From positions 1 to 64,000 of the IMG/VR virus record IMGVR_UViG_3300017786_000003: a stretch of 64,000 nucleotides of DNA, one strand, 5' to 3'. The notes under the pieces were generated by a model. The model was not told the origin of the DNA. It made no database searches and saw nothing but the letters and a program-made list of their open reading frames with translations. The translations under genes were made by a program, and so were the position numbers. Numbering within the stretch: position 1 is the stretch's first letter; each line of letters starts with the position of its first letter. Positions 1 through 64,000 of this stretch are shown here, piece by piece. The DNA comes from a virus.

Positions 1-663
1 AAATTGATCACTAGTATCCATTAGTAATCTAGCATAATTATTTGCTTGATTATAAAAATATATACTAGGTGATGATCCACTATTATCATCCATCACTAGG
101 TCACCAGTCATTGTATCACCTGCTACTTCTACATATCTACCATCAAGATCTACTGTAAGAGAAGACAGACCATTTCTTGCTGCAGTAAGTATACCATTGC
201 TTGTATTAAAACTTAAACTAGTTAAATAGTGATTATCATTATCATTAGCTGAGTTTAAAGTTATAGTATCACCACTTGTAGTAATAGTCATACCACCAGC
301 TGCAACCAATGTTAATGTATCATTATTAGAATCAGCTACTACAGTACTTTGTCCACTAACTGCAAAATTCTTAAATATATTTTGACTTGATCCTTTATCT
401 GTATTAGTTAAAGTAATTGTACCATTACTTGTTATAGGAGATCCACTAACACCTATACCACCCCCATTAGAAATTGCAATGCTAGTAACAGATCCACTTC
501 CTGTTCCCGCACCTATATCTGATCTTATTTGTGATTTAGTTCTATATTTAAGATTACCTCCGTCCCAAACCAGTATACCTGTATAAGAAGAATTATCATT
601 AGATATAGAAGACACACTTAAAGTACCTGTTACTGACTGATTATTTAAGAAGTTTATTGCCAT
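1..663 (-). CDS. Tail fibre-like protein, N-terminal part (runs off the window edge)
   Basis: Not in ORF track. ATG at 663 opens a frame with no stop to position 1: MAINFLNNQSVTGTLSVSS...GSVTSIAISNGGGIGVSGSPITSNGTITLTN...LTVDLDGRYV. The G/S/T-rich GSVTS...SPITSNG repeat matches the adjacent fibre gene. Confidence 0.75.
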   Translation of the reverse strand, partial: MAINFLNNQSVTGTLSVSSISNDNSSYTGILVWDGGNLKYRTKSQIRSDIGAGTGSGSVTSIAISNGGGIGVSGSPITSNGTITLTNTDKGSSQNIFKNFAVSGQSTVVADSNNDTLTLVAAGGMTITTSGDTITLNSANDNDNHYLTSLSFNTSNGILTAARNGLSSLTVDLDGRYVEVAGDTMTGDLVMDDNSGSSPSIYFYNQANNYARLLMDTSDQF

Positions 664-704
664 CTAATTTATTTTTAATCAAAAATACAAAATAAAAACA
701 TAAT

Positions 705-736
705 ATGAAAGAGTGGTAATTAAGCCACCCTTTCAT
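705..736 (-). terminator. Intrinsic terminator
   Basis: ATGAAAGAGTGG/CCACCCTTTCAT stem just downstream of the 748..3117 stop, followed by T-rich sequence on the minus strand. Confidence 0.55.
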
Positions 737-747
737 AAATTATATTG

Positions 748-3117
748 TTATCTTATTTTTTGGACAAGAACTCTTAACGTGTTAGCTGTAGTAGTTCCTG
801 AAGTAGTAATTGTTACTTGAGTTGTAGAATTTCTTTCAACTCCACAAAATACAGTATTCCCAGAACTCTTCTCATATACTTGAACAACCACATCTAAAGT
901 ACCTAAACTATGTGTTATAGCCTGAGATGCTGAATCACTTGATGGCCAATCTACTGCATAACTTTGAGCATCTACATGAGACTTTAAAGTAGCTGGAGTT
1001 ACATATCTAAATGAATCAGTACCTGCATCAACTTCAGCTTGTGTTGCAATTTCAGTTACACCACGTGCCCCTGTTGTTGAATCAGGTAATGTTCTTGTAG
1101 AGTGTGATTGAATAACACCATCAGTCATATTTAACTGATCTATTACAATAACACCTGAAGTATTAATATCTGAGTCAGTACCAATAATGTAATTAGGAGT
1201 ATTTGCTAACATAGCATTTGATATACCACCTGATTTAATTGTAACAAATCCATTTGCTGTTGCTGAGAAAGAAGCACTACTAAATCCAGCAACACCTTTT
1301 TCTGTTGCTCCATCTGTTGCACCTGTACCTGCAATGTTTTGATCTTGAATAACAATACTATAAGCTGTTGCAGCTGGATTAGAACTTGCACTAATATTTG
1401 AATTAGCGTAAATCATATCTCCTACCTCAACTGCTACACTACTACCATTAAAAGCTATAGTACCATCTGTTGTAACAACAAAGAAGTCACCTGTAGTAAG
1501 AGCAGTGTTACTTGCACCTGCTATTGCTGGTGAGTTTGTACTTGCGTTATATCCTCCTTGGAATACACCTACTCCAGCTACTAATGATTGTACCTGTCCT
1601 AAGTTTACACCATCAGAAGATGCTGTACCATTTGCAACACCCGTTAGTTTATTAGAACCAAATGCAACATCTGCCTCAGCAGCACCCCATTGATTAAGGT
1701 GTACATTTTGATATAATATCTTTTCATTAGCCGTTCCATCTACACCTACTAAGAAATCAGCAGCAGGATCAATAGTTGTAACTGTAGTCAATTCACTTAA
1801 GTCAAGTGTAATACCAATATTACCACTACTTGTAATAGGTGAATTACTTACATCTAATCCTGTGCCTGGAGTTATACCTATACTTGTCACACCATCTACT
1901 GGTAAAGTAGCAAGTGTTAAGTTACCTAAAATTACTTGTGAAGCAGAACCTGCACCAGCAATGTTTATGTTACCATTGGATGTAAGTGGACTATTAGTAA
2001 TTGTAAGTGCACTACCTGTTTCTGTAATACCAACACTTGTAAGTCCTGTATTTGTATCTGCAGCCCATTCTACAATTCCACCTGAAGATACTTTTAATAC
2101 TTGTCCTGCTGAACCTATACCTAATTTAGCTAATGTTGATGCACCAGAAGCATATAGTATATCTCCCGTTGTATAACTTGAAAGTCCTGTACCACCATTA
2201 TCTACATCTAATGTACCTGACATTGTCATTGTACCATTAGAAGTAATTGGAGAGTTACTGAAAGACATTCCTGTTGAACCACCACTTACACCTACTGAAG
2301 TTACAGAACCAGCAGCTGCATTAATATATGTTTTTAATTGAGATAAGTTTGCATATTTAGCATTAGTATCAGTTGCATCAGAGAATAAGAAGTCATCTGC
2401 ATCAGCTAAAGTTATAGATGTTCCATCACTTGCAGCTAATACCACGTTATCACTTCCTGCATAATCTACTGCTAAAGTTCCACTAGTAGTTATTGTACCA
2501 CCAGTTAAACCTGCACCTGTAGCTACTGAAAGTACTGTACCATCTGCACCAAATCCAGGGAAGTTAGATAATAATGATTTTTTAATTGTATTATCACCAG
2601 CATCAGAAAACCATAATGTATCTGCACCAACAGGTGTTGCAGCTGTAGCAGATAAGATTGCATTGTCAGTTCCTGCATAGTCAATGTTAACTGTTGGAGT
2701 AACTGTTGCTGATCCACTAATTGTAATACCAGTACCACCTGATACGGAAGTTACAGTACCAGCTGCTGAGTCAGTTCCTGTAACTGTAAGTGTATTACCA
2801 CTTCTTGTTACTCCTACTGTACCAGCACCAACAATTAATACATCATCATTAGTTCCATCTGATCCTGCTAATCTAATACCAGCTGATCCATTTGATGATC
2901 CAACACCTGATAAATCATATGTTGTGTTTGCCTCTGTCCCTGATTGAATAGCTACCCATGCACCATTGGCACGCAAAAATAGTTTATGCACACCAGTGTC
3001 ATAGTAAATTTGCCCATTACCATATACGGTTGGAGAAGATCCCACGGGTTGTACAACTGCATTTTGCAACTGACTTCCATGTAAATCTATATTTTGTAAA
3101 TATTTTATACTTGCCAT
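748..3117 (-). CDS. Tail fibre / virion fibre protein
   Basis: 789 aa, G/S/T/A-rich. Repeats G(T/S)VTSV..G..G....SPITS.G and V(N/A)(I/V)DYAG(T/S)DN...F.D, an EIATQAEVDAGTD...VTPATL fibre motif, and a C-terminal ITHSLGT.DVVVQVY domain. Confidence 0.8.
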   Translation of the reverse strand: MASIKYLQNIDLHGSQLQNAVVQPVGSSPTVYGNGQIYYDTGVHKLFLRANGAWVAIQSGTEANTTYDLSGVGSSNGSAGIRLAGSDGTNDDVLIVGAGTVGVTRSGNTLTVTGTDSAAGTVTSVSGGTGITISGSATVTPTVNIDYAGTDNAILSATAATPVGADTLWFSDAGDNTIKKSLLSNFPGFGADGTVLSVATGAGLTGGTITTSGTLAVDYAGSDNVVLAASDGTSITLADADDFLFSDATDTNAKYANLSQLKTYINAAAGSVTSVGVSGGSTGMSFSNSPITSNGTMTMSGTLDVDNGGTGLSSYTTGDILYASGASTLAKLGIGSAGQVLKVSSGGIVEWAADTNTGLTSVGITETGSALTITNSPLTSNGNINIAGAGSASQVILGNLTLATLPVDGVTSIGITPGTGLDVSNSPITSSGNIGITLDLSELTTVTTIDPAADFLVGVDGTANEKILYQNVHLNQWGAAEADVAFGSNKLTGVANGTASSDGVNLGQVQSLVAGVGVFQGGYNASTNSPAIAGASNTALTTGDFFVVTTDGTIAFNGSSVAVEVGDMIYANSNISASSNPAATAYSIVIQDQNIAGTGATDGATEKGVAGFSSASFSATANGFVTIKSGGISNAMLANTPNYIIGTDSDINTSGVIVIDQLNMTDGVIQSHSTRTLPDSTTGARGVTEIATQAEVDAGTDSFRYVTPATLKSHVDAQSYAVDWPSSDSASQAITHSLGTLDVVVQVYEKSSGNTVFCGVERNSTTQVTITTSGTTTANTLRVLVQKIR

Positions 3118-3154
3118 GATTACTTATTTATTTGTTATTTATTATTTGTTTTAA

Positions 3155-3700
3155 TTAATTTAAATACGCACAACCAGAAAATGCTGAATTGAACGTTAAT
3201 ACTATTATATTAGAGTTGGTATATGCTACACTTCCAACTACTACACTGTTACCACTATCTACTACCGTAACTGAAGGAAAATCTCCAAGATTATGAGTAA
3301 TAGTCCATTGAGCTAAAGGAGAATCTTGACAGAAAGTATAAGTACCTGTATCTGCAATTATCTCAGCTAAATCAATTATAGTACATACATTAGATGGAGT
3401 TGCAGGACAACTGTAACTTGCTTCTTCATTAGTTTTAGCTAATGGTTCAACAAAAGTTCCTTCTATACCCGTTGCTACAACAACTGCTGTTGATGCACTA
3501 TTTTGCCAATCACATAACCACTTATTATTAGATGCGGTTCTAAAATCTTTATAACAACAACTTTCTATACCAAACTTTACATTTTTAAAATTAGCATAAG
3601 CTTGATTTGCAAAATTTTGTTCAGTCTGAATTCTTTTTAAAAGAGATAACTCTTTTTCTTGTGCAGAATTACTTGACTTAACTATTGTTGATGTTGCCAT
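3155..3700 (-). CDS. Virion structural protein (tail/fibre adaptor-like), Cys-rich
   Basis: C-terminal WTITHNLGDFPSVTVVDS...LTFNSAFSGCAYLN domain, common in phage tail proteins; late operon context. Confidence 0.65.
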   Translation of the reverse strand: MATSTIVKSSNSAQEKELSLLKRIQTEQNFANQAYANFKNVKFGIESCCYKDFRTASNNKWLCDWQNSASTAVVVATGIEGTFVEPLAKTNEEASYSCPATPSNVCTIIDLAEIIADTGTYTFCQDSPLAQWTITHNLGDFPSVTVVDSGNSVVVGSVAYTNSNIIVLTFNSAFSGCAYLN

Positions 3701-3701
3701 A

Positions 3702-3887
3702 TTATTTATCTCTTAAATCACGTATTTGCTGTCTAGCTAATTCCAATGCAAGATCTCTTGATGTATCTACATTTTTAGAAGTTCTTTCAAGATTAGTCTT
3801 ACAATCTCTACATACTAAAACTCCATTATGATAAGCTTTTTGACAGCCACACGTAAATTGTTTATTACATTGTGTACAATTTGCCAT
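3702..3887 (-). CDS. Small Cys-rich (Zn-finger-like) protein
   Basis: CxxC, CxC and CxxC in 61 aa; tightly packed in the operon. Confidence 0.6.
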   Translation of the reverse strand: MANCTQCNKQFTCGCQKAYHNGVLVCRDCKTNLERTSKNVDTSRDLALELARQQIRDLRDK

Positions 3888-3902
3888 TTGTCTGGTTTTA
3901 TA

Positions 3903-4478
3903 TTACATTAAATATTTACTACTTGATCCACAGTTACCTGATGGACATAAAATTTTATTTAATCTTTGTTTAGCGTAATTATATAGTTGCATTCCTTGTG
4001 CAGAAGATTGACAATATTCTACATTTGAAACAGCAGCATCTATCATTGTTCTAATGTAATAAAGTTCAGATAACAATTCTTCTTTATCTGAATTAGGTTG
4101 ACATGCTTGTACATCTAGACCACAAAGTACATTATAATACTCTGTCATAAGTCTAGTTACTCTTAAGTGATTATATTCTACATATACTTTAGAGTTTGGT
4201 GATACACTATATTTTATAATATATATACCATCAGGAATGTTTTGTTGAACTGTTCCACATTCAGTTTTTTGTAAAGCTAATGTGCATGCTGTCAAACACA
4301 TATCAAAATCTTTGTCAACTTTAATCAGCACTGGAACTGTGTAGCCCGGTAAAGTAATTAATAATTCTTCACAATCTACTGCTAATTCTTTGGAGTATTG
4401 ACTAGTATCTTTTATACATAATAAGTCACAATTAGATACAGTAGGAATCTCCAAGCTTAATATATGTTTGTTTGCCAT
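3903..4478 (-). CDS. Conserved structural protein (tail ring/hub-like), Cys-rich
   Basis: IPDGIYIIKYSVSP motif and helical C-terminus; lies downstream of the auxiliary capsid gene as in crAss-like gene order. Confidence 0.55.
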   Translation of the reverse strand: MANKHILSLEIPTVSNCDLLCIKDTSQYSKELAVDCEELLITLPGYTVPVLIKVDKDFDMCLTACTLALQKTECGTVQQNIPDGIYIIKYSVSPNSKVYVEYNHLRVTRLMTEYYNVLCGLDVQACQPNSDKEELLSELYYIRTMIDAAVSNVEYCQSSAQGMQLYNYAKQRLNKILCPSGNCGSSSKYLM

Positions 4479-4505
4479 TTTCTATTACTTTATTACACTA
4501 TATAG

Positions 4506-4517
4506 ATAATATACAAA
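4506..4517 (-). promoter_or_regulatory. Putative late promoter motif TTTGTATATTAT
   Basis: Same motif recurs at 6283, 11453, 56992, 57066 and 63507, each upstream of minus-strand late genes. Confidence 0.55.
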
Positions 4518-4542
4518 AAAAACAAGAATATATAAAATAAAA

Positions 4543-4568
4543 AGAGCAGGAGTTTGAACCCCTGCTCT
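4543..4568 (-). terminator. Intrinsic terminator
   Basis: AGAGCAGG/CCTGCTCT stem with a T-tract on the minus strand, after the 4594 stop. Confidence 0.7.
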
Positions 4569-4593
4569 AATTAAATTAAAAAGATTTAACTTT

Positions 4594-6189
4594 TTACAAT
4601 GTGTAAGTATCTACTACTAATGCATTACTAGCAGTTGCAGCCCAGTTTACTAAACCAGTCATTAAATTACCCATTGCAGCTTCTAAACCAGCAATAGAAG
4701 GATCAATATAAATTTTATATACATATTGATCATTATCAAATACACCTGATGGATTATTATATCTAGGCACTGAGTGTCTTACATAATAAGCAACATATGT
4801 TTTTGATCTATCTACAGCAGCAAGAATTTCATCAGACATTTCAATCTCTCTGATTCTAGCACTGTCAGCATTTCCTTGGTTATAAGGACTTTGACGGTAT
4901 CTTTCAGACATGATTAAATCTCTAACTACTCTTTCACCTTGAGTTTGTTCCATTGATCCAGCTGTTCTTGAAGCAACACCACAATCATTACATGGATTAC
5001 CAGTCTCATCTAATTCAGATAAGATAATTTCTACTGGCTCAGCATTATAATGATCTCTAGTATCAAATGAACAGTTACCAAATACTGTATCTACATAAGC
5101 TCCTTTTACTGTTAATTTAGCAGAAACTTTAGGTCCTGCAGCAGCATTAGGAGTTAATGATGCAGTATAATTACCTGCAGCAGCAACACCAGCAGCTTGA
5201 GCTACTGTATATACACTAGTAGTTGCTACACCAGCAGCAGTTGTTGAAGTTACAACAACACCACCAACAGATAAACCAGCACCACCTGCAGCAACAGTTA
5301 ATTTACCGTTAGATCCAGCACCTCTATTAATAGTGATAACATCACCAACTTGGTATCCAGCACCAGCTTGTGCAACAGTATATCCGTTTGCAGCAATAGG
5401 TCCAGTACCACCACCACCTGTAATAGCAGTAATTACAAATACAGCATTCTCAAAACCTGGACGGCTTGAAGCTGTAATAGCAGAACCATTAGCATCAACA
5501 GCAGTTGATGGTAATTGAGTTGCCGCTACAGCATATCCTGTACCTGCAGTTAATGTTAAACCAGCCCCTTTTACAAGACCATCAACATCACCTTCAGCAA
5601 CAAATGGAGTAATTAATGGGTTACCAGCTTGATAATTTACATCATCTTTAGCTAAACCATTCCCTATAGCTTGCTCAGCCATTCTAGCTAAGATTAAAGC
5701 AGGGTCAATAAATTCTTGTCCATCTACACAACATACATTTGATGAGTCAGCAATTGCATATGCATTATGATTTAAAAATCTTAATGCAGGTGAACCTTTA
5801 ACATCAATTCTCATAAATTGTGTTTTTCCACAAGGAGCACAATCAGAAGCTAATGATAAGCTTGCTGTAGCATTAGATGCAGTAGTTGTGTCTTGTTTCC
5901 ATAATCCAGTAATAAATCTTGGGTTAATACCTTTTGATTTTACTGATTCTTTGTAACCCCCATGTCCTGGGTTGTTACCAATTGTGTCTTTAGTGTAGTA
6001 TGAACCTTGTACAATGTACGCTAGATTCCCAGTTCCAATAACTCCTGCTGGAAGAGCTACTGTTTCCCAGTTACTATCACTTACCAACCCAATCTGTCCT
6101 GCCGTTAAAGCAGAGGTAGCTGTGCCACCAGCAGCGTCTACTGACGTTGCTACAAACGTTTTATTAAACGCATGATTAAAATAAGCCAT
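4594..6189 (-). CDS. Auxiliary (minor) capsid / decoration protein
   Basis: 531 aa, A/G/T-rich, with its own promoter and terminator (suggests high expression). Position after the ring-protein gene matches the crAss-like auxiliary capsid locus. Has a central G-rich insert (GAGYQVGDVITI). Confidence 0.55.
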   Translation of the reverse strand: MAYFNHAFNKTFVATSVDAAGGTATSALTAGQIGLVSDSNWETVALPAGVIGTGNLAYIVQGSYYTKDTIGNNPGHGGYKESVKSKGINPRFITGLWKQDTTTASNATASLSLASDCAPCGKTQFMRIDVKGSPALRFLNHNAYAIADSSNVCCVDGQEFIDPALILARMAEQAIGNGLAKDDVNYQAGNPLITPFVAEGDVDGLVKGAGLTLTAGTGYAVAATQLPSTAVDANGSAITASSRPGFENAVFVITAITGGGGTGPIAANGYTVAQAGAGYQVGDVITINRGAGSNGKLTVAAGGAGLSVGGVVVTSTTAAGVATTSVYTVAQAAGVAAAGNYTASLTPNAAAGPKVSAKLTVKGAYVDTVFGNCSFDTRDHYNAEPVEIILSELDETGNPCNDCGVASRTAGSMEQTQGERVVRDLIMSERYRQSPYNQGNADSARIREIEMSDEILAAVDRSKTYVAYYVRHSVPRYNNPSGVFDNDQYVYKIYIDPSIAGLEAAMGNLMTGLVNWAATASNALVVDTYTL

Positions 6190-6282
6190 AATTTCAAATT
6201 TTGTGTGGAGACCATTACCCCCACTGGTTATAAATAAATGATTTAAACAGTTTACTCTGCTCGTAACATCAGTGTTACTATA

Positions 6283-6294
6283 ATAATATACAAA
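6283..6294 (-). promoter_or_regulatory. Putative late promoter motif TTTGTATATTAT
   Basis: Exact copy of the recurring motif, about 95 nt upstream of the 6189 start. Confidence 0.55.
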
Positions 6295-6308
6295 AATTAA
6301 TTGATATA

Positions 6309-7016
6309 TTAATTATTTCTTTCTGCTGCTGACTGCCCTCTTTGTTGTTGATATATGTTTTCTATATCACCAGCAATTATTGCTGCAGCATCATCTAACA
6401 TAACTTCTACCAAGTCATCTTTAAATTCACAGTTTACATTTACTGTACTTACATCTCCTGTATATGGATTCACACATCCTTCTACTTGTATTAATACTGG
6501 TTTTTCATAGTAAGTCAATACAGGATTTACAATATTAAAATTAGAATTTCTATATATTCTAATTGTATTACCTAACATAGTACAAAAAGTTTCACCCCAT
6601 TCAAAATCAGGATTCTTTAATGGATCTCTTAATAATAACGGAACATTAGCTTCTTCTGCTAAATAAACTGTCATTGATCTTGGGGTTGTACAACATTCAT
6701 CTGTTGCATCTGTTGAAACTCTTTTAAATTCTAAGTATGTATCTGTTGGAAAATTATTAGATTCAAAATATGTATCTGTTACTGTTCCAGTTAAAGATAA
6801 CTCTCTTAATAATGGTTGTAAATCATCTATTCTTTTTTTAGATAACTCATCACCCTCTTTATACATGTTGCCACCGTGTAGATTTCTTCTACACCACTCT
6901 ATCTGTGCTTTATTAAATGCTTCAGTAAATTGCCAACATTGAATATTATCATAGTCTTGACTATCTAATTTATTTAGTCTTTCTTTGAGTTTAATTAAAA
7001 GGGTGCTATTCTCCAT
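6309..7016 (-). CDS. Tail ring / head-tail connector protein (crAss-like conserved gene downstream of MCP)
   Basis: FNKAQIEW...KRIDDLQPLL...LTYYEKP...CEFKDDLVEVMLDDAA pattern typical of crAss ring proteins; synteny. Confidence 0.65.
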   Translation of the reverse strand: MENSTLLIKLKERLNKLDSQDYDNIQCWQFTEAFNKAQIEWCRRNLHGGNMYKEGDELSKKRIDDLQPLLRELSLTGTVTDTYFESNNFPTDTYLEFKRVSTDATDECCTTPRSMTVYLAEEANVPLLLRDPLKNPDFEWGETFCTMLGNTIRIYRNSNFNIVNPVLTYYEKPVLIQVEGCVNPYTGDVSTVNVNCEFKDDLVEVMLDDAAAIIAGDIENIYQQQRGQSAAERNN

Positions 7017-7029
7017 TATTTATTATTTA

Positions 7030-8049
7030 TTATGCATTCCAATAAGGTTCTACTTTTGCTAATAATGATAAAAGTAGTTCTTCATTATCTGGACTCTTTA
7101 AAAATTCTAAACACTCTGCTGGTCTTTTACCTAATCTAACACCACTATCTAATGGTTCTATCCAACCGCTAGCTTTAGTTGTTAAAAATCTGTAATACAA
7201 TGCATCTTTAATTAATGCACGTAATTTTAGTTCTTCCATATCCATTTGAGATACTTCTAAGAACTGACTAGCAGCACGTTTTTTATTACTTTCTGCTCCT
7301 TCACCATTAATGTACATATCCATATTTTCATATAATATATCATTTGGTATACTCTTCACATATTGTACACTATCAACATCCACTATTTTTGCAACATATC
7401 TTAATTTAGTAGTATTACTATCAAATAAATTTTGCAAGTTTACTAATGATCTATTTCTAAGTTTAGATAGCTCTGTTCTAGTACTCATAGTTTCTTCAAC
7501 AGTATCTAAATAAAACTTAGGACTTGGAGTAGCTGCTTTTGCCTCTTTCAGAGATTTAGCTACTATAGAAAATCCTCCTGCTAATATTGCATATAATTTT
7601 ATTTTGTCATATGGATCAGTTTCCGGATCTAAAAACACTGGATCATTTCCACATCTAAGTTGAATTTTATCCCAAAACTTAGAGTTATCAGGTTTCATAA
7701 CTGTCAACTTATTCCAAAATTCTTTATCTTCTGGATCAACTACATTAGCAGCTAATTCTGCTTCTAGCTCAGAAACAACTTTTCTTATCTCAGCTACCTT
7801 TGCTTTCCTTTGAGCTGGTTTTAACATTTTAACTTCAGGTGCAAATTCATTCAACCCTGTTACATATCTTTTAACCCCATTCATTTCTAAACAAGCCAAG
7901 CTTTCTTGATGAAACACTCCATCATGTAAAGCTAAACCATATTGTTCTAATCCCATGTTTTCTTTAGTAGGATTAAAATAAGGGCGTATAGCTACTGTGC
8001 TATTCTTTTTTGTTTGTTGATATTTTTCAACAATAGTGTAATCTTCCAT
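7030..8049 (-). CDS. Conserved crAss-like protein downstream of the major capsid gene (assembly factor)
   Basis: 339 aa in the syntenic position; YVTGL and FWDK motifs. Confidence 0.55.
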   Translation of the reverse strand: MEDYTIVEKYQQTKKNSTVAIRPYFNPTKENMGLEQYGLALHDGVFHQESLACLEMNGVKRYVTGLNEFAPEVKMLKPAQRKAKVAEIRKVVSELEAELAANVVDPEDKEFWNKLTVMKPDNSKFWDKIQLRCGNDPVFLDPETDPYDKIKLYAILAGGFSIVAKSLKEAKAATPSPKFYLDTVEETMSTRTELSKLRNRSLVNLQNLFDSNTTKLRYVAKIVDVDSVQYVKSIPNDILYENMDMYINGEGAESNKKRAASQFLEVSQMDMEELKLRALIKDALYYRFLTTKASGWIEPLDSGVRLGKRPAECLEFLKSPDNEELLLSLLAKVEPYWNA

Positions 8050-8089
8050 TTTTTGGTTTTTTTTAAAAATTAATAATTGTTATTCACGT

Positions 8090-8110
8090 CAAAAGTACAT
8101 AATTATGTAC
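8090..8110 (-). promoter_or_regulatory. Bacteroidota sigma70 -7 box (TACTTTTG) overlapped by a perfect 16-bp palindrome GTACATAATTATGTAC
   Basis: CAAAAGTA at 8090-8097 reads TACTTTTG on minus; palindrome at 8095-8110. Confidence 0.5.
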
Positions 8111-8171
8111 ATTTTTATTATTACTAATATTTCTAAAGCAAGGTATTACCCTTGCTATAGTTATTTGACTT

Positions 8172-8369
8172 CTAGCTTACAACTATTTTTAAATCTCCTG
8201 ATGAGTGATATAAGTCCCCCACAGCTAATCCGGCAGCAACTGCTGCAGCATTATTTGCATGGTCTCTTAATAAAATATCTTTACCAACTGCTTTTGATGC
8301 AATTATTTTAGAAACACTCAAATTAGTAAATTCTGTTGTCTTATTTGCTAACTTAACATCTACTCCCAT
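8172..8369 (-). CDS. Small virion (capsid decoration-like) protein
   Basis: 65 aa directly after MCP. The HANNAAAVAAGLAVGDLYH motif also occurs in 21125..21457. Confidence 0.55.
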   Translation of the reverse strand: MGVDVKLANKTTEFTNLSVSKIIASKAVGKDILLRDHANNAAAVAAGLAVGDLYHSSGDLKIVVS

Positions 8370-8395
8370 GATTATATATTTTAAAGGTTAAAAAT

Positions 8396-8428
8396 AAAAA
8401 GGGAGGAGGTATTACCCACCTCCCCTTT
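8396..8428 (-). terminator. Intrinsic terminator after major capsid gene
   Basis: AAAGGGAGGAGGT/ACCTCCCCTTT stem plus T-tract on minus. Confidence 0.7.
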
Positions 8429-8438
8429 AATTATAGTT

Positions 8439-10058
8439 CTAGAATGATCCTCCTGTTACAGGGTTTCTCATTACAATTTTAAGAACTTTAGTTGGATCCT
8501 TAACCCATATAGCTGGCATGGTTTGAGTCATATATACTCTATACCCATTGAACTGTCCTGTAGAAGCAAATCCTTGAGTTCTTCCCATGTAGTCCATAGT
8601 ACCATTTTGGTAGAACCACTTAAGTTGATTATCCCAAGAAAGTTTTAACAAGTGAATGTTATCATTTCCTTCATCAGTTACGTCAAAGATGATAAAACTA
8701 AATGAACTTAATGGTCTTCCATCAATTAATGGATTCTCAATATCATTAGTATTTAGATTATCAAATGCTGGATTTAATACAAATTTTACATTAGCTAAGA
8801 AAGGAATAGTAAAGCTTGTGTAAGCAAAACCATAATCTAAGTCCATTCCTGAACCAGATACTGCTCCAATCTCAGAAGCGTTTTGTACTAGACCTGAACC
8901 ATACACTTCATCAGCAATTGCTTTGTTGATAAGTTGCATACCACCAATACCTGTTTGTACAACAAGTGATCTTTGTGGGTCTGGCCCTTTAAATTCTACT
9001 TTACCTTGATAGAAGTTGTAAAGTTCAGATTTAAACATGTCAAGTGTAAATGATGACTTGTTATAAACTCTCTTAAATGAGTTATCTAACTGTGACCATA
9101 AACCAACAGATAATCTAATATCATCCGGTCCATCTTGTTTAATTCTACCACCTTTACCCCACATTAGGTAAGTTTCAATATCCGTTGCAATTTTAGATAA
9201 GTGAGCTGCTTCCATATTTGTAATGAAAGTTCTTGTTAGAGTTCCATTCTCAAATGCTTCTCTAGCACCTGCTTTACCCATAGTTGCTACTAACCCTTCA
9301 ATACTTGGTACTGATGGATTGTTTGGATCATTATCAAAATTTCTCCATATTTCAGTTACAGGTACTGTACCATCAGCGTTTAATCCACCTTTGATCATTA
9401 AGTCTGCTCTTGAAGAAATTGAATAGTGTACGTGAGCTTCAGCTCCTCCTACATAATTGTAGAATTCACGGAAACCAGAACCTGTCTCAATATCAGAGAA
9501 TCTTTCTCCATACTCACCTCTAGCAGAACCTTTTCTAAAGTACTTAGTTCCTTTTGCTAAATATTTGTTATCTAAGAAAGCTGTGTTATTATTGTTAACT
9601 AATTGAACAGTGTAAATGAATCCATCACCTGCAGGAATAATATCAGCTGCTGTAATGTATAATTCAAGACCATTATACTTATCATAAGTAATAATGTCAC
9701 CATGTCCAAAAGTCCTCTTGTTGATTTTTATCTGAAACGTAGTTCCATCCACACCCTTACTTGCATTAGCAGAATCTAAGTCTACTACAATGTAAGGTAA
9801 ATCTTGTGCAATAGGAGTTTGCCATTTGTACTCACCACGTGCATTATCCACCATGATTGTATTCTTTCCACCAAATGAAGCCATCTGATATAAAGGCATT
9901 TCCACTTTTTGTGTCATTGCCCATAAATCAATAGGTCCCATATCCATTGGCTCAGGATTACCAAGCATTTGGGTAAGGTGATAAGAATCAACATGTGAAC
10001 TAGCTTTGTAGCTTGTATCTCTTAGGAAAATCCCATTATTTAATACTGGAGTTGCCAT
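8439..10058 (-). CDS. Major capsid protein (crAss-like, HK97 fold)
   Basis: 539 aa following portal and scaffold; YLMWGKGG...VGLWSQL and VQTGIGGM motifs; C-terminal IWVKDPTK typical of crAss MCP; strong codon bias. Confidence 0.85.
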   Translation of the reverse strand: MATPVLNNGIFLRDTSYKASSHVDSYHLTQMLGNPEPMDMGPIDLWAMTQKVEMPLYQMASFGGKNTIMVDNARGEYKWQTPIAQDLPYIVVDLDSANASKGVDGTTFQIKINKRTFGHGDIITYDKYNGLELYITAADIIPAGDGFIYTVQLVNNNNTAFLDNKYLAKGTKYFRKGSARGEYGERFSDIETGSGFREFYNYVGGAEAHVHYSISSRADLMIKGGLNADGTVPVTEIWRNFDNDPNNPSVPSIEGLVATMGKAGAREAFENGTLTRTFITNMEAAHLSKIATDIETYLMWGKGGRIKQDGPDDIRLSVGLWSQLDNSFKRVYNKSSFTLDMFKSELYNFYQGKVEFKGPDPQRSLVVQTGIGGMQLINKAIADEVYGSGLVQNASEIGAVSGSGMDLDYGFAYTSFTIPFLANVKFVLNPAFDNLNTNDIENPLIDGRPLSSFSFIIFDVTDEGNDNIHLLKLSWDNQLKWFYQNGTMDYMGRTQGFASTGQFNGYRVYMTQTMPAIWVKDPTKVLKIVMRNPVTGGSF

Positions 10059-10112
10059 AATTGTTCTTGTTTTTAAATTTAGTTAATAATTGATTATATT
10101 TAATTTTCGTAA

Positions 10113-11414
10113 TTAAATGCGTTTAAATATGTTGTTTGCTCTTGGTAGTTTTCTTTTGGTAGATTTTTTACTTGAATCATTAGCTTTTTGTACTCCTAGA
10201 GAATTACCTCCTGTATTAGCTTGTTCAGTCTTTAATTTTCTTACCGTTTTTTCTACATTTTTTTGAGCACCCTTATCCATTATCTTTGCTTTGTAACCTT
10301 CTGGATCTTGTAAGAGCCATAAAGCTTCTGATATCAATGAATAATTAGGTTCAACAAATTGATATTTTTCTAATAAATGTCCTAGCAAGTTTGTGTTTTT
10401 ACCACTAACTGATGGATATGATGGTGACACTAATCCATTGTATAACATTGCTTGGGTCTTTTTATCTACTTTGATATCTCCTAACTTACCTTCTTTAAGA
10501 GTATCATATACACTTTTCATATATGTTTTAGATGCTTGTTCTTGTTGTTTCTTTTTTAACTCTTGTTCTCTAAGTTTTTGAGCAACAACTTTTTCTTTCA
10601 TCTTATCTAATTTAGGTTTAAACTTTGAAGCTTGTTGTTCTAGCTTACCTAAATCTTTCCATATTTCTATTTCTTCTTGAATCTCTTCTGCATTACCATA
10701 TCCAGTAGCTTGAAGATATTCACTTATAATTTTTTCTTGATCAGTCTCTAGTTTAATATTTAGATCTTTTGTTTGCTCAACTTGACCTAATGTAGTAAAC
10801 AAACCTTTCAAGTCTTTACCACCATCAGCTACATACTTTGCAGCTATTTGTAATTCTTGTGGTAAACTCTGAAAAAATTGTTTTGGAGTTTCACTTCTAA
10901 CTTGTCTAGCTTTTTCATCTAGGTTAGCTTGTATTAACTCTTCCCAATCTTTTGCACTATATTCTTCTAAACTTTTATCATCATCAAAAGGTACAATCTT
11001 ATCATCTTTAATAAGTTTTTCAAATACATCACTTATACCAGATATTTTCTTTCTACCTCTTGTTTCTTTCTTTTCATCTTCTTCAGTTACTTCATCTAAT
11101 GAATCAATAACTTCATCAATGTTTACTTCTTCTTTTTTGGTTTCTTCTACTTCTACTTCTGTTTTATCTTCAGGAGTATCTGTTACCTCTGTCTTTTCTT
11201 CTACCTTAGCATTTAGATCATCTTTATCATCTACATCTGGGTCAGCAAAAGACATATCTGCCTTTTTATTTATGCCTGAAAAAATATTTTTAGGCTTAGC
11301 ATTATCATCTTGAATCATATCAGCACCACTTGGAGCAGCATTGAATATTTCATCTAAGTTAACGTCTACTTTTTCAACGTTACTTTTAACCGTTGGGGTT
11401 TGTGTTTCACTCAT
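10113..11414 (-). CDS. Capsid scaffolding protein
   Basis: Acidic low-complexity N-terminus and coiled-coil C-terminus; between portal and MCP. Confidence 0.7.
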   Translation of the reverse strand: MSETQTPTVKSNVEKVDVNLDEIFNAAPSGADMIQDDNAKPKNIFSGINKKADMSFADPDVDDKDDLNAKVEEKTEVTDTPEDKTEVEVEETKKEEVNIDEVIDSLDEVTEEDEKKETRGRKKISGISDVFEKLIKDDKIVPFDDDKSLEEYSAKDWEELIQANLDEKARQVRSETPKQFFQSLPQELQIAAKYVADGGKDLKGLFTTLGQVEQTKDLNIKLETDQEKIISEYLQATGYGNAEEIQEEIEIWKDLGKLEQQASKFKPKLDKMKEKVVAQKLREQELKKKQQEQASKTYMKSVYDTLKEGKLGDIKVDKKTQAMLYNGLVSPSYPSVSGKNTNLLGHLLEKYQFVEPNYSLISEALWLLQDPEGYKAKIMDKGAQKNVEKTVRKLKTEQANTGGNSLGVQKANDSSKKSTKRKLPRANNIFKRI

Positions 11415-11452
11415 AATATTTGTTGGTTTTTAATATTAAACTTCTTACATTA

Positions 11453-11530
11453 ATAATATAACAAATGTTTATCAATATAAACTTATAATATTTGTAAAAT
11501 TTTAAACTTTTTTAGCAGTATATAGCTAAC
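11453..11530 (-). promoter_or_regulatory. Late promoter motif (TATATTAT) with upstream GTTAGCTATATA element
   Basis: TATATTATTA at 11460-11451 and GTTAGCTATATA at 11530-11519 on minus; the same pair, about 70 nt apart, occurs at 26503/26575 on plus. Confidence 0.5.
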
Positions 11531-11532
11531 GC

Positions 11533-14283
11533 CTATTTTTTATCTTTAGGTTTTTGAGAATCATACTTATTCTTGTTCTCTTTGGCAATTTGAAGTTTAG
11601 TGTCAGCTATTTCTTTTTGAGCATTAATTTTTTCTCTTTCTACTTGTAGTCTATTAGTCTCCATAGTAGCTTTGGTAGTATTTTGCTCACGCTTCATGTC
11701 CATTTGTTCTCTATACTGAGTAGACTCTCTAATACCCTTCATAACATCTTGATAATCAGACTGCTGATTTTGATTTAAATCAACCATAGATCCATATCCA
11801 GCAGATCTTATTTCTGCTAATAATACATCATTCTTTCTGTCCTTCTCTTTTTCTGCCATTTCTACTTGAAGTTTTTGTTGCTCTTCTTGTGCCTTAGCTT
11901 GTAGTTGTTGCTCTTGCATCTGACGTTGTTGCTGCATTTCCTGCTCTCTTTGTGCTTGAATTCTTGTTTCAGAATCTTTAAGGATATCTGATACTTCTGC
12001 AATAGAGTCAGCTTTAACAATATTACCTAGTTCATAAATACTTGCACCAGTAGTATTATTTGTAAGAGCCATTTGTTTAAGATTTTCTAATATAGCTCTA
12101 TGATTAGTTTTAGTAGTTGCAAATACATTAAAATCTCTAAGTAATAGATCAGTACCATTAATGGTAAAATTAACCTTCTCAGCCTCTGTAGATATGTATT
12201 GCAGTCTTATACTTGGATTATTACTGTAATAAAATTGAGCTAAGTCAGTTCTCATCTGATGTACTCTTGGCATTAAATGATCTGAATGCTGAACAAAGTA
12301 CATTTCTGTTTGTGCATAAGACTGTTGCATAGCTTGAACTACACCTGTAGCTGTTTGAGCTGATACAGCACCACCTAAACGTTGTGGATTAATTCCTATA
12401 GCATCAAAACATTGTTGTTTAAAATAATTAGCAAGTTGAATTCTAGACATTAATCTATTAGTCTGCTCCATATTAAGAGTTTGATAATGATTAAAGTTAG
12501 TAGCATTCTCAGTATTAGTAATTGAAGTATCTAAAGGTAACATTTGAAAATCTTTCATTGCTACCCATGCTTTAGCATAATTATTTTTACCCCAGTCTTC
12601 TCCCATTGAGTGACGTGGTAAAGCATTTTGATCAAACATTATTACTGTTCCTAATTCATCTATTAGAATGTCTGCAATTTGGTTATTAACCATATTGTAT
12701 CCAACTTGATAAGCTTTCATCAAATCAACCAAAGAAGTTGATCTAGTATTTCTATCAGAAAATACTCTACCTTCTACAGGAAGTTTACATCCATAAAGTG
12801 TATTATTTCCTTTAAATTGAAATGGTAATCTACCAGGTTTAGTTCTATTAATGCCTATATAAATTGGATTAATATTATCACCCATAGTAGATCTCCACAT
12901 AGCAGGTAAATTTGGACCTATCTTAACACCACCCCATACTTCATTAATCCATATCCAATCAATATGTTCTCCTGCTAATAAATTTTCTTTTGTTTTTTGT
13001 TTAAAAATAGAAGTATCATACATTGCCTTTTTAGTAATCTTAAAGGTTTCATCAACTATTTCTTGCGTTACTTCACCATCATCTTCAATCTTAGTAAGAT
13101 GTCCAACTCTTCTTTGTGTCTTCCAATATATAGTAGCTACTCTTAGTAGGTTACCTTCTCCCCACATAGAAACATCTTCATTTTCATCAAGGATTTGACT
13201 TAGTATATCACCACCTCTAGCAGGATCATTCCAATAGTTACTAGTAAATTGTCTATAAGCTAAACCAGGCATGTTTGTATTCCATTCATGAGATCTAGTA
13301 GGATCATAATATGCTCCATCATTTTGGTATCCATTTACCTGATATTGTGCTGATCTTGCAGGATATATTTTTTGTAATGACTTAAGTTGTTTTTCATCCA
13401 TTAAATATCCATATCTATCTACTGCATCTGAAACCGTCATTAAATCTACCTTACCTACATAGTTTGAATCTGCTATGTATCTTTGATCTGGTGACTTTTG
13501 ATAGAAGGTTAATACAGGATTCCATAGCTCTACATCATAGTCATCTTCTAACATACGGAAATGCCAGAATTCTCTATCTGCTATAAGCATATCTCTAAAT
13601 CCTCTTTCTTCTAGTTCTTGCATTCTGAATCTTTCTTCATCTACTGCAAGTTGGTGTGATGCCCACTCCTCTACCATACTCCTATATGACTTACTAAAGA
13701 AGTCTTCTATTTCTGGTAATGATTTTATATTTTGAGGAGATAATTGTTGTTGTGCTTCTTCTGATGATGGATCCATACCCATTTCAATCATCTTTAAAAC
13801 TAACTGAGATTCTGCTTCTGCTAAAAGTGATTCTTCAATTTGCATTCTTTTTTGTTCTAACATCTCATTATAAGATGCATCATCAACAGCTCTAAATTGT
13901 ACTTTAGAATATCTTTTTGCAAACTCTCCTGTAAGTACGTTAATAACATTAGGTACAATAGGATAAAACTTTAACTCTAATGCAGAATCATTTTCTTTAG
14001 TTAATACATCCTTTAAATCTTTGTAGTCATTATCTGGCTCTACAATATAATCAGACTTATCTATAATACCTTTAGCAAGTTTATAATTCTTTAATAGTCT
14101 TCTAGAATTAACACGTAAAAATTCAATACCTTGCAACTCTAACCAATCTAAGTTCCAGGCTGCCCAGTCATCTGTTTTTTTGGAATATGGTAAAAATTGA
14201 ATAGGCTGTGTTAAGCTGGAAAATGTATCTCCACTTTCTGCTTTTGCACCATTCTTAAGTTGCATTGCATTTAATACTCTCAT
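11533..14283 (-). CDS. Portal protein
   Basis: 916 aa immediately downstream of TerL; FYPIVPNVINVLTGE, WINEVWGGVKIG and IGINPQRLG motifs; C-terminal Q/E coiled coil typical of crAss portals. Confidence 0.88.
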   Translation of the reverse strand: MRVLNAMQLKNGAKAESGDTFSSLTQPIQFLPYSKKTDDWAAWNLDWLELQGIEFLRVNSRRLLKNYKLAKGIIDKSDYIVEPDNDYKDLKDVLTKENDSALELKFYPIVPNVINVLTGEFAKRYSKVQFRAVDDASYNEMLEQKRMQIEESLLAEAESQLVLKMIEMGMDPSSEEAQQQLSPQNIKSLPEIEDFFSKSYRSMVEEWASHQLAVDEERFRMQELEERGFRDMLIADREFWHFRMLEDDYDVELWNPVLTFYQKSPDQRYIADSNYVGKVDLMTVSDAVDRYGYLMDEKQLKSLQKIYPARSAQYQVNGYQNDGAYYDPTRSHEWNTNMPGLAYRQFTSNYWNDPARGGDILSQILDENEDVSMWGEGNLLRVATIYWKTQRRVGHLTKIEDDGEVTQEIVDETFKITKKAMYDTSIFKQKTKENLLAGEHIDWIWINEVWGGVKIGPNLPAMWRSTMGDNINPIYIGINRTKPGRLPFQFKGNNTLYGCKLPVEGRVFSDRNTRSTSLVDLMKAYQVGYNMVNNQIADILIDELGTVIMFDQNALPRHSMGEDWGKNNYAKAWVAMKDFQMLPLDTSITNTENATNFNHYQTLNMEQTNRLMSRIQLANYFKQQCFDAIGINPQRLGGAVSAQTATGVVQAMQQSYAQTEMYFVQHSDHLMPRVHQMRTDLAQFYYSNNPSIRLQYISTEAEKVNFTINGTDLLLRDFNVFATTKTNHRAILENLKQMALTNNTTGASIYELGNIVKADSIAEVSDILKDSETRIQAQREQEMQQQRQMQEQQLQAKAQEEQQKLQVEMAEKEKDRKNDVLLAEIRSAGYGSMVDLNQNQQSDYQDVMKGIRESTQYREQMDMKREQNTTKATMETNRLQVEREKINAQKEIADTKLQIAKENKNKYDSQKPKDKK

Positions 14284-16458
14284 CTATTTATAATTTTTAA
14301 AGCCAGATCTTCTAATTGACCCTTTTCTACGGCCAAGATTTTTGAACGGACTATACTTTAATTTACTTATTTTTTCTGAGTTTACCAAGGAATTATCCTC
14401 TGATTCACGTCTTTTGGAATATCCTCTATTTGATTGTTGTATTTTGACAAATGCAATTAATGCACCAAAAGTCACCAATCTATCTACGTTTAATCCAGGA
14501 TGATAAGCTAACATTTCTTTTAATAACATTTGATCAGGAATCCTTTCTACACCTAAAACCTGTGTTGTTACAGCACCAGTCACATCAGTCTCTTCATCAA
14601 TTACTTCTCTTAAAAATTCTATTGCATATGATATTAAATGACTTTTAAATAATGTTCCCGTATTTTTCCAACCATATTCTTGATACACTGTTCTGTTTGA
14701 ACCTAAATCTTTTAAAAATAATATTTGTTGTTTAGGTACTAAATACTTTTGTTTTTTTCTAGCAATCATATGCTGAATAAATAATGATATGTTATTTTCA
14801 ACAATAGTCCATGCATTATACCACTCTATTAATAGTTCTAATCTTTCATGAGTTTTATTTATATCATCAAATCTACCACACCAAGCTGCTACTATTTTAT
14901 CTCTTTCTATAAATTGTTCTACATCACCAGCTTCATTAGTTCTTGTAACTTCTGTTGCATTCTTATAAATATAGATACTACATAAAGAATCAGATGTTGT
15001 TGTTTTACCTTCTGACACAGGGTCAATAGAACCATAGTATGCACCAAATTGAGGATTAGGTACAGGTCTTTCCCATACAACTATAGATCCAGTTTTATCT
15101 TGTTGTTTTTTATCTACTGGAAAAGAACTGATGGGTAATTTATTTGTTCTTTTAGCTATAATGCCTGACTGATCTCTATCTAAATCAATCAACTCATAAG
15201 GATATTTTTTTTCTTCTATGCTTTTTAATTGTTTAGTTATTATACCTTGAGGAAAAATTGATTCTTTTCTATATGCAAAAGCTTCAGCAATATTTAAAGG
15301 TTTCTGAGATATTCTTAATTGAAATTGTTCTCCACTTAATTCATTCTTCCATCTTGCTCTTTCTAGGTGAATTGCTTCAATAGCTTCTTCAATAAGACTA
15401 TTGCCATATTTATCAATATAAGGGGGCATAGACCACTGTTCAGGAATAAATAGTCCTGCCATACCAATAGTACCATCAGCGTCCAGTAAATTAGTTTCTA
15501 CTGCATATATATCATTTGCTCCTGGTTGAAGAATCATTTCCTTTAATGGATTACATTGTTCTAAATCACCCACTGATCCTGCTGCAATAAACATTCCTGT
15601 AGTTACCATACCAGATGACATTGCAGGACGTAAATATTCATATGTCTGCATCATGTTTTTAGCAATACCAGCTTCCTCATGAAAAAAGTAAGTACAAGGT
15701 CCACCAACACCTGTTGTTGCATTCTTTTCAAAAGATGCACCTTGTATTTTAGATTTAAGTCCTCTAGATGTTTTTCTATTATTAACCTTGACTTCAATCT
15801 GCTGTTGCCATAGTAATACTTTTTCTGGATTACTTGGTCTATACCAAGCAGTATGCTCATTTAAAAATGTTTTGTATTCTTCTAAAAACTTCCAAGATCC
15901 CTTGTCATTAATATAATCTTTTAGTGAAGCTCCTATTTTACAAATAGATCCTTCTTCAAACCAATATTGGTTTATAATTTTACCCATATGGAAGTATGAA
16001 GATGCTATCTGTCTTTTTTTAAGTATAGCTGAGTGTTGATTATTTAGCTCTGCTAATAACTCATATAAAGCCATATGATATTGTGCATCCCGCACTTTAG
16101 CAAATCCGTAATGTTTTTCTTCTTTATCAAATATTGGTAAGAAGTTTAACCACATGTAATAATCTCTAGTTAAATACCATACATGTTCATCATGTTTAAA
16201 TATTACACCAGTCCTACATTTATTTTTTTGATCTTCCCAATATGAAGTAAAATCTTTTGATCTAAAAGGTTTATTACAATAAAAACCTTGTTCATTAAAT
16301 ATTCTAGCTTGTTCATTAAAAAGTAAAGCTGTTTCATTAAACTTATATTCTCCTGGTTCTTTAAACAAATTAAATATAAATTCTTGAAAAGCCTCTTCAG
16401 TAGAAAATTCTGTAGTAGACCATTGTCCTGCTTCATATGTAGGTATGATTCTACTCAT
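14284..16458 (-). CDS. terL: Terminase large subunit
   Basis: Walker A variant LKKRQIASS, Walker B FFHEEAG, nuclease GSIDPV, IVENN and NVDR motifs. Confidence 0.92.
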   Translation of the reverse strand: MSRIIPTYEAGQWSTTEFSTEEAFQEFIFNLFKEPGEYKFNETALLFNEQARIFNEQGFYCNKPFRSKDFTSYWEDQKNKCRTGVIFKHDEHVWYLTRDYYMWLNFLPIFDKEEKHYGFAKVRDAQYHMALYELLAELNNQHSAILKKRQIASSYFHMGKIINQYWFEEGSICKIGASLKDYINDKGSWKFLEEYKTFLNEHTAWYRPSNPEKVLLWQQQIEVKVNNRKTSRGLKSKIQGASFEKNATTGVGGPCTYFFHEEAGIAKNMMQTYEYLRPAMSSGMVTTGMFIAAGSVGDLEQCNPLKEMILQPGANDIYAVETNLLDADGTIGMAGLFIPEQWSMPPYIDKYGNSLIEEAIEAIHLERARWKNELSGEQFQLRISQKPLNIAEAFAYRKESIFPQGIITKQLKSIEEKKYPYELIDLDRDQSGIIAKRTNKLPISSFPVDKKQQDKTGSIVVWERPVPNPQFGAYYGSIDPVSEGKTTTSDSLCSIYIYKNATEVTRTNEAGDVEQFIERDKIVAAWCGRFDDINKTHERLELLIEWYNAWTIVENNISLFIQHMIARKKQKYLVPKQQILFLKDLGSNRTVYQEYGWKNTGTLFKSHLISYAIEFLREVIDEETDVTGAVTTQVLGVERIPDQMLLKEMLAYHPGLNVDRLVTFGALIAFVKIQQSNRGYSKRRESEDNSLVNSEKISKLKYSPFKNLGRRKGSIRRSGFKNYK

Positions 16459-16726
16459 ATCTAATTATTGCAAAAACATCACCCTGATTTAGCAATAAAT
16501 GTTCTACACCCTCATGCTCCATTTTAGTTGGCATAGCATGATCAGCATATTGTACTTCATCTCCTATTTTTATTTCTTCTACCTCAGCACCTATTCCAAC
16601 AACAGTTCCTTTAAATTCTTTTTTTTGAGCTACCTCTGGAATAATAATTCCTGAAGCTGTTTTAGTTATTGATGCTTTGCGTTTAATTAAGATTCTTTTA
16701 CCTACTGGTATTACAACTTGTTTCAT
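16451..16726 (-). CDS. groES: Co-chaperonin GroES (Cpn10)
   Basis: PVGKRILIK, mobile loop KTASGIIIPE, GTVVGIG, IKIGDEV, LLNQGDVFAII. Confidence 0.92.
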   Translation of the reverse strand: MKQVVIPVGKRILIKRKASITKTASGIIIPEVAQKKEFKGTVVGIGAEVEEIKIGDEVQYADHAMPTKMEHEGVEHLLLNQGDVFAIIRYE

Positions 16727-16743
16727 ATTATTTTATTATTGGT

Positions 16744-17262
16744 TTATAATTGGTCATAAGCTAATCCCGCACCACCACGTACAGAGCTTTCTTGTTCCTG
16801 TCTCATATCTGTATATGCACCTTTGTATGACTGTCTTATCTGCTCAAACTTAGCAGCAGCGTTAATCATAGAGTTCATATTACCGTCTCTACCATGCTCT
16901 ATAGGAGTTACCTCCATATATTTAGCCAATCTATCTAACATAGCTTTAATACCTACATATGCTCTGTAAGTTGGTGTTTCATACATTGTTTTACACATAT
17001 CTAATGCATACCTAATTTTACTATCTTCTGGTGATTCTTCTAACTGTATCTCCTCTATTATAATATCTTCTTTTTCATGTTCAGGTAAATTAAAAAAAGG
17101 ATTTAAATCAGGATTTGGACAAGTCATATAAAACAAATATTGATAAACTTGCATATGTGTATCTGGATATTCATCCATTATTTTTTTAAGAAATGGTAAA
17201 GTGTAACAATGCTCTGTTATAACTACCTTACTGTTTTGTATATCAAATAATTTTACTATCAT
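16744..17262 (-). CDS. Conserved protein upstream of terL (terminase small subunit candidate)
   Basis: Helical 172 aa ending in VRGGAGLAYD; syntenic position. Confidence 0.45.
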   Translation of the reverse strand: MIVKLFDIQNSKVVITEHCYTLPFLKKIMDEYPDTHMQVYQYLFYMTCPNPDLNPFFNLPEHEKEDIIIEEIQLEESPEDSKIRYALDMCKTMYETPTYRAYVGIKAMLDRLAKYMEVTPIEHGRDGNMNSMINAAAKFEQIRQSYKGAYTDMRQEQESSVRGGAGLAYDQL

Positions 17263-17588
17263 GAGTCAGAACATAAATCATTACAGTCAATTCCATCTAA
17301 TATTGTTTTTATAGAAGCATATGACTCTGTTACATATATTGGTAATGCAACACCACTTATAATAAGAACTCTACATTCATTTGAAAATTCATTTAGTTGA
17401 TTATCAAAAAATTTCCCTACACTTAGTATTTTAGTAACATCAATATATATATCAGCTGTTCTATTATATGACATTGGTAGTAGTTTATTATTAGCATCTC
17501 TTGCAGGTAACTCATTTTCCATTTGCATATATGGATATACTTGTGTAAATGTTCTAAAGTCTGGAGTAAATATTGGAATTTTAGCCAT
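17259..17588 (-). CDS. Hypothetical protein
   Basis: 109-aa ORF coupled to its neighbours. Confidence 0.6.
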   Translation of the reverse strand: MAKIPIFTPDFRTFTQVYPYMQMENELPARDANNKLLPMSYNRTADIYIDVTKILSVGKFFDNQLNEFSNECRVLIISGVALPIYVTESYASIKTILDGIDCNDLCSDS

Positions 17589-17593
17589 AGTTT

Positions 17594-18412
17594 TTAATTT
17601 TTAGAATTATCTTTTAACCACATTACAATAGATCTTACTTCATCTTTTAAATATGGTAGTTCATACATTTTTATATTTTCTAATACTGGTTCACCATCAA
17701 CATGTTCATTAATTGGATAACCATTAGTATCTTCACCAATCTGCTTAAATTTGACATGCTGTATTGTTAGCTTACCAATCTTAAGTTTAGGGTTGTGCTT
17801 TTTAATAATATACGCATAAATACTGAGTTGTAAGTTATAATGATTTAAATTACAATCATCTAAATGATTTACAGGCCTATACATTTTATTAGTTATTCCT
17901 TCCCAATTAGTAAAACCTTTAGTTTTAATTTCTTTATTTGTCTTATAATCAGTTATATTTATGTAACCATTTACTACTTCAACTAAATCTGCTTGTCCAC
18001 ATAAACCCAATGATTTTAAATAAACTAAATGTTCAGGATATACACCTTCTTCTAGTTTTTGTACTGGTGCTAATTTTATTCCATCATCATCCACTAATGG
18101 TTTAATAATTGGAACCTCAACACCATGTCTACCAATAGTCTTAAGATCTAACATATCAGTTTCTCTTTGGTTATGATACCAATTACCTAATTTAATTGCT
18201 CTTTCAGTTTCCCCATCCCATGCAGAAATAATTTCTTTGGGTGTCATCCCATACCATTTAGATCTTTTATTCTTAGATGATTTAACTGCCTGACCATCTC
18301 TATCAAACTTAGGTTTAAATTTAGCAATAAATGAGGTAACACTTAACCAATTAATTTTATCTTGATCTATGCTTTCATATACATGACCTTCTTCTTTAAA
18401 TCTTATTGCCAT
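17594..18412 (-). CDS. PD-(D/E)XK exonuclease
   Basis: SVTSFI, GNWYH, PE...LCGQADLV...ITDYKT, YNLQLSIY. Confidence 0.85.
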   Translation of the reverse strand: MAIRFKEEGHVYESIDQDKINWLSVTSFIAKFKPKFDRDGQAVKSSKNKRSKWYGMTPKEIISAWDGETERAIKLGNWYHNQRETDMLDLKTIGRHGVEVPIIKPLVDDDGIKLAPVQKLEEGVYPEHLVYLKSLGLCGQADLVEVVNGYINITDYKTNKEIKTKGFTNWEGITNKMYRPVNHLDDCNLNHYNLQLSIYAYIIKKHNPKLKIGKLTIQHVKFKQIGEDTNGYPINEHVDGEPVLENIKMYELPYLKDEVRSIVMWLKDNSKN

Positions 18413-18506
18413 GACATTCAGTTGTTAAATTATAAGTATCTGTTGTACACCATATTACAACTAAATTAGCTGAAACATCTGTATCACTGTTTATTAAATT
18501 ATTCAT
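18396..18506 (-). CDS. Small hypothetical protein (36 aa)
   Basis: MNNLINSDTDVSANLVVIWCTTDTYNLTTECHGNKI fills the gap and overlaps both neighbours. Confidence 0.35.
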   Translation of the reverse strand: MNNLINSDTDVSANLVVIWCTTDTYNLTTECHGNKI

Positions 18507-18837
18507 CTTTTAAATTTTTATTTACTTGACTCATTACTTGTTCTTCTTGTTCTTCTGTAGCTACTGCATCCCAATATGCCTTTGGACAATCAGATGATAA
18601 TGATCTAACTTTAAATGCTAAACTACAACCACAATCTGAACAACAAGGTTGAGTCCCTGGGGCCATACAATTGTCCCCTCTTGCATCAAATAATGAGCAA
18701 GCAATACATATTTTAAATCTTTCTTGAGCTATAGCTTCTACATGTTCTTTCTTAAAGATATTATTCTTAATACCTTCTGCAATCTTGTCTGCATTTTTAA
18801 AAACATCTAAATATTTACTCCAACTCTTTATTGGCAT
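18499..18837 (-). CDS. Cys-rich metal-binding protein (DUF6171-like)
   Basis: ERFKICIAC...CCSDCGCSL..K......CP...W. Confidence 0.65.
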   Translation of the reverse strand: MPIKSWSKYLDVFKNADKIAEGIKNNIFKKEHVEAIAQERFKICIACSLFDARGDNCMAPGTQPCCSDCGCSLAFKVRSLSSDCPKAYWDAVATEEQEEQVMSQVNKNLKDE

Positions 18838-19183
18838 CTTTAAAATTTTTTTTCTTTATTATATCTTTTTCTAATTGTTCTAACGCCTTTTCCATTATGT
18901 TTATATTAAACAAAATATTTTCACTCTGTGCAAAACCTTTATAAGTTCTTTTCTTAAGATTACCTAATATACTTTTATTTTTCTTAATAGAGTGTTCTAA
19001 TCTCTTTTTTCTAATATGAAATGTTCCTAAACCATCAACTTGAATCCTAGGATAATTTAAATTAGATAAAGACTTTCTCAATTTAGCATAATAAAAAGTA
19101 ATAAAATCATCTACTACTGATGGATGAACTCCTACTTTTTCTGCTATACCTTTTTTAAACTCTTTATGACTCTTTGGATTCAC
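18815..19183 (-). CDS. HU/IHF-like DNA-binding protein
   Basis: IAEKVGV...V...I......L......IQVDGLGTFHI. Confidence 0.7.
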   Translation of the reverse strand: MNPKSHKEFKKGIAEKVGVHPSVVDDFITFYYAKLRKSLSNLNYPRIQVDGLGTFHIRKKRLEHSIKKNKSILGNLKKRTYKGFAQSENILFNINIMEKALEQLEKDIIKKKNFKDANKELE

Positions 19184-19535
19184 TTCCTAAAACTTTATAA
19201 TCTAATAACACTAAACCTTTATTCTGAATATTTATATCTTTATTTATGGAAATAGTTTTTTTATTATTTCCAGTCTTAAACAACAAGTTTTTCTTTTCTG
19301 CTTTAGTAATAGCATTTCTTGCTGACTGTGGACTTTTAAAAATATTTAAATTTACAAGCTCTATACAAAATTTAGTTAGTTCTATATTATCTTTTTTAGA
19401 AAGTTCTTTCAAAAAGTTTAGATCAGAAGCACTAATAGGTATATTATTAAAAAAACAATAAGTAACTATTTGATACTTAATTGATAACTCTATATCTACT
19501 TTTAACTTTAAATCTACTTTATTTACTAACGCCAT
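19164..19535 (-). CDS. Putative winged-helix DNA-binding protein
   Basis: KSPQSARNAITKAEKKNLL helix followed by a beta wing. Confidence 0.5.
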   Translation of the reverse strand: MALVNKVDLKLKVDIELSIKYQIVTYCFFNNIPISASDLNFLKELSKKDNIELTKFCIELVNLNIFKSPQSARNAITKAEKKNLLFKTGNNKKTISINKDINIQNKGLVLLDYKVLGSESKES

Positions 19536-19536
19536 A

Positions 19537-20460
19537 TTACAAACTCATTATCATATCTACAAGATCAGGATGTGGATAACAATCAGTTTTATCCTTTCTG
19601 ACATTAGTATGTGTTAATAATCCTTTTACTTTTCCGTAATATGCATCAGAATTAAAATCAAACCCTTTTGTAGGGCCATGCTTTTGTATAAATTGTTTTA
19701 AACCTAATCTAATATCTATACCATCTCTTTCACCTATATACCTTAACCATTTTTCTGTTTCTTTAATTTGATTTTCAGAATAATTGTGCCAATGTAAGCT
19801 CCCTCTAAAAGGTTCTTTTAATTCTATAATTTGTGAATGTATACATCTGCTTTTAACATAGGTTAAATTACCATTAGTTAAATAACCCATATTACATATC
19901 TCTAATCCTACTGAATTACGGTTCATATGACCTGATCCAGTTTTACCTAAATGAAATCCTTGATTACCTTCTGGAAATGCTTGAACCATTATTCCATCAT
20001 GCTCATCACTCCCTGTTCTATGATTTTGTCCACCTAATACAAATTCAGTAGCTACTCTACCTCTAGTATCTCTACCCCAATAATCAATACATGCATAAGG
20101 ATTTGCATTTCCTGCAGTATGATGTAAAAAAACATACTCATTAATACAATTAGTTCTTCTAACGTATTCTCCTTTTGGTAAAAAATGTCTATGTATTATT
20201 TGATCATAATTGGTGAGATAATGCTGTGCATATATATCACTGTCCTCATCAATTTCATCTGGCTCACTTACTTGTAAATTAAGTAATATTACCCATGCAT
20301 CATTAGTAACAATACCATCTACTGGTAAATTGTGAGCCAATTGGAATCTTTTAACATGTTTTTCTGTATTAGGTCCAAATATTCCATCTGCTGTAATTCC
20401 TAATTTAGTTTGTAATGTTACTACATCAGGACCTTGATCCCGTATCTTTAACTGTTTCAT
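19537..20460 (-). CDS. Endolysin: PG_binding_1 plus N-acetylmuramoyl-L-alanine amidase (Amidase_2)
   Basis: DGIFGPNTE..VKRFQ...LPVDGIV binding domain; LHHTAG, SVGLEIC and THTNVRKDKTDC zinc-amidase motifs. Confidence 0.9.
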   Translation of the reverse strand: MKQLKIRDQGPDVVTLQTKLGITADGIFGPNTEKHVKRFQLAHNLPVDGIVTNDAWVILLNLQVSEPDEIDEDSDIYAQHYLTNYDQIIHRHFLPKGEYVRRTNCINEYVFLHHTAGNANPYACIDYWGRDTRGRVATEFVLGGQNHRTGSDEHDGIMVQAFPEGNQGFHLGKTGSGHMNRNSVGLEICNMGYLTNGNLTYVKSRCIHSQIIELKEPFRGSLHWHNYSENQIKETEKWLRYIGERDGIDIRLGLKQFIQKHGPTKGFDFNSDAYYGKVKGLLTHTNVRKDKTDCYPHPDLVDMIMSL

Positions 20461-20759
20461 GACTGGCTAACTTTTTCTTGAGCTTGTTCCATAGCTTCTT
20501 GAAAAGCTTTAGCTTCTGGTGAATCTTTATCTACTGAGTTTTGATTAGCATATTGCTGTGCCATAAACATTTGAGCTTGCATTCTCTCTGCTCTTGACTT
20601 TTCAATAGATGCAAGTAGCATCTCATAATCAGCTTGTATTTCTAAATGTGGGATATTATCTTTGTAGAATTCTGTAATTTCTTCTCTACGCTTTGATAAT
20701 TCTTCTTTTGATAACTCTGGTTGTTTATCAGAAAGGTCTTGTTTGGTTTTATTTGCCAT
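20457..20759 (-). CDS. Hypothetical coiled-coil protein
   Basis: 100-aa ORF preceded by TATATTTG (-7 box) at 20785-20792. Confidence 0.65.
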   Translation of the reverse strand: MANKTKQDLSDKQPELSKEELSKRREEITEFYKDNIPHLEIQADYEMLLASIEKSRAERMQAQMFMAQQYANQNSVDKDSPEAKAFQEAMEQAQEKVSQS

Positions 20760-20831
20760 CTTAATAAATTTAAATTAATAATAACAAATATATAGAATAA
20801 GTTTAAATAAAAAAAGTTTAATACATTTTTT

Positions 20832-21122
20832 TTACCATTTTACTTTATCTGCCCAATATGCAGCACTCATTTTACCCTTAGCAATATTTTTACCGTGTCT
20901 AGCTTTGAAACTCTTACGTCTTGCCTTTTGTTTAGCTGACTCACCTGCTTTAGGTTTGCCTGCAGTTTTTACTCCTTGTTGACCAAAACGTATAGTTTTT
21001 ACTTTATCTCCTACTTTAGCAACCACTACGTGTGATTTCTTAGGATGATTAGGAGTTCTCTTAGGTTTATTATACCCAGAGACTCCTGCTTTAGCCAATC
21101 TACTATCTTTCTTTTTTGCCAT
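20832..21122 (-). CDS. Small basic protein (DUF6321-like)
   Basis: KTIRFGQQG...RRKSFKARH...SAAYWADKVKW. Confidence 0.7.
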   Translation of the reverse strand: MAKKKDSRLAKAGVSGYNKPKRTPNHPKKSHVVVAKVGDKVKTIRFGQQGVKTAGKPKAGESAKQKARRKSFKARHGKNIAKGKMSAAYWADKVKW

Positions 21123-21124
21123 GC

Positions 21125-21457
21125 CTATTGTTTAATCATTAAGATCCCTGCTGCATTTAATGGTGCATCTCCTGTTCCATCTGTTTGCCATAAACTTCCC
21201 TTTTGAAGTCCTGCAGCTCCTGCTGCTCCATCATCTTCATAGGCTGGTACACCAAGTCCTGATATATCTTTTAACTTTTGATCAGTAAATGATTTTAACA
21301 AAGCTAGTGTAACTAATTCTGTTATTACTTTAGGTTGAGGTTTTAACCTTTCTTGAACATTTGCAAATCTAGCAATTGTAACGTAGTCTTCTGCTTTTGG
21401 GGTAACTACTTCTTTTCTTCTTAACATGCCCATCATGTCTTGTAATATTGTACTCAT
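21125..21457 (-). CDS. Minimal fibre/decoration protein with shared N-terminal docking domain
   Basis: MSTILQDMMGMLRRK...DYVTIAR N-terminus shared with three larger fibres; C-terminal YEDDGAAGAAGLQKGSLW motif. Confidence 0.6.
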   Translation of the reverse strand: MSTILQDMMGMLRRKEVVTPKAEDYVTIARFANVQERLKPQPKVITELVTLALLKSFTDQKLKDISGLGVPAYEDDGAAGAAGLQKGSLWQTDGTGDAPLNAAGILMIKQ

Positions 21458-21474
21458 CTTTTTATTTTATATGG

Positions 21475-21717
21475 TTATCTTTTTTTACCTTTATGTAATC
21501 CATGTCTAGCATGTTGTTTACCTTTTTTTGTTGCAGCTCTCTTCTTTTTATTAGCAGCTGCAAGCTTAGATCTACCTTTCTTAGTAGATTTAAGTTTCTT
21601 AATAGTCTTTGATGGAGCATATACTTCTCCAGTTTCAGAACTTTTTTTACCCGAAGGAGTTCTCCACTTTTGTTTAGTCCATCTAGTTAGACTTTTTTGT
21701 TGTTTTGTTTTTGCCAT
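21475..21717 (-). CDS. Small basic protein, DUF5872 C-terminal half-like
   Basis: QKSLTRWTKQKWRT.SGK.S..TGE.Y.P. Confidence 0.6.
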   Translation of the reverse strand: MAKTKQQKSLTRWTKQKWRTPSGKKSSETGEVYAPSKTIKKLKSTKKGRSKLAAANKKKRAATKKGKQHARHGLHKGKKR

Positions 21718-21902
21718 TACCTAGTTGTAAAAGTATGTAATGAAAATAATATTAATGAAGAAAAAAGTATACCCATAATAGCATGATCAGTTTGAGTCAC
21801 CTTTGCTTCTTTACAGCATTCTTTTCTTTCCCATGATGGCTTTGATGTACCACAGCTCATAAACAAAAATACAAATAATATTAATATAATCCTTTTAATC
21901 AT
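21717..21902 (-). CDS. Small lipoprotein with C-terminal TM helix
   Basis: Signal peptide with lipobox FMS-C followed by GTSK; hydrophobic C-terminus. Confidence 0.55.
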   Translation of the reverse strand: MIKRIILILFVFLFMSCGTSKPSWERKECCKEAKVTQTDHAIMGILFSSLILFSLHTFTTR

Positions 21903-22108
21903 TATTTTTTGCTTTTATATCCTCCACCAGCAGCCTTGTAACGCTTTGCTAACATCTGAGCTTTACGTGCTGACCATTGTCCTGGTCTACCACCTTTGCT
22001 TCCAGCTTTGATAGAATTAAATAATCTTTTACGCATTCCCGGTTTAGTATAGTTTCCTGAACTATTTACCGTACTTTTCTTTTTCTTACTTGATTTTTTT
22101 AATGCCAT
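21902..22108 (-). CDS. Small basic protein, DUF5872 N-terminal half-like
   Basis: YTKPGMRKRLF..IKAGSKGG.PGQWSARKAQMLAK.YK.AGGGY. Confidence 0.7.
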   Translation of the reverse strand: MALKKSSKKKKSTVNSSGNYTKPGMRKRLFNSIKAGSKGGRPGQWSARKAQMLAKRYKAAGGGYKSKK

Positions 22109-22434
22109 TACGCTTCATTTTTAGTTTCCGGATACGCTTTATTCATAACATCCTTAAGTAAGGCACACTTCTCATATTCTTCTGTACCTATAAAATGATT
22201 AATCATATTTTCTAATTCTTCTAGTTTTGGTCCGTCATCAGGATCAAATGCCATTATAGCATCACCACCCTTTTTGAATTGACTAACCATTAGATCCTCA
22301 AATGATATTTGATTAGATAATATTAAATAAGCATTGTTATATGCTATTTCTAATAATACCATATCCATCTGCATTTGTTCAATTTCCGTCAAACCATTTT
22401 CATGTTCCTCATTATTATCTTCCCAGTTTGACAT
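22108..22434 (-). CDS. Hypothetical protein with UvrB/UvrC-like coiled motif
   Basis: C-terminal EEYEKCALLKD. Confidence 0.6.
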   Translation of the reverse strand: MSNWEDNNEEHENGLTEIEQMQMDMVLLEIAYNNAYLILSNQISFEDLMVSQFKKGGDAIMAFDPDDGPKLEELENMINHFIGTEEYEKCALLKDVMNKAYPETKNEA

Positions 22435-22595
22435 AATTTTTTATTTAGTTAGAAACTCTTCTATACAAACAATATAATGAATTTTTAGTTTTTATAAAAG
22501 TGTTTGACTCACTAATATGCCCCGCCTTCCAGTAAAATTTTTTTTTGCCCCCCAAAAAATTGTGTGTTTGGCATGTGCAAGAGGTTCTATTAGAT

Positions 22596-22608
22596 TGCTC
22601 CCCAACTA
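22596..22608 (+). repeat. TGCTCCCCAACTA motif, copy 1
   Basis: Exact 13-mer also at 22835, 25538 and 34100. Confidence 0.8.
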
Positions 22609-22834
22609 AAATTTGAAGTGTGGTCACCCCCCGTAGAAATGCAGGGTGTCAAACATAATGTGTAGCTATATAAAAAAAGTCTGCTACACAGAAGAAAAGA
22701 CTACACTACAACAAAGCACAGGAGTATGTACTATCTATGTATTGTAACTACAATCATTTCTACTACTGCTCTACCAACGGAAGACTAAGTGTGTATCTAT
22801 ATATAAGCAATCTGCTCTATGTATATAACCGCTC

Positions 22835-22847
22835 TGCTCCCCAACTA
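22835..22847 (+). repeat. TGCTCCCCAACTA motif, copy 2
   Basis: Exact 13-mer about 75 nt upstream of the first plus-strand gene. Confidence 0.8.
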
Positions 22848-22922
22848 ATATATGAGTAGGCTATTACTCTTAAACAATTTAGTATACATATAAGCCGTGT
22901 ATATAACTTAAAATCCTTAATT

Positions 22923-23312
22923 ATGCTATATTTTAATAAAGTAAACCGTAACCCTAAAACAGGGAAAGCAACTCTACAATTGACTACTAAACCAATTGTA
23001 ACAACTGTGAAAGAGATTAACATTCCGGGCATAGGCCCAAGAAAAGTGTCTCAAACATCAACACCTGATGTAAAGTTTGTCCTTAAGTCTATGCAAGACG
23101 GAGAAACACAAGAGTACTGTAGAATCAATCACCCTATTTGGGATGAGCTTGAGAAAGGCTACAAGATGAATGACCCTGTAGAGTGGGTAGACATTGACCT
23201 AAATAAGCCTGTAATCAACAGTATTCCTGTAAAAGATGCAGACGGTAATGAAACAGGAGAGATGAAAGAAGAGCCAAGCACTACCTTATTTTGGGGTAAG
23301 CTTGCAGTTTAA
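22923..23312 (+). CDS. Hypothetical early protein
   Basis: 129 aa, first gene of the plus block, followed by a terminator. Confidence 0.7.
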   Translation: MLYFNKVNRNPKTGKATLQLTTKPIVTTVKEINIPGIGPRKVSQTSTPDVKFVLKSMQDGETQEYCRINHPIWDELEKGYKMNDPVEWVDIDLNKPVINSIPVKDADGNETGEMKEEPSTTLFWGKLAV

Positions 23313-23319
23313 CAGCAAA

Positions 23320-23353
23320 AGCAAGGGGGGTTACCTCCTTGCTCCTTTGTTTT
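23320..23353 (+). terminator. Intrinsic terminator
   Basis: AGCAAGGGGG/CCTCCTTGCT stem plus T-rich tail. Confidence 0.65.
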
Positions 23354-23430
23354 ACAATAAAAAGGTAATTATGCATAGTTACCTCCTTTATTTTTATTTA
23401 TTATGCACGTTGCACACTGTGTGTGACATC

Positions 23431-23460
23431 CATTTACCACAAATAACCACCTTTTACCAC
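23431..23460 (+). repeat. Three T(T/A)ACCAC direct repeats at 10-bp period (iteron-like)
   Basis: catTTACCAC aaaTAACCAC cttTTACCAC followed by an AT-rich tract. Confidence 0.55.
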
Positions 23461-23656
23461 TAAATAAAATTAGTTACTGCTTATAATATATATATAGCTA
23501 ACATAATGACTAGAGTAATGAGTCAAGCAATACCACTGACTATTCTGAAATAGTGTCAGCCAATATGGATAAGCACTCTAGTTATATATGTCTATTCCTC
23601 TATAGGATAATAGGCATAGTACCCGCAATATTGCAATAACCCTTAATAACAAGTAT

Positions 23657-23944
23657 ATGAAAATTAAAATCCTTAAGCCTGAACTCTTTGTTCAGCATCG
23701 TAACCAAATAGGCTTAGTCCTATTCACTAGAGAACAAGATGTTAATGTCAATTTCTTTAGTGGTGATAACGCAGAATCTTTAGTTATACATCGTAATGAA
23801 TTAGGATCTCCTTCAATGAGTAACCTTGAAGCAGAACTTATTGCTAATGACTCGTTAAGATACTTAGCATCGTACCATAATGTTGTAGAAGTACAGCATA
23901 GTACACACTTTGATATAAATCAAATAATCTATAATAACAATTAA
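23657..23944 (+). CDS. Hypothetical protein
   Basis: 95-aa ORF with A-rich start context. Confidence 0.65.
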   Translation: MKIKILKPELFVQHRNQIGLVLFTREQDVNVNFFSGDNAESLVIHRNELGSPSMSNLEAELIANDSLRYLASYHNVVEVQHSTHFDINQIIYNNN

Positions 23945-23946
23945 TT

Positions 23947-24102
23947 ATGAAGAGAGTTATCTACCTATTGTTGTTCCTGTTCGTTGCAGGACCAGCTATT
24001 CAATCTTGTGGTTCTTCAAGAACTTGCAAAACACAGAAGTACAAAAAGAAAATGTACAACAAATGTTGGAATGCAAAGAAACAGAAAATGACAAGATGTT
24101 AA
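23947..24102 (+). CDS. Small basic Cys-rich lipoprotein (51 aa)
   Basis: Not in ORF track: MKRVIYLLLFLFVAGPAIQS-CGSSRTCKTQKYKKKMYNKCWNAKKQKMTRC; lipobox-like IQSC. Confidence 0.65.
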   Translation: MKRVIYLLLFLFVAGPAIQSCGSSRTCKTQKYKKKMYNKCWNAKKQKMTRC

Positions 24103-24112
24103 TCACTCAATC

Positions 24113-24140
24113 GGGGGAAGGAAACTTCCCTCTTTTTATT
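24113..24140 (+). terminator. Intrinsic terminator
   Basis: GGGGGAAG-GAAA-CTTCCCTC-TTTTT. Confidence 0.75.
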
Positions 24141-24162
24141 AACCCATTAAACAAAAACAATT

Positions 24163-24525
24163 ATGAAAAATTTATTTAGAGCAATAATTAAAGCTATATT
24201 TGTAGTTATATTGCCAATCCTCGTACCAATAGTTACATCTTACTATATGATATATAATCCTGTATCAGGAACTATAGTAATATTATTAATAACCGTGATA
24301 TTTCTTACTATGCTGAATGGACTGTTTTATTACACAAAGATGCGTAAAGTAAGCATGTTACCTACATTTAGTTTCCATGATTTTGCATTTGAACCTATTA
24401 TAGGTTTATCAATCGGATGTAAATGTACACCAAGAGGTTTGGAAACAATAATAATAGTACCGTTTATGGTATTAGAAGTTCATGCAAAGTTTAAAAAAAA
24501 ATCACAATATAGTTTAGAATTATGA
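24163..24525 (+). CDS. Membrane protein
   Basis: Two N-terminal hydrophobic helices. Confidence 0.65.
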   Translation: MKNLFRAIIKAIFVVILPILVPIVTSYYMIYNPVSGTIVILLITVIFLTMLNGLFYYTKMRKVSMLPTFSFHDFAFEPIIGLSIGCKCTPRGLETIIIVPFMVLEVHAKFKKKSQYSLEL

Positions 24526-25355
24526 GAGATATAAAATATAGTAAAAACGTACTAAGACTACAATTGATCACATTAGCATTAATGCTTTGTGCTCTTGTAG
24601 CATCAAGTCAATCCTATAAAGGTAACAGAACAATAGAAAATACGTTCAAACCTTATGATGGATATGAAAGATTTGCAAAAGACGCTTACTCAGAATGGTT
24701 AATAGCCCATCCTTTGAAAAGGAATAATCAGGTTATGTACTATGATGGTACGCTGAAAGATAGCAGAGATATATATGTAGCAGTATTTGACTATGAAATA
24801 GGTGACAGAGACCTACATCATTGTGCAGATGCAGCTATATATCTTAGAGCATCATATAATTATAGCAATGGGTTTCTGGATAGATTGACCTATACCTTCA
24901 CTAATGGTATAGAGTCAAGCTATTTGGATTATTTACAAGGTTATAATTATGTAGAAATGAATGGGGGTAGAGACCTCATCAGAAAAATAGGGCAACCAAG
25001 AGAAGATAGTTGTAAGACTTTCAGACAATGGTTAGACCTAATATGGAACTATGCAGGTACAGCATCACTAGAAGGTGATGATACCTATGCAATATCCATG
25101 TTTGAAATGGAGCCAGGAGATATATTTATCCAAGGCGGATATCCAGGACACGCTATGACTGTTGTTGATATGGCTGTAAATGAGAATGGCCATAAGATAT
25201 TTATGCTAGCACAGAGCTTTATGCCAGCACAAGAACAACAGATTGTTATGAATCCTCTTACCAGAGATGTATGGTTCTCACTTGATGATTTAAATTATAT
25301 CATCACACCAGAGTACACATTCACACCTGGACAACTAAGAAGATTTATAAAATAA
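24522..25355 (+). CDS. Secreted DUF4846-family protein (papain/NlpC-like Cys-His fold)
   Basis: Signal peptide ending ASS-Q; DLHHCADAAIYLRASY, YAGTASL, PGDIFIQGGYPGHAMTVVDMA, LAQSFMPAQ. Confidence 0.8.
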   Translation: MRDIKYSKNVLRLQLITLALMLCALVASSQSYKGNRTIENTFKPYDGYERFAKDAYSEWLIAHPLKRNNQVMYYDGTLKDSRDIYVAVFDYEIGDRDLHHCADAAIYLRASYNYSNGFLDRLTYTFTNGIESSYLDYLQGYNYVEMNGGRDLIRKIGQPREDSCKTFRQWLDLIWNYAGTASLEGDDTYAISMFEMEPGDIFIQGGYPGHAMTVVDMAVNENGHKIFMLAQSFMPAQEQQIVMNPLTRDVWFSLDDLNYIITPEYTFTPGQLRRFIK

Positions 25356-25461
25356 CTATCACCGGTGACACACTAACAATACCAGTATTATTATGTTTAT
25401 ATAATAACTAACATAATGGCCCTGTCGTAAAAGCTAATGGTTGATTGAGTGGTCACCAAAG

Positions 25462-25522
25462 AATCAGAACTACATTCTCCCTTTTCTCATACTTGTTTTA
25501 GGGAGTCTGTAGCTGATTTTTT
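25462..25522 (+). terminator. Long hairpin / terminator
   Basis: AATCAG..CTACA..CTCCC pairs with GGGAG..TGTAG.CTGATT, then a T-tract. Confidence 0.5.
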
Positions 25523-25537
25523 AATTAAGGAGTTTTC

Positions 25538-25550
25538 TGCTCCCCAACTA
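25538..25550 (+). repeat. TGCTCCCCAACTA motif, copy 3
   Basis: Exact 13-mer after a terminator, 30 nt before the 25580 start. Confidence 0.8.
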
Positions 25551-25579
25551 TTAACCACTTATATAAAAAATAAAAGAAT

Positions 25580-26068
25580 ATGGCAGATACATATGAAGTA
25601 CATAAAATAATAATACATAATATATTCAAGGAATTAATAGATAATGATAATGTAAACTATGCTCATAACGCAGATCACATAAAAGATATACTACTTAGAG
25701 AGTTAAGCTCACACCACATAGAGTGTATAGTGCATCTTATGATGATAGAAGAAGAGTATAAGCCTGTCAAAGTAGGTGATTATGTAATAGTAAAACCTAA
25801 ATCATTCCATGTTAACCAAGAGTATGAACCTGATTATCTAAAAGAAATGGGTTTGTTACCAAGTGATGGCAAAGTATATGGTCAAGTAGTAGATGATGAA
25901 TCATGGTCCACCAGTTCAGTGTTTAATCCGTTTTATAGTAGAATAAAAGTTAATCTACTATATCATGATGATAAGCACCAGATAAAATATGTAGAAGATA
26001 CCTTTAATCCTATGCATTTACATAAGGTAGATAAGAAATCAATTAAGTATTTTAAAAAAGAAAAGTAA
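25580..26068 (+). CDS. Hypothetical protein (SH3/KOW-like VKVGDYV motif)
   Basis: 162-aa ORF. Confidence 0.65.
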   Translation: MADTYEVHKIIIHNIFKELIDNDNVNYAHNADHIKDILLRELSSHHIECIVHLMMIEEEYKPVKVGDYVIVKPKSFHVNQEYEPDYLKEMGLLPSDGKVYGQVVDDESWSTSSVFNPFYSRIKVNLLYHDDKHQIKYVEDTFNPMHLHKVDKKSIKYFKKEK

Positions 26069-26069
26069 T

Positions 26070-26267
26070 ATGGCACCTAAATTATCTATACAGTTAATTC
26101 AAAATGAGCAAAAGAACTACAATAGCATAAGAAAACATTATGCTGATAGCTTTGCACAATATATGAATAATAAGTATGCCTTAAATGACCCTGTTCTACA
26201 GAAAGAAAAGGATGAAGGTATGGCAATGCTTATATTATTAAAAGATCATGCACAAGACTTTAAATAG
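26070..26267 (+). CDS. Hypothetical protein
   Basis: 65 aa, operon-coupled. Confidence 0.55.
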   Translation: MAPKLSIQLIQNEQKNYNSIRKHYADSFAQYMNNKYALNDPVLQKEKDEGMAMLILLKDHAQDFK

Positions 26268-26499
26268 ATTTGGCATAGTATCACATAAGGTCATTACAGA
26301 TATAAATTTATCTGTTCAGTCTAAAGCACTATATAGTTTGCTGGCATGTTACTCTAATAAAGAGAGAACCTGCTTTCCATCTATAAGTAGATTAGCAGAT
26401 GACCTTGGCTCAAGTCAATCTAGCATACATAGATGGATTAAAGAGCTAAAACACTACCAATACATAAAAAGAGTTGGTAGAAAGATACATATAGTCTAA
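26248..26499 (+). CDS. Helix-turn-helix protein (HTH_36 / replication-initiator N-terminal-like)
   Basis: LS...KALYSLL..YS.....CFPSISRLADDLGSSQSSIHRWIKELK. Confidence 0.8.
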   Translation: MHKTLNRFGIVSHKVITDINLSVQSKALYSLLACYSNKERTCFPSISRLADDLGSSQSSIHRWIKELKHYQYIKRVGRKIHIV

Positions 26500-26502
26500 A
26501 AC

Positions 26503-26590
26503 GTTAGCTATATATATGCAATATAATTTGGCATAAAGCCTAAATTCATTTAATTATACTGATACAGGAAGAGTTATATTATTATCTTTA
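26503..26590 (+). promoter_or_regulatory. GTTAGCTATATA element plus TATATTATTA/TATCTTTA promoter
   Basis: GTTAGCTATATA 26503-26514, TATATTATTA 26575-26584, TATCTTTA 26583-26590. Confidence 0.5.
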
Positions 26591-26608
26591 CAATAATAAT
26601 TTAAGATA

Positions 26609-26878
26609 ATGATAATACAACTTCCTAATGGACGTATAATAGAATGTTCAGTTGAACAGTACTTATCTCTCTCAGATGATGAGTATAATGACCTTAATGG
26701 TCTAAGTTCAGCGTATACAAAGGAAGTGGGTGATCCATTTTACAATAGTAGTTATAAACGCAATTCAGTACCAACATTTGTAGAGAATGAAATGATTCTT
26801 GAGAATGAACCGGCATTGGATGAAGTAACTTCTTTTGAGAAATTAGATGATCCGTATTTCCATTCAGATGATATCTAA
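26609..26878 (+). CDS. Hypothetical acidic protein
   Basis: MIIQLPNGRIIECSVEQYL; 89 aa. Confidence 0.65.
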   Translation: MIIQLPNGRIIECSVEQYLSLSDDEYNDLNGLSSAYTKEVGDPFYNSSYKRNSVPTFVENEMILENEPALDEVTSFEKLDDPYFHSDDI

Positions 26879-26919
26879 TCATCAACAATTATTTTATTCA
26901 CACTTAAATTTTATTAAAA

Positions 26920-27486
26920 ATGCAAAAGAAAAATCAAGTAACCGTTGAAGCGGATGAGATGGGTAATGTTGTCCGTCAATCTAAAAACAAACCAGAATTT
27001 GGCTTTATCAGAGTAACTCAAAAGAGAGTTATGATTAACTCTAACAGCTTTGTTGACTATGTACCATTAAGTGCTATTATTGGTGGTAAAATAGAAGCAT
27101 TAGAAGCTTTAGAATGGACTGCCGGTGAGAAATTATCAGGTAGAATTGTTATCACAGAGAAATTAAATCCATTTAACAATGAAAACCCTAACCAACATTT
27201 AAAAATGGCAGGTCAAACGGGTGTTGTTTGTTCAGTAGATGGAGAACCTATTTATAGGAAAACATCTTATAGTTCAGATGCAACTGTTGAAGATGTATTG
27301 ATAGCACATGATAACGGAGAAGAAATCAGATTAGCAAATGGAACTGCTACAACAGCAAAGATTAACAAAGAAGTTAAGCCTGCTGAAGCATTTGGTTTAG
27401 AATCTGAAGAGAAAGTAGATGAAGTAGAAGATGTGGTTGAAGTTACAGATAATGTAGAAGAAGTTGTTGAAGATTTTACTCTTTAA
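26920..27486 (+). CDS. Hypothetical protein, possible OB-fold ssDNA-binding protein
   Basis: Beta-rich core with acidic tail ending VEDFTL; highly biased codons. Confidence 0.45.
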   Translation: MQKKNQVTVEADEMGNVVRQSKNKPEFGFIRVTQKRVMINSNSFVDYVPLSAIIGGKIEALEALEWTAGEKLSGRIVITEKLNPFNNENPNQHLKMAGQTGVVCSVDGEPIYRKTSYSSDATVEDVLIAHDNGEEIRLANGTATTAKINKEVKPAEAFGLESEEKVDEVEDVVEVTDNVEEVVEDFTL

Positions 27487-27504
27487 TAAACTATAAATCA
27501 TAAG

Positions 27505-27563
27505 ATTAGCTCAGAATCCTGGGGTGTACGGTAATTCATTACCTACCAGGCTGAGCTAATTTT
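27505..27563 (+). terminator. Extended hairpin / terminator
   Basis: ATTAGCTCAG..CCTGG / CCAGG.CTGAGCTAAT stems around an inner GGTAAT-TC-ATTACC hairpin. Confidence 0.55.
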
Positions 27564-27603
27564 ATATTACTTAACATAATCTATAACTAAAACCTAAACA
27601 AGT

Positions 27604-28131
27604 ATGCTATCACAGGAACAACTACAACAACTAAAACTAAGTGAGGCTGAATCCAAGCTTAGTAAGCGTGTAGAACGCTACCAATATTTGGGTCTATATG
27701 ATGAATATCAATTACACCCACCATCAATCATCAATTCATTTCAATATTCTAAACTTAATCCTTATCAACATTTTTTATTTAAACGTGTACTACATGGATT
27801 AAAGGTTTATAAACCTGAAGAAGTTAGAAAACTTCATTGGGACAAGAAACGTAGAATAACAAGGGTATGGAAAAGAGCACAGAAAGAGCTCAATGCATGG
27901 AAGCAAATGCTTTGTAATAAGAAAATAAATCATTATCTTAGTACAACTTTTAAGCATTCTTCATTGGCTCAATACATAGCTTCATTTCCACCAGAAGAAG
28001 TGTTAGATGATTACACTAACACTATGACTTTCAAAGAGTTAGGTATTAACTATGAAGATGTTATACTAAAGTTTATGTCACTAGGTCTATTACCAAGGAA
28101 TTACTTTACTATAAAATCAAATGGCAATTAA
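27604..28131 (+). CDS. Hypothetical protein (crAss-like conserved)
   Basis: 175 aa; C-terminal FKELGI...GLLPRNYF. Confidence 0.65.
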   Translation: MLSQEQLQQLKLSEAESKLSKRVERYQYLGLYDEYQLHPPSIINSFQYSKLNPYQHFLFKRVLHGLKVYKPEEVRKLHWDKKRRITRVWKRAQKELNAWKQMLCNKKINHYLSTTFKHSSLAQYIASFPPEEVLDDYTNTMTFKELGINYEDVILKFMSLGLLPRNYFTIKSNGN

Positions 28132-28393
28132 GAAATACTCTAAGAAAATGTCAAAGACTAATGCTTCATATGCAAAATTGCGTAGGAAGTATTTAATGGA
28201 TCATCCAGTATGTCATGCTAAGATACACAAGTGTAGTTTACACGCAACAGATGTCCATCATAAACAGGGCCGTGGTTTACATCATTTAGATGTAAACACG
28301 TGGCTACCTGTTTGTAGAAATTGCCATATGTGGATAGAAGAACATCCTGCAGAAGCAATTGAATTAGGTTACTCAATACCAAGATCTAAATAA
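28121..28393 (+). CDS. HNH endonuclease
   Basis: C......C....DVHH...R.......N....CRNCH. Confidence 0.8.
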   Translation: MAIKKYSKKMSKTNASYAKLRRKYLMDHPVCHAKIHKCSLHATDVHHKQGRGLHHLDVNTWLPVCRNCHMWIEEHPAEAIELGYSIPRSK

Positions 28394-28398
28394 ACAAT

Positions 28399-28494
28399 AT
28401 GAAAAAGAATTTCAATATTAAACCGTGGGTATGGTTACTAATATTATTAATCACATACCTAATATGGTCTAATATATTAAAAGTTATATTATGA
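28399..28494 (+). CDS. Small membrane peptide (31 aa)
   Basis: MKKNFNIKPWVWLLILLITYLIWSNILKVIL; stop overlaps the helicase ATG. Confidence 0.5.
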   Translation: MKKNFNIKPWVWLLILLITYLIWSNILKVIL

Positions 28495-29591
28495 ATAGTA
28501 GAGATATAGTCCAAGCAGATGCATTAGCAATAGCAATGCAACATAAAAGATGTGGTCTAGGGATATCAATGGGTGTTGGTAAAACTAGAATTGCAATTAA
28601 TCATTTATTAAAGAATTTTAATCCATTTATAAATGTTTTAGTAGTAATACCAAAAACCTCAGTAATGAAGTCTTGGTATGATGAATTAGATAATATGAAT
28701 AACAATACCTTAGAAGATCATATTACATTTACTACTTATTTATCACTCAAGAAACATAATCCAAATGATTATGATATAGTTTATCTAGATGAGTGTCACT
28801 CTATATTACCAGGCCATGAAGTATTCTTATCACAGTTTCAAGGTAAGATATTAGGACTAACAGGTACACCACCAAGAAATAAGCAGTCAGATAAGGGTAA
28901 ATTAGTACAGAAGTACTGTCCTATTAGATATAGTTTTGATGTAGACAAAGCTACTGATTCAAAAATATTAAATGATTACAAGATAATTGTACATCAATTA
29001 GAACTGTCCAAGTTACCAGCACTTAAAAAGAAAAATAAGAATGGTGGACATTGGTGGACATCAGAATATAAAGATTATAACTATGTAACATCTAGATTAG
29101 CAGATGCTCAAACTCAAAAGCAAATTCAGTTTGCAAGGATAATGAGAATGAGAGCTTTGATGGATTATACAAGTAAAGAGAGCTATGTAAAGAGTATGAT
29201 TAAAAACATTGATAGTAAATGTATTGTCTTTGCTAATACTCAAGCACAAGCAGACAGAATATGTAAACATAGTTATCATTCAAAGAATCCAAAGTCAGAG
29301 GATAATTTAGAATTGTTCTCTGATGGCAGGATAAGTAAACTATCATGTGTATTACAATTGAGTGAAGGAGTATCAATACCTAATTTAAAGCAAGGTGTTA
29401 TAATGCATGCGTATGGCAATGAAAAAAAGACTGCTCAAAGGATAGGTAGATTACTAAGACTTAATCCTACTGAGACAGCAACTTGTCATATACTGTGTTA
29501 CAAAGGTACACAAGATGAAAGATGGGTGGAATCAGCATTAAAGTCGTTTGATGAGAATAAAATTAAATTATATAATCCTTTAAATAAATAG
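28491..29591 (+). CDS. Superfamily II DNA/RNA helicase
   Basis: MGVGKT, DECH, LTGTP, EGVSIP, QRIGRLLR. Confidence 0.9.
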   Translation: MNSRDIVQADALAIAMQHKRCGLGISMGVGKTRIAINHLLKNFNPFINVLVVIPKTSVMKSWYDELDNMNNNTLEDHITFTTYLSLKKHNPNDYDIVYLDECHSILPGHEVFLSQFQGKILGLTGTPPRNKQSDKGKLVQKYCPIRYSFDVDKATDSKILNDYKIIVHQLELSKLPALKKKNKNGGHWWTSEYKDYNYVTSRLADAQTQKQIQFARIMRMRALMDYTSKESYVKSMIKNIDSKCIVFANTQAQADRICKHSYHSKNPKSEDNLELFSDGRISKLSCVLQLSEGVSIPNLKQGVIMHAYGNEKKTAQRIGRLLRLNPTETATCHILCYKGTQDERWVESALKSFDENKIKLYNPLNK

Positions 29592-29593
29592 AT

Positions 29594-29908
29594 ATGGGAA
29601 GAATGAAAGAAATATTTATGGCCCAGATGGAAGAGAAGTACCAAGGTAGCCATGATGCATATATACAAGACATGGCACGTGTTAGCGTGGAAGAGTGGAT
29701 CAGTGATGATGAACGTAGTAAACGTGACCCTAATAAATTTAGAAAGCCAAGTTATAATGATATAGAAGTTGGTATAAAATATGTGTGTCCTAATTGTTTT
29801 GCACATTCAAGGCTACATAGCACAATAAATAATGAGACAGAAGTGGAATGTCTAGATTGTGGCCAAGAGTTTGTTATTGTAGATAAAAATACTCTAAGAT
29901 TTAAGTAA
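29594..29908 (+). CDS. Zinc-ribbon protein
   Basis: CPNC...CLDCGQEF. Confidence 0.65.
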   Translation: MGRMKEIFMAQMEEKYQGSHDAYIQDMARVSVEEWISDDERSKRDPNKFRKPSYNDIEVGIKYVCPNCFAHSRLHSTINNETEVECLDCGQEFVIVDKNTLRFK

Positions 29909-30168
29909 TGGAGTATACATATGATCATAATGGTAAAGTACTTGATATGGAATATGACTATACCAAAGGAGAAAGGGCTATTGACTACTACGCAGATGGT
30001 AGTGGTTATCCCGGATCACCATCATTAGTAACAATAACTAACGTATGGGTTGCATTGAAAGATAGAAGAGGACACCTTGTACATGTAGATGTGAAAGATT
30101 TAATTGAAGAAGAGTACTTGGACTTAGAACTTGTAGAAGAAGAGATACTAGAATCAATAGAAGAATAA
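29908..30168 (+). CDS. Hypothetical protein
   Basis: 86 aa with a DGSGYPGSP motif. Confidence 0.65.
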   Translation: MEYTYDHNGKVLDMEYDYTKGERAIDYYADGSGYPGSPSLVTITNVWVALKDRRGHLVHVDVKDLIEEEYLDLELVEEEILESIEE

Positions 30169-30176
30169 CAGGTTAT

Positions 30177-30235
30177 TACGGACTGGGTATAAAGGCAATT
30201 TTGCCAGAACAGTTAATACTATTACTCAGTCCGTA
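30177..30235 (+). other. Structured intergenic element (13-bp closing stem with inner GGCAA/TTGCC hairpin)
   Basis: TACGGACTGGGTA pairs with TACTCAGTCCGTA. Confidence 0.5.
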
Positions 30236-30252
30236 GTACACTACAATAAAAT

Positions 30253-30603
30253 ATGAAAACAATACTAACAATACTAATAGGTTTAAAAATTTCAGTTACA
30301 GCCACTATATATCATGCAGTTCCTGGTCAGACAGACAGCACACCATTTATTACAGCATCTAATAAAGTTATAGATAAAGATAATCCTGGTGGACATAGAT
30401 GGATAGCAGTATCTAGAGACTTAGAAGCTTTGGGTTATACATTTGGTACACGTGTATGTGTAGAGAATGCAGGTCCAATGGATGGCTATTGGATAGTACA
30501 AGATAGAATGAATAAAAGATGGACACACAGAATAGATTTTTTAGTTAATGAATCTATGAAAGGTGGTAAGTGGGATAACGTAACAATATATTTAGATAAA
30601 TAA
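30253..30603 (+). CDS. 3D-domain (MltA/RlpA-like double-psi barrel) cell-wall protein
   Basis: VTATIY....QTDSTPFITAS, IAVSRDL, FGTRV, VQDRMN.R....IDFL. Confidence 0.8.
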   Translation: MKTILTILIGLKISVTATIYHAVPGQTDSTPFITASNKVIDKDNPGGHRWIAVSRDLEALGYTFGTRVCVENAGPMDGYWIVQDRMNKRWTHRIDFLVNESMKGGKWDNVTIYLDK

Positions 30604-30605
30604 TT

Positions 30606-30791
30606 ATGAAACATTTTGCAAATAACGGTAAAGAATATCTTAAGAAACCAGAAATGACAGAAGAAGATATTAAGTATAGACAAGGTAGATCCAGACACAG
30701 AGTAGAAGCAACAGAGAAATTTGCTGCTTGGACTGTAATGATTTGTATAATCCTAATGGGAATATTAATAATGTTAAGTCAACTTGTATGA
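30606..30791 (+). CDS. Small protein with C-terminal TM helix
   Basis: 61 aa; YRQGR motif then hydrophobic tail. Confidence 0.55.
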   Translation: MKHFANNGKEYLKKPEMTEEDIKYRQGRSRHRVEATEKFAAWTVMICIILMGILIMLSQLV

Positions 30792-31171
30792 AGGATCAAT
30801 TGTTTGTAGAAGCACGTGTAAAAGATGGGGAATTACATTTCCCTATAAAAGCATATGAAATTAAATTTAAAAACTTTTTAAAAGATCAGCCTGAGAGTGT
30901 AAGGTTGGATATATTTATTGGTGTCAATGATGGTAAAGGTAGTAACCCGCAGCTAGCAAGGATACATGCTATGATTAGAGAGATAGCAAATGAAATAGGT
31001 CATACATTTGAAGAGGTTAAACTACAAGTCAAGCGTAGAGCGGGTTTATGTTTTATGAGAAACAATGTAGAATACTGTAAGTCCTTTGCTAAATGTGATA
31101 AAGAAGAACTAAACTTGGCTATACAAGCTGCTATGGAAATAGGAGATTTTGGTGGTATGCAGTTAAGATGA
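30788..31171 (+). CDS. NinB/Orf-like recombination protein
   Basis: SNPQLARIHAMIREIANEIGHTFEEVK...KSFAKCDKEEL; ATG at 30788 preferred over the track start. Confidence 0.55.
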   Translation: MKDQLFVEARVKDGELHFPIKAYEIKFKNFLKDQPESVRLDIFIGVNDGKGSNPQLARIHAMIREIANEIGHTFEEVKLQVKRRAGLCFMRNNVEYCKSFAKCDKEELNLAIQAAMEIGDFGGMQLR

Positions 31172-31303
31172 TAAGAAAACAGCATAAGCTTTATGCTTTG
31201 CTTTAGGATTAATTAATCTCTTTTCTAATACAGCAGGTTCTTTAATAGCATCTTTAGGTAAGTACTTAGGATTTTTACTATTAAGTTTTCTTTTTTTAGG
31301 CAT
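31163..31303 (-). CDS. Small basic protein (46 aa)
   Basis: Not in track: MPKKRKLNSKNPKYLPKDAIKEPAVLEKRLINPKAKHKAYAVFLSS; ATG overlaps the stop of the 31303 gene. Confidence 0.5.
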   Translation of the reverse strand: MPKKRKLNSKNPKYLPKDAIKEPAVLEKRLINPKAKHKAYAVFLSS

Positions 31304-31749
31304 TACTTTACAACTTTTAATTTAGATTGAAGATCCTTGAACTTCTCAGTTATATCTTCTCCTCTCTTCATCATCTCAGCAACCTCTCTAAGTTCATCTT
31401 TAGTTGCAGAAGTTTCAGTCTTCTGTTCAAGACCTTGTTTCTGTGCTTTATATTTTAGCTCTTGTAGTAGAGAAAACAAAGTGTATATTCTTGACTCAAA
31501 TTGATCAAGCTTAGGAAGATTTTTTATATCATCCTCAGATACATCTTCACCATTATTTTTTCTGGTTGCAACATCAACTATCTTTTCAAATTTTTTAAAG
31601 GTGTATGCAATATTATCTGCATAGTCACTTTCTAAAATATCATTTGTAATAATATTTTGGAGTGAAGTAATGTAAACAGTAGAACACTCAATATTTTTAA
31701 TAACCTTTGAGTGATCATAAGTAGAATAAGTTTGTAAAGATTCAGACAT
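31303..31749 (-). CDS. Hypothetical protein (inverted relative to the block)
   Basis: ATG at 31749 with a TATATTTG -7 box at 31768-31775. Confidence 0.65.
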   Translation of the reverse strand: MSESLQTYSTYDHSKVIKNIECSTVYITSLQNIITNDILESDYADNIAYTFKKFEKIVDVATRKNNGEDVSEDDIKNLPKLDQFESRIYTLFSLLQELKYKAQKQGLEQKTETSATKDELREVAEMMKRGEDITEKFKDLQSKLKVVK

Positions 31750-31784
31750 ATTAATTAATTTAGAATACAAATATAATATAATTT

Positions 31785-32504
31785 ATGGAAAAAGTTCAAG
31801 TAGACATAATAAATCTTAGAGAAAATTTAAATAAAAAATTAATAGAAAGCGGTTGGGATACAATGTTATCTCCATATATAAATGGTCTTAGCTTTGATCA
31901 TATAGTAAATGAGCTTGTAAATAATGTAAATGCAGGTAGAAGATTTACACCAAAGTTCAAAGACATATTCAATGCATTCTATGAGTGTCCATATGATAAA
32001 GTAAAAGTTGTAATGGTAGGCCAAGATCCATACCCACAGTTAGGAGTTGCGGATGGTATAGCATTTAGCTGTAGTAAAAAAGGTAAAGCAGAAAAGTCTT
32101 TACAATATATACTAAAGCAAACTATTGGTAATTACACTGACACAGGTAGAGTTATGTATACACCAGAAGAATGTGATCTAAGACGTTGGGCTAACCAGGG
32201 TGTATTATTAATTAATACAGCATTTACATGTGAAGTAAACAAAATAGGATCTCATTATGCAATATGGAAATCATTTACTGAATACCTATTTGATAATCTA
32301 AATAGACATAACCAAGATCTAATATTTGTATTACTTGGTAAGAAAGCAGAAGCATGGTCTCCGTGGTTGGATAACGTTAGAAAGATTTATGTAAGTCACC
32401 CAGCATCAGCTGCATATAGAGGTGGTGAATGGGACTGTAAGGATGTATTTAATTTAGTAAATGAAAAGCTAGAATACCTTGAAAAAGATAGGATAGAATG
32501 GTAG
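31785..32504 (+). CDS. ung: Uracil-DNA glycosylase (family 1)
   Basis: VKVVMVGQDPYP, ADGIAFS, WANQGVLLIN, SHPAS. Confidence 0.92.
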   Translation: MEKVQVDIINLRENLNKKLIESGWDTMLSPYINGLSFDHIVNELVNNVNAGRRFTPKFKDIFNAFYECPYDKVKVVMVGQDPYPQLGVADGIAFSCSKKGKAEKSLQYILKQTIGNYTDTGRVMYTPEECDLRRWANQGVLLINTAFTCEVNKIGSHYAIWKSFTEYLFDNLNRHNQDLIFVLLGKKAEAWSPWLDNVRKIYVSHPASAAYRGGEWDCKDVFNLVNEKLEYLEKDRIEW

Positions 32505-32541
32505 AATTTTGTATCTTTATAACCTTTAAAACCAAGCACAT

Positions 32542-33132
32542 ATGTGGGAACTATTCCAAAAGATATTAGCTCAAAAGCTAACACCCAATCAAGCACTTAT
32601 ACTATTTTCAATGAAACAAAAAGTTGGCTTAGCGTCAATAGAAGAGTCAGATAAAAAAGCTCTTGTTGATTTAGGTTTGATAGTAAAAGAGAATGGTACA
32701 TATACAATGTCTCCAGAAGCAAGAATGTTCTGTATTAGACTAGATAATTATTTTATAAAGGCCAAAAAGAAAACAGATATCCAACTAATGGGTAAGAACT
32801 TTGTTGACAAGATTAATTCATATAGAGAAATATTCCCTGCTAAAAGATTACCAAGCGGTAATCCTGCACGTAATAACGTAAAAGCATTGGGAGAAAACTT
32901 TAGATGGTTCTTTGAAACTTATGATTACACATGGGATGATGTTATGAAGGCTACTAAAATGTATGTTAATGAGTATAGAGATGCTGACTATTTGTATATG
33001 CAAACAAGTCAATACTTTATATCAAAGCAAGACAAGCACAAAGTAAAGCATTCAAGACTTGCTGACTACTGTGATTTAATAATAGAAGGGATCAATACAG
33101 AAGATGATCACTTTAAAGAAAAAGTTGTATGA
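32542..33132 (+). CDS. Putative replication initiator / helicase loader
   Basis: N-terminal wHTH-like region and YREIFP...ATKMYVNE; directly upstream of DnaB. Confidence 0.45.
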   Translation: MWELFQKILAQKLTPNQALILFSMKQKVGLASIEESDKKALVDLGLIVKENGTYTMSPEARMFCIRLDNYFIKAKKKTDIQLMGKNFVDKINSYREIFPAKRLPSGNPARNNVKALGENFRWFFETYDYTWDDVMKATKMYVNEYRDADYLYMQTSQYFISKQDKHKVKHSRLADYCDLIIEGINTEDDHFKEKVV

Positions 33133-34082
33133 AAAAGAAAGAATCTTGGGTTGGACAATATGCTGCTTTTAATGAAGCACTTAAATATATGTACGCTAGA
33201 TCTACCGGTGAGGAAAAATCTATATATACTCCATGGCCTAAGTTCAATGATGCAGCTACTGATGGTATAGAGTGGAACACACTCACTGTAATTGGTGGAA
33301 GACCTGGTTCAGGTAAGACATTAATTAAAGACCAGATCATTAGAGAATCGTTTGCCCTTAATCCAAATGATAAGTTTAGAGTATTAGAGTTTCAGTTTGA
33401 GATGGTAGGTAGAACATCTGCTATTAGAGAATTTAGTTCTATTACTGGTAAAACTTATAAAGAGTTATGTAGTGCTGGGTCTACTCTAAGTACAGATACA
33501 CTGAACACGTGTCATCAGTATGCTAAAGAAAGAGTAAAGCATCCAGTAGATATAATTAGTACACCTATGACTGTTAATCAGATGCGTGATCAGATAGATC
33601 AGTATATGAATAAACATAAAGGTATTAATACAATGATAACACTTGACCATACAATGTTAGTCAAGAGAGCACCATATCAGAATAGCACATTAGATATGCT
33701 ATTTGAATTAGGTGAATTCTTTACACAATGTAAAAGAGATTATCCTTGTTTATTTATTGCCTTGTCACAACTTAATAGAAACATAGATAACCCGGATAGG
33801 GCTATAGATGGTAAGTACGGTAACTATATACTTGAGTCAGACATATTTGGATCAGATGCAATGCTTCAACATGCAGATATGTTAATAGGTATTAATAGAC
33901 CCGCTAAACAAAAGATTAGGTTCTATGGACCTGATAGATATATAATAGAGAATGATAGAACATTAGTATTACACTTCTTAAAAGCAAGAAACGGTGATGC
34001 AAGAATGAGTTTCTTTAGAGCAAAGTTTGAACAGATGCAGATAGAAGAAATGGCCACACCAGGTCAACAAGAACGTAGATAA
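33129..34082 (+). CDS. dnaB: Replicative helicase (DnaB-like, SF4)
   Basis: GGRPGSGKT, FQFEM, LDH, LSQLNR, GSDAMLQHAD, KARNG. Confidence 0.9.
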   Translation: MKKKESWVGQYAAFNEALKYMYARSTGEEKSIYTPWPKFNDAATDGIEWNTLTVIGGRPGSGKTLIKDQIIRESFALNPNDKFRVLEFQFEMVGRTSAIREFSSITGKTYKELCSAGSTLSTDTLNTCHQYAKERVKHPVDIISTPMTVNQMRDQIDQYMNKHKGINTMITLDHTMLVKRAPYQNSTLDMLFELGEFFTQCKRDYPCLFIALSQLNRNIDNPDRAIDGKYGNYILESDIFGSDAMLQHADMLIGINRPAKQKIRFYGPDRYIIENDRTLVLHFLKARNGDARMSFFRAKFEQMQIEEMATPGQQERR

Positions 34083-34083
34083 C

Positions 34084-34112
34084 CTGCACACCCAACCACT
34101 GCTCCCCAACTA
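34084..34112 (+). repeat. TGCTCCCCAACTA motif, copy 4, preceded by a degenerate tandem copy
   Basis: CTGCACACCCAACCA then CTGCTCCCCAACTA (exact 13-mer at 34100-34112). Confidence 0.75.
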
Positions 34113-34135
34113 TCATACGCACCATTTAAAATAAA

Positions 34136-34699
34136 ATGAATACTAAAAATATAAAAAATAAGAACATGGGATTAACACCTGCAGAACGCAAAGCAAAAGT
34201 CCTCAAATTAAGAGAAGAGCATGAAGATTACTTTCAGACAGAAGGTAAGATAAATGCACTATACATACCAAAGATGGCATACCGTCCATCAGGTAAAGAT
34301 GAATTATATGTTTCATTCTTTCCAAGTGAATTGGAAAAGGATAAAGATATATACACTGAGTTTGTAAGTATAGACTATGACTCAGAAGATCCTAAAAGAA
34401 CATTGTATTTACATAAGTATAATCCGCATTGGAAAGATGAGTATGAACTTATAACTTCAAGCTCAGGATTTCAAAGACATTTGATTCCAGTAAGTGAGCT
34501 CAAAGTAATTAATGATGTTACAGCTAGAACTAATGCAGATGGTCTTAAGATAATAGGTAAGGCTACAAAAATTGACTGGTCTAATCCTGATATCCCTAAT
34601 CCAGATGCAAAAGTTGTGGATCCTTTGATAGAAAAGCTAGAAGAAATAAACCAAACATTGATAACGTTAACTAAAGTAATAAATAAATTAATTAAATAA
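34136..34699 (+). CDS. Hypothetical protein
   Basis: 187-aa ORF (start may be 34166). Confidence 0.65.
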   Translation: MNTKNIKNKNMGLTPAERKAKVLKLREEHEDYFQTEGKINALYIPKMAYRPSGKDELYVSFFPSELEKDKDIYTEFVSIDYDSEDPKRTLYLHKYNPHWKDEYELITSSSGFQRHLIPVSELKVINDVTARTNADGLKIIGKATKIDWSNPDIPNPDAKVVDPLIEKLEEINQTLITLTKVINKLIK

Positions 34700-34701
34700 A
34701 T

Positions 34702-35385
34702 ATGGCACAAAGCGTATTAGTAATTGCAGATTCAGGTACAGGAAAGTCAACCTCAATCAGAACATTAGATCCTAAAGAGACTTTCATTATAAATATTGCA
34801 AACAAACCTTTACCATTCAAAGGCTATAAGAGTAAGTATATTCAAATTAGCAAAGAGAATCCAAAAGGTAACATTACTTCAGCTGCATCAGCTGCAGGTA
34901 TAATTAAAGCAATGAAGCATGTTGATGAAAAGATGCCACATATCAAAACATTAGTTATAGATGACTGGCAGTACATGAGTTCATTTGAATACTTTGAAAG
35001 AGCAAATGAAAAAGGTTATGATAAATTCACTCAAATAGCAGCAAACTTAGCTATGGTAGCAAAGATGCCTAAAGATATGAGAGATGATTTAACTATTATA
35101 TTCTTAACTCACTCAGAAGATTCAACAGATATAAACGGTAATAGAAAAGTTAAAGCTAAAACTATTGGTAAAATGATAGATAATACATTAACTTTGGAAG
35201 GCTTATTTTCTATTGTACTATTTGGTAAAGTAAATAAAAATGATGATGGTGGACTTGTATATGGTTTTGAAACTCAAAACAATGGAGAGAACACATGTAA
35301 ATCACCAATGGGTATGTTTGAGGATTTATTTATCCCTAATGACCTGAAGTATGTAAAAGAGTGCATACAGAAATATGAAGAATAA
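34702..35385 (+). CDS. AAA_24 / Sak4-like ATPase (single-strand annealing)
   Basis: ADSGTGKSTS, KPLPFKG, LVIDDWQY, KTIGKMID, TCKSPMGMF. Confidence 0.8.
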   Translation: MAQSVLVIADSGTGKSTSIRTLDPKETFIINIANKPLPFKGYKSKYIQISKENPKGNITSAASAAGIIKAMKHVDEKMPHIKTLVIDDWQYMSSFEYFERANEKGYDKFTQIAANLAMVAKMPKDMRDDLTIIFLTHSEDSTDINGNRKVKAKTIGKMIDNTLTLEGLFSIVLFGKVNKNDDGGLVYGFETQNNGENTCKSPMGMFEDLFIPNDLKYVKECIQKYEE

Positions 35386-35412
35386 TAAATTAATTAAAAA
35401 AAAAGAAAAATT

Positions 35413-36084
35413 ATGTTAAGTACTAAAGACATGTCTGCAGGTTCAGGCAACGTAAAACCAGTTATTGGTGTAGGTAATCAAAAAGTAAAAATTAATTCTA
35501 TAACATTTGATGTAACACCATATGATGCAGATGCATACAATATTGTTTTACATGTAGAGAGTGAGCCAGTACAGGGTGAGTTCAATGGTTTCTTAAAAGA
35601 TATGAATAATCCTAATGGACCACGTTATGAAGGTCAAGTAGGTAGAGTTAGATTTTCACCATATCCATATAAAGATGCAACGTTACCAAGCGGTAGAGAA
35701 ATAAATAGAGATACAGAAGTACTAAAAAGTATGGTATATCTAAGTGAAGTTCTTAATAAAAGAGAAGAGCTTGACAAGATAGAAGCTAATACTATTGAGG
35801 TATTTATGATTGAGTGTAACAAATTATTCTCAAACAGTGAGTACTTTAACGCATGTATTGGTGGGCGTGAATGGGAAAATAAAGAAGGTTATGTAAACTA
35901 TGATTTATTCTTACCAAGAATGAGCAAAGATGGCATTCCATTAGAAGAATTGAATAAAGAAAATTCAAGACTTTTAACGTTTGATGCTAATAATACTAAT
36001 CACTTAAGAAAATTACAGAAAGAAAACACACCAGCACAAAACTTTGAGCCAGTAGGAGCAAAGGGTGATGATTTTGATCTATAA
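35413..36084 (+). CDS. Single-stranded DNA-binding protein (putative)
   Basis: Follows the Sak4-like gene; acidic-aromatic tail GDDFDL. Confidence 0.55.
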   Translation: MLSTKDMSAGSGNVKPVIGVGNQKVKINSITFDVTPYDADAYNIVLHVESEPVQGEFNGFLKDMNNPNGPRYEGQVGRVRFSPYPYKDATLPSGREINRDTEVLKSMVYLSEVLNKREELDKIEANTIEVFMIECNKLFSNSEYFNACIGGREWENKEGYVNYDLFLPRMSKDGIPLEELNKENSRLLTFDANNTNHLRKLQKENTPAQNFEPVGAKGDDFDL

Positions 36085-36105
36085 TTTGTTTTTGTTTGTA
36101 ATGAT

Positions 36106-36138
36106 AGGAGGGGGTTTACTAAGGATTTTCTCCCTCCT
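36106..36138 (+). terminator. Hairpin / putative terminator
   Basis: AGGAGGGGG / CTCCCTCCT stem. Confidence 0.4.
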
Positions 36139-36217
36139 TGATTTACTTTAATACTATAAATATGGAAGAAAATGAACCAGACTTTGAATGGATGTGGGAA
36201 GTTGATAATGCTAGATA

Positions 36218-37195
36218 ATGTTTAATACAAAAGGTTTAGTCAGAGAAGGATCAGATGTACCAAGCTATTGGGTGTTTCAGCATTATTTAAATCTATCAGA
36301 ACCCTTAACAGGCCAGGATATAAAGATTAAATCAATCTTTAATCCTAATGAGAGAACAGCAAGTTTTTGCATTTATGTAGATAAATCACTTATGCAATAT
36401 AAATTTAAAGATTTCTCAACTGGTAAGATGGGTAATAAAGCTGACCTAGTTATGTTTATGTTTGATGTATCATATACTGATGCAATGAATAAAATAGTTA
36501 GTGACTATAATGTATACATTAAGTCTCCTGATTATAAAGAACAGCAGTTTGAACCTGTAGCTAAATGGACAATAGATTATATAAAACATAGAGGTTGGAC
36601 TATAGAAGATAGAAAATTTTGGTTGGGATTTGGTATTGGTAAAACAATATTAGATAACTATAATGTAAAGCCAATTGACTATTATACTATGGTTAAACAA
36701 GAAGGATCTCAGTATAGAAGTTTACAAGTAGGAAGCAAATGGTGTTATGGATACTTTGATAAGAACGGGGAGGTATATAAAATATATCAACCACGTAGTA
36801 AAAAACATAAGTTTCATAAAGTTAAAAGCTACCTGCAGGGTATAGATCAGCTTAAGTATAATAAGCCGTATCTTGTTATATGTTCTTCACTTAAAGATGC
36901 TATGTCTTTAAAGGGTATAGGGTATAATATAGAAGTGTTAGCACCAGATAGTGAAAACACTATGATTAAACCACATATAATAACAATATTAAAGAAGAAG
37001 TATAAAAAAATAATAACACTCTTTGATAATGATGACGCAGGCAGAAATGCAATTAATAAATATAAAGAAGTTTATAAGATTGATGGGTTATCATTACCAG
37101 TATGTAAAGATATTTCAGATGCAATAAATACTCATGGTGTTAATCATGTGCATAAAGTTCTGAAGCCTTTACTTAAAGAGATACTAAATAAATAA
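36218..37195 (+). CDS. DNA primase (crAss-type DnaG/TOPRIM)
   Basis: FKDFSTG, YKIYQP, VICSSLKDAM, LFDNDDAG, KDISD. Confidence 0.85.
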   Translation: MFNTKGLVREGSDVPSYWVFQHYLNLSEPLTGQDIKIKSIFNPNERTASFCIYVDKSLMQYKFKDFSTGKMGNKADLVMFMFDVSYTDAMNKIVSDYNVYIKSPDYKEQQFEPVAKWTIDYIKHRGWTIEDRKFWLGFGIGKTILDNYNVKPIDYYTMVKQEGSQYRSLQVGSKWCYGYFDKNGEVYKIYQPRSKKHKFHKVKSYLQGIDQLKYNKPYLVICSSLKDAMSLKGIGYNIEVLAPDSENTMIKPHIITILKKKYKKIITLFDNDDAGRNAINKYKEVYKIDGLSLPVCKDISDAINTHGVNHVHKVLKPLLKEILNK

Positions 37196-37197
37196 AT

Positions 37198-37629
37198 ATG
37201 AAATGGTTTATACCAGGATCTGTACCAAGTAGTAAAAATGGTAGAAGATGGACAGGAAAATACTTTATTGCTAGCAAAGCTGTAGTTAACTATAGAAAGA
37301 TAGCAAAGAAGTATTATGCTGAATATGCTGATGAATTTAAGAAAGAATTAGCAAAAAAAACATTACCTGTTCATATATCTTTTGAGTTTATTAGGGGGAC
37401 ACGTCATAAATTTGACTATATTAATCCTGCACAGACTGTGCAAGATGATATGGTTAAGGCCGGATGGATAGAAGATGATAACGCTGAATTTATAATTCCA
37501 GTGTTCCAGAAATATACCTATAATAAATCTAATCCGGGAGTATGGATTGAAATACTAGAAGATGACAATAATCACAGCCCAAGAACTATTACGGATAATA
37601 CAAATGATAAAGAGTCAGGACAAGGATGA
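37198..37629 (+). CDS. RusA-like Holliday junction resolvase
   Basis: PSSKN, FDYIN...VQDDMV..GWIEDDN, PGVWIEI. Confidence 0.75.
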   Translation: MKWFIPGSVPSSKNGRRWTGKYFIASKAVVNYRKIAKKYYAEYADEFKKELAKKTLPVHISFEFIRGTRHKFDYINPAQTVQDDMVKAGWIEDDNAEFIIPVFQKYTYNKSNPGVWIEILEDDNNHSPRTITDNTNDKESGQG

Positions 37630-37861
37630 TGTTGTTCTAGGACTTGAACTATATAAAAACATAGATATTGCAGATAGAAATATTATCAATAGATTAATTG
37701 CTAAAGCATTGCTCTTTGATAATAGAAAACTATTCTACAAATCCATTGGTGTATCATACCCGTGGAAAGAATTATTATCTGATCATATAATTAAACTAAT
37801 AGATGATAATGTAACAGCTGCAAATCTGTATAAAAGTTACGTAAAATTAATATACAAATGA
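37562..37861 (+). CDS. Small helical protein related to the C-domains of 40303 and 41339
   Basis: ELLRIIQMIKSQDKDDVVLGLE motif. Confidence 0.55.
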   Translation: MTIITAQELLRIIQMIKSQDKDDVVLGLELYKNIDIADRNIINRLIAKALLFDNRKLFYKSIGVSYPWKELLSDHIIKLIDDNVTAANLYKSYVKLIYK

Positions 37862-39018
37862 TAGTACAAGATAAGGTTGCAAGGACAACCAAAACATTAA
37901 TATTTACAGAGCCCTTTTACGGGCTTTTTTTGATTGGTATAAATAAGAAATATACTGAGAATATACCCACTGCTGGTGTAAGCAAGCATGGAATAGGTGT
38001 ACAATTGACAATAAACCCTGAATTTTTTATAAATCTAAGTGAAGATCATAGGTTTGGATTAATTAAACATGAGCTATTGCATATTGCATTTGGTCATTTA
38101 ATTATGAGAGATCTATATGCAGATCATAAATTATTTAATATAGCTGCAGATTTAGAAATCAACCAGTACATACTGGAAAGTAAATTACCTGAAGGTGGTT
38201 TATTATTGTCAAGTTTTCCTGAGTTAGATTTACCCAAGAAAGCAGGTACAAAAGAATACTATAAGTTATTAGAAGAAGCCAAAGATCAAGGAACATCTCC
38301 ATCTCTAGACAGTCTAATGGATCAAATGGATGGTACATCACAGTATTGTCATGGTACATGGAATGAGTTTGATGATTTGTCAGAAGCAGATAAAAAGCTA
38401 ATACAAAAGCAGGTGGAACATCAACTTAAGGAGTCAGCAGAGCAAACAGTAAAAAAGCAAGGGAATATACCAGGGGAGTTAAAAGATCTTATTAAAAGAT
38501 TATTAAATATAGAACCTCCTAAGTTTAATTGGAAAGCATATCTAAGAAGGTTTATTGGTAATTCAAGTATTGTATATACTAAAAAGCTAAGACGTAAGTA
38601 TAATAAACGTTATGCTGCAAATCCAGGCCTAAAGATAAAATTCAAGAATCATATACTTGTTGGTGTTGACACAAGCGGATCTGTAAACAATGATGAACTT
38701 AAAGAATTTTATTCTGAGCTTGTGCATATGCATAAGACGGGTCATAAGATTACAGTAGCACAGTGTGATACTAGATTAAATAGTGTAAAAGAATTCAATC
38801 CAAAAAAAGATTGGGAAATACATGGTCGTGGTGGAACAAGTTTCCAACCAGTAATAGATCATTATAATGAGAAAAAAGGAGCATATACTGCTCTAATATA
38901 TTTAACAGATGGTGAGGCTTATACTCCAGATGACTGTCCAAACAATACGTTATGGGTACACAGTTCAAACTGTAGTATAAATGAAGAGTTACCAGGAAAG
39001 AAAATTCAACTTAATTAA
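37858..39018 (+). CDS. DUF2201-family metallopeptidase-vWA protein
   Basis: HELLH (HExxH), NIAADLEIN; MIDAS DTSGS, GRGGTSF, TDG. Confidence 0.88.
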   Translation: MIVQDKVARTTKTLIFTEPFYGLFLIGINKKYTENIPTAGVSKHGIGVQLTINPEFFINLSEDHRFGLIKHELLHIAFGHLIMRDLYADHKLFNIAADLEINQYILESKLPEGGLLLSSFPELDLPKKAGTKEYYKLLEEAKDQGTSPSLDSLMDQMDGTSQYCHGTWNEFDDLSEADKKLIQKQVEHQLKESAEQTVKKQGNIPGELKDLIKRLLNIEPPKFNWKAYLRRFIGNSSIVYTKKLRRKYNKRYAANPGLKIKFKNHILVGVDTSGSVNNDELKEFYSELVHMHKTGHKITVAQCDTRLNSVKEFNPKKDWEIHGRGGTSFQPVIDHYNEKKGAYTALIYLTDGEAYTPDDCPNNTLWVHSSNCSINEELPGKKIQLN

Positions 39019-39028
39019 TAAAATAAAA

Positions 39029-40303
39029 ATGGCAGAAGTAAATTTAAATGTAACAGAACTAAAAGGATTTGTAAATCATATTATATCTAACAACAGATTC
39101 TTACAAGAAGAAGGTAAGAACTCTGTATCTGTAGAGATTGTAGGTGAGTCAGGTATTGGTAAGACTTCAACTGTAGTAGAGCTAGCTAAAGAAAATAACC
39201 TAAACTATGTCAAGCTTAATTTAGCACAGATAGAAGAGTTAGGTGACTTAGTAGGTTTTCCTGTTAGACAATTTCAAATGTATAAAGAAAAAGTAATAAC
39301 CAAACCTAATAATGAATTAGCAATGGTTACTGCAACACAGAGAGCTGCAGGTTCTAGCTTAGCAAATCTAAACACAACTGTTACCAAAAAGGTAGGGCAA
39401 TGGGTAGATGAACTTGCTGTACAGGAGTATCTGAAGAATGGATACAAGATGACTGGTAAGAATAGAATGTCTTACTGTGCACCAGAGTGGATTGCAGACA
39501 AGAAAGATGGTGGTATATTATTGTTAGATGACTGGAACCGTGCAGATACAAGATTTATTCAAGCGGTTATGGAATTGATAGACCGTCAGACTTATATCTC
39601 ATGGACACTACCAAAGGACTGGCACATAATTTTGACAGCAAACCCAGACAACGGAGATTATATGGTTAATAGCATTGATTCAGCTCAGAAGACCAGATAT
39701 GTAACCGCTAACTTGAAGTTTGATGTTAATGTATGGGCACAATGGGCAGAAGGTGCAGGAATTGATACTAGATGTATCAACTTCCTGTTACTGAACCCAG
39801 AGTTAGTAACACAAGAAACTAATGCAAGATCAATTACTACATTCTTTAATGCAATATCAAGCTTTGAATCATTTGAAGATAATCTTTCTATGATCCAAAT
39901 GATTGGTGAAGGTAGTGTTGGTGATGCATTTGCATCTATGTTTACTACATTCATTAATAATAAACTAGATAAACTTGTAACTCCTAAAGATTTATTGACA
40001 CATGATAATGAGTCATATATTCTTGGAGAGTTAAAGAGTTGTATTGGTAAATTAGATGGAGATAACTATCGTGCAGATATAGCAGCAACATTAGCAACTA
40101 GACTTGGTAATTATGCTGTAGTATATTCGCAAGATAATACTATTAACCAAAAGATTACTGATAGATTAAAGTCATTGTGTACTAAAGAATACTTTACAAA
40201 TGATTTAAAGTATTTAATAGTTCGTACAATCTTTAATGGCAATAAAAAGAAGTTTAATAAACTAATGATGATTCCAGAGATCATCCAAATGACAATGAAA
40301 TAA
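39029..40303 (+). CDS. MoxR-like AAA+ ATPase
   Basis: GESGIGKT, ELGDLVGFP, LLLDDWNRA, TANP, DSAQKTR; ATG at 39029. Confidence 0.88.
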   Translation: MAEVNLNVTELKGFVNHIISNNRFLQEEGKNSVSVEIVGESGIGKTSTVVELAKENNLNYVKLNLAQIEELGDLVGFPVRQFQMYKEKVITKPNNELAMVTATQRAAGSSLANLNTTVTKKVGQWVDELAVQEYLKNGYKMTGKNRMSYCAPEWIADKKDGGILLLDDWNRADTRFIQAVMELIDRQTYISWTLPKDWHIILTANPDNGDYMVNSIDSAQKTRYVTANLKFDVNVWAQWAEGAGIDTRCINFLLLNPELVTQETNARSITTFFNAISSFESFEDNLSMIQMIGEGSVGDAFASMFTTFINNKLDKLVTPKDLLTHDNESYILGELKSCIGKLDGDNYRADIAATLATRLGNYAVVYSQDNTINQKITDRLKSLCTKEYFTNDLKYLIVRTIFNGNKKKFNKLMMIPEIIQMTMK

Positions 40304-41334
40304 TGGCAAAAAAAGCAGTACATCAAAATTATGATGCAGATGCTTTGAAATTCTTTGGATTAGAAACTGACCCACAATATGGGTTGGTTTCTAGTTCCCA
40401 AAGTATTGACAAAGTATTATGTACTCAAGATGAAACAACATATAATAAAATACACAGTATATTAACTGTTCCAACAGAGGATGGTAATACTTTTAGAACA
40501 AAAAAGAAAGCTTTTGTTTTACCTAGATGCAATGTGAGTAATGATAGGATAAAAGCAGCTCTTAAAGAGCATAGTATAACTGTTACAAATGATTATGAGA
40601 AAGCTGATCTAATTGTAAGTCATGAAGATATATCTACACATAGACTAGAGAATGGTGATAATATACCAACTACAGTTATGATGAATAAGATATGGAATTA
40701 TGAAACTACTTTAGGAGATGAGCATTCTAGTGGTTTACTTGAAACTATATGGAGCTCAGGGATAGAGTGTATACTTACCCCTAAGATAACTGATATTGTA
40801 TCTTATTATAAAATTGATACCCATGTAAGTCTATATGATAATTGGATGATATCAGCATTAGCAATAAATCTTGCTCATTTAATTGAAACTACCAGTTTAG
40901 CTGTAGTGTCTGTTGATGATGTATTACATAGTTCAGCAACAAGAATAGAGCTCAGTGAAGAAGTATTAAAAGACTTGATCGCTCAGATCAATTCATATGA
41001 AAGTAAGAGTCTTGCACTTAAAATAGTTCCAACTATAAATTATAATAAGAACTATCATTTATTATGGGAATTGGCTCAGTCTTGTCCAGAAATAGAGTAT
41101 GGAGATACCAGAGATAAGGACCTAAAATATTGGGTTAAGTGCTCTAATTTTATTAGCTTTACTAGAAAAAGTGCACAAGATATGATACTCTGGTTAGAAG
41201 AACAGGAGTTACTTAATAAAGAATCATTTAAGTACTTAGAGCCTATAGTAAGAAAGGAGATAAGTATACATAATAGAGACTTATATACGTTCAAAGTAGC
41301 TGTTAAAAAAGAATATCAACAATATTTAAAATAA
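40303..41334 (+). CDS. Hypothetical protein with BRCT-like N-domain
   Basis: KAFVLPRCNVSNDRIKAALKEHSITVTNDYEKADLIVS; paralogous to the next gene. Confidence 0.55.
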   Translation: MAKKAVHQNYDADALKFFGLETDPQYGLVSSSQSIDKVLCTQDETTYNKIHSILTVPTEDGNTFRTKKKAFVLPRCNVSNDRIKAALKEHSITVTNDYEKADLIVSHEDISTHRLENGDNIPTTVMMNKIWNYETTLGDEHSSGLLETIWSSGIECILTPKITDIVSYYKIDTHVSLYDNWMISALAINLAHLIETTSLAVVSVDDVLHSSATRIELSEEVLKDLIAQINSYESKSLALKIVPTINYNKNYHLLWELAQSCPEIEYGDTRDKDLKYWVKCSNFISFTRKSAQDMILWLEEQELLNKESFKYLEPIVRKEISIHNRDLYTFKVAVKKEYQQYLK

Positions 41335-41338
41335 TAAA

Positions 41339-42478
41339 ATGTTATATAAATTAGAAATTCCAGACATAAAAGAGGGGCATACTCAAATAGAAGCAGAGGG
41401 GGTTAGTATTAACCGTCTAGGTTACCATGTAGGAGCCATTCAGGGTTGGGAAGTACAAGATAAAGATTTAACTCATTTAGGTCTTAAGTTAGATAAAGTA
41501 GATTTACAAGATAAATCAATATATAGATTTCCTAAGTTAAATTTGCCAAGAGCAAAGTTTGATTTACTAAAAGAAAAGTTCAGTTGTAAATTAATTAGAA
41601 ACAAAGATAATGCAGATGCGGCTATAGTCTCTTCTAAGTATATTAATAAACTAGTCAGTACAAATTGGTATATGTCAGTAGATTCTTCACAGTTATTTAA
41701 ATTCTTGACTCAACTTAAACAAGCTGATTTACTAGCTCAGTGTGCTGTAGATAAGTTTAATAACTTCTTTCAGGATCCAGAACAGTTTATACCTGGTTGT
41801 AGGATACAAGTAACATCATCATATAGTTATGGTCAAACTGCACCACAAAATAAATCGGTTACTCAAATTTTTAAAGATTGGAAAGAAGAGTGTGAAAAGG
41901 CAAGAGTAAAGAATAATATAAGAGATGTATATATTGAGGATACAGAAGATTTAAATAATTGGTTATATATGATTGATCCGTCTAACACGGTATATTTAGA
42001 TAGTCATGTTATGGAGAAGACAAATGAAGGTTTGGCTATTCTTCCAGATGAGGAATTCAAAAATATAAAAGATATGATAACCAGTGATGATAGATCTACT
42101 AGAACACTCTGTATAGAAATGTTAGCTAATTGTAATCTAAGTGAATCTATGAATGTTATAGCACCTCTTTACTGGTGGTATTATGAGTATTTCAAAGATA
42201 CTAATAATTGGAACTCAGTTAATGTAAAAGCTTTTCGTGAGGCTCTAAAACCATTACAAGGTGGTCATTCTTTTCAAAATATCTGGTCATATAATCAATT
42301 AATAAAAATTATGTCAGATAGAGGACAACTTACTGACTTCATATATAAACATACACGCAACTTATTGTATACTCAATTATTAGGGACACATATAGGACCT
42401 TCATCTGAGATGTGGACTATAGAGGAGAATGCAATTAGTTTAAGACCTGGGTTATTTAAAATAAATGAAGATGAATAA
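41339..42478 (+). CDS. Hypothetical protein with BRCT-like N-domain
   Basis: KSIYRFPKLNLPRAKFDLLKEKFSCKLIRNKDNADAAIVS; C-domain EEFKNIKDMITSDD....LCIEMLANCN. Confidence 0.55.
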   Translation: MLYKLEIPDIKEGHTQIEAEGVSINRLGYHVGAIQGWEVQDKDLTHLGLKLDKVDLQDKSIYRFPKLNLPRAKFDLLKEKFSCKLIRNKDNADAAIVSSKYINKLVSTNWYMSVDSSQLFKFLTQLKQADLLAQCAVDKFNNFFQDPEQFIPGCRIQVTSSYSYGQTAPQNKSVTQIFKDWKEECEKARVKNNIRDVYIEDTEDLNNWLYMIDPSNTVYLDSHVMEKTNEGLAILPDEEFKNIKDMITSDDRSTRTLCIEMLANCNLSESMNVIAPLYWWYYEYFKDTNNWNSVNVKAFREALKPLQGGHSFQNIWSYNQLIKIMSDRGQLTDFIYKHTRNLLYTQLLGTHIGPSSEMWTIEENAISLRPGLFKINEDE

Positions 42479-43460
42479 AGACCATAAAAAAGAGGAGGAG
42501 TTCTATGCAGATAAAGATTTCTGTTTTAGCTACTCCTCTTTAAATAAATTATTGTTTACACCTTCCTTATTCTATAAGGATTATATACTGCAAGATCGTG
42601 AGATCAGAACAGACAAGCATTTAATTGAAGGTAAAGCTTTACATTGTCTGATGTTTGAGCCAGAACAATTTACTTCCAAGTTTAATATTGTACCGGGTAA
42701 GTTACCTAGTGATAATATAAGAAAGGTATTAAAAGACATGTCTCTTTATACAGATGCTGAAACGCTAGACAGCTGTGAGGATTTTGTAATTTTAGATTCA
42801 CTTAAGAATTTAAACCTATATCAATCTCTTAAAGCTGATGACTCAAGACTATCTAAGGTAAGAACAGAAGAAGCTGAAACTTATTGGAGGTTCTTACAAA
42901 ATCCTAGTGTAGATGTGATAGATCAAGAAACAAATACAAGATTAGGAGAAAGCTTAACATATCTTAAGAATAATGAAGAAGTTATGGCTTTACTTAGTAA
43001 TGAAACTACTGACTTTGATTTAGATCCAATTGAAATACATTGTGAAAAGTATTTAAAATCAGAGTTAAAGGATTGTTCTTTTGGTCTACATGGTTATGTT
43101 GATTATCTTAAAATAGATAATGATAACAAGACTGCTATTATCTGTGATTTAAAAACAACAGGTAAGACTGTTGCAGACTTTAAAGAGACTGTAGATTTCT
43201 ATAATTATTGGTTACAAGCATCTATTTATATGAAGCTTGTATATGATTTCTTAGGAGATAAAGCAGATGAATATACCCTTGAGTTTAAGTTTATTGTAAT
43301 AGATAAATATAACCAAGTATATGTCTTTGATGTTAGTGAACAGAGTATGAATGACTGGTCAAATGGTCTTAGTGGTGTAATTAATACTGCAAAATTCCAT
43401 TATAATAGTAGAAATTACTCCCTTCCTATGGATTTCTTAGCAAATAAGATTAAATTATAG
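42465..43460 (+). CDS. PD-(D/E)XK exonuclease (RecE/DUF3799-like)
   Basis: SYSSL, GKALHCL, E...HGYVDYL...ICDLKTT, YWLQASIY. Confidence 0.85.
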   Translation: MKMNKDHKKEEEFYADKDFCFSYSSLNKLLFTPSLFYKDYILQDREIRTDKHLIEGKALHCLMFEPEQFTSKFNIVPGKLPSDNIRKVLKDMSLYTDAETLDSCEDFVILDSLKNLNLYQSLKADDSRLSKVRTEEAETYWRFLQNPSVDVIDQETNTRLGESLTYLKNNEEVMALLSNETTDFDLDPIEIHCEKYLKSELKDCSFGLHGYVDYLKIDNDNKTAIICDLKTTGKTVADFKETVDFYNYWLQASIYMKLVYDFLGDKADEYTLEFKFIVIDKYNQVYVFDVSEQSMNDWSNGLSGVINTAKFHYNSRNYSLPMDFLANKIKL

Positions 43461-43461
43461 T

Positions 43462-44046
43462 ATGAGTAAGGTTTATACTGATTATTTTCAAAAGAGTAAA
43501 GTCTTTTTATATCCTTTATTAGGAATAAAGAAAGGTATTGCATTTGTTCCTAGGCAAACTTATATTGCCTGGGAGCATGTGTATGCTTTTGATAATTATA
43601 AACTTTTATGTGAGTATCGTACTAAGATGAATGATACATTTACTAAGTTTTCTTATAGGTATCTAGAGAGTCATCCACTATATGAGGATCATATAGAACT
43701 AGAAGAAGGCAAACAATTATATATTTTTAATCTTGAGTCACATAAACCTGACCTAGTACGTTTTAAAAATGGATTGTATTCTCAATTTAGTCTTGATGCA
43801 AAAATAACTATATTAGATTTCTTTGGGGACCAAGGAAAGGTTTCTGATTATATACATACTTTTCTTACTCCGTCAGAGGGGTTTGATGATTATGCAAACT
43901 TCTTAAACATTGATGTTAAAACATTAGAAGAAATAGGAGAGTTATGTTCTAAACCAGATCTTGAAAAAGAAACTTTAGTTGATAATAATCAATTTTTATA
44001 TCAACTATTAAAAAATAGTTCCATATATTTGTCAAAATCAAAATAA
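43462..44046 (+). CDS. Hypothetical protein (conserved next to the exonuclease)
   Basis: FLYPLLGI...F.NGLYSQFS...ELCSKPDLEKE. Confidence 0.65.
   Translation: MSKVYTDYFQKSKVFLYPLLGIKKGIAFVPRQTYIAWEHVYAFDNYKLLCEYRTKMNDTFTKFSYRYLESHPLYEDHIELEEGKQLYIFNLESHKPDLVRFKNGLYSQFSLDAKITILDFFGDQGKVSDYIHTFLTPSEGFDDYANFLNIDVKTLEEIGELCSKPDLEKETLVDNNQFLYQLLKNSSIYLSKSK
44024..44031 (+). promoter_or_regulatory. Bacteroidota sigma70 -7 box TATATTTG
   Basis: Matches TAnnTTTG about 22 nt before the 44053 ATG. Confidence 0.5.
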
Positions 44047-44052
44047 CAATTT

Positions 44053-44469
44053 ATGTCACAAATAGGACAAAATATGATGTTAGTAAATTCTAGCTTTAGA
44101 AATGCTAAATCATTCACATTAATTCCAGTGAGTAATGACTCACCATATGTAGAAGCTATGTTTGACCCAACGTCAGGCATCTTAGCTGTCATCAGTAAAG
44201 TGATGAAACAATCTTATCACATGGTACCTAAATTAGATGATGAAGGTCAACCTATGAGATTAAAGAAACCTAATATGCAGACGGGTAAAACTGTTAAAGA
44301 AGAAAGAAGATTGGTTGATACCTTTTCTGAGTTTTATCTTAGTGATAGAGAAGACATTGAAAGATTTATACATATGTTTGCAGTTAATGCAGACAACTTT
44401 AGTGTAGAAGAATTCTTTGTGGATCTTAAAAAAACTGAGCCATCAAAAATTATATTACCTGGACAGTAG
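44053..44469 (+). CDS. Hypothetical protein (crAss-like conserved)
   Basis: FTLIPVSNDSPYVEAMFDP...LAVISK. Confidence 0.7.
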   Translation: MSQIGQNMMLVNSSFRNAKSFTLIPVSNDSPYVEAMFDPTSGILAVISKVMKQSYHMVPKLDDEGQPMRLKKPNMQTGKTVKEERRLVDTFSEFYLSDREDIERFIHMFAVNADNFSVEEFFVDLKKTEPSKIILPGQ

Positions 44470-44503
44470 ATTTCGTGGTTGACTTGCTACTGACTTAAAA
44501 AGG

Positions 44504-44529
44504 AAAGCCTATTGACGTAGGCTTTTTTT
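44504..44529 (+). terminator. Intrinsic terminator
   Basis: AAAGCCTA-TTGACG-TAGGCTTT-TTTT. Confidence 0.7.
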
Positions 44530-44554
44530 GGCTCTAATAATTAAAAATGTAAAT

Positions 44555-46549
44555 ATGAAACACTGGGTAATGGACTATGAAACGTTATCTAATTGTTTTA
44601 CAGGTGTATTTGAACATTACAAAACTTCAGAAACTAAAGTCTTTGTGATACATGATCTGCAAAATGATTTAGATATTCTAATTGAGTTCTTAAAACAAAA
44701 TATAAAAAACAGAGAGTGGCATATATCCTATAATGGATTAGCTTTTGATGGACAGGTCACTCATTATATATTAGATAACTATAATAAGTGGGACTCTAAT
44801 CTTAGTGGATGTGATATAGCTTGTACTATATATAATTATGCACAAAGTTGTATTCAAAAATCTAGGAATAAAGAGTTTCAAGATTATCCGCAATGGAAAA
44901 TGCAAATAGGTCAGATAGATATATTTAAAATGCATCATTGGGATAACCCTGCTAAACGTTCTAGTTTAAAATGGATTCAGTATAGTATGGATTGGCAAAA
45001 TATTCTTGATATGCCTATACATCATGACACAGAGATAACTACTCAAGAAGAGATAGATACAATTCTTGAGTATTGTATTAATGATGTCAAGTCTACTAAA
45101 GAAATATACAATAGATCTAAATCACAGATTGGGCTTAGAAAAGAACTTACTAAAACATATGGAATAAATATGTTTAGTGCTTCTGAACCAAGAATAAGTA
45201 AAGATATATTTGGTTATTATCTAACTAAGATGCTAAACGTTAGTAAAAGGGATCTTAGAAATATGAAGACATATAGAGATAGTATTAAGATATCAGACAT
45301 TATCTTACCCTATATTAAGTTTACATCTCTTGAGATGAATACACTACTTAGTAGATTCAGATCTCTTGAAGTTGATGGTAAAAGCTTAAAAGGTAGTTTC
45401 AAGTATGGTCTAGACTATAAAGGTGTTAAAACCCACTTTGGTTTAGGCGGGGTACACGGTGCTGCTAGCAAAGGTGTTTATGAGAGTGATGAGGATATGG
45501 TTATAATGTCTTCAGATGTAACCAGTTTCTATCCTAATCTTGCTATAAAGAATAAGTTTGCCCCAGGTCATTTCCCTAAAGAAGAATTTTGTAATCAATA
45601 TGAATGGTTCTTTAATGAAAGAAAGAAGATACCTAAGAGTAATCCTATGAACTATGTCTATAAGATTATACTTAACAGTACCTTTGGCCTTAGTAATGAT
45701 GATAAGAGTTTCTTTTATGATCCTGAGTTATGTTTACGTATTACAATTAATGGTCAGTTAACGCTGATGATGTTGTATGAAATGATTATGGAAAGGATCC
45801 CCGGTGCATTTGCTTTATTGCAGAATACTGATGGTGTAGAAACTTTAATACCACGTTCTTATATAGAAGAGTACATGGCTATTTGTAAAGAGTGGGAAGA
45901 AATAACTAACTTACAACTGGAGCATGATGAATATCAAAAGCTTGTATTAGCTGATGTCAATAATTATATTGGTGTGAATAACTTTGTAGAAGTTGACATC
46001 ACTAAATGGAGAGAAGTTAAACAGAGTCAGCCTCATTATCTTTTTAAGGTAGAGAATGATAAGTTTAGCTTTGCTCCGGTTAAGTTAAAGGGACGTTTTG
46101 ATTTCCATAATTTACAGCTACATAAGAATAAATCCAAACTAGTTATACCAAAAGCTATTTATAATTACTTTGTTCATGATACTTTACCAGAACAATATCT
46201 AGATGAAAATAAAAACATCTTAGATTACTGTATTGGTGGCAAGTCTAAAGGACAATGGGAACAAGTAGCACGCTCTATTAAAGACGGATCTTTCTATGAA
46301 GAGAAGTTACAGAAAATTAATAGATACTTTATATCTAAAAATGGTGTCAAGATTATAAAAGTAAATAAAAATGATCAGAGAGAGATACAATTAGAATCAG
46401 GTAAATGGCTACAAACAGTATTTAATGATATGAAGGTTGAACCTAAATGGGATAACTACAATATTAATAAAGCTTACTATTTGCAGGCTATAGAAACTGA
46501 GATTAATAATATCTTATCTGTTTCAACTAATCAACTTAAACTATTTTAA
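44555..46549 (+). CDS. polB: DNA polymerase, family B
   Basis: Exo I MDYET, exo II SYNGLAFD, exo III YCINDV; pol motifs SDVTSFYPN, KIILNSTFG, NTDG; ATG at 44555. Confidence 0.92.
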   Translation: MKHWVMDYETLSNCFTGVFEHYKTSETKVFVIHDLQNDLDILIEFLKQNIKNREWHISYNGLAFDGQVTHYILDNYNKWDSNLSGCDIACTIYNYAQSCIQKSRNKEFQDYPQWKMQIGQIDIFKMHHWDNPAKRSSLKWIQYSMDWQNILDMPIHHDTEITTQEEIDTILEYCINDVKSTKEIYNRSKSQIGLRKELTKTYGINMFSASEPRISKDIFGYYLTKMLNVSKRDLRNMKTYRDSIKISDIILPYIKFTSLEMNTLLSRFRSLEVDGKSLKGSFKYGLDYKGVKTHFGLGGVHGAASKGVYESDEDMVIMSSDVTSFYPNLAIKNKFAPGHFPKEEFCNQYEWFFNERKKIPKSNPMNYVYKIILNSTFGLSNDDKSFFYDPELCLRITINGQLTLMMLYEMIMERIPGAFALLQNTDGVETLIPRSYIEEYMAICKEWEEITNLQLEHDEYQKLVLADVNNYIGVNNFVEVDITKWREVKQSQPHYLFKVENDKFSFAPVKLKGRFDFHNLQLHKNKSKLVIPKAIYNYFVHDTLPEQYLDENKNILDYCIGGKSKGQWEQVARSIKDGSFYEEKLQKINRYFISKNGVKIIKVNKNDQREIQLESGKWLQTVFNDMKVEPKWDNYNINKAYYLQAIETEINNILSVSTNQLKLF

Positions 46550-46785
46550 TGATAACTAAACAGCTACATGATGTACCTGTCGGGAGTAAAGTCAAGATAA
46601 TAAGACCCAAACATTATCTTGGCACTCCCCCAGCATCATTTAATATTAAAGAAGATGAAGTATTAACTTATACTTTTAAGGATGGCATGTATGCATGCTG
46701 TACAGATGAGGAAGGCAATAAATTACATGTTGCAGGCTGGACTGAAGTAGAAATTATTGAAGAACGTTTGGCTGACTCAGAATAA
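46549..46785 (+). CDS. Hypothetical protein
   Basis: 78 aa, coupled to polB. Confidence 0.6.
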   Translation: MITKQLHDVPVGSKVKIIRPKHYLGTPPASFNIKEDEVLTYTFKDGMYACCTDEEGNKLHVAGWTEVEIIEERLADSE

Positions 46786-46816
46786 TTAATTATATTTACA
46801 CTTAAAAAGTTTAATT

Positions 46817-47692
46817 ATGGGATATATAAAACCAAAAGAAACCACAAGATGGCATTTAGAAAATGCACCTTTACCAAATCATGGTAAGAGTTATACAGTT
46901 ATATCACACAAACAGGTGATAGATAACACTATGAAACTGCTCAATGATAGCGGATTCATTATACAAAAATCATTTTATAGAGCTAGTACAAATGCTAGCG
47001 TAGCACAAGGTATATATTATATACATCCTGCTAATACTAAAAATGATTTAATATTAAATGAAGGTGAGCTAGGGATGATGTTTGCCTGGACAAATTCATA
47101 TGATAAGAGCACACGTTTTCAATGTGCTATTGGAGGATATGTAAAAGTATCCTCAAACGGTCTTATAGCTGGAGACTTATTAAATTATAAAAGAAAGCAC
47201 ACGGGATCTGCAGACATGGATGCTAAAGTACAAATTAGTAATCAAATAAAAAATGCAGAGAAGTATTATGAACGCATAATACAAGACCGTAATGTTATGA
47301 AAGATGTTAGAATTACTAGACAACAACAATCTGAATTGATTGGTAGATTGTTTATTGATGAAAAACTTCTTGACTCACAACAAATGAGTAATATTAAAGC
47401 AGAAATGCACAAACCTACATATCAATATGATACTAATCCTGAAACTGCATGGTGTTTTTATAATGTCATTTCTAATGCATTAAAGAAGGCCCATCCAAGA
47501 GAGTGGTTATGTGATCAACAAAACTTTCATGACTTTATGATTGCTCTTTGTCTTAGTAATAGTTACGTAACTATAGAAGAGGAAGTAGAAATTATAGGAG
47601 AAAATGAGTTTGATAATATAGTTGTGGGAGAAGATGTAGAAATATTTGATGATGGTACATGGATTAATCCTCAAGTATCTTTAGCATTATGA
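46817..47692 (+). CDS. DUF932-family protein
   Basis: SYTVISHKQVID, WTNSYDKS..F..AIG....V.SNG, KRKHTG, TAWCFYN. Confidence 0.75.
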   Translation: MGYIKPKETTRWHLENAPLPNHGKSYTVISHKQVIDNTMKLLNDSGFIIQKSFYRASTNASVAQGIYYIHPANTKNDLILNEGELGMMFAWTNSYDKSTRFQCAIGGYVKVSSNGLIAGDLLNYKRKHTGSADMDAKVQISNQIKNAEKYYERIIQDRNVMKDVRITRQQQSELIGRLFIDEKLLDSQQMSNIKAEMHKPTYQYDTNPETAWCFYNVISNALKKAHPREWLCDQQNFHDFMIALCLSNSYVTIEEEVEIIGENEFDNIVVGEDVEIFDDGTWINPQVSLAL

Positions 47693-47766
47693 CACTAAAC
47701 ATCATTTTATTGGGAATATTATGTTTATGTATTTACATATGTTTCTGTATGAATGAAACCAAATAA
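47689..47766 (+). CDS. Small hydrophobic peptide (25 aa)
   Basis: MTLNIILLGILCLCIYICFCMNETK; ATG overlaps the previous stop. Confidence 0.35.
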   Translation: MTLNIILLGILCLCIYICFCMNETK

Positions 47767-47832
47767 TTAGGAGACAACCAACTGGGGTCAAGTTTTTGCA
47801 TTCTTGGCCCTTCTCCTTTTAAATATAAACAA

Positions 47833-48255
47833 ATGAAAGATAAAGCAACTAAAAGAAAAGAAAGACCAGTATTTACTGGAGTATTAAAATATTTTCCGGA
47901 TGCTATTATGGAAATAGCACGTGTATCACTACAAGGGAACAAACAACACCATCCAAATAAACCTTTACATTGGGATCGTAGTAAATCAAATGATGATTTT
48001 GATGCATTAGCTAGACATTTAATTGATGCAGGAACTATAGATGATGATGGAATTCGTCACACATCAAAGGTTGCCTGGAGAGCGTTGGCTTGCTTACAAA
48101 AAGAGCTTGAGCTTGAGAAAGAGAAAGGTCTTCTAGGTGCTGTGGAACAATATAATAGAAACCGTGATGTTAAGGATCATATAACTTCTATTGAACAACT
48201 GCCATATGAAATTATAAGTGGAACAGAGTCAGCATATGTTGATGGAGGAGTATAG
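47833..48255 (+). CDS. dATP/dGTP diphosphohydrolase (DUF5664-like)
   Basis: YFPDAIMEIARVSLQGNKQH...WDRSKS.D..DALARHL...H..KVAWRALA. Confidence 0.75.
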   Translation: MKDKATKRKERPVFTGVLKYFPDAIMEIARVSLQGNKQHHPNKPLHWDRSKSNDDFDALARHLIDAGTIDDDGIRHTSKVAWRALACLQKELELEKEKGLLGAVEQYNRNRDVKDHITSIEQLPYEIISGTESAYVDGGV

Positions 48256-48260
48256 AAACT

Positions 48261-48467
48261 ATGACTAAGAAAGAAAAAAGAGAACTAGAAAGATATGCTA
48301 AAGCTGGCATTATTCCTTGTACAGAAGATAGCCAAGTGTATAGCTGGCAGAGAACAAACAAGAAAGCAACAGCTCGTGCTTCACACGGACCCAATGGTGC
48401 GTATGAAGTTAGAAAAATAGAAGATGTAATGGCTGAAAGGCGAAAAAAAAATAAAAAAAGAAAATGA
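48261..48467 (+). CDS. Small basic hypothetical protein
   Basis: 68-aa ORF. Confidence 0.55.
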   Translation: MTKKEKRELERYAKAGIIPCTEDSQVYSWQRTNKKATARASHGPNGAYEVRKIEDVMAERRKKNKKRK

Positions 48468-48700
48468 AAAATAAAAGTATAATTCAGTGGTGTATATACG
48501 TAGGAGTATATTTAATGATATTATTTCATTTGTTAAGTTGTAAACCAACTGTATATAATCCAGATACGGATCCTGAAGTCTTAGACTGGTACATTGATAA
48601 TAATGATACTATTATATATACTAAACAGGATTCTATTAGAGATGAACGTGAAAGGTGGGAGTATATTAGAAGCCTTGAACATGATAGCTTGTGGGAATGA
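48464..48700 (+). CDS. Putative lipoprotein
   Basis: Hydrophobic signal ending LLS-C. Confidence 0.55.
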   Translation: MKNKSIIQWCIYVGVYLMILFHLLSCKPTVYNPDTDPEVLDWYIDNNDTIIYTKQDSIRDERERWEYIRSLEHDSLWE

Positions 48701-48879
48701 GATACTTTAGTGTTTGGTACATACCGTATGATAAATTACTTAGTGATGACCCGCAGTATTACAGCAAATGGATGGCTGTAATGGCTGATAATAAAGGAGA
48801 TGCTAAACAAATGGGAAGACAAGATGGTCTTGTTACCAGAGTTGAGCTATTAAATAAGAATAACAAAAAGGTGTTTTAG
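48691..48879 (+). CDS. Hypothetical protein
   Basis: 62 aa, last gene of the plus block. Confidence 0.5.
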   Translation: MGMRYFSVWYIPYDKLLSDDPQYYSKWMAVMADNKGDAKQMGRQDGLVTRVELLNKNNKKVF

Positions 48880-48959
48880 ATAAGGGAGGGTAGGCAATAC
48901 TGCCAAATAATTTTATAGGTGTAAGATACCTTAATATTAAATGTTTAGCCCTTCCTTAT
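48880..48959. terminator. Multi-branch structure at convergent junction (probable bidirectional terminator)
   Basis: ATAAGGGAGGG/CCCTTCCTTAT closing stem; inner GGCA-ATAC-TGCC and AGGT...ACCT hairpins. Confidence 0.55.
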
Positions 48960-49379
48960 TTAACTCCAGAATATACCACCTACAACATCACCTGCTCCTA
49001 CTGCACCAGTATTACCATCAGCAGATCCTGTAGTTAAATTCATACCTAATCCTAATTTAAATTGAAAACCAACTTCTAAAGATAGATCTAAATAACTATC
49101 TGCTGCTACACAGAAGGTTGCAACAGGAATATCTGAATTGACAGGGGCTGTAGCTTTATCAAATAATCTTAAAAACATATCAGAACTAGTATTATTATGA
49201 AGGTTTATAGCATATACACTACCTCCACCTTTTTTAATAAAATCCAGATTGGTTCCAGCTGATGAAAGTACTCTATGAATAGCTACTCCACCAAATCCAT
49301 ATTGATTTGGCATAGCCATAGACTTTGGGTATTGTGAGTTTAAGCTTGATGACTCTGATGTATTAAATTTTACTCCCAT
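48960..49379 (-). CDS. Virion beta-sandwich structural protein
   Basis: IKKGGGSVYAINLHN....FLRLFDKATAP...G.QF..GL pattern seen in phage structural proteins. Confidence 0.55.
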   Translation of the reverse strand: MGVKFNTSESSSLNSQYPKSMAMPNQYGFGGVAIHRVLSSAGTNLDFIKKGGGSVYAINLHNNTSSDMFLRLFDKATAPVNSDIPVATFCVAADSYLDLSLEVGFQFKLGLGMNLTTGSADGNTGAVGAGDVVGGIFWS

Positions 49380-49411
49380 TTTATTTTATTTTAATTGTTT
49401 ATTATATTATA

Positions 49412-52400
49412 CTATTGATACATAGTACATGTTATTTCATAAGTTTGAGCTCCCTTAAATCCTACTACTGCACTTGTTCCATTAGTACCTATTACTTCAC
49501 CTTGGAAACCAGTTGTAGTATGATTTCTTGTTACAAATGAAAGAATAGAGGCATTACCCATACTTTTTACTATAGTACATTGAACTAAATAGTTTGCACT
49601 AGGTCTTGTTTGATTAAAAGTTATTGTAAACAATCCGGTTCCTGAATTATATGCTACTTGGTTATTTCCTGGATAAGTTGAATCACCTTGATTAACTATA
49701 CCACTAACACCAAATGAAAAATAATCACTTGGTCCTGGATCAGAAACAACTAAGTTTTTAACCTCAGTATACTTAACTTTATTGGCATCATCTACATCTT
49801 GGTATATTATTAAATCAGAACCATCAGGAATTGATCCAGATGCATTTTGTGCTGATTGGATAACAGAACTTGTACCTACATATTCTACAGCTATATCATC
49901 TGCATTAGCTTTTAAACCTGCCCCAGCTCCAACATTAAGTGTTAATGTTCCAGTAGTACCACTACCTGCTTCAGAACAACCTGTTCCTGCAGTAAGGCTT
50001 GTTACTAATGGTAATGCACTAATAGCAACTCTTTTAACAGTATTAGAATCGTCAGCATCATTAAATATTATCTCATCTGCTATGTCTGCTGAACCGGCTC
50101 CTGGTACTTTTACTAGGTTATCAGCTCCTACAAATTTAACACCTATAGTAGGGTTAACAGTACTAGATCCAGATTCTATTTCTAATGCTTCACCTGCTGT
50201 AATAGATGTAACTGTACCCGCTGGAGGTGCTGATCCTGCAGTAATTGAAGTAATATGTCCGGTTGAATTAACTGTTATGGATGCAGGATGAGCTGATGTA
50301 CCTGCTGAAATAGAGTCAGTGTGATTAACTGTAACAGTATTAGTTGTAAGTGGACCTGGACCAGTTGATGCCTCAGTAATTACTGTTGTTAAACCTGTTC
50401 CACCGGCAATATCAAAATTCTCATCAGTATTTACTACTTGAGCTGGATTTGTATCCGCTTGTAATGTAAATCCATTGTAGAACCCTGGCATTAAATAAAT
50501 CTGTTGTTTCTTAAGTGTATTACCATCAGAGGTATCACTAAACATGTAATAGTCAAGAGTAGCTGGATTTGACTCCGTAGCTCTTGCCATAATTAAGTTG
50601 TCTGATCCGGCTATATCAACACCAATTGTAATAGTATCTGTGGTTGAAGTGTTTACTGTTAGACCACCAAACGTTGAAGCTTGATTTGCAGCAGCAACTG
50701 TAAGAGTACCACCTAAATTAATAGTTTGCGGATTAGATCCATCACTTACAATAAAGTTACCAGCAGCAAAGAAGTTAGAAAGAGTATTCTTTTTTATAGT
50801 ATCACTATCACTTGCATCACTGAACCAAATAGAATCCGCATCTGTTGGAGTTTCAGTAGATGCAGCTAGTATAGCATTATCTGTACCAACATAGTCTATA
50901 TTGACAATTGGACTACTTGCTGTACCTGTAACAGTTATACCAGTTCCTGCATTAACAGTTGTACTACCACCGCCTCCACCAGCTGGGACTTGCCATGTAC
51001 CATCAGCTCTTAAGAATGTGGTTGATTGTGCTGAGCCTGATGAGTCAGGAACATATCCTACTACATTACCACCACCAAACTTATTTAAGCTAAGGTTAAG
51101 GGTGCTTCCAGAAATGCTTCCTGCAAAAGGAGTTGTATTTCCTGTAGTTAATGATAAGTTTAATGTTGTTAAGTTATTAAACGGTAAAGCAGATACTAAT
51201 GATTTCTTTACAGTATTACTATCATCTATATCAGAGAAAAGAATAAAGTCACCAGTAGCTGGTGTGCCTGCAGTTTGTACTTCTATAAAGTTATCTGTAC
51301 CGGCTATATCTAAAGCTATTTGTGCAACATTAGGTGTACCACCTGCTACACTAAAGTCTAAACCAGCTTGTCCCACAAAGTTTATAGTTTCTCCACCAGT
51401 TATTTGCTGTACTACACCACCATCTCCTTGAATACCAAAACTATCTGATCTAAGAATATCTTGAATAACTGCACGCTTTACTGTATTTCCAGCATTAACA
51501 TCATTAAATACTAAAGTATCTGTAGCAATATCTATTACTCCAGCACCTGCTGATAATATAAAGTTATCAGCACCAACATAATCTACAGCTACTGTAGCTG
51601 TTGGTCCTGTTCCATTTGTTACTGTAATACCATCTCCCTCATCTATTTGAGATATTGTACCACTTCCTGCATTAATCCATGCTGTTCCTGAACCAGTAGA
51701 ACTTAATATTTGTCCGTTAGTTCCAACAGCATTAGTTCCATCATAAAGTCCAGACCTTAGTCTTACATTACCATTAACATCTAATTTTTGTGTTGGTACA
51801 GTATTTATACCTACACCACCTTGTCTTAATATCATTGCAGTAGCAGCAACACCGTCAGTAGTTTGTATAAACTCTAGTTGAGATCCTCCTGCACCACTGC
51901 CATCCCAACCAACTTGTCTAATTTCATTTTTTATACCTGCTTGACCAACTGCATCAAAAAGCATAATTTGTGCAGTTATATCACTTACATCATTATTATT
52001 AGAATCAATTTTTATGATTGATGGTCTATCTCCAGGGTGTTTTATAGATAATGAAGTATTTGCTGTAGATTGACTTGGAACCCCTATAGCTAAACAATCA
52101 TCTGAGTTATGCCAAAATAAGTTTGCGTCACTAGATAATGTATCAGCAGCTGACCAGAATGCAACTCTTGTTGCTACACCGGTCCCTGTTACAAAACTAA
52201 GGCTTGATGCCAAGTCTCCAAGTTTAATACTTTTATTACTATCAGCTGATTCATCATATATCATTAACTTATCAGCTATAACTGCATTTGTTGAAAGGTC
52301 AGCTAAATTAAGTATGGTAGTACCAATCTCTATAGCACTACCTGTAGAAATTACATTTGATCCAAGTAAATTACCAGTAGAACTAGACCCTATAGATTTA

Positions 52401-53068
52401 TAACCTACACTTGTACCATCTGATATAATTAATTGACCAGCTGTTCCTGGTGGTAAAGGCTGTTGTATATTACTAGCGTTACCAACCCAGATGTTACCAA
52501 ATGGAAGAGTTACTACCGGGTCATCATCTGACCAAACAACTCTACCATCAGCTAAAGATCTTAATACTCTGTTAGCAGCACCTGCTGCATTACCAGCAGA
52601 ATCATGAACTTTGTTAAACAGTGTTGTAGCATTTGTTGTGTCTCCTGACGTACCTAATTCAACTCTTAATTTTAATACACTATTTTTATCAACCTCCAGA
52701 TTATCATCAACATTTAAATTTCCATTAACTATTATTGAATCAGCAACAGCATTTTGAATCATGATACTATCTTTGATAGCAGGATTTTGTACTAAACATG
52801 TTCCTACAGCTGTACTGCTATACATAGGTACTCTATGTTCTGTTGCAACACCGTCTTGTAAGACAACATTAGTTAGTATATCACATTTAATATCTCCGTA
52901 TTTAACTGCAAAAGGCTCCATTCTTGGAGCGTAAGTACCACCGTGGTTATTTAAAGTACTGGTTTGGTATAAACGTCCAATCTCTAAATAGTCTTTTTGA
53001 CTATCTAGTTTAAGCTGTTTTTTATTTCTCTTTAATAGGCCTAATACCTCTTGTATGAAAACACTCAT
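49412..53068 (-). CDS. Long fibre protein with six Asp-rich repeats and shared N-terminal docking domain
   Basis: 1218 aa, G/S/T-rich; six V.(V/I)D(Y/I).G.DN.I...F.D..D.NT.K repeats; VGINTVPTQKLDVNGNVR fibre motif. Confidence 0.8.
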   Translation of the reverse strand: MSVFIQEVLGLLKRNKKQLKLDSQKDYLEIGRLYQTSTLNNHGGTYAPRMEPFAVKYGDIKCDILTNVVLQDGVATEHRVPMYSSTAVGTCLVQNPAIKDSIMIQNAVADSIIVNGNLNVDDNLEVDKNSVLKLRVELGTSGDTTNATTLFNKVHDSAGNAAGAANRVLRSLADGRVVWSDDDPVVTLPFGNIWVGNASNIQQPLPPGTAGQLIISDGTSVGYKSIGSSSTGNLLGSNVISTGSAIEIGTTILNLADLSTNAVIADKLMIYDESADSNKSIKLGDLASSLSFVTGTGVATRVAFWSAADTLSSDANLFWHNSDDCLAIGVPSQSTANTSLSIKHPGDRPSIIKIDSNNNDVSDITAQIMLFDAVGQAGIKNEIRQVGWDGSGAGGSQLEFIQTTDGVAATAMILRQGGVGINTVPTQKLDVNGNVRLRSGLYDGTNAVGTNGQILSSTGSGTAWINAGSGTISQIDEGDGITVTNGTGPTATVAVDYVGADNFILSAGAGVIDIATDTLVFNDVNAGNTVKRAVIQDILRSDSFGIQGDGGVVQQITGGETINFVGQAGLDFSVAGGTPNVAQIALDIAGTDNFIEVQTAGTPATGDFILFSDIDDSNTVKKSLVSALPFNNLTTLNLSLTTGNTTPFAGSISGSTLNLSLNKFGGGNVVGYVPDSSGSAQSTTFLRADGTWQVPAGGGGGSTTVNAGTGITVTGTASSPIVNIDYVGTDNAILAASTETPTDADSIWFSDASDSDTIKKNTLSNFFAAGNFIVSDGSNPQTINLGGTLTVAAANQASTFGGLTVNTSTTDTITIGVDIAGSDNLIMARATESNPATLDYYMFSDTSDGNTLKKQQIYLMPGFYNGFTLQADTNPAQVVNTDENFDIAGGTGLTTVITEASTGPGPLTTNTVTVNHTDSISAGTSAHPASITVNSTGHITSITAGSAPPAGTVTSITAGEALEIESGSSTVNPTIGVKFVGADNLVKVPGAGSADIADEIIFNDADDSNTVKRVAISALPLVTSLTAGTGCSEAGSGTTGTLTLNVGAGAGLKANADDIAVEYVGTSSVIQSAQNASGSIPDGSDLIIYQDVDDANKVKYTEVKNLVVSDPGPSDYFSFGVSGIVNQGDSTYPGNNQVAYNSGTGLFTITFNQTRPSANYLVQCTIVKSMGNASILSFVTRNHTTTGFQGEVIGTNGTSAVVGFKGAQTYEITCTMYQ

Positions 53069-53079
53069 GATTTATTTTT

Positions 53080-53424
53080 TTATAAGTACAGTGCAGCTAA
53101 TTTAATGTTAGCTTGTGCTGAACAAGTTATTTTTATGTTACCATCAACATCATTAAAAGCATCAACTTCAAATGGTCCTAAGAAGCCAATTTCTCCTGCA
53201 GCTAAATTTAAAACTGCATTTTCTTTCTTTAATGTACCTAGTAAGGGATCTATAACTGTAGTAACTACCGGAACTACGGTAGCAGTAATAGCTCCACCAC
53301 TTGTATTCTGCACCCAGAAAAATTCTTTTGATGTATTCTTAAGTTTATCACCACCTGCAGCTGGAGTAACCGTGGTAGGTTCTAAACCAGCTTGTGTTAT
53401 TTGTTGTGCTGTTATTTGTGCCAT
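53080..53424 (-). CDS. Small virion structural protein (decoration-like)
   Basis: AAGGD...N......V.N.SGGAIT.TV...AAGE.G.LGPF. Confidence 0.55.
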   Translation of the reverse strand: MAQITAQQITQAGLEPTTVTPAAGGDKLKNTSKEFFWVQNTSGGAITATVVPVVTTVIDPLLGTLKKENAVLNLAAGEIGFLGPFEVDAFNDVDGNIKITCSAQANIKLAALYL

Positions 53425-53434
53425 GATTTAATTT

Positions 53435-53656
53435 TTAACTATTTCTATATCCATTTTTAAAAGCTGCTGACTGAACTGGTTCTGATGCTCTTGTGGACTT
53501 CATATCACACACAATACCGGCTTTAGCCAATCTTTGTCTTTTAGCAACTTTTTTTGCATTTCTCTTTTGTTGGGACTTCTGATATTGAGAAGTAGGGTTA
53601 AAGTACCCATTAGGTACATTACCATCTCCCAGCGGGAATGATATCTTCTTTGCCAT
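53435..53656 (-). CDS. Small basic protein
   Basis: 73 aa, K/R-rich. Confidence 0.55.
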   Translation of the reverse strand: MAKKISFPLGDGNVPNGYFNPTSQYQKSQQKRNAKKVAKRQRLAKAGIVCDMKSTRASEPVQSAAFKNGYRNS

Positions 53657-53661
53657 AATTT

Positions 53662-53745
53662 CTATTTATTAAGTAGATGTGATCCATCACAGATTCCATC
53701 AGGATTCTGAGTATTACCACATACACATTGAGTTCTATTTTTCAT
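53662..53745 (-). CDS. Minimal CDGSH-type iron-sulfur peptide (27 aa)
   Basis: Not in track: MKNRTQCVCGNTQNPDGICDGSHLLNK; exactly fills the gap between 53747 and 53656. Confidence 0.7.
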   Translation of the reverse strand: MKNRTQCVCGNTQNPDGICDGSHLLNK

Positions 53746-53746
53746 A

Positions 53747-54022
53747 TTATTTTTTCATTTTACCTAAAGTTAATGCTAACCTTGCACGTTGTGCAGTCTT
53801 ACCACTACCTTTAGCTTTTTGTCTCAACCAAGACTTCTTAATAGTTCCATCAGCTTTCATTGCTCCTGCTCTTTTAGCAGTTGCTTTTAAGGCTCCTGGC
53901 TTTTTAATTGCCCCCTTGATCCAGTTCTTACCAGATTTTTTTGCACCACCTTTTTTATAAGACACTACACTCTTAGGCATAGTTCCTTTTTTCTTAGCTG
54001 GCTTAATTTTTTTTGCTGGCAT
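53747..54022 (-). CDS. Very basic protamine/histone-like protein
   Basis: YKKGG, then KNWIKGAIKKPGALK...RARLALTLGKMKK. Confidence 0.7.
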   Translation of the reverse strand: MPAKKIKPAKKKGTMPKSVVSYKKGGAKKSGKNWIKGAIKKPGALKATAKRAGAMKADGTIKKSWLRQKAKGSGKTAQRARLALTLGKMKK

Positions 54023-54027
54023 AATTA

Positions 54028-54441
54028 CTATTTTTTACTTCTTCTTCCTTGAGCACTTGATCTGTTACCAGAATAAGCTCTTTTACCTGCAGCTCTTTTA
54101 GCTCCTTTACTTTCATTTCTTCTAGACTTCATAGATTGTTTTTTCTTACCTCTTCTCATTCCTAGAGATTCATCTAATCTAGAATTGTATCCTTGCTTTT
54201 TCTTCTTTTTAACTGCTCCTCCTTTTTTATAAACATCCATTACATCTCCTCCTTCTTGCATTCCCATGAGACCTCCCATATCTGCAAATTTTCTTTGTTT
54301 ATTCATTCTTTCTGGAGAGACAAATGGGTCTCCATCTCCGGTAGTCATACCCATTCTTGCGTACATTTTTTGACCACCCTTTTGTTTTTTCATAAGTTTA
54401 TCTAACTTTTTACTTGCTTTATAACCTGATTGTGCTGGCAT
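54028..54441 (-). CDS. Very basic protein with repeated xxGG motifs
   Basis: KQKGG, ADMGG, MQEGG, YKKGG; QGYNSRLDESLGMR motif. Confidence 0.7.
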   Translation of the reverse strand: MPAQSGYKASKKLDKLMKKQKGGQKMYARMGMTTGDGDPFVSPERMNKQRKFADMGGLMGMQEGGDVMDVYKKGGAVKKKKKQGYNSRLDESLGMRRGKKKQSMKSRRNESKGAKRAAGKRAYSGNRSSAQGRRSKK

Positions 54442-54453
54442 GATTTCTATTTT

Positions 54454-54921
54454 TTATTTGTTATTACTAATTGACTTAAATTTTTCTGCCCCTCTGCTTC
54501 CAAAGTAGGCTACATAAACGGTAATGAGAAGTGACTTGAGTAAATCTACCCAGCCAGCATCAATACCAAACTCTATGTCAAAACCATCTAACAAAATAAA
54601 TATAACTAATGAAACAGTTAAAAATATTAATGTTAAAGGTCTTGTGTTCTTACTTAGATATGAATCAGATTGCATATCCGCCTGCCATCTTTTGCTGACT
54701 TCTTGCATCTCAACCATATCCATCTCTAAAAGCTTTAATGCTTTTTCTTTATCTTCTGGTGGTAACACAGCAGGGTCTTCCTTCTCTATAAGAGATTTAA
54801 CCATGCCAAGTACACCTGCATCTGGAAGTAAGTCTCCAGCTACGCCTAACAGACTAGGAACTTTCTCAACAAGAAATTTTCCCACTCTGGTGTCTTTGAA
54901 TTTTTTCTTTCCTTTGCTCAT
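54454..54921 (-). CDS. Holin (3TM / GTA-holin-like)
   Basis: RWQADMQSDSYLSKNTRPL, TM helices, YFGSRGAEK. Confidence 0.8.
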   Translation of the reverse strand: MSKGKKKFKDTRVGKFLVEKVPSLLGVAGDLLPDAGVLGMVKSLIEKEDPAVLPPEDKEKALKLLEMDMVEMQEVSKRWQADMQSDSYLSKNTRPLTLIFLTVSLVIFILLDGFDIEFGIDAGWVDLLKSLLITVYVAYFGSRGAEKFKSISNNK

Positions 54922-54923
54922 AA

Positions 54924-55331
54924 TTATTTTTTCTTACTTGCAGTTACTTTACTTTCACCTTTAGTTACTGTAACATCTGTGTCAGTAACATCTACCTGCA
55001 TTGGATCATCTTCTTTATCAGACAACTCTTTAATCAAGCTCTTAATTATTTCTAACTCAGGCTTCTCTTCTTTTTCTTTTGCTCCAACTATATGTTGTAA
55101 TATACCTATCAATGCCATTGCTGCTGTAGATACCAAACCAATAACTGCTGTTAGTGCTCCACCTTCTAAAGCTGTAGAACTTACTACACCTATTACTACT
55201 AATACTGTGATATAATTTATAGCATGTTTACCTAAATGTTTAGATGCTATTTCTTTAGCTGTACTTTGAGCTACAATTTTATCAATCTCAATCTTTGCTA
55301 ATACTTCTTCTTTTAATTTTTCTCTACTCAT
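54924..55331 (-). CDS. Membrane protein (2 TM), holin-associated
   Basis: Two hydrophobic helices; directly upstream of the holin. Confidence 0.6.
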   Translation of the reverse strand: MSREKLKEEVLAKIEIDKIVAQSTAKEIASKHLGKHAINYITVLVVIGVVSSTALEGGALTAVIGLVSTAAMALIGILQHIVGAKEKEEKPELEIIKSLIKELSDKEDDPMQVDVTDTDVTVTKGESKVTASKKK

Positions 55332-55334
55332 AAC

Positions 55335-56177
55335 TTAAGGATATATTCTTATTTCTACTCCTGTTCTTATTAATTCACTGTCACCAAGACTACCATTTTC
55401 CTGGGTGCTTAACTGAAAGCTTGCAGTAGTAGCACCAAATATATTAATCACTACTGTTTGATTTTTTAAATTACCTTGTACAGGTGCAAAAAATACTTTA
55501 TCCATATCAGCTAGAGCTGTGTCCCAAGTACCTCTATACACTCCTGTAGTTATACGTGTCCAAGTAATATTATTACCTGTTGTATTTTCTAATACTGTTG
55601 CAGCTGGTGCACCGGTTCCAGATTGATTTAACAAAGCAGTGTAGCTTGTATACGGCCTTCCACCTGTGGAATTTATTGTTATTTCATTTGCACTTTGTGA
55701 CACAGTAACATTTGTACCTTGCACAATACTTCTAAAATTAAGGGTCTCCCCTACTTTATCTTTAAAAATTTGTGATCCACCACCTACATTTGCTGCAGTA
55801 TTTGGTTCACCACTTGTTGTTATCTCTACATAATCATCATCTGATGAATTAGCAAGAGTAAGGTTGCTGCTCAGAGACTTTAGTGATCTAAAATAAACAG
55901 TACATGTTTCTTCAACATCATCAGATTCTGTCTTCTGATATACTTGACCTGTGCCAGCAGCTGGATTAGCTGGAGAATTTGCGTGTGCACAATGTTCTGC
56001 AGCAACCTTAAAATCTCTCACCTTTATCACCTTTACACTTTTGTATGGTATAGGAGATGCTACACCTGTCATATCAGGCTTTTCATTCACCCCTAAAATC
56101 AATACATCGTCTAACTCAGCCTTCTTAGCAAAAACAGATCTTCTTATTAAACTTAATACATCAGTTAAAATGTTCAT
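55335..56177 (-). CDS. Short fibre protein with shared N-terminal docking domain
   Basis: MNILTDVLSLIRR N-terminus; NVGGGSQIFKDKVGETLNFRSI repeat; C-terminal YTALLNQSGTGAP...LENT...IEIRIY-type domain. Confidence 0.7.
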   Translation of the reverse strand: MNILTDVLSLIRRSVFAKKAELDDVLILGVNEKPDMTGVASPIPYKSVKVIKVRDFKVAAEHCAHANSPANPAAGTGQVYQKTESDDVEETCTVYFRSLKSLSSNLTLANSSDDDYVEITTSGEPNTAANVGGGSQIFKDKVGETLNFRSIVQGTNVTVSQSANEITINSTGGRPYTSYTALLNQSGTGAPAATVLENTTGNNITWTRITTGVYRGTWDTALADMDKVFFAPVQGNLKNQTVVINIFGATTASFQLSTQENGSLGDSELIRTGVEIRIYP

Positions 56178-56479
56178 TTTTTCTTCTTCTTATTCTTTTT
56201 CTTATAAGAAGATGTCCATCCCCCTATCTTGTATGGTTGTTTTGATTCAGTACCATCTGCTCTTTTTGCATTCCTTAAAGCATTGCCTCCCTTTTGCATC
56301 TTATTTATTAAAGAGTTAAGAGATACATCTGCTAGGTCTAGTTCACCACCAAGCATTTTACCAGATACGTCCATTGATCCTTCTTTAAGCATATCATCTA
56401 TTGCGGCTGCTTGAGCCCCATGCATTTTAGATGCTTTCTTTAATGCACCAGATATTTCTTTTAACTTCTTCTTTGCCAT
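56174..56479 (-). CDS. Small basic protein with xxGG motifs
   Basis: LKKASKMHGAQA; KMLGG, MQKGG, YKIGG. Confidence 0.6.
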   Translation of the reverse strand: MAKKKLKEISGALKKASKMHGAQAAAIDDMLKEGSMDVSGKMLGGELDLADVSLNSLINKMQKGGNALRNAKRADGTESKQPYKIGGWTSSYKKKNKKKKK

Positions 56480-56484
56480 GTCTT

Positions 56485-56586
56485 TTACTTTTTACAATCC
56501 TTTTTTTTACATACCCCTTCTTTACACCAGCCTAAGCAAACGTATCCAAAGGTTATCCATTTTATAAATACACAAATATTTCTCAT
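56485..56586 (-). CDS. Small Cys-rich peptide (33 aa)
   Basis: Not in track: MRNICVFIKWITFGYVCLGWCKEGVCKKKDCKK; ATGA overlap with the upstream gene. Confidence 0.5.
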   Translation of the reverse strand: MRNICVFIKWITFGYVCLGWCKEGVCKKKDCKK

Positions 56587-56717
56587 TTTCCTTGTCCTCT
56601 ATAGAGTTTTTTATAATTTTTACTTGACATCACACTTGAGTGTTTTGTCTTTGCATGAATCCCAGGTCTTTTTCTTCTTCTAGGTTTCTCATAAGTTGAA
56701 GGGAGAATCCGTGCCAT
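56583..56717 (-). CDS. Small very basic protein (44 aa)
   Basis: Not in track: MARILPSTYEKPRRRKRPGIHAKTKHSSVMSSKNYKKLYRGQGK; TAATG overlap. Confidence 0.65.
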   Translation of the reverse strand: MARILPSTYEKPRRRKRPGIHAKTKHSSVMSSKNYKKLYRGQGK

Positions 56718-56965
56718 TACTTCTTAGGCTTTCTTCCTTTACGCTTCTTTCCTGTTATTGCACCTGGTACGTCTCCAAGCTGATTACCTACTTCTTTTAT
56801 TGCTCTAGCAACATCCGCTAGTTCAGCTTTAGTTAGTTGGTAATGTTCTAAACTTTTTTTCATAGCTGCAACAACTTTTTCATCTACTTCTGTCTTAGAC
56901 CATAATTTTACCCAGTAATCTTGTGGGCTATAAGTCCATAATACATTTATAATTTTCTTAAACAT
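56717..56965 (-). CDS. Hypothetical protein
   Basis: 82 aa; basic tail KRKGRKPKK. Confidence 0.6.
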   Translation of the reverse strand: MFKKIINVLWTYSPQDYWVKLWSKTEVDEKVVAAMKKSLEHYQLTKAELADVARAIKEVGNQLGDVPGAITGKKRKGRKPKK

Positions 56966-56991
56966 AATAAATTGTTTTACTCTTTATATAA

Positions 56992-57077
56992 ATAATATAC
57001 AAATTTTGTCTCACTTTAGCAACAGAATCCGTTATATATGTGCTATCTTTGTTAGCCTTGTATCTATAATATACAAA
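56992..57077. promoter_or_regulatory. Overlapping divergent promoters: two TTTGTATATTAT (minus) flanking TATCTTTG (plus)
   Basis: ATAATATACAAA at 56992-57003 and 57066-57077; TATCTTTG at 57044-57051. Confidence 0.55.
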
Positions 57078-57107
57078 AATAAATTCACTAAAATAAATTA
57101 AATCAAC

Positions 57108-57296
57108 ATGGAAGAAACCGCAAATAAATCTAATTCATATACATTTAGTATAGATTTACTCCCTAAAGAAACTTTACTTGGAATACATACTGTAGATTGT
57201 CAAGTAGACTTAAATGAAGATGGAGTTTTACATGATATGAAAGGAATACAATTTGGTTTTATATTTTTAACCATAAACTGTATGAAAATATATTAA
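57108..57296 (+). CDS. Hypothetical protein
   Basis: 62 aa upstream of nrdB. Confidence 0.55.
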   Translation: MEETANKSNSYTFSIDLLPKETLLGIHTVDCQVDLNEDGVLHDMKGIQFGFIFLTINCMKIY

Positions 57297-57322
57297 TTTT
57301 TCATACATTATAATTACTTGAC

Positions 57323-57358
57323 AGCTGCACTGCTCACTAGCAGGAGTGCAGCTATTTT
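57323..57358 (+). terminator. Hairpin / weak terminator
   Basis: AGCTGCACT / AGTGCAGCT plus ATTTT. Confidence 0.45.
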
Positions 57359-57384
57359 ATCTATAACAAATAAACATCCTTAAT

Positions 57385-58362
57385 ATGAAAGACATCTTTA
57401 AACCTAGACTCAATATTCTACCCTATGAATACCCACAATTATTAGCATATAAAGATGCCATTAGACATTCCTATTGGATTGATACAGAATTTAATTTTAC
57501 TGAAGATATACAGGACTTTAAAGTGACTATTAATCCTAGAGAAAGAGATGTTATAAAAAAGACTATGTTAGCTATTGCACAAATAGAAGTTAATGTTAAA
57601 ACTTTCTGGGCTGACATATATAAACGTATGCCTATTACAGAGATAGGAGATGTAGGAATGACATTTGCTGAGTCAGAAGTAAGACATAAAGATGCTTATG
57701 CTAGACTGTTGAGAATCTTAGGTTTAGAAGAAGAATTTAAAAATGTTGTTGAGGTACCAGCAATAAAAGGAAGGCTTAAATATTTAAAAAAATATTTAGA
57801 TGGTACAAGATCTAAAGACAACAAAATGTATACTAAATCTGTTTTACTATTCTCTTTATTTATAGAGCATGTTAGTTTGTTTAGCCAGTTCTTAATTATG
57901 ATGAGCTTTAATAAAGAAAAGAATGTACTAAAGGGTATATCTAATGTTGTAGAAGCAACAAGCAAAGAAGAAGAAATACACGGTAACTTTGGAGCAGAGT
58001 TAATTAATATTATTAAAGAAGAAAACCCGGAATGGTTTGACAAAGACTTTGAAGATCTAATACACTCAGCATGCAATAAAGCATATAAAGCAGAGTGTTG
58101 TATATTGGACTGGATATTTGAAAAAGGAGAACTAGACTTCTTACCAAAAGAAACTATAAAGAATTTTATCAAGAATAGATTCAATAATTCACTTGAAAAA
58201 ATTGGGATGCCAACTTTATTTATTGTAGATTTGGATCTGTTAGAGTCTACAGAATGGTTTGACATTGAGGTTACTGCAACAAAAGAAGGAGACTTCTTCT
58301 ACAAGAAAAGTGTTGACTATAATAAAAAGAGTAAAAGCATAACTGAAGATGACTTATTTTAA
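57385..58362 (+). CDS. nrdB: Ribonucleotide reductase beta subunit with class Id (NrdBi) signature
   Basis: AIAQIE68VNVK72, E98VRH101KDAY105, FIEHVSLFSQF, KEEEIHG, DFF...VDY. Confidence 0.92.
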   Translation: MKDIFKPRLNILPYEYPQLLAYKDAIRHSYWIDTEFNFTEDIQDFKVTINPRERDVIKKTMLAIAQIEVNVKTFWADIYKRMPITEIGDVGMTFAESEVRHKDAYARLLRILGLEEEFKNVVEVPAIKGRLKYLKKYLDGTRSKDNKMYTKSVLLFSLFIEHVSLFSQFLIMMSFNKEKNVLKGISNVVEATSKEEEIHGNFGAELINIIKEENPEWFDKDFEDLIHSACNKAYKAECCILDWIFEKGELDFLPKETIKNFIKNRFNNSLEKIGMPTLFIVDLDLLESTEWFDIEVTATKEGDFFYKKSVDYNKKSKSITEDDLF

Positions 58363-58364
58363 TT

Positions 58365-59990
58365 ATGGAATATAAAAAATACTACTGGCTAAATGAAAAT
58401 AGTAGAACCTTTTTATCTAGAGGTTATATAACAGAATCACCAGAACAAAGAATAAAAGACATAGCTAATAAAGCAGAGAAATATCTTCATATGCCTGGCT
58501 TTGCTGAAAAGTTTGAGAACTATATGTCTAAAGGATTTTACTCACTATCTACTCCTGTATGGATAAACTTTGGTAAACCAAAAGGTTTGCCTATTAGTTG
58601 TTACGGATCCAATATAGATGATAACTTAAATAGTATACTTAATGCAGGACGTGAGATTGGAATGATGTCAAAATATGGTGGAGGTACAAGTTGCTTTTTA
58701 GGGAATATAAGACCTAGAGGATCAAAGATATCTACAGGAGGCTTAGCTGATGGACCAGTACACTATGCTAGAATATATGATACAGTTGTAGATGTATGTA
58801 AACAATCTGAAGCAAGGCGTGGAGCCTGTGCAGCATATCTACCATTAGAGCATCCAGACATAGATGAGTTCTTAGATATAGGTACTGAGGGAAATCCAAT
58901 ACAAAACTTACAGTATGGTATTACAGTTTCTGATGCTTGGTTGAGATCTATGAAAGCAGGTAGTAAAGATAAACGTAAGATATGGGCTAAAGTAATTCAA
59001 AGAAGATCTGAGTTTGGATATCCTTATATAATGTTCAAAGACAATTCTAATAAGAACACTCCATACAATGAGATAGGAATGGAAATCACAGCATCAAACT
59101 TATGTTCAGAAATCCAACTACCAACAGACACCTATAACTCCTTTGTGTGTTGTTTGGGTTCTATTAACTTACTACACTGGGATGAGATAATAAAGACTGA
59201 TGCAATAGAAACGTATGTATTCTTTTTGAATGCTGTTATGGATGAGTTCATTAAGAAAGCGGAAGTAAAAGCTGGCCTTAAAAGAGCATATAACTTTGCT
59301 AGCAAACATAGAGCTATTGGTTTAGGTGTGTTAGGTTATCACAGTTTGTTTCAGTCAAAGCTAATAGAGTTTGAATCATTAGCTGCTAAACAACTAAACA
59401 ATCATATATTTAAACATTTAAAAGAAGTATCAGATGAAGCATCAAGATGGTTATATGAACACAGGGGATATAGATCCCTACGAGAAGGCTATGCAAACAC
59501 AACTCTTATGGCTATTGCTCCTACTAAATCAAGTTCATTTATCCACGGTGCTGTATCTATGGGTATTGAGCCAATAAAATCTAACTACTTTATCAAAGAT
59601 CTTGCTAAGTCTAAGACGGTGTATAAGAACCCATTCTTAGTAGAAGAGTTAGAAAAGTATGGTCTTAATAATAAAAAGACATGGGATAGTATATTAAAGA
59701 AAGATGGATCTGTACAGCACTTAAACTTCCCAACAAAAGAAGTATTTAAATCATTCATTGAAATAAGTCCTAAAGAACTAGTACTACAAGCAGCACAAAG
59801 ACAAAAGTATATTGATCAGTCACAGTCATTAAACTTAATGATTGACCCGTCTGTATCAGCTAAAGATATTAATAAGCTTTATTTATATGCACATGAAGAA
59901 GGAGTAAAAACACTATACTATCAGTTTAGTATAAGTTCTGCTCAAGACTTTGCTAGAAACATATTAGAGTGTGCAAGCTGTGAAGGATAA
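58365..59990 (+). CDS. nrdA: Ribonucleotide reductase alpha subunit (short, no ATP cone)
   Basis: PISCY, SNLCSEI, VCCLGSINL, IAPTKSSS, KTLYY, C-terminal CASCEG. Confidence 0.93.
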   Translation: MEYKKYYWLNENSRTFLSRGYITESPEQRIKDIANKAEKYLHMPGFAEKFENYMSKGFYSLSTPVWINFGKPKGLPISCYGSNIDDNLNSILNAGREIGMMSKYGGGTSCFLGNIRPRGSKISTGGLADGPVHYARIYDTVVDVCKQSEARRGACAAYLPLEHPDIDEFLDIGTEGNPIQNLQYGITVSDAWLRSMKAGSKDKRKIWAKVIQRRSEFGYPYIMFKDNSNKNTPYNEIGMEITASNLCSEIQLPTDTYNSFVCCLGSINLLHWDEIIKTDAIETYVFFLNAVMDEFIKKAEVKAGLKRAYNFASKHRAIGLGVLGYHSLFQSKLIEFESLAAKQLNNHIFKHLKEVSDEASRWLYEHRGYRSLREGYANTTLMAIAPTKSSSFIHGAVSMGIEPIKSNYFIKDLAKSKTVYKNPFLVEELEKYGLNNKKTWDSILKKDGSVQHLNFPTKEVFKSFIEISPKELVLQAAQRQKYIDQSQSLNLMIDPSVSAKDINKLYLYAHEEGVKTLYYQFSISSAQDFARNILECASCEG

Positions 59991-59991
59991 T

Positions 59992-61542
59992 TTATGAGTT
60001 TTCTAATGCTTTTACTTTAGCTGATAAATCTTGTATTGCTTTTACTAGAACAGGTATTAATCTACCATATGTAGCTTCTAGTTTTTCCGGATTAACATCA
60101 TATACTAATCTTGTATATTCATCATCAACTTCTTGTAAGTCTTGAGCTACAAAACCTACATCTTTTAAACCTTTTTTAGCACCATCTCTTCTATCCCACT
60201 CAAACGTTACTGGTTTTAAATTATCTACAAAGTCTAATCCATATACAGAATCTTTAATATCTTTTTTATCACGCTTATCTGATAAAGCTGTTATGCTTGT
60301 TACTTGACATCTTAAAGCAGCTGTACTAGAATTACCTAAAGTTATTTCATTACTTACAGTTAAACTACTAGGCTCAGCTTGATCACCTATAACTATATTG
60401 TTATTACCTGTAGTGGCTCCATCATTTGCTTTCCAACCAATTGCTATGTTTTGATTAGCTGAGATAAGTCCTTCTAATGCATAAGCACCTAAAGCTATAT
60501 TAAAATTACCATCTTGTAAGTTTTTTAAACAAGATCTACCAACACCAACATTATTAGTACTTTGGCCTGGATTTACACTTTTAATTTCTGCACCTACAAA
60601 TGTATCAGCTAAACTTAATGTACATTCCATACCAGCTTCAAAACCTATAGCAGTGTTTGATGGTACCGCAAACATTGCAGATACATTTTGTTTGGCTAAT
60701 GCTTTATAACCTACAGCTGTACATTGAACTTCATTATTTTCTAAATTTAAAGCATTAAACCCAAAAGCTGTATTACCACTATCTCCTGGTACTCCACCAC
60801 CTTGACCAAGTAGGCTTGCTCCAGCCCCTATACCAAAAGCTGTAACACCTGCTTGAGTTGTTGCTGGATTTGCTCCTTGCATAAAAGTTCCTGAAGCTGG
60901 TGAATATTGAATTGGATTTGTCTCAATAATATTACCAGTACTATTAACAGATAAATTAAATGTAGGTGTACCAGTTTTGCTACCAGACCCATAATCTACA
61001 AACTTTACAGATTTATGCAAATCTATTTCTTCTGCTCCTGACGTAGTCTTAATCTCAAGCATTGGATTATTTCCAGCAGCTCCAAACTTTAAACCTAGCC
61101 CAGCCCAGTTATATAAAAATCCAAAACCTCCCCCGTCATCATCCCATCCGAATGAAACTTTAGCAACTTTATCTTGTTGTATCACAAATTCAGGATCACC
61201 AAGAGTTACACTACTAGGTTTATTTATAATAAATCTATCACAATCGTTAACTCTCATTTGATACAAACCAGTAGATAACTGTGGAGATTGCTCTAACTTA
61301 CTATCTGCTAAAGTTCCCTTTGGGCCGTCTGACCATAGAGGAACAAAGTTTGTTGTACCAGAGTTTAATGAAGTTCTAAATTCTTCAAAAGTAATAAGTC
61401 TATTCTCCATCTTAGGATCATATGCATAAATACCTTCTGGCCCTTGTATTCTTCCTAAAATTATATAGTTGTTTGGATCTACTTTCTTTGCTACTTTCTT
61501 TCTAGAAAGTAATCCCATCATATCTTGTAAAATATTTCCCAT
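59992..61542 (-). CDS. Fibre/spike protein with YadA-like repeats and C-terminal Peptidase S74 chaperone
   Basis: NTAFG/NTAIG/NIALG repeats; SDKRDKKDI...LKPVTFEW...GFVAQD...LIPVLVKAIQDL; shared N-terminal docking domain. Confidence 0.85.
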   Translation of the reverse strand: MGNILQDMMGLLSRKKVAKKVDPNNYIILGRIQGPEGIYAYDPKMENRLITFEEFRTSLNSGTTNFVPLWSDGPKGTLADSKLEQSPQLSTGLYQMRVNDCDRFIINKPSSVTLGDPEFVIQQDKVAKVSFGWDDDGGGFGFLYNWAGLGLKFGAAGNNPMLEIKTTSGAEEIDLHKSVKFVDYGSGSKTGTPTFNLSVNSTGNIIETNPIQYSPASGTFMQGANPATTQAGVTAFGIGAGASLLGQGGGVPGDSGNTAFGFNALNLENNEVQCTAVGYKALAKQNVSAMFAVPSNTAIGFEAGMECTLSLADTFVGAEIKSVNPGQSTNNVGVGRSCLKNLQDGNFNIALGAYALEGLISANQNIAIGWKANDGATTGNNNIVIGDQAEPSSLTVSNEITLGNSSTAALRCQVTSITALSDKRDKKDIKDSVYGLDFVDNLKPVTFEWDRRDGAKKGLKDVGFVAQDLQEVDDEYTRLVYDVNPEKLEATYGRLIPVLVKAIQDLSAKVKALENS

Positions 61543-61554
61543 TGGTTTGTGGTT

Positions 61555-61959
61555 TTAAAATTGTGATTCTCTTTTGCAATCATCAATAGAAAGCTGCAAC
61601 TCTTCTAGTGTCACTGGACATACAAGATCAAGCCCTGCTTTGAATGCAGCATACTTAAATCCATCCTTATCAAATACAATGATTGTTGGAGCCATTCGTA
61701 CTCTATACTTTTTCTTTGCTTTTAGGTTCTCTGATATATCCGCCCTATAGTATTTTACACCTGTTAGTTTTCCCCAGTCCTTAAAAGAGTTATCGTCATT
61801 AAATTCTGCCCAAAACTCTACTACAACCAAAACATCTAAATCGTCAAATGCAGAATTACCTACTACAGACTTTTCAAAATCTTTATCCGTTAACCAATCT
61901 TGTCCATTAACTGTAGTACTAAACAGTAAAAAAAAGAAACATAATACTGCTCTTTTCAT
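61555..61959 (-). CDS. Secreted thioredoxin-fold protein lacking CxxC
   Basis: Signal peptide ending VNG-Q; VVVEFWAEFN in place of WAxWCxxC; cis-Pro motif MAPTIIVF. Confidence 0.7.
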   Translation of the reverse strand: MKRAVLCFFFLLFSTTVNGQDWLTDKDFEKSVVGNSAFDDLDVLVVVEFWAEFNDDNSFKDWGKLTGVKYYRADISENLKAKKKYRVRMAPTIIVFDKDGFKYAAFKAGLDLVCPVTLEELQLSIDDCKRESQF

Positions 61960-61962
61960 AGT

Positions 61963-62244
61963 TTATTTTTTAGTTAAATCATAGATTCTCTCTTCCATTT
62001 TCTCAAACTTCTCAAGGAGCATCTCTACATCCTCTTGGGTATCCATAATTGTTTGTCTTACTAGTTCATCTTTTAGATCATACTCAACCCTGTCTATAAC
62101 TGGCTTGGGCATTTCCATTGCATGAGCTATATCTGCTTGGAGTGTAAACCACATTGTTGCTAATGTGATAGTAAATCCTACAATCATACCTATTGTTTTT
62201 AAGTCTAATGTTACCTGAGTTTCTTCTCCTATTTTCTGTGCCAT
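61963..62244 (-). CDS. Single-pass membrane protein with C-terminal coiled coil
   Basis: TM helix IGMIVGFTITLATMWF; coiled tail ending KMEERIYDL. Confidence 0.7.
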   Translation of the reverse strand: MAQKIGEETQVTLDLKTIGMIVGFTITLATMWFTLQADIAHAMEMPKPVIDRVEYDLKDELVRQTIMDTQEDVEMLLEKFEKMEERIYDLTKK

Positions 62245-62250
62245 TTTATT

Positions 62251-63459
62251 TTATTTAAAACTGAAATTTAATCCAAATGATGTAAGGAATAATTCACTAT
62301 CCCACATTTTAGAATACTCACCTTCAACAAATACTCCAAAGTTTTTACTGAGCTTCCAACCTAAACTAAGTCCAGCAGAATAATCATCCCACTGTTCTAG
62401 ATCTGCGTCTTCTCTTAATCCACCTTTACCCCAGTTGTTTCTATTTAGATAAGACACTTCTTCATCTCCTTTAATATATCTATGGTAAGGTAATATATAG
62501 TTTGCATATGCATGAACCCAAAATTTGCTTTCATAATGATAAAAATCCATTCCTACAATTGGTGCAATCTCACCAAAAGCATCAAGCATATCCCACTGCT
62601 CATTATTATAACGGTTCATAAGATCAGTAAATACTGTTTCTCTAAACTCTAAGTCTGTATCAGCTACTCTATTTCCTTGAGGATCTACCCAATACCAGTC
62701 ACTTGTTTGGTTCCCTAGCTCATCTTCTGAAGTATAATATATATCATCATACCCATATTCAAACCCTAGCTCATACCAATAGTTTACAGGATACTCTTCA
62801 CCGTTTATAACTTGTGTTTCATTTAACCATATTTCAATTGGATTATATCCATAAGCACGGTCATGAGTACGGTAGATTGCTCCAGCTGATATACTAAACT
62901 TTTCACCTAATGGTAACCTAGCTCTTAACTCTGCTGACTGATAATCAAGATTTATCTTTCCTACTTCTCTTGATTCAACTTTTACTATGTGATATTTTCC
63001 ACTATGTTTTAAAAAGAATCTATGATTTTTAAAGTCTTCTCCTCTCCATCTTTCTTTTTCAAAATGGAATTGATATTCTAATCCTTGTAGTGCAGAAGAA
63101 GGTGCAGTAAAAGCAAGCTGTTGTTCTGTGCCATCATACCAGTTTCTTGGCTTTCTTTCATAATCAAATCTTGCTAGCTTTCTAATACCAAATCCATATC
63201 TATAGTCAAAAGGAAATACTTCCGTATTATCTACTACATCTGGAATAGAATATAAGCCACCATCTGGGTTTGTTCTTACAAAATAAGTTTGTTGTCTTGC
63301 TTCTATAGAATTTTTTACATCACCGGCACCATATACAGTACCATACTGTAGAAAATCAGAAACTAAATCCTTTACAAAACTACGTTCTTTAATAGAATCT
63401 TGTGCTAGTAATGTAGTGTAAGAGAGCATACATACCAACACTAAAAAATATTTTCTCAT
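62251..63459 (-). CDS. Putative outer-membrane beta-barrel protein
   Basis: Signal peptide ending LLA-Q; aromatic-rich alternating strands; C-terminal strand FGLNFSFK. Confidence 0.65.
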   Translation of the reverse strand: MRKYFLVLVCMLSYTTLLAQDSIKERSFVKDLVSDFLQYGTVYGAGDVKNSIEARQQTYFVRTNPDGGLYSIPDVVDNTEVFPFDYRYGFGIRKLARFDYERKPRNWYDGTEQQLAFTAPSSALQGLEYQFHFEKERWRGEDFKNHRFFLKHSGKYHIVKVESREVGKINLDYQSAELRARLPLGEKFSISAGAIYRTHDRAYGYNPIEIWLNETQVINGEEYPVNYWYELGFEYGYDDIYYTSEDELGNQTSDWYWVDPQGNRVADTDLEFRETVFTDLMNRYNNEQWDMLDAFGEIAPIVGMDFYHYESKFWVHAYANYILPYHRYIKGDEEVSYLNRNNWGKGGLREDADLEQWDDYSAGLSLGWKLSKNFGVFVEGEYSKMWDSELFLTSFGLNFSFK

Positions 63460-63506
63460 ATTTTAAATGTATTATATTAATAAGCTGTGCATTGGTTTGT
63501 ATACTA

Positions 63507-63514
63507 ATAATATA
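63507..63514 (-). promoter_or_regulatory. Late promoter motif TATATTAT
   Basis: About 50 nt upstream of the beta-barrel gene. Confidence 0.4.
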
Positions 63515-63530
63515 AGAATTTTTTACTAAA

Positions 63531-64000
63531 TTATTTAATAAAGAAGTCACTATTTTTAAGATAGCTATCCCATTTTTGGAATGTATACCAAATAGGAACA
63601 ACATCTTTCCAATTTTTAGCAAGTTTCAGTTCTCCTTTTCTAGGCTTATTTTGATATACATACTCAGAGTTCTCTCTAAATTCTTTATCACTATAATATA
63701 CATAAGCTATTGGAGTTCTAAAAGATAAAGATAAAGCCTCACCCAGTTCTCCTAATGTTCTTGTAGCTGCTATAGGTGACTTAAACATTTGATACTGTTG
63801 TTTTAATCCAGAAGGATGCGGTGTAAATAATACTAATTCTTTATATGTTCTATCTGCTTGATATTTAGCAATATTTTTAAATCTTTTTGTTAGTTCTGAG
63901 TCATCATCATCACCAGCTAACATTACTTGCATTAACTCACTAAGTAAAAATACTGATATCATAATTCCTATTTCACCTGCAGTTCTGTAGAAACCATATA
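63531..64000 (-). CDS. C-terminal end of a larger protein (possible internal virion/cargo protein)
   Basis: Frame stays open beyond the track start to the window end (YGFYRTAGEIGIMISVFLL...); hydrophobic segment followed by an acidic patch. Confidence 0.55.
   Translation of the reverse strand, partial: YGFYRTAGEIGIMISVFLLSELMQVMLAGDDDDSELTKRFKNIAKYQADRTYKELVLFTPHPSGLKQQYQMFKSPIAATRTLGELGEALSLSFRTPIAYVYYSDKEFRENSEYVYQNKPRKGELKLAKNWKDVVPIWYTFQKWDSYLKNSDFFIK

Follow-up and report, generated by a model that had tools for sequence, protein, structure and literature searches.

Two-component spanins, such as lambda Rz/Rz1 (surveyed by Kongari et al. 2018, PMC6139136), pair an inner-membrane protein carrying an N-terminal transmembrane domain (TMD) with a small outer-membrane lipoprotein. 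In about 13% of phages that infect Gram-negative bacteria, no spanin can be identified (PMC6139136), and one survey of Bacteroidetes phages found only unimolecular spanins (PMC12596118). Here, we describe a three-gene phage locus whose predicted products would be distributed over both membranes and the periplasm between them. We read it, tentatively and at a little under an even chance, as an envelope module linked to lysis, in which it would execute or control the outer-membrane step.

Results

The window analysed here is the initial 64 kb of the 107.9-kb genome of an uncultured marine crAss-like phage. Its terminase is distantly crAss-like and mostly matches phages that infect Bacteroidota (Flavobacterium, Bacteroides, Cellulophaga), which bears out the phage origin proposed in the original prediction, made from the letters of the window. 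The three tightly packed genes described there are likewise found, as minus-strand ORFs with intergenic gaps of 6 and 3 nt (Table 1). A TATATTAT motif upstream of the first gene is a putative promoter, for which "late-type promoter" is a plausible label. This motif occurs 29 times in the window, where 17.1 +/- 4.0 copies would be expected; one shuffle in 100 got to 29, so the enrichment is modest. Five other minus-strand copies are intergenic and all read TTTG-TATATTAT, the copy upstream of the barrel gene being TTCT-TATATTAT. In the window lineage, the trio sits immediately downstream of three giant genes on the same strand (1119, 4565 and 1906 aa), whose products found no match in a PHROG search, and upstream of a tail fibre gene. 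Ribonucleotide reductase genes adjoin it on the opposite strand in this lineage and are not in the trio neighbourhood of others.

Table 1. Positions in the window of the trio and of the features discussed with it.
Feature	Coordinates	Strand	Remark
Predicted barrel gene, 402 aa	62251..63459	-	ORF
Membrane-protein gene, 93 aa	61963..62244	-	ORF
Predicted thioredoxin-fold gene, 134 aa	61555..61959	-	ORF
Tail fibre gene	59992-61542		12 nt past thioredoxin-fold gene
TATATTAT motif, possible promoter element	63507..63514	-	in 71-nt gap upstream of 402-aa gene
Holin homologue (phrog_3427 family)	54454..54921	-	profile from 42 loci, E 2e-38; PHROG, E 1e-17
Endolysin candidate	19537..20460	-	PHROG endolysin/amidase matches; peptidoglycan-binding N-terminus plus amidase-like part

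The 402-aa protein is predicted to be an outer-membrane beta-barrel. Its N-terminus consists of MRKYFLVLVCMLSYTTLLA followed by QDS, with a putative cleavage site between the two read from the sequence and its homologues, and a signal-peptide-like N-terminus is kept throughout the family alignment. Most predicted strands alternate polar and hydrophobic residues. The C-terminus, FGLNFSFK, has a penultimate aromatic residue and a final Lys; distant homologues terminate in F, K or R. The AF2 model (pLDDT 76) is strand-rich, with ~12 long strands and an insert, and is read as a closed transmembrane barrel, the outcome on which the original prediction had staked this assignment. Every Foldseek match in the PDB with an E-value below 1e-3 is an outer-membrane barrel (E 1e-5 to 1e-3), and the top-ranked VIA matches are the TamA barrel, NanC, Tsx, CdiB, FhaC and OmpG, all tied and modest (Z 9-10, TM(query) 0.2-0.3). 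An independent BFVD model of a viral homologue superposes on the window barrel with a TM of 0.70/0.81. Identification as an outer-membrane barrel thus held up, on predicted models.

Two parts of this protein stand out in the alignment. Residues 200-294 form a 95-residue insert with 23% Asp+Glu, 17% Tyr+Trp and no Lys, kept even in distant homologues, where W257, G262, A266 and F272 are nearly invariant; by loop-length logic, it would probably face the cell exterior. Conservation peaks in the motif GIRKLARFxYE (91-101), located where strand 2 ends, on what is inferred from the model to be the periplasmic side, where a partner would bind. H199, H316, D359, E128 and E379 are also conserved. On account of these residues, an enzymatic barrel (a lipid hydrolase like OMPLA, LpxR or PagP) is a conceivable reading, which was not adopted: the matches to OMPLA (Z 8.1) and LpxR (Z 7.6) are indistinguishable from those to other barrels.

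The window barrel matched no family in Pfam or NCBIfam at E up to 1, and no PHROG; none of 31 aligned members matched a Pfam outer-membrane family at E up to 0.1, and a profile search against PDB sequences gave no match. In the Atlas feature search, the nearest clusters are all viral and unnamed; the nearest named ones (DUF6850, Lsa36, autotransporter, Chlam_OMP) reached chance level only and were discarded. A search of GTDB species genomes found no relative of the window barrel, so these genomes give no prophage or host clue. On such searches, the barrel family is phage-only, with no cellular homologue detected. A tblastn search of 50,697 deposited phage records returned no match for the window barrel, two distant barrels or the thioredoxin; the module is apparently carried by no known cultured or deposited phage.

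A single hydrophobic segment, a TMD at residues 17-35 that follows a short N-terminal tail, agrees with the single-pass topology first proposed for the 93-aa protein. In the alignment, a nearly invariant Lys precedes the TMD. After the TMD come a linker that contains Pro and varies in length, and then conserved C-terminal residues (E54..K58..R63) in a stretch that we read as helical. The protein has no Cys. Its putative periplasmic part of ~57 residues is believed to be shorter than that of typical i-spanins, in which a type II N-terminal TMD leads into an alpha-helical coiled coil in the periplasm and cysteines there form disulfides between molecules. The family has no Pfam, PHROG or NCBIfam assignment, and its matches are weak: phrog_1009, function unassigned (E 0.015), and PspC (E 0.067). 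DUF2730 (0.82), the nearest named Atlas cluster, reached chance level only and was not retained. By these comparisons the family is phage-only.

The 134-aa protein begins with MKRAVLCFFFLLFSTTVNG followed by QDW, again with a putative cleavage site read from the sequence and its homologues, and is predicted to adopt a thioredoxin fold. Its AF2 model (pLDDT 85) finds thioredoxins in Foldseek with TM(target) 0.64-0.79 at about 22% identity, and the family profile matches PDB thioredoxins at E 6e-8 to 1e-6. The window protein scores under the curated Pfam cut-offs for Thioredoxin_2 and Thioredoxin (22.4 vs 27 and 19.9 vs 23.5, respectively); a precomputed PF00085 match is present on most homologues. 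EFWAEFNDDN aligns with FWAPWCGPC of thioredoxins, placing FNDDN at WCGPC. In an alignment of 19 sequences, F53, N54, N57 and P91 are invariant, N54 and N57 occupying both active-site Cys positions, and distant lineages have WNxxN at the same place. The CxxC redox site is not present in the family and no Cys is conserved. Invariant Asn at both Cys positions makes thiol-disulfide chemistry impossible for this protein. The cis-Pro loop RMAPT is kept (R88, M89, P91 and T92 invariant) and aligns with the (I/V)PT loop of thioredoxins. Profile alignment, model and Foldseek all uphold the thioredoxin fold lacking CxxC that had been anticipated. No Pfam (above cut-off), PHROG or NCBIfam assignment was obtained for the family, which is phage-only as far as the searches reach.

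Of 102 viral loci, 99 carry the barrel, 86-88 the membrane protein and 85 the thioredoxin. All three genes occur together in about 85 of them, with order and strand almost invariably kept, and at nearly every locus the membrane-protein gene abuts or overlaps that of the thioredoxin fold. The original prediction had made its case depend on such co-occurrence elsewhere. Barrel identity is 58-80% within the window lineage and drops to about 25-35% to the window protein in distant members; the family comprises 2306 clusters at 90% identity and 237 at 50%, and the thioredoxin family 2847 clusters. The trio resides on unrelated backbones: the crAss-like phage of the window, a long-tailed phage with a tape-measure gene (L074), one that encodes GroEL (L052) and one whose portal belongs to a different family (L051). 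In four close relatives (L001, L004, L005 and L010), a variable lipoprotein gene lies between the barrel and membrane-protein genes, and two of these interposed lipoproteins have Pro-rich, o-spanin-like tails.

Many divergent loci share the order barrel, membrane protein, thioredoxin, Peptidase_M15 endolysin and holin (phrog_3427). With barrels grouped at 70% identity into 14 lineages, an endolysin or holin gene falls within the ~13-kb locus in 13 lineages and no more than two genes from the trio in 10. In L002, whose barrel is 73% identical to that of the window, the endolysin gene directly follows the thioredoxin gene. The trio of the window genome lies outside any lysis cassette, as do most others of its lineage; here it is between the 1906-aa giant gene and the tail fibre gene. 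The holin homologue, encoded directly beside the trio in relatives, lies at a distance of 6.6 kb and the endolysin candidate at 41 kb; the Peptidase_M15 endolysin found alongside the trio in relatives has no homologue in the whole 107.9-kb genome. In this genome, the module is separated from the holin and endolysin genes yet kept intact.

Lipoprotein partners were also sought around the trio, since the gene of an o-spanin, a small outer-membrane lipoprotein with a lipobox Cys, is embedded in, overlaps or adjoins that of the i-spanin. No lipobox ORF of at least 20 aa occurs within or next to 61555-62300 on either strand, and a genome census found none beside the trio. The membrane-protein and thioredoxin genes contain no Rz1-style embedded or overlapping lipoprotein gene, and, among the remaining small envelope ORFs of the window, those scanned gave no spanin PHROG match. 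A canonical spanin is thus not recognisable, by sequence, in the scanned window ORFs.

Discussion

Our analysis suggests that the trio may form a single envelope module, conserved and horizontally mobile among marine Bacteroidota phages and functionally part of the lysis system, a view we favour without holding it to be probable. Its movement across unrelated phage backbones, as lysis cassettes move, counts toward this reading. So do the conservation of the unit, the predicted locations of its products, the lack of a recognisable canonical spanin, the lipoprotein genes inserted in close relatives and the placement of the GIRKLARFxYE motif. Late in infection, the barrel would leave the cytoplasm through Sec and enter the host outer membrane. 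The 93-aa protein would be anchored N-in in the inner membrane, with its conserved C-terminal helix in the periplasm, and the redox-dead thioredoxin would be secreted to the periplasm, where its retained peptide-binding groove (NxxN plus cis-Pro loop) may act as an adaptor. Together, the three proteins would link the inner and outer membranes and, with the peptidoglycan already degraded by the endolysin, execute or gate lysis at the outer membrane, the role of a spanin. A complex prediction with the barrel (20-402), the membrane protein (37-93) and the thioredoxin (21-134) as scored partner gave 0.01 against a mark of 0.32, a value that speaks neither for nor against binding.

The lysis role, conceivable at not quite an even chance, rests on gene neighbourhood. 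Non-lysis envelope genes can adjoin lysis genes, as lambda bor does beside Rz/Rz1. The large, probably outward-facing insert counts against a fusion machine, which would not obviously need it. So do the short periplasmic part of the 93-aa protein, free of Cys unlike that of i-spanins, and the distance of the window trio from its holin and endolysin genes. Among the functions originally suggested, a lysis-type role gains support from the gene neighbourhood of relatives, which is absent here, and neither uptake nor superinfection exclusion found independent support.

The insert is also what an unlikely but serious competing explanation, surface remodelling, builds on. The barrel would mask or replace a receptor, or stop virions from sticking to debris, with the small proteins aiding its biogenesis or anchoring, and the outcome would be superinfection exclusion or progeny protection. 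A large, conserved and probably surface-exposed insert fits this function, as does the position of the window trio next to a tail fibre gene and not lysis genes. Relatives have further secreted proteins interleaved with the trio in the cassette, an arrangement suggestive of a surface remodelled ahead of lysis. Known phage outer-membrane proteins (lambda Lom and Bor, T5 Llp) mostly have exclusion or host-surface functions, and this also counts for remodelling. Exclusion genes, however, are usually accessory, variable and lineage specific, whereas the trio is core across divergent, unrelated phages and travels with endolysin and holin genes; strict co-inheritance of an inner-membrane partner and a periplasmic thioredoxin fold would be left unexplained. 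The same proximity to holin and endolysin genes in most lineages might instead point to a regulator of lysis timing, which we regard as improbable. Here, the holin or endolysin would be the target of the thioredoxin fold and the single-pass protein, with the barrel serving as a sensor or anchor in the outer membrane. In T4, the antiholin RI acts on the holin T. An N-in single-pass protein with a periplasmic tail has what we take to be the topology of T4-type holin/antiholin partners, and paralogues of the membrane protein adjoin the endolysin gene in some loci. Against such a regulator, no sequence or fold similarity to RI, RIII or known antiholins was found, we know of no outer-membrane barrel among lysis regulators, and trio cassettes would still need an outer-membrane disruptor.

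Two further explanations draw on the surroundings of the trio in the window lineage. There, it abuts ribonucleotide reductase genes, and one of the tied top structural matches is Tsx (Z 9.6), a nucleoside channel, which would fit a barrel that takes up nucleosides, metals or nutrients to feed phage replication. Such an uptake channel is very improbable: a dozen unrelated barrels tie with Tsx, making the fold match a generic one, and the reductase genes lie on the opposite strand and are absent near the trio in other lineages. The trio is oriented like late and structural genes, and a channel could do without the membrane protein and without a dead thioredoxin. Location directly downstream of the giant genes, on their strand, and upstream of the tail fibre gene would suit virion-associated or ejected proteins that build a DNA-entry conduit across the envelope. 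We give this idea hardly any credence. Two of the three proteins have putative cleavable Sec-type signal peptides and would thus leave the cytoplasm, the place of virion assembly; other lineages have the trio in lysis cassettes, away from structural genes, and it also occurs in long-tailed phages without such giant genes.

Returning to the lysis-linked reading, the trio families offer a concrete candidate for how phages without recognisable spanins breach the outer membrane of ecologically dominant hosts. In its boldest form, which is possible but which we would sooner doubt than accept, the trio would constitute a new class of outer-membrane-disruption machinery, a barrel-anchored three-part spanin equivalent present in thousands of marine Bacteroidota phages of several unrelated morphotypes. 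The redox-dead thioredoxin fold would, with the same reserve, be its periplasmic coupling piece. The membrane-protein family is comparable in size to those of the barrel and the thioredoxin, and unrelated marine backbones carry the module. The window genome adds that the trio stays intact as a unit even when moved away from lysis genes. Should the function lie outside lysis, the barrel would still represent a core, apparently phage-only outer-membrane family without a detected cellular homologue, and a thioredoxin with invariant NxxN for CxxC would be a new case in protein biology.

Comparison with known systems

Like two-component spanins (lambda Rz/Rz1; Kongari et al. 2018, PMC6139136), the trio is phage encoded, is found in the lysis cassette in most of its lineages, and combines an inner-membrane partner bearing an N-terminal TMD and a putative helical periplasmic domain with a partner anchored in the outer membrane, so that its predicted locations together span the envelope. 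Unlike in spanins, the outer-membrane partner is a predicted 402-aa beta-barrel instead of a small lipoprotein, and there is a third obligatory component, the redox-dead thioredoxin fold. The trio also lacks periplasmic cysteines (no Cys in the 93-aa protein, none conserved in the thioredoxin family), shares no sequence similarity with spanins and, in the window, is not beside holin or endolysin genes.

The 134-aa protein shares its predicted fold and conserved cis-Pro loop with thioredoxin (TrxA family, PF00085), from which it differs by putative signal-peptide secretion, (F/W)NxxN in place of WCGPC and an extra C-terminal helix. With generic 12- to 16-stranded barrels (NanC, Tsx, TamA/FhaC, autotransporter beta-domains, OmpG), the 402-aa protein has in common the predicted fold class and predicted alternating strands, and its N-terminus and C-terminal strand are a putative signal peptide and a candidate beta-signal; it stands outside the Pfam and NCBIfam outer-membrane profiles, carries a unique 95-residue acidic aromatic insert and is known from viral contigs only. 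Lambda Lom and the OmpC-like porins of uncultured phages (BFVD) are likewise phage-encoded barrels destined for the host outer membrane. Those proteins are accessory and homologous to host proteins, whereas the trio barrel is a core gene that comes with two partner genes.

Results

Two IMG/VR scans gave 21 close and at least 80 distant loci, which together with the window's own locus make 102. Among these listed loci, the barrel gene is present in 99, the membrane-protein gene in 86 to 88 and the thioredoxin-fold gene in 85, and where a trio member is missing, the locus mostly breaks off right behind the barrel gene. Nearly all of the listed loci have the barrel gene first, then the membrane-protein gene, then the thioredoxin-fold gene (L083 and L086 are permuted). 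The latter two adjoin or overlap each other, while the barrel gene can be separated from them by as much as 3 kb of variable genes. The trio also occurs in unrelated backbones, i.e., a tape-measure phage (L074), a GroEL-encoding phage (L052) and L051, which has a different portal family. In the window, the tight packing put forward in the original prediction is borne out by genuine minus-strand open reading frames (ORFs) lying 6 and 3 nt apart.

The window covers bases 1-64000 of a viral record of 107,860 bp (estimated 94% complete; GC about 32%), which encodes a 916-aa portal, a 539-aa major head protein and a 724-aa large terminase with about 25% identity to crAss-like phage terminases, the terminase matches being largely to phages of Bacteroidota hosts (Flavobacterium, Bacteroides, Cellulophaga). 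Twelve nucleotides after the trio lies a tail-fibre gene, whose 3' end shares 70.7% DNA identity with a gene of Methylophilales phage Venkman. The N-terminal motif that the fibre shares with two other proteins (MGNILQDMMGLLSRKK, MSTILQDMMGMLRRKE, MSVFIQEVLGLLKRNKK) may be a common attachment adaptor of fibre proteins. The three giant proteins encoded upstream of the trio have no PHROG match. crAss-like virions package large proteins, which these giant proteins resemble in the position of their genes.

Coordinates of the trio and other features (window positions unless stated)
Feature	Positions	Strand	Remarks
Barrel gene, 402 aa	62251-63459	minus	ORF
Membrane-protein gene, 93 aa	61963-62244	minus	ORF
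Thioredoxin-fold gene, 134 aa	61555-61959	minus	ORF
Tail-fibre gene, 516 aa	59992-61542	minus	Peptidase_S74 chaperone domain; shared N-terminal motif
110-aa protein	21125-21457	minus	shared N-terminal motif
1218-aa protein	49412-53068	minus	shared N-terminal motif
Three consecutive giant genes (1906, 4565, 1119 aa)	63531-86339 (whole record, G000)	minus	directly upstream of trio; partly past window
TTTG-TATATTAT copies	4506, 6283, 11453, 56992, 57066	minus	intergenic gaps upstream of minus-strand genes
Holin homologue	54454-54921		
135-aa protein	54924-55331	minus	adjacent transmembrane domains (TMDs) 37-55 and 60-78; directly upstream of holin homologue
Endolysin candidate	19537-20460		amidase-type
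61-aa ORF	21717-21902	minus	lipoprotein-type N-terminus (LFMSC); second hydrophobic segment 41-59
Envelope-targeted cluster	23947-25355	plus	51-aa lipoprotein-like ORF; 120-aa two-TMD protein; 277-aa protein, signal-peptide-like N-terminus
78-aa ORF	48464-48700		lipoprotein-like

The 402-aa protein has no sequence-family match in Pfam, PHROG, NCBIfam or PDB. Its family is very large (2306 clusters at 90% identity, 237 at 50%), and all the Atlas clusters nearest to it are viral. The AF2 model, built on an alignment of 31 diverse homologues (pLDDT 76), has about 12 long strands, and every Foldseek match in PDB with E < 1e-3 is an outer-membrane barrel. A Foldseek-independent aligner returned Z scores of 9 to 10 for the TamA barrel, NanC, Tsx, CdiB, FhaC and OmpG, a tie that makes the structural match generic. 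The independent BFVD model of a viral homologue 22% identical superposes with TM 0.70/0.81. The model and its matches support the predicted outer-membrane barrel of the original proposal. Most predicted strands alternate polar and hydrophobic faces, and the acidic Tyr/Trp-rich insert noted in that proposal occupies residues 200-294 (23% acidic, 17% Tyr plus Trp, Lys-free). Judging by loop lengths in the model, the short turns 154-156, 185-187, 310-312 and 370-373 would be periplasmic, the long loops 50-84, 200-294 and 323-358 would face outward, and the family's most conserved motif, GIRKLARFxYE, would lie where strand 2 ends on the periplasmic side.

The 93-aa protein is single-pass, as had been proposed, with one TMD (17-35) preceded by a nearly invariant Lys and followed, after a variable-length Pro-containing linker, by a C-terminal stretch that is conserved; the protein is free of Cys. 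A paralogue adjoins the endolysin gene in some relatives' loci.

The 134-aa protein has a signal-peptide-like N-terminus, and its thioredoxin fold emerges both from profile matches to PDB thioredoxins (E 6e-8 to 1e-6) and from the AF2 model (pLDDT 85; Foldseek TM(target) 0.64-0.79). The anticipated loss of CxxC is evident where EFWAEFNDDN aligns to FWAPWCGPC, with Asn at both Cys positions; the protein is therefore incapable of thiol chemistry. The family keeps these two Asn (N54 and N57) without exception, as it does the cis-Pro loop RMAPT, and WNxxN stands at the corresponding place in very distant lineages. Thioredoxin folds bind peptides via a groove, which this protein keeps, and it might serve as an adaptor.

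TATATTAT lies in the 71-nt gap ahead of the barrel gene; the window has 29 copies of it where 17.1 +/- 4.0 would be expected, a modest excess. Five other intergenic copies share a TTTG prefix, which the barrel-gene copy lacks, and several of these lie within or next to the head-gene block. TTTG-TATATTAT is a candidate for a late promoter element in this phage.

All genes of the 102 listed loci were clustered and the commonest neighbours annotated. A Peptidase_M15_3 endolysin (phrog_894) occurs in 41 of the 102, a phrog_3427 holin in 42 and a second endolysin-like family in 14, and in many loci the trio, in its usual order, is followed by the endolysin gene and then the holin gene. When redundancy was removed by grouping barrels at 70% identity, 13 of the resulting 14 lineages had an endolysin or holin inside the locus, within two genes of the trio in 10. 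Recurrent extra genes of these cassettes (L023-L102, e.g., L030:5438-5650 and L100:2981-3307) include, besides the paralogue of the 93-aa protein, one for a 70-aa two-TMD holin-like protein, in at least 30 loci, and others for secreted proteins rich in Cys (about 230 and 180 aa).

The trio of the window's genome is not part of a lysis cassette, and the same holds for most loci in the lineage; the genome encodes no M15 endolysin anywhere. The 135-aa two-TMD protein encoded beside the holin homologue, with no PHROG match, may be a second holin or antiholin component. L009 and L011 have the trio in a different arrangement with respect to the giant gene, still intact. It thus behaves as a unit detachable from the lysis genes.

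Discussion

The reading that the neighbourhood in relatives supports best, and that we favour tentatively, is a lysis-linked envelope module doing or controlling an outer-membrane step. Applied to the window's own genome, this argument relies on the gene neighbourhoods of relatives. Since the lysis genes of a phage do not have to cluster, a detached trio still fits a role in lysis. Surface remodelling or superinfection exclusion, to which the conserved, probably external insert of the barrel lends weight, is a less probable explanation. Among the other envelope-targeted genes, the cluster of small genes on the plus strand, which is probably the early one, and the 78-aa ORF are candidates for superinfection exclusion. 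Regulation of lysis timing by the trio is unlikely, an uptake channel considerably more so, and a role in the virion or in ejection is the least probable of all.

Our literature search found no paper describing such a three-part module. No spanin pair was visible in the relatives' trio cassettes examined, no lipoprotein ORF adjoins or is embedded in the trio in the window's genome, and the other small envelope ORFs scanned had no spanin match in PHROG. In some close relatives, a variable lipoprotein gene separates the barrel gene from the membrane-protein gene; two of these lipoproteins have a Pro-rich tail. Kongari et al. (PMC6139136) report that no spanin could be identified in about 13% of genomes, and in a 2025 survey (PMC12596118) unimolecular spanins are the only ones annotated in Bacteroidetes phages. 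The 61-aa ORF, which is surrounded by genes for small basic proteins and matches nothing in PHROG, has a unimolecular spanin's topology, but its product is much too short to reach across a periplasm. On the favoured reading, the trio would work like a spanin, but it is not one: of the four testable features of that class, one (an inner-membrane TMD followed by a periplasmic coiled coil) may be present in the 93-aa protein, and the other three are lacking in the window's genome.
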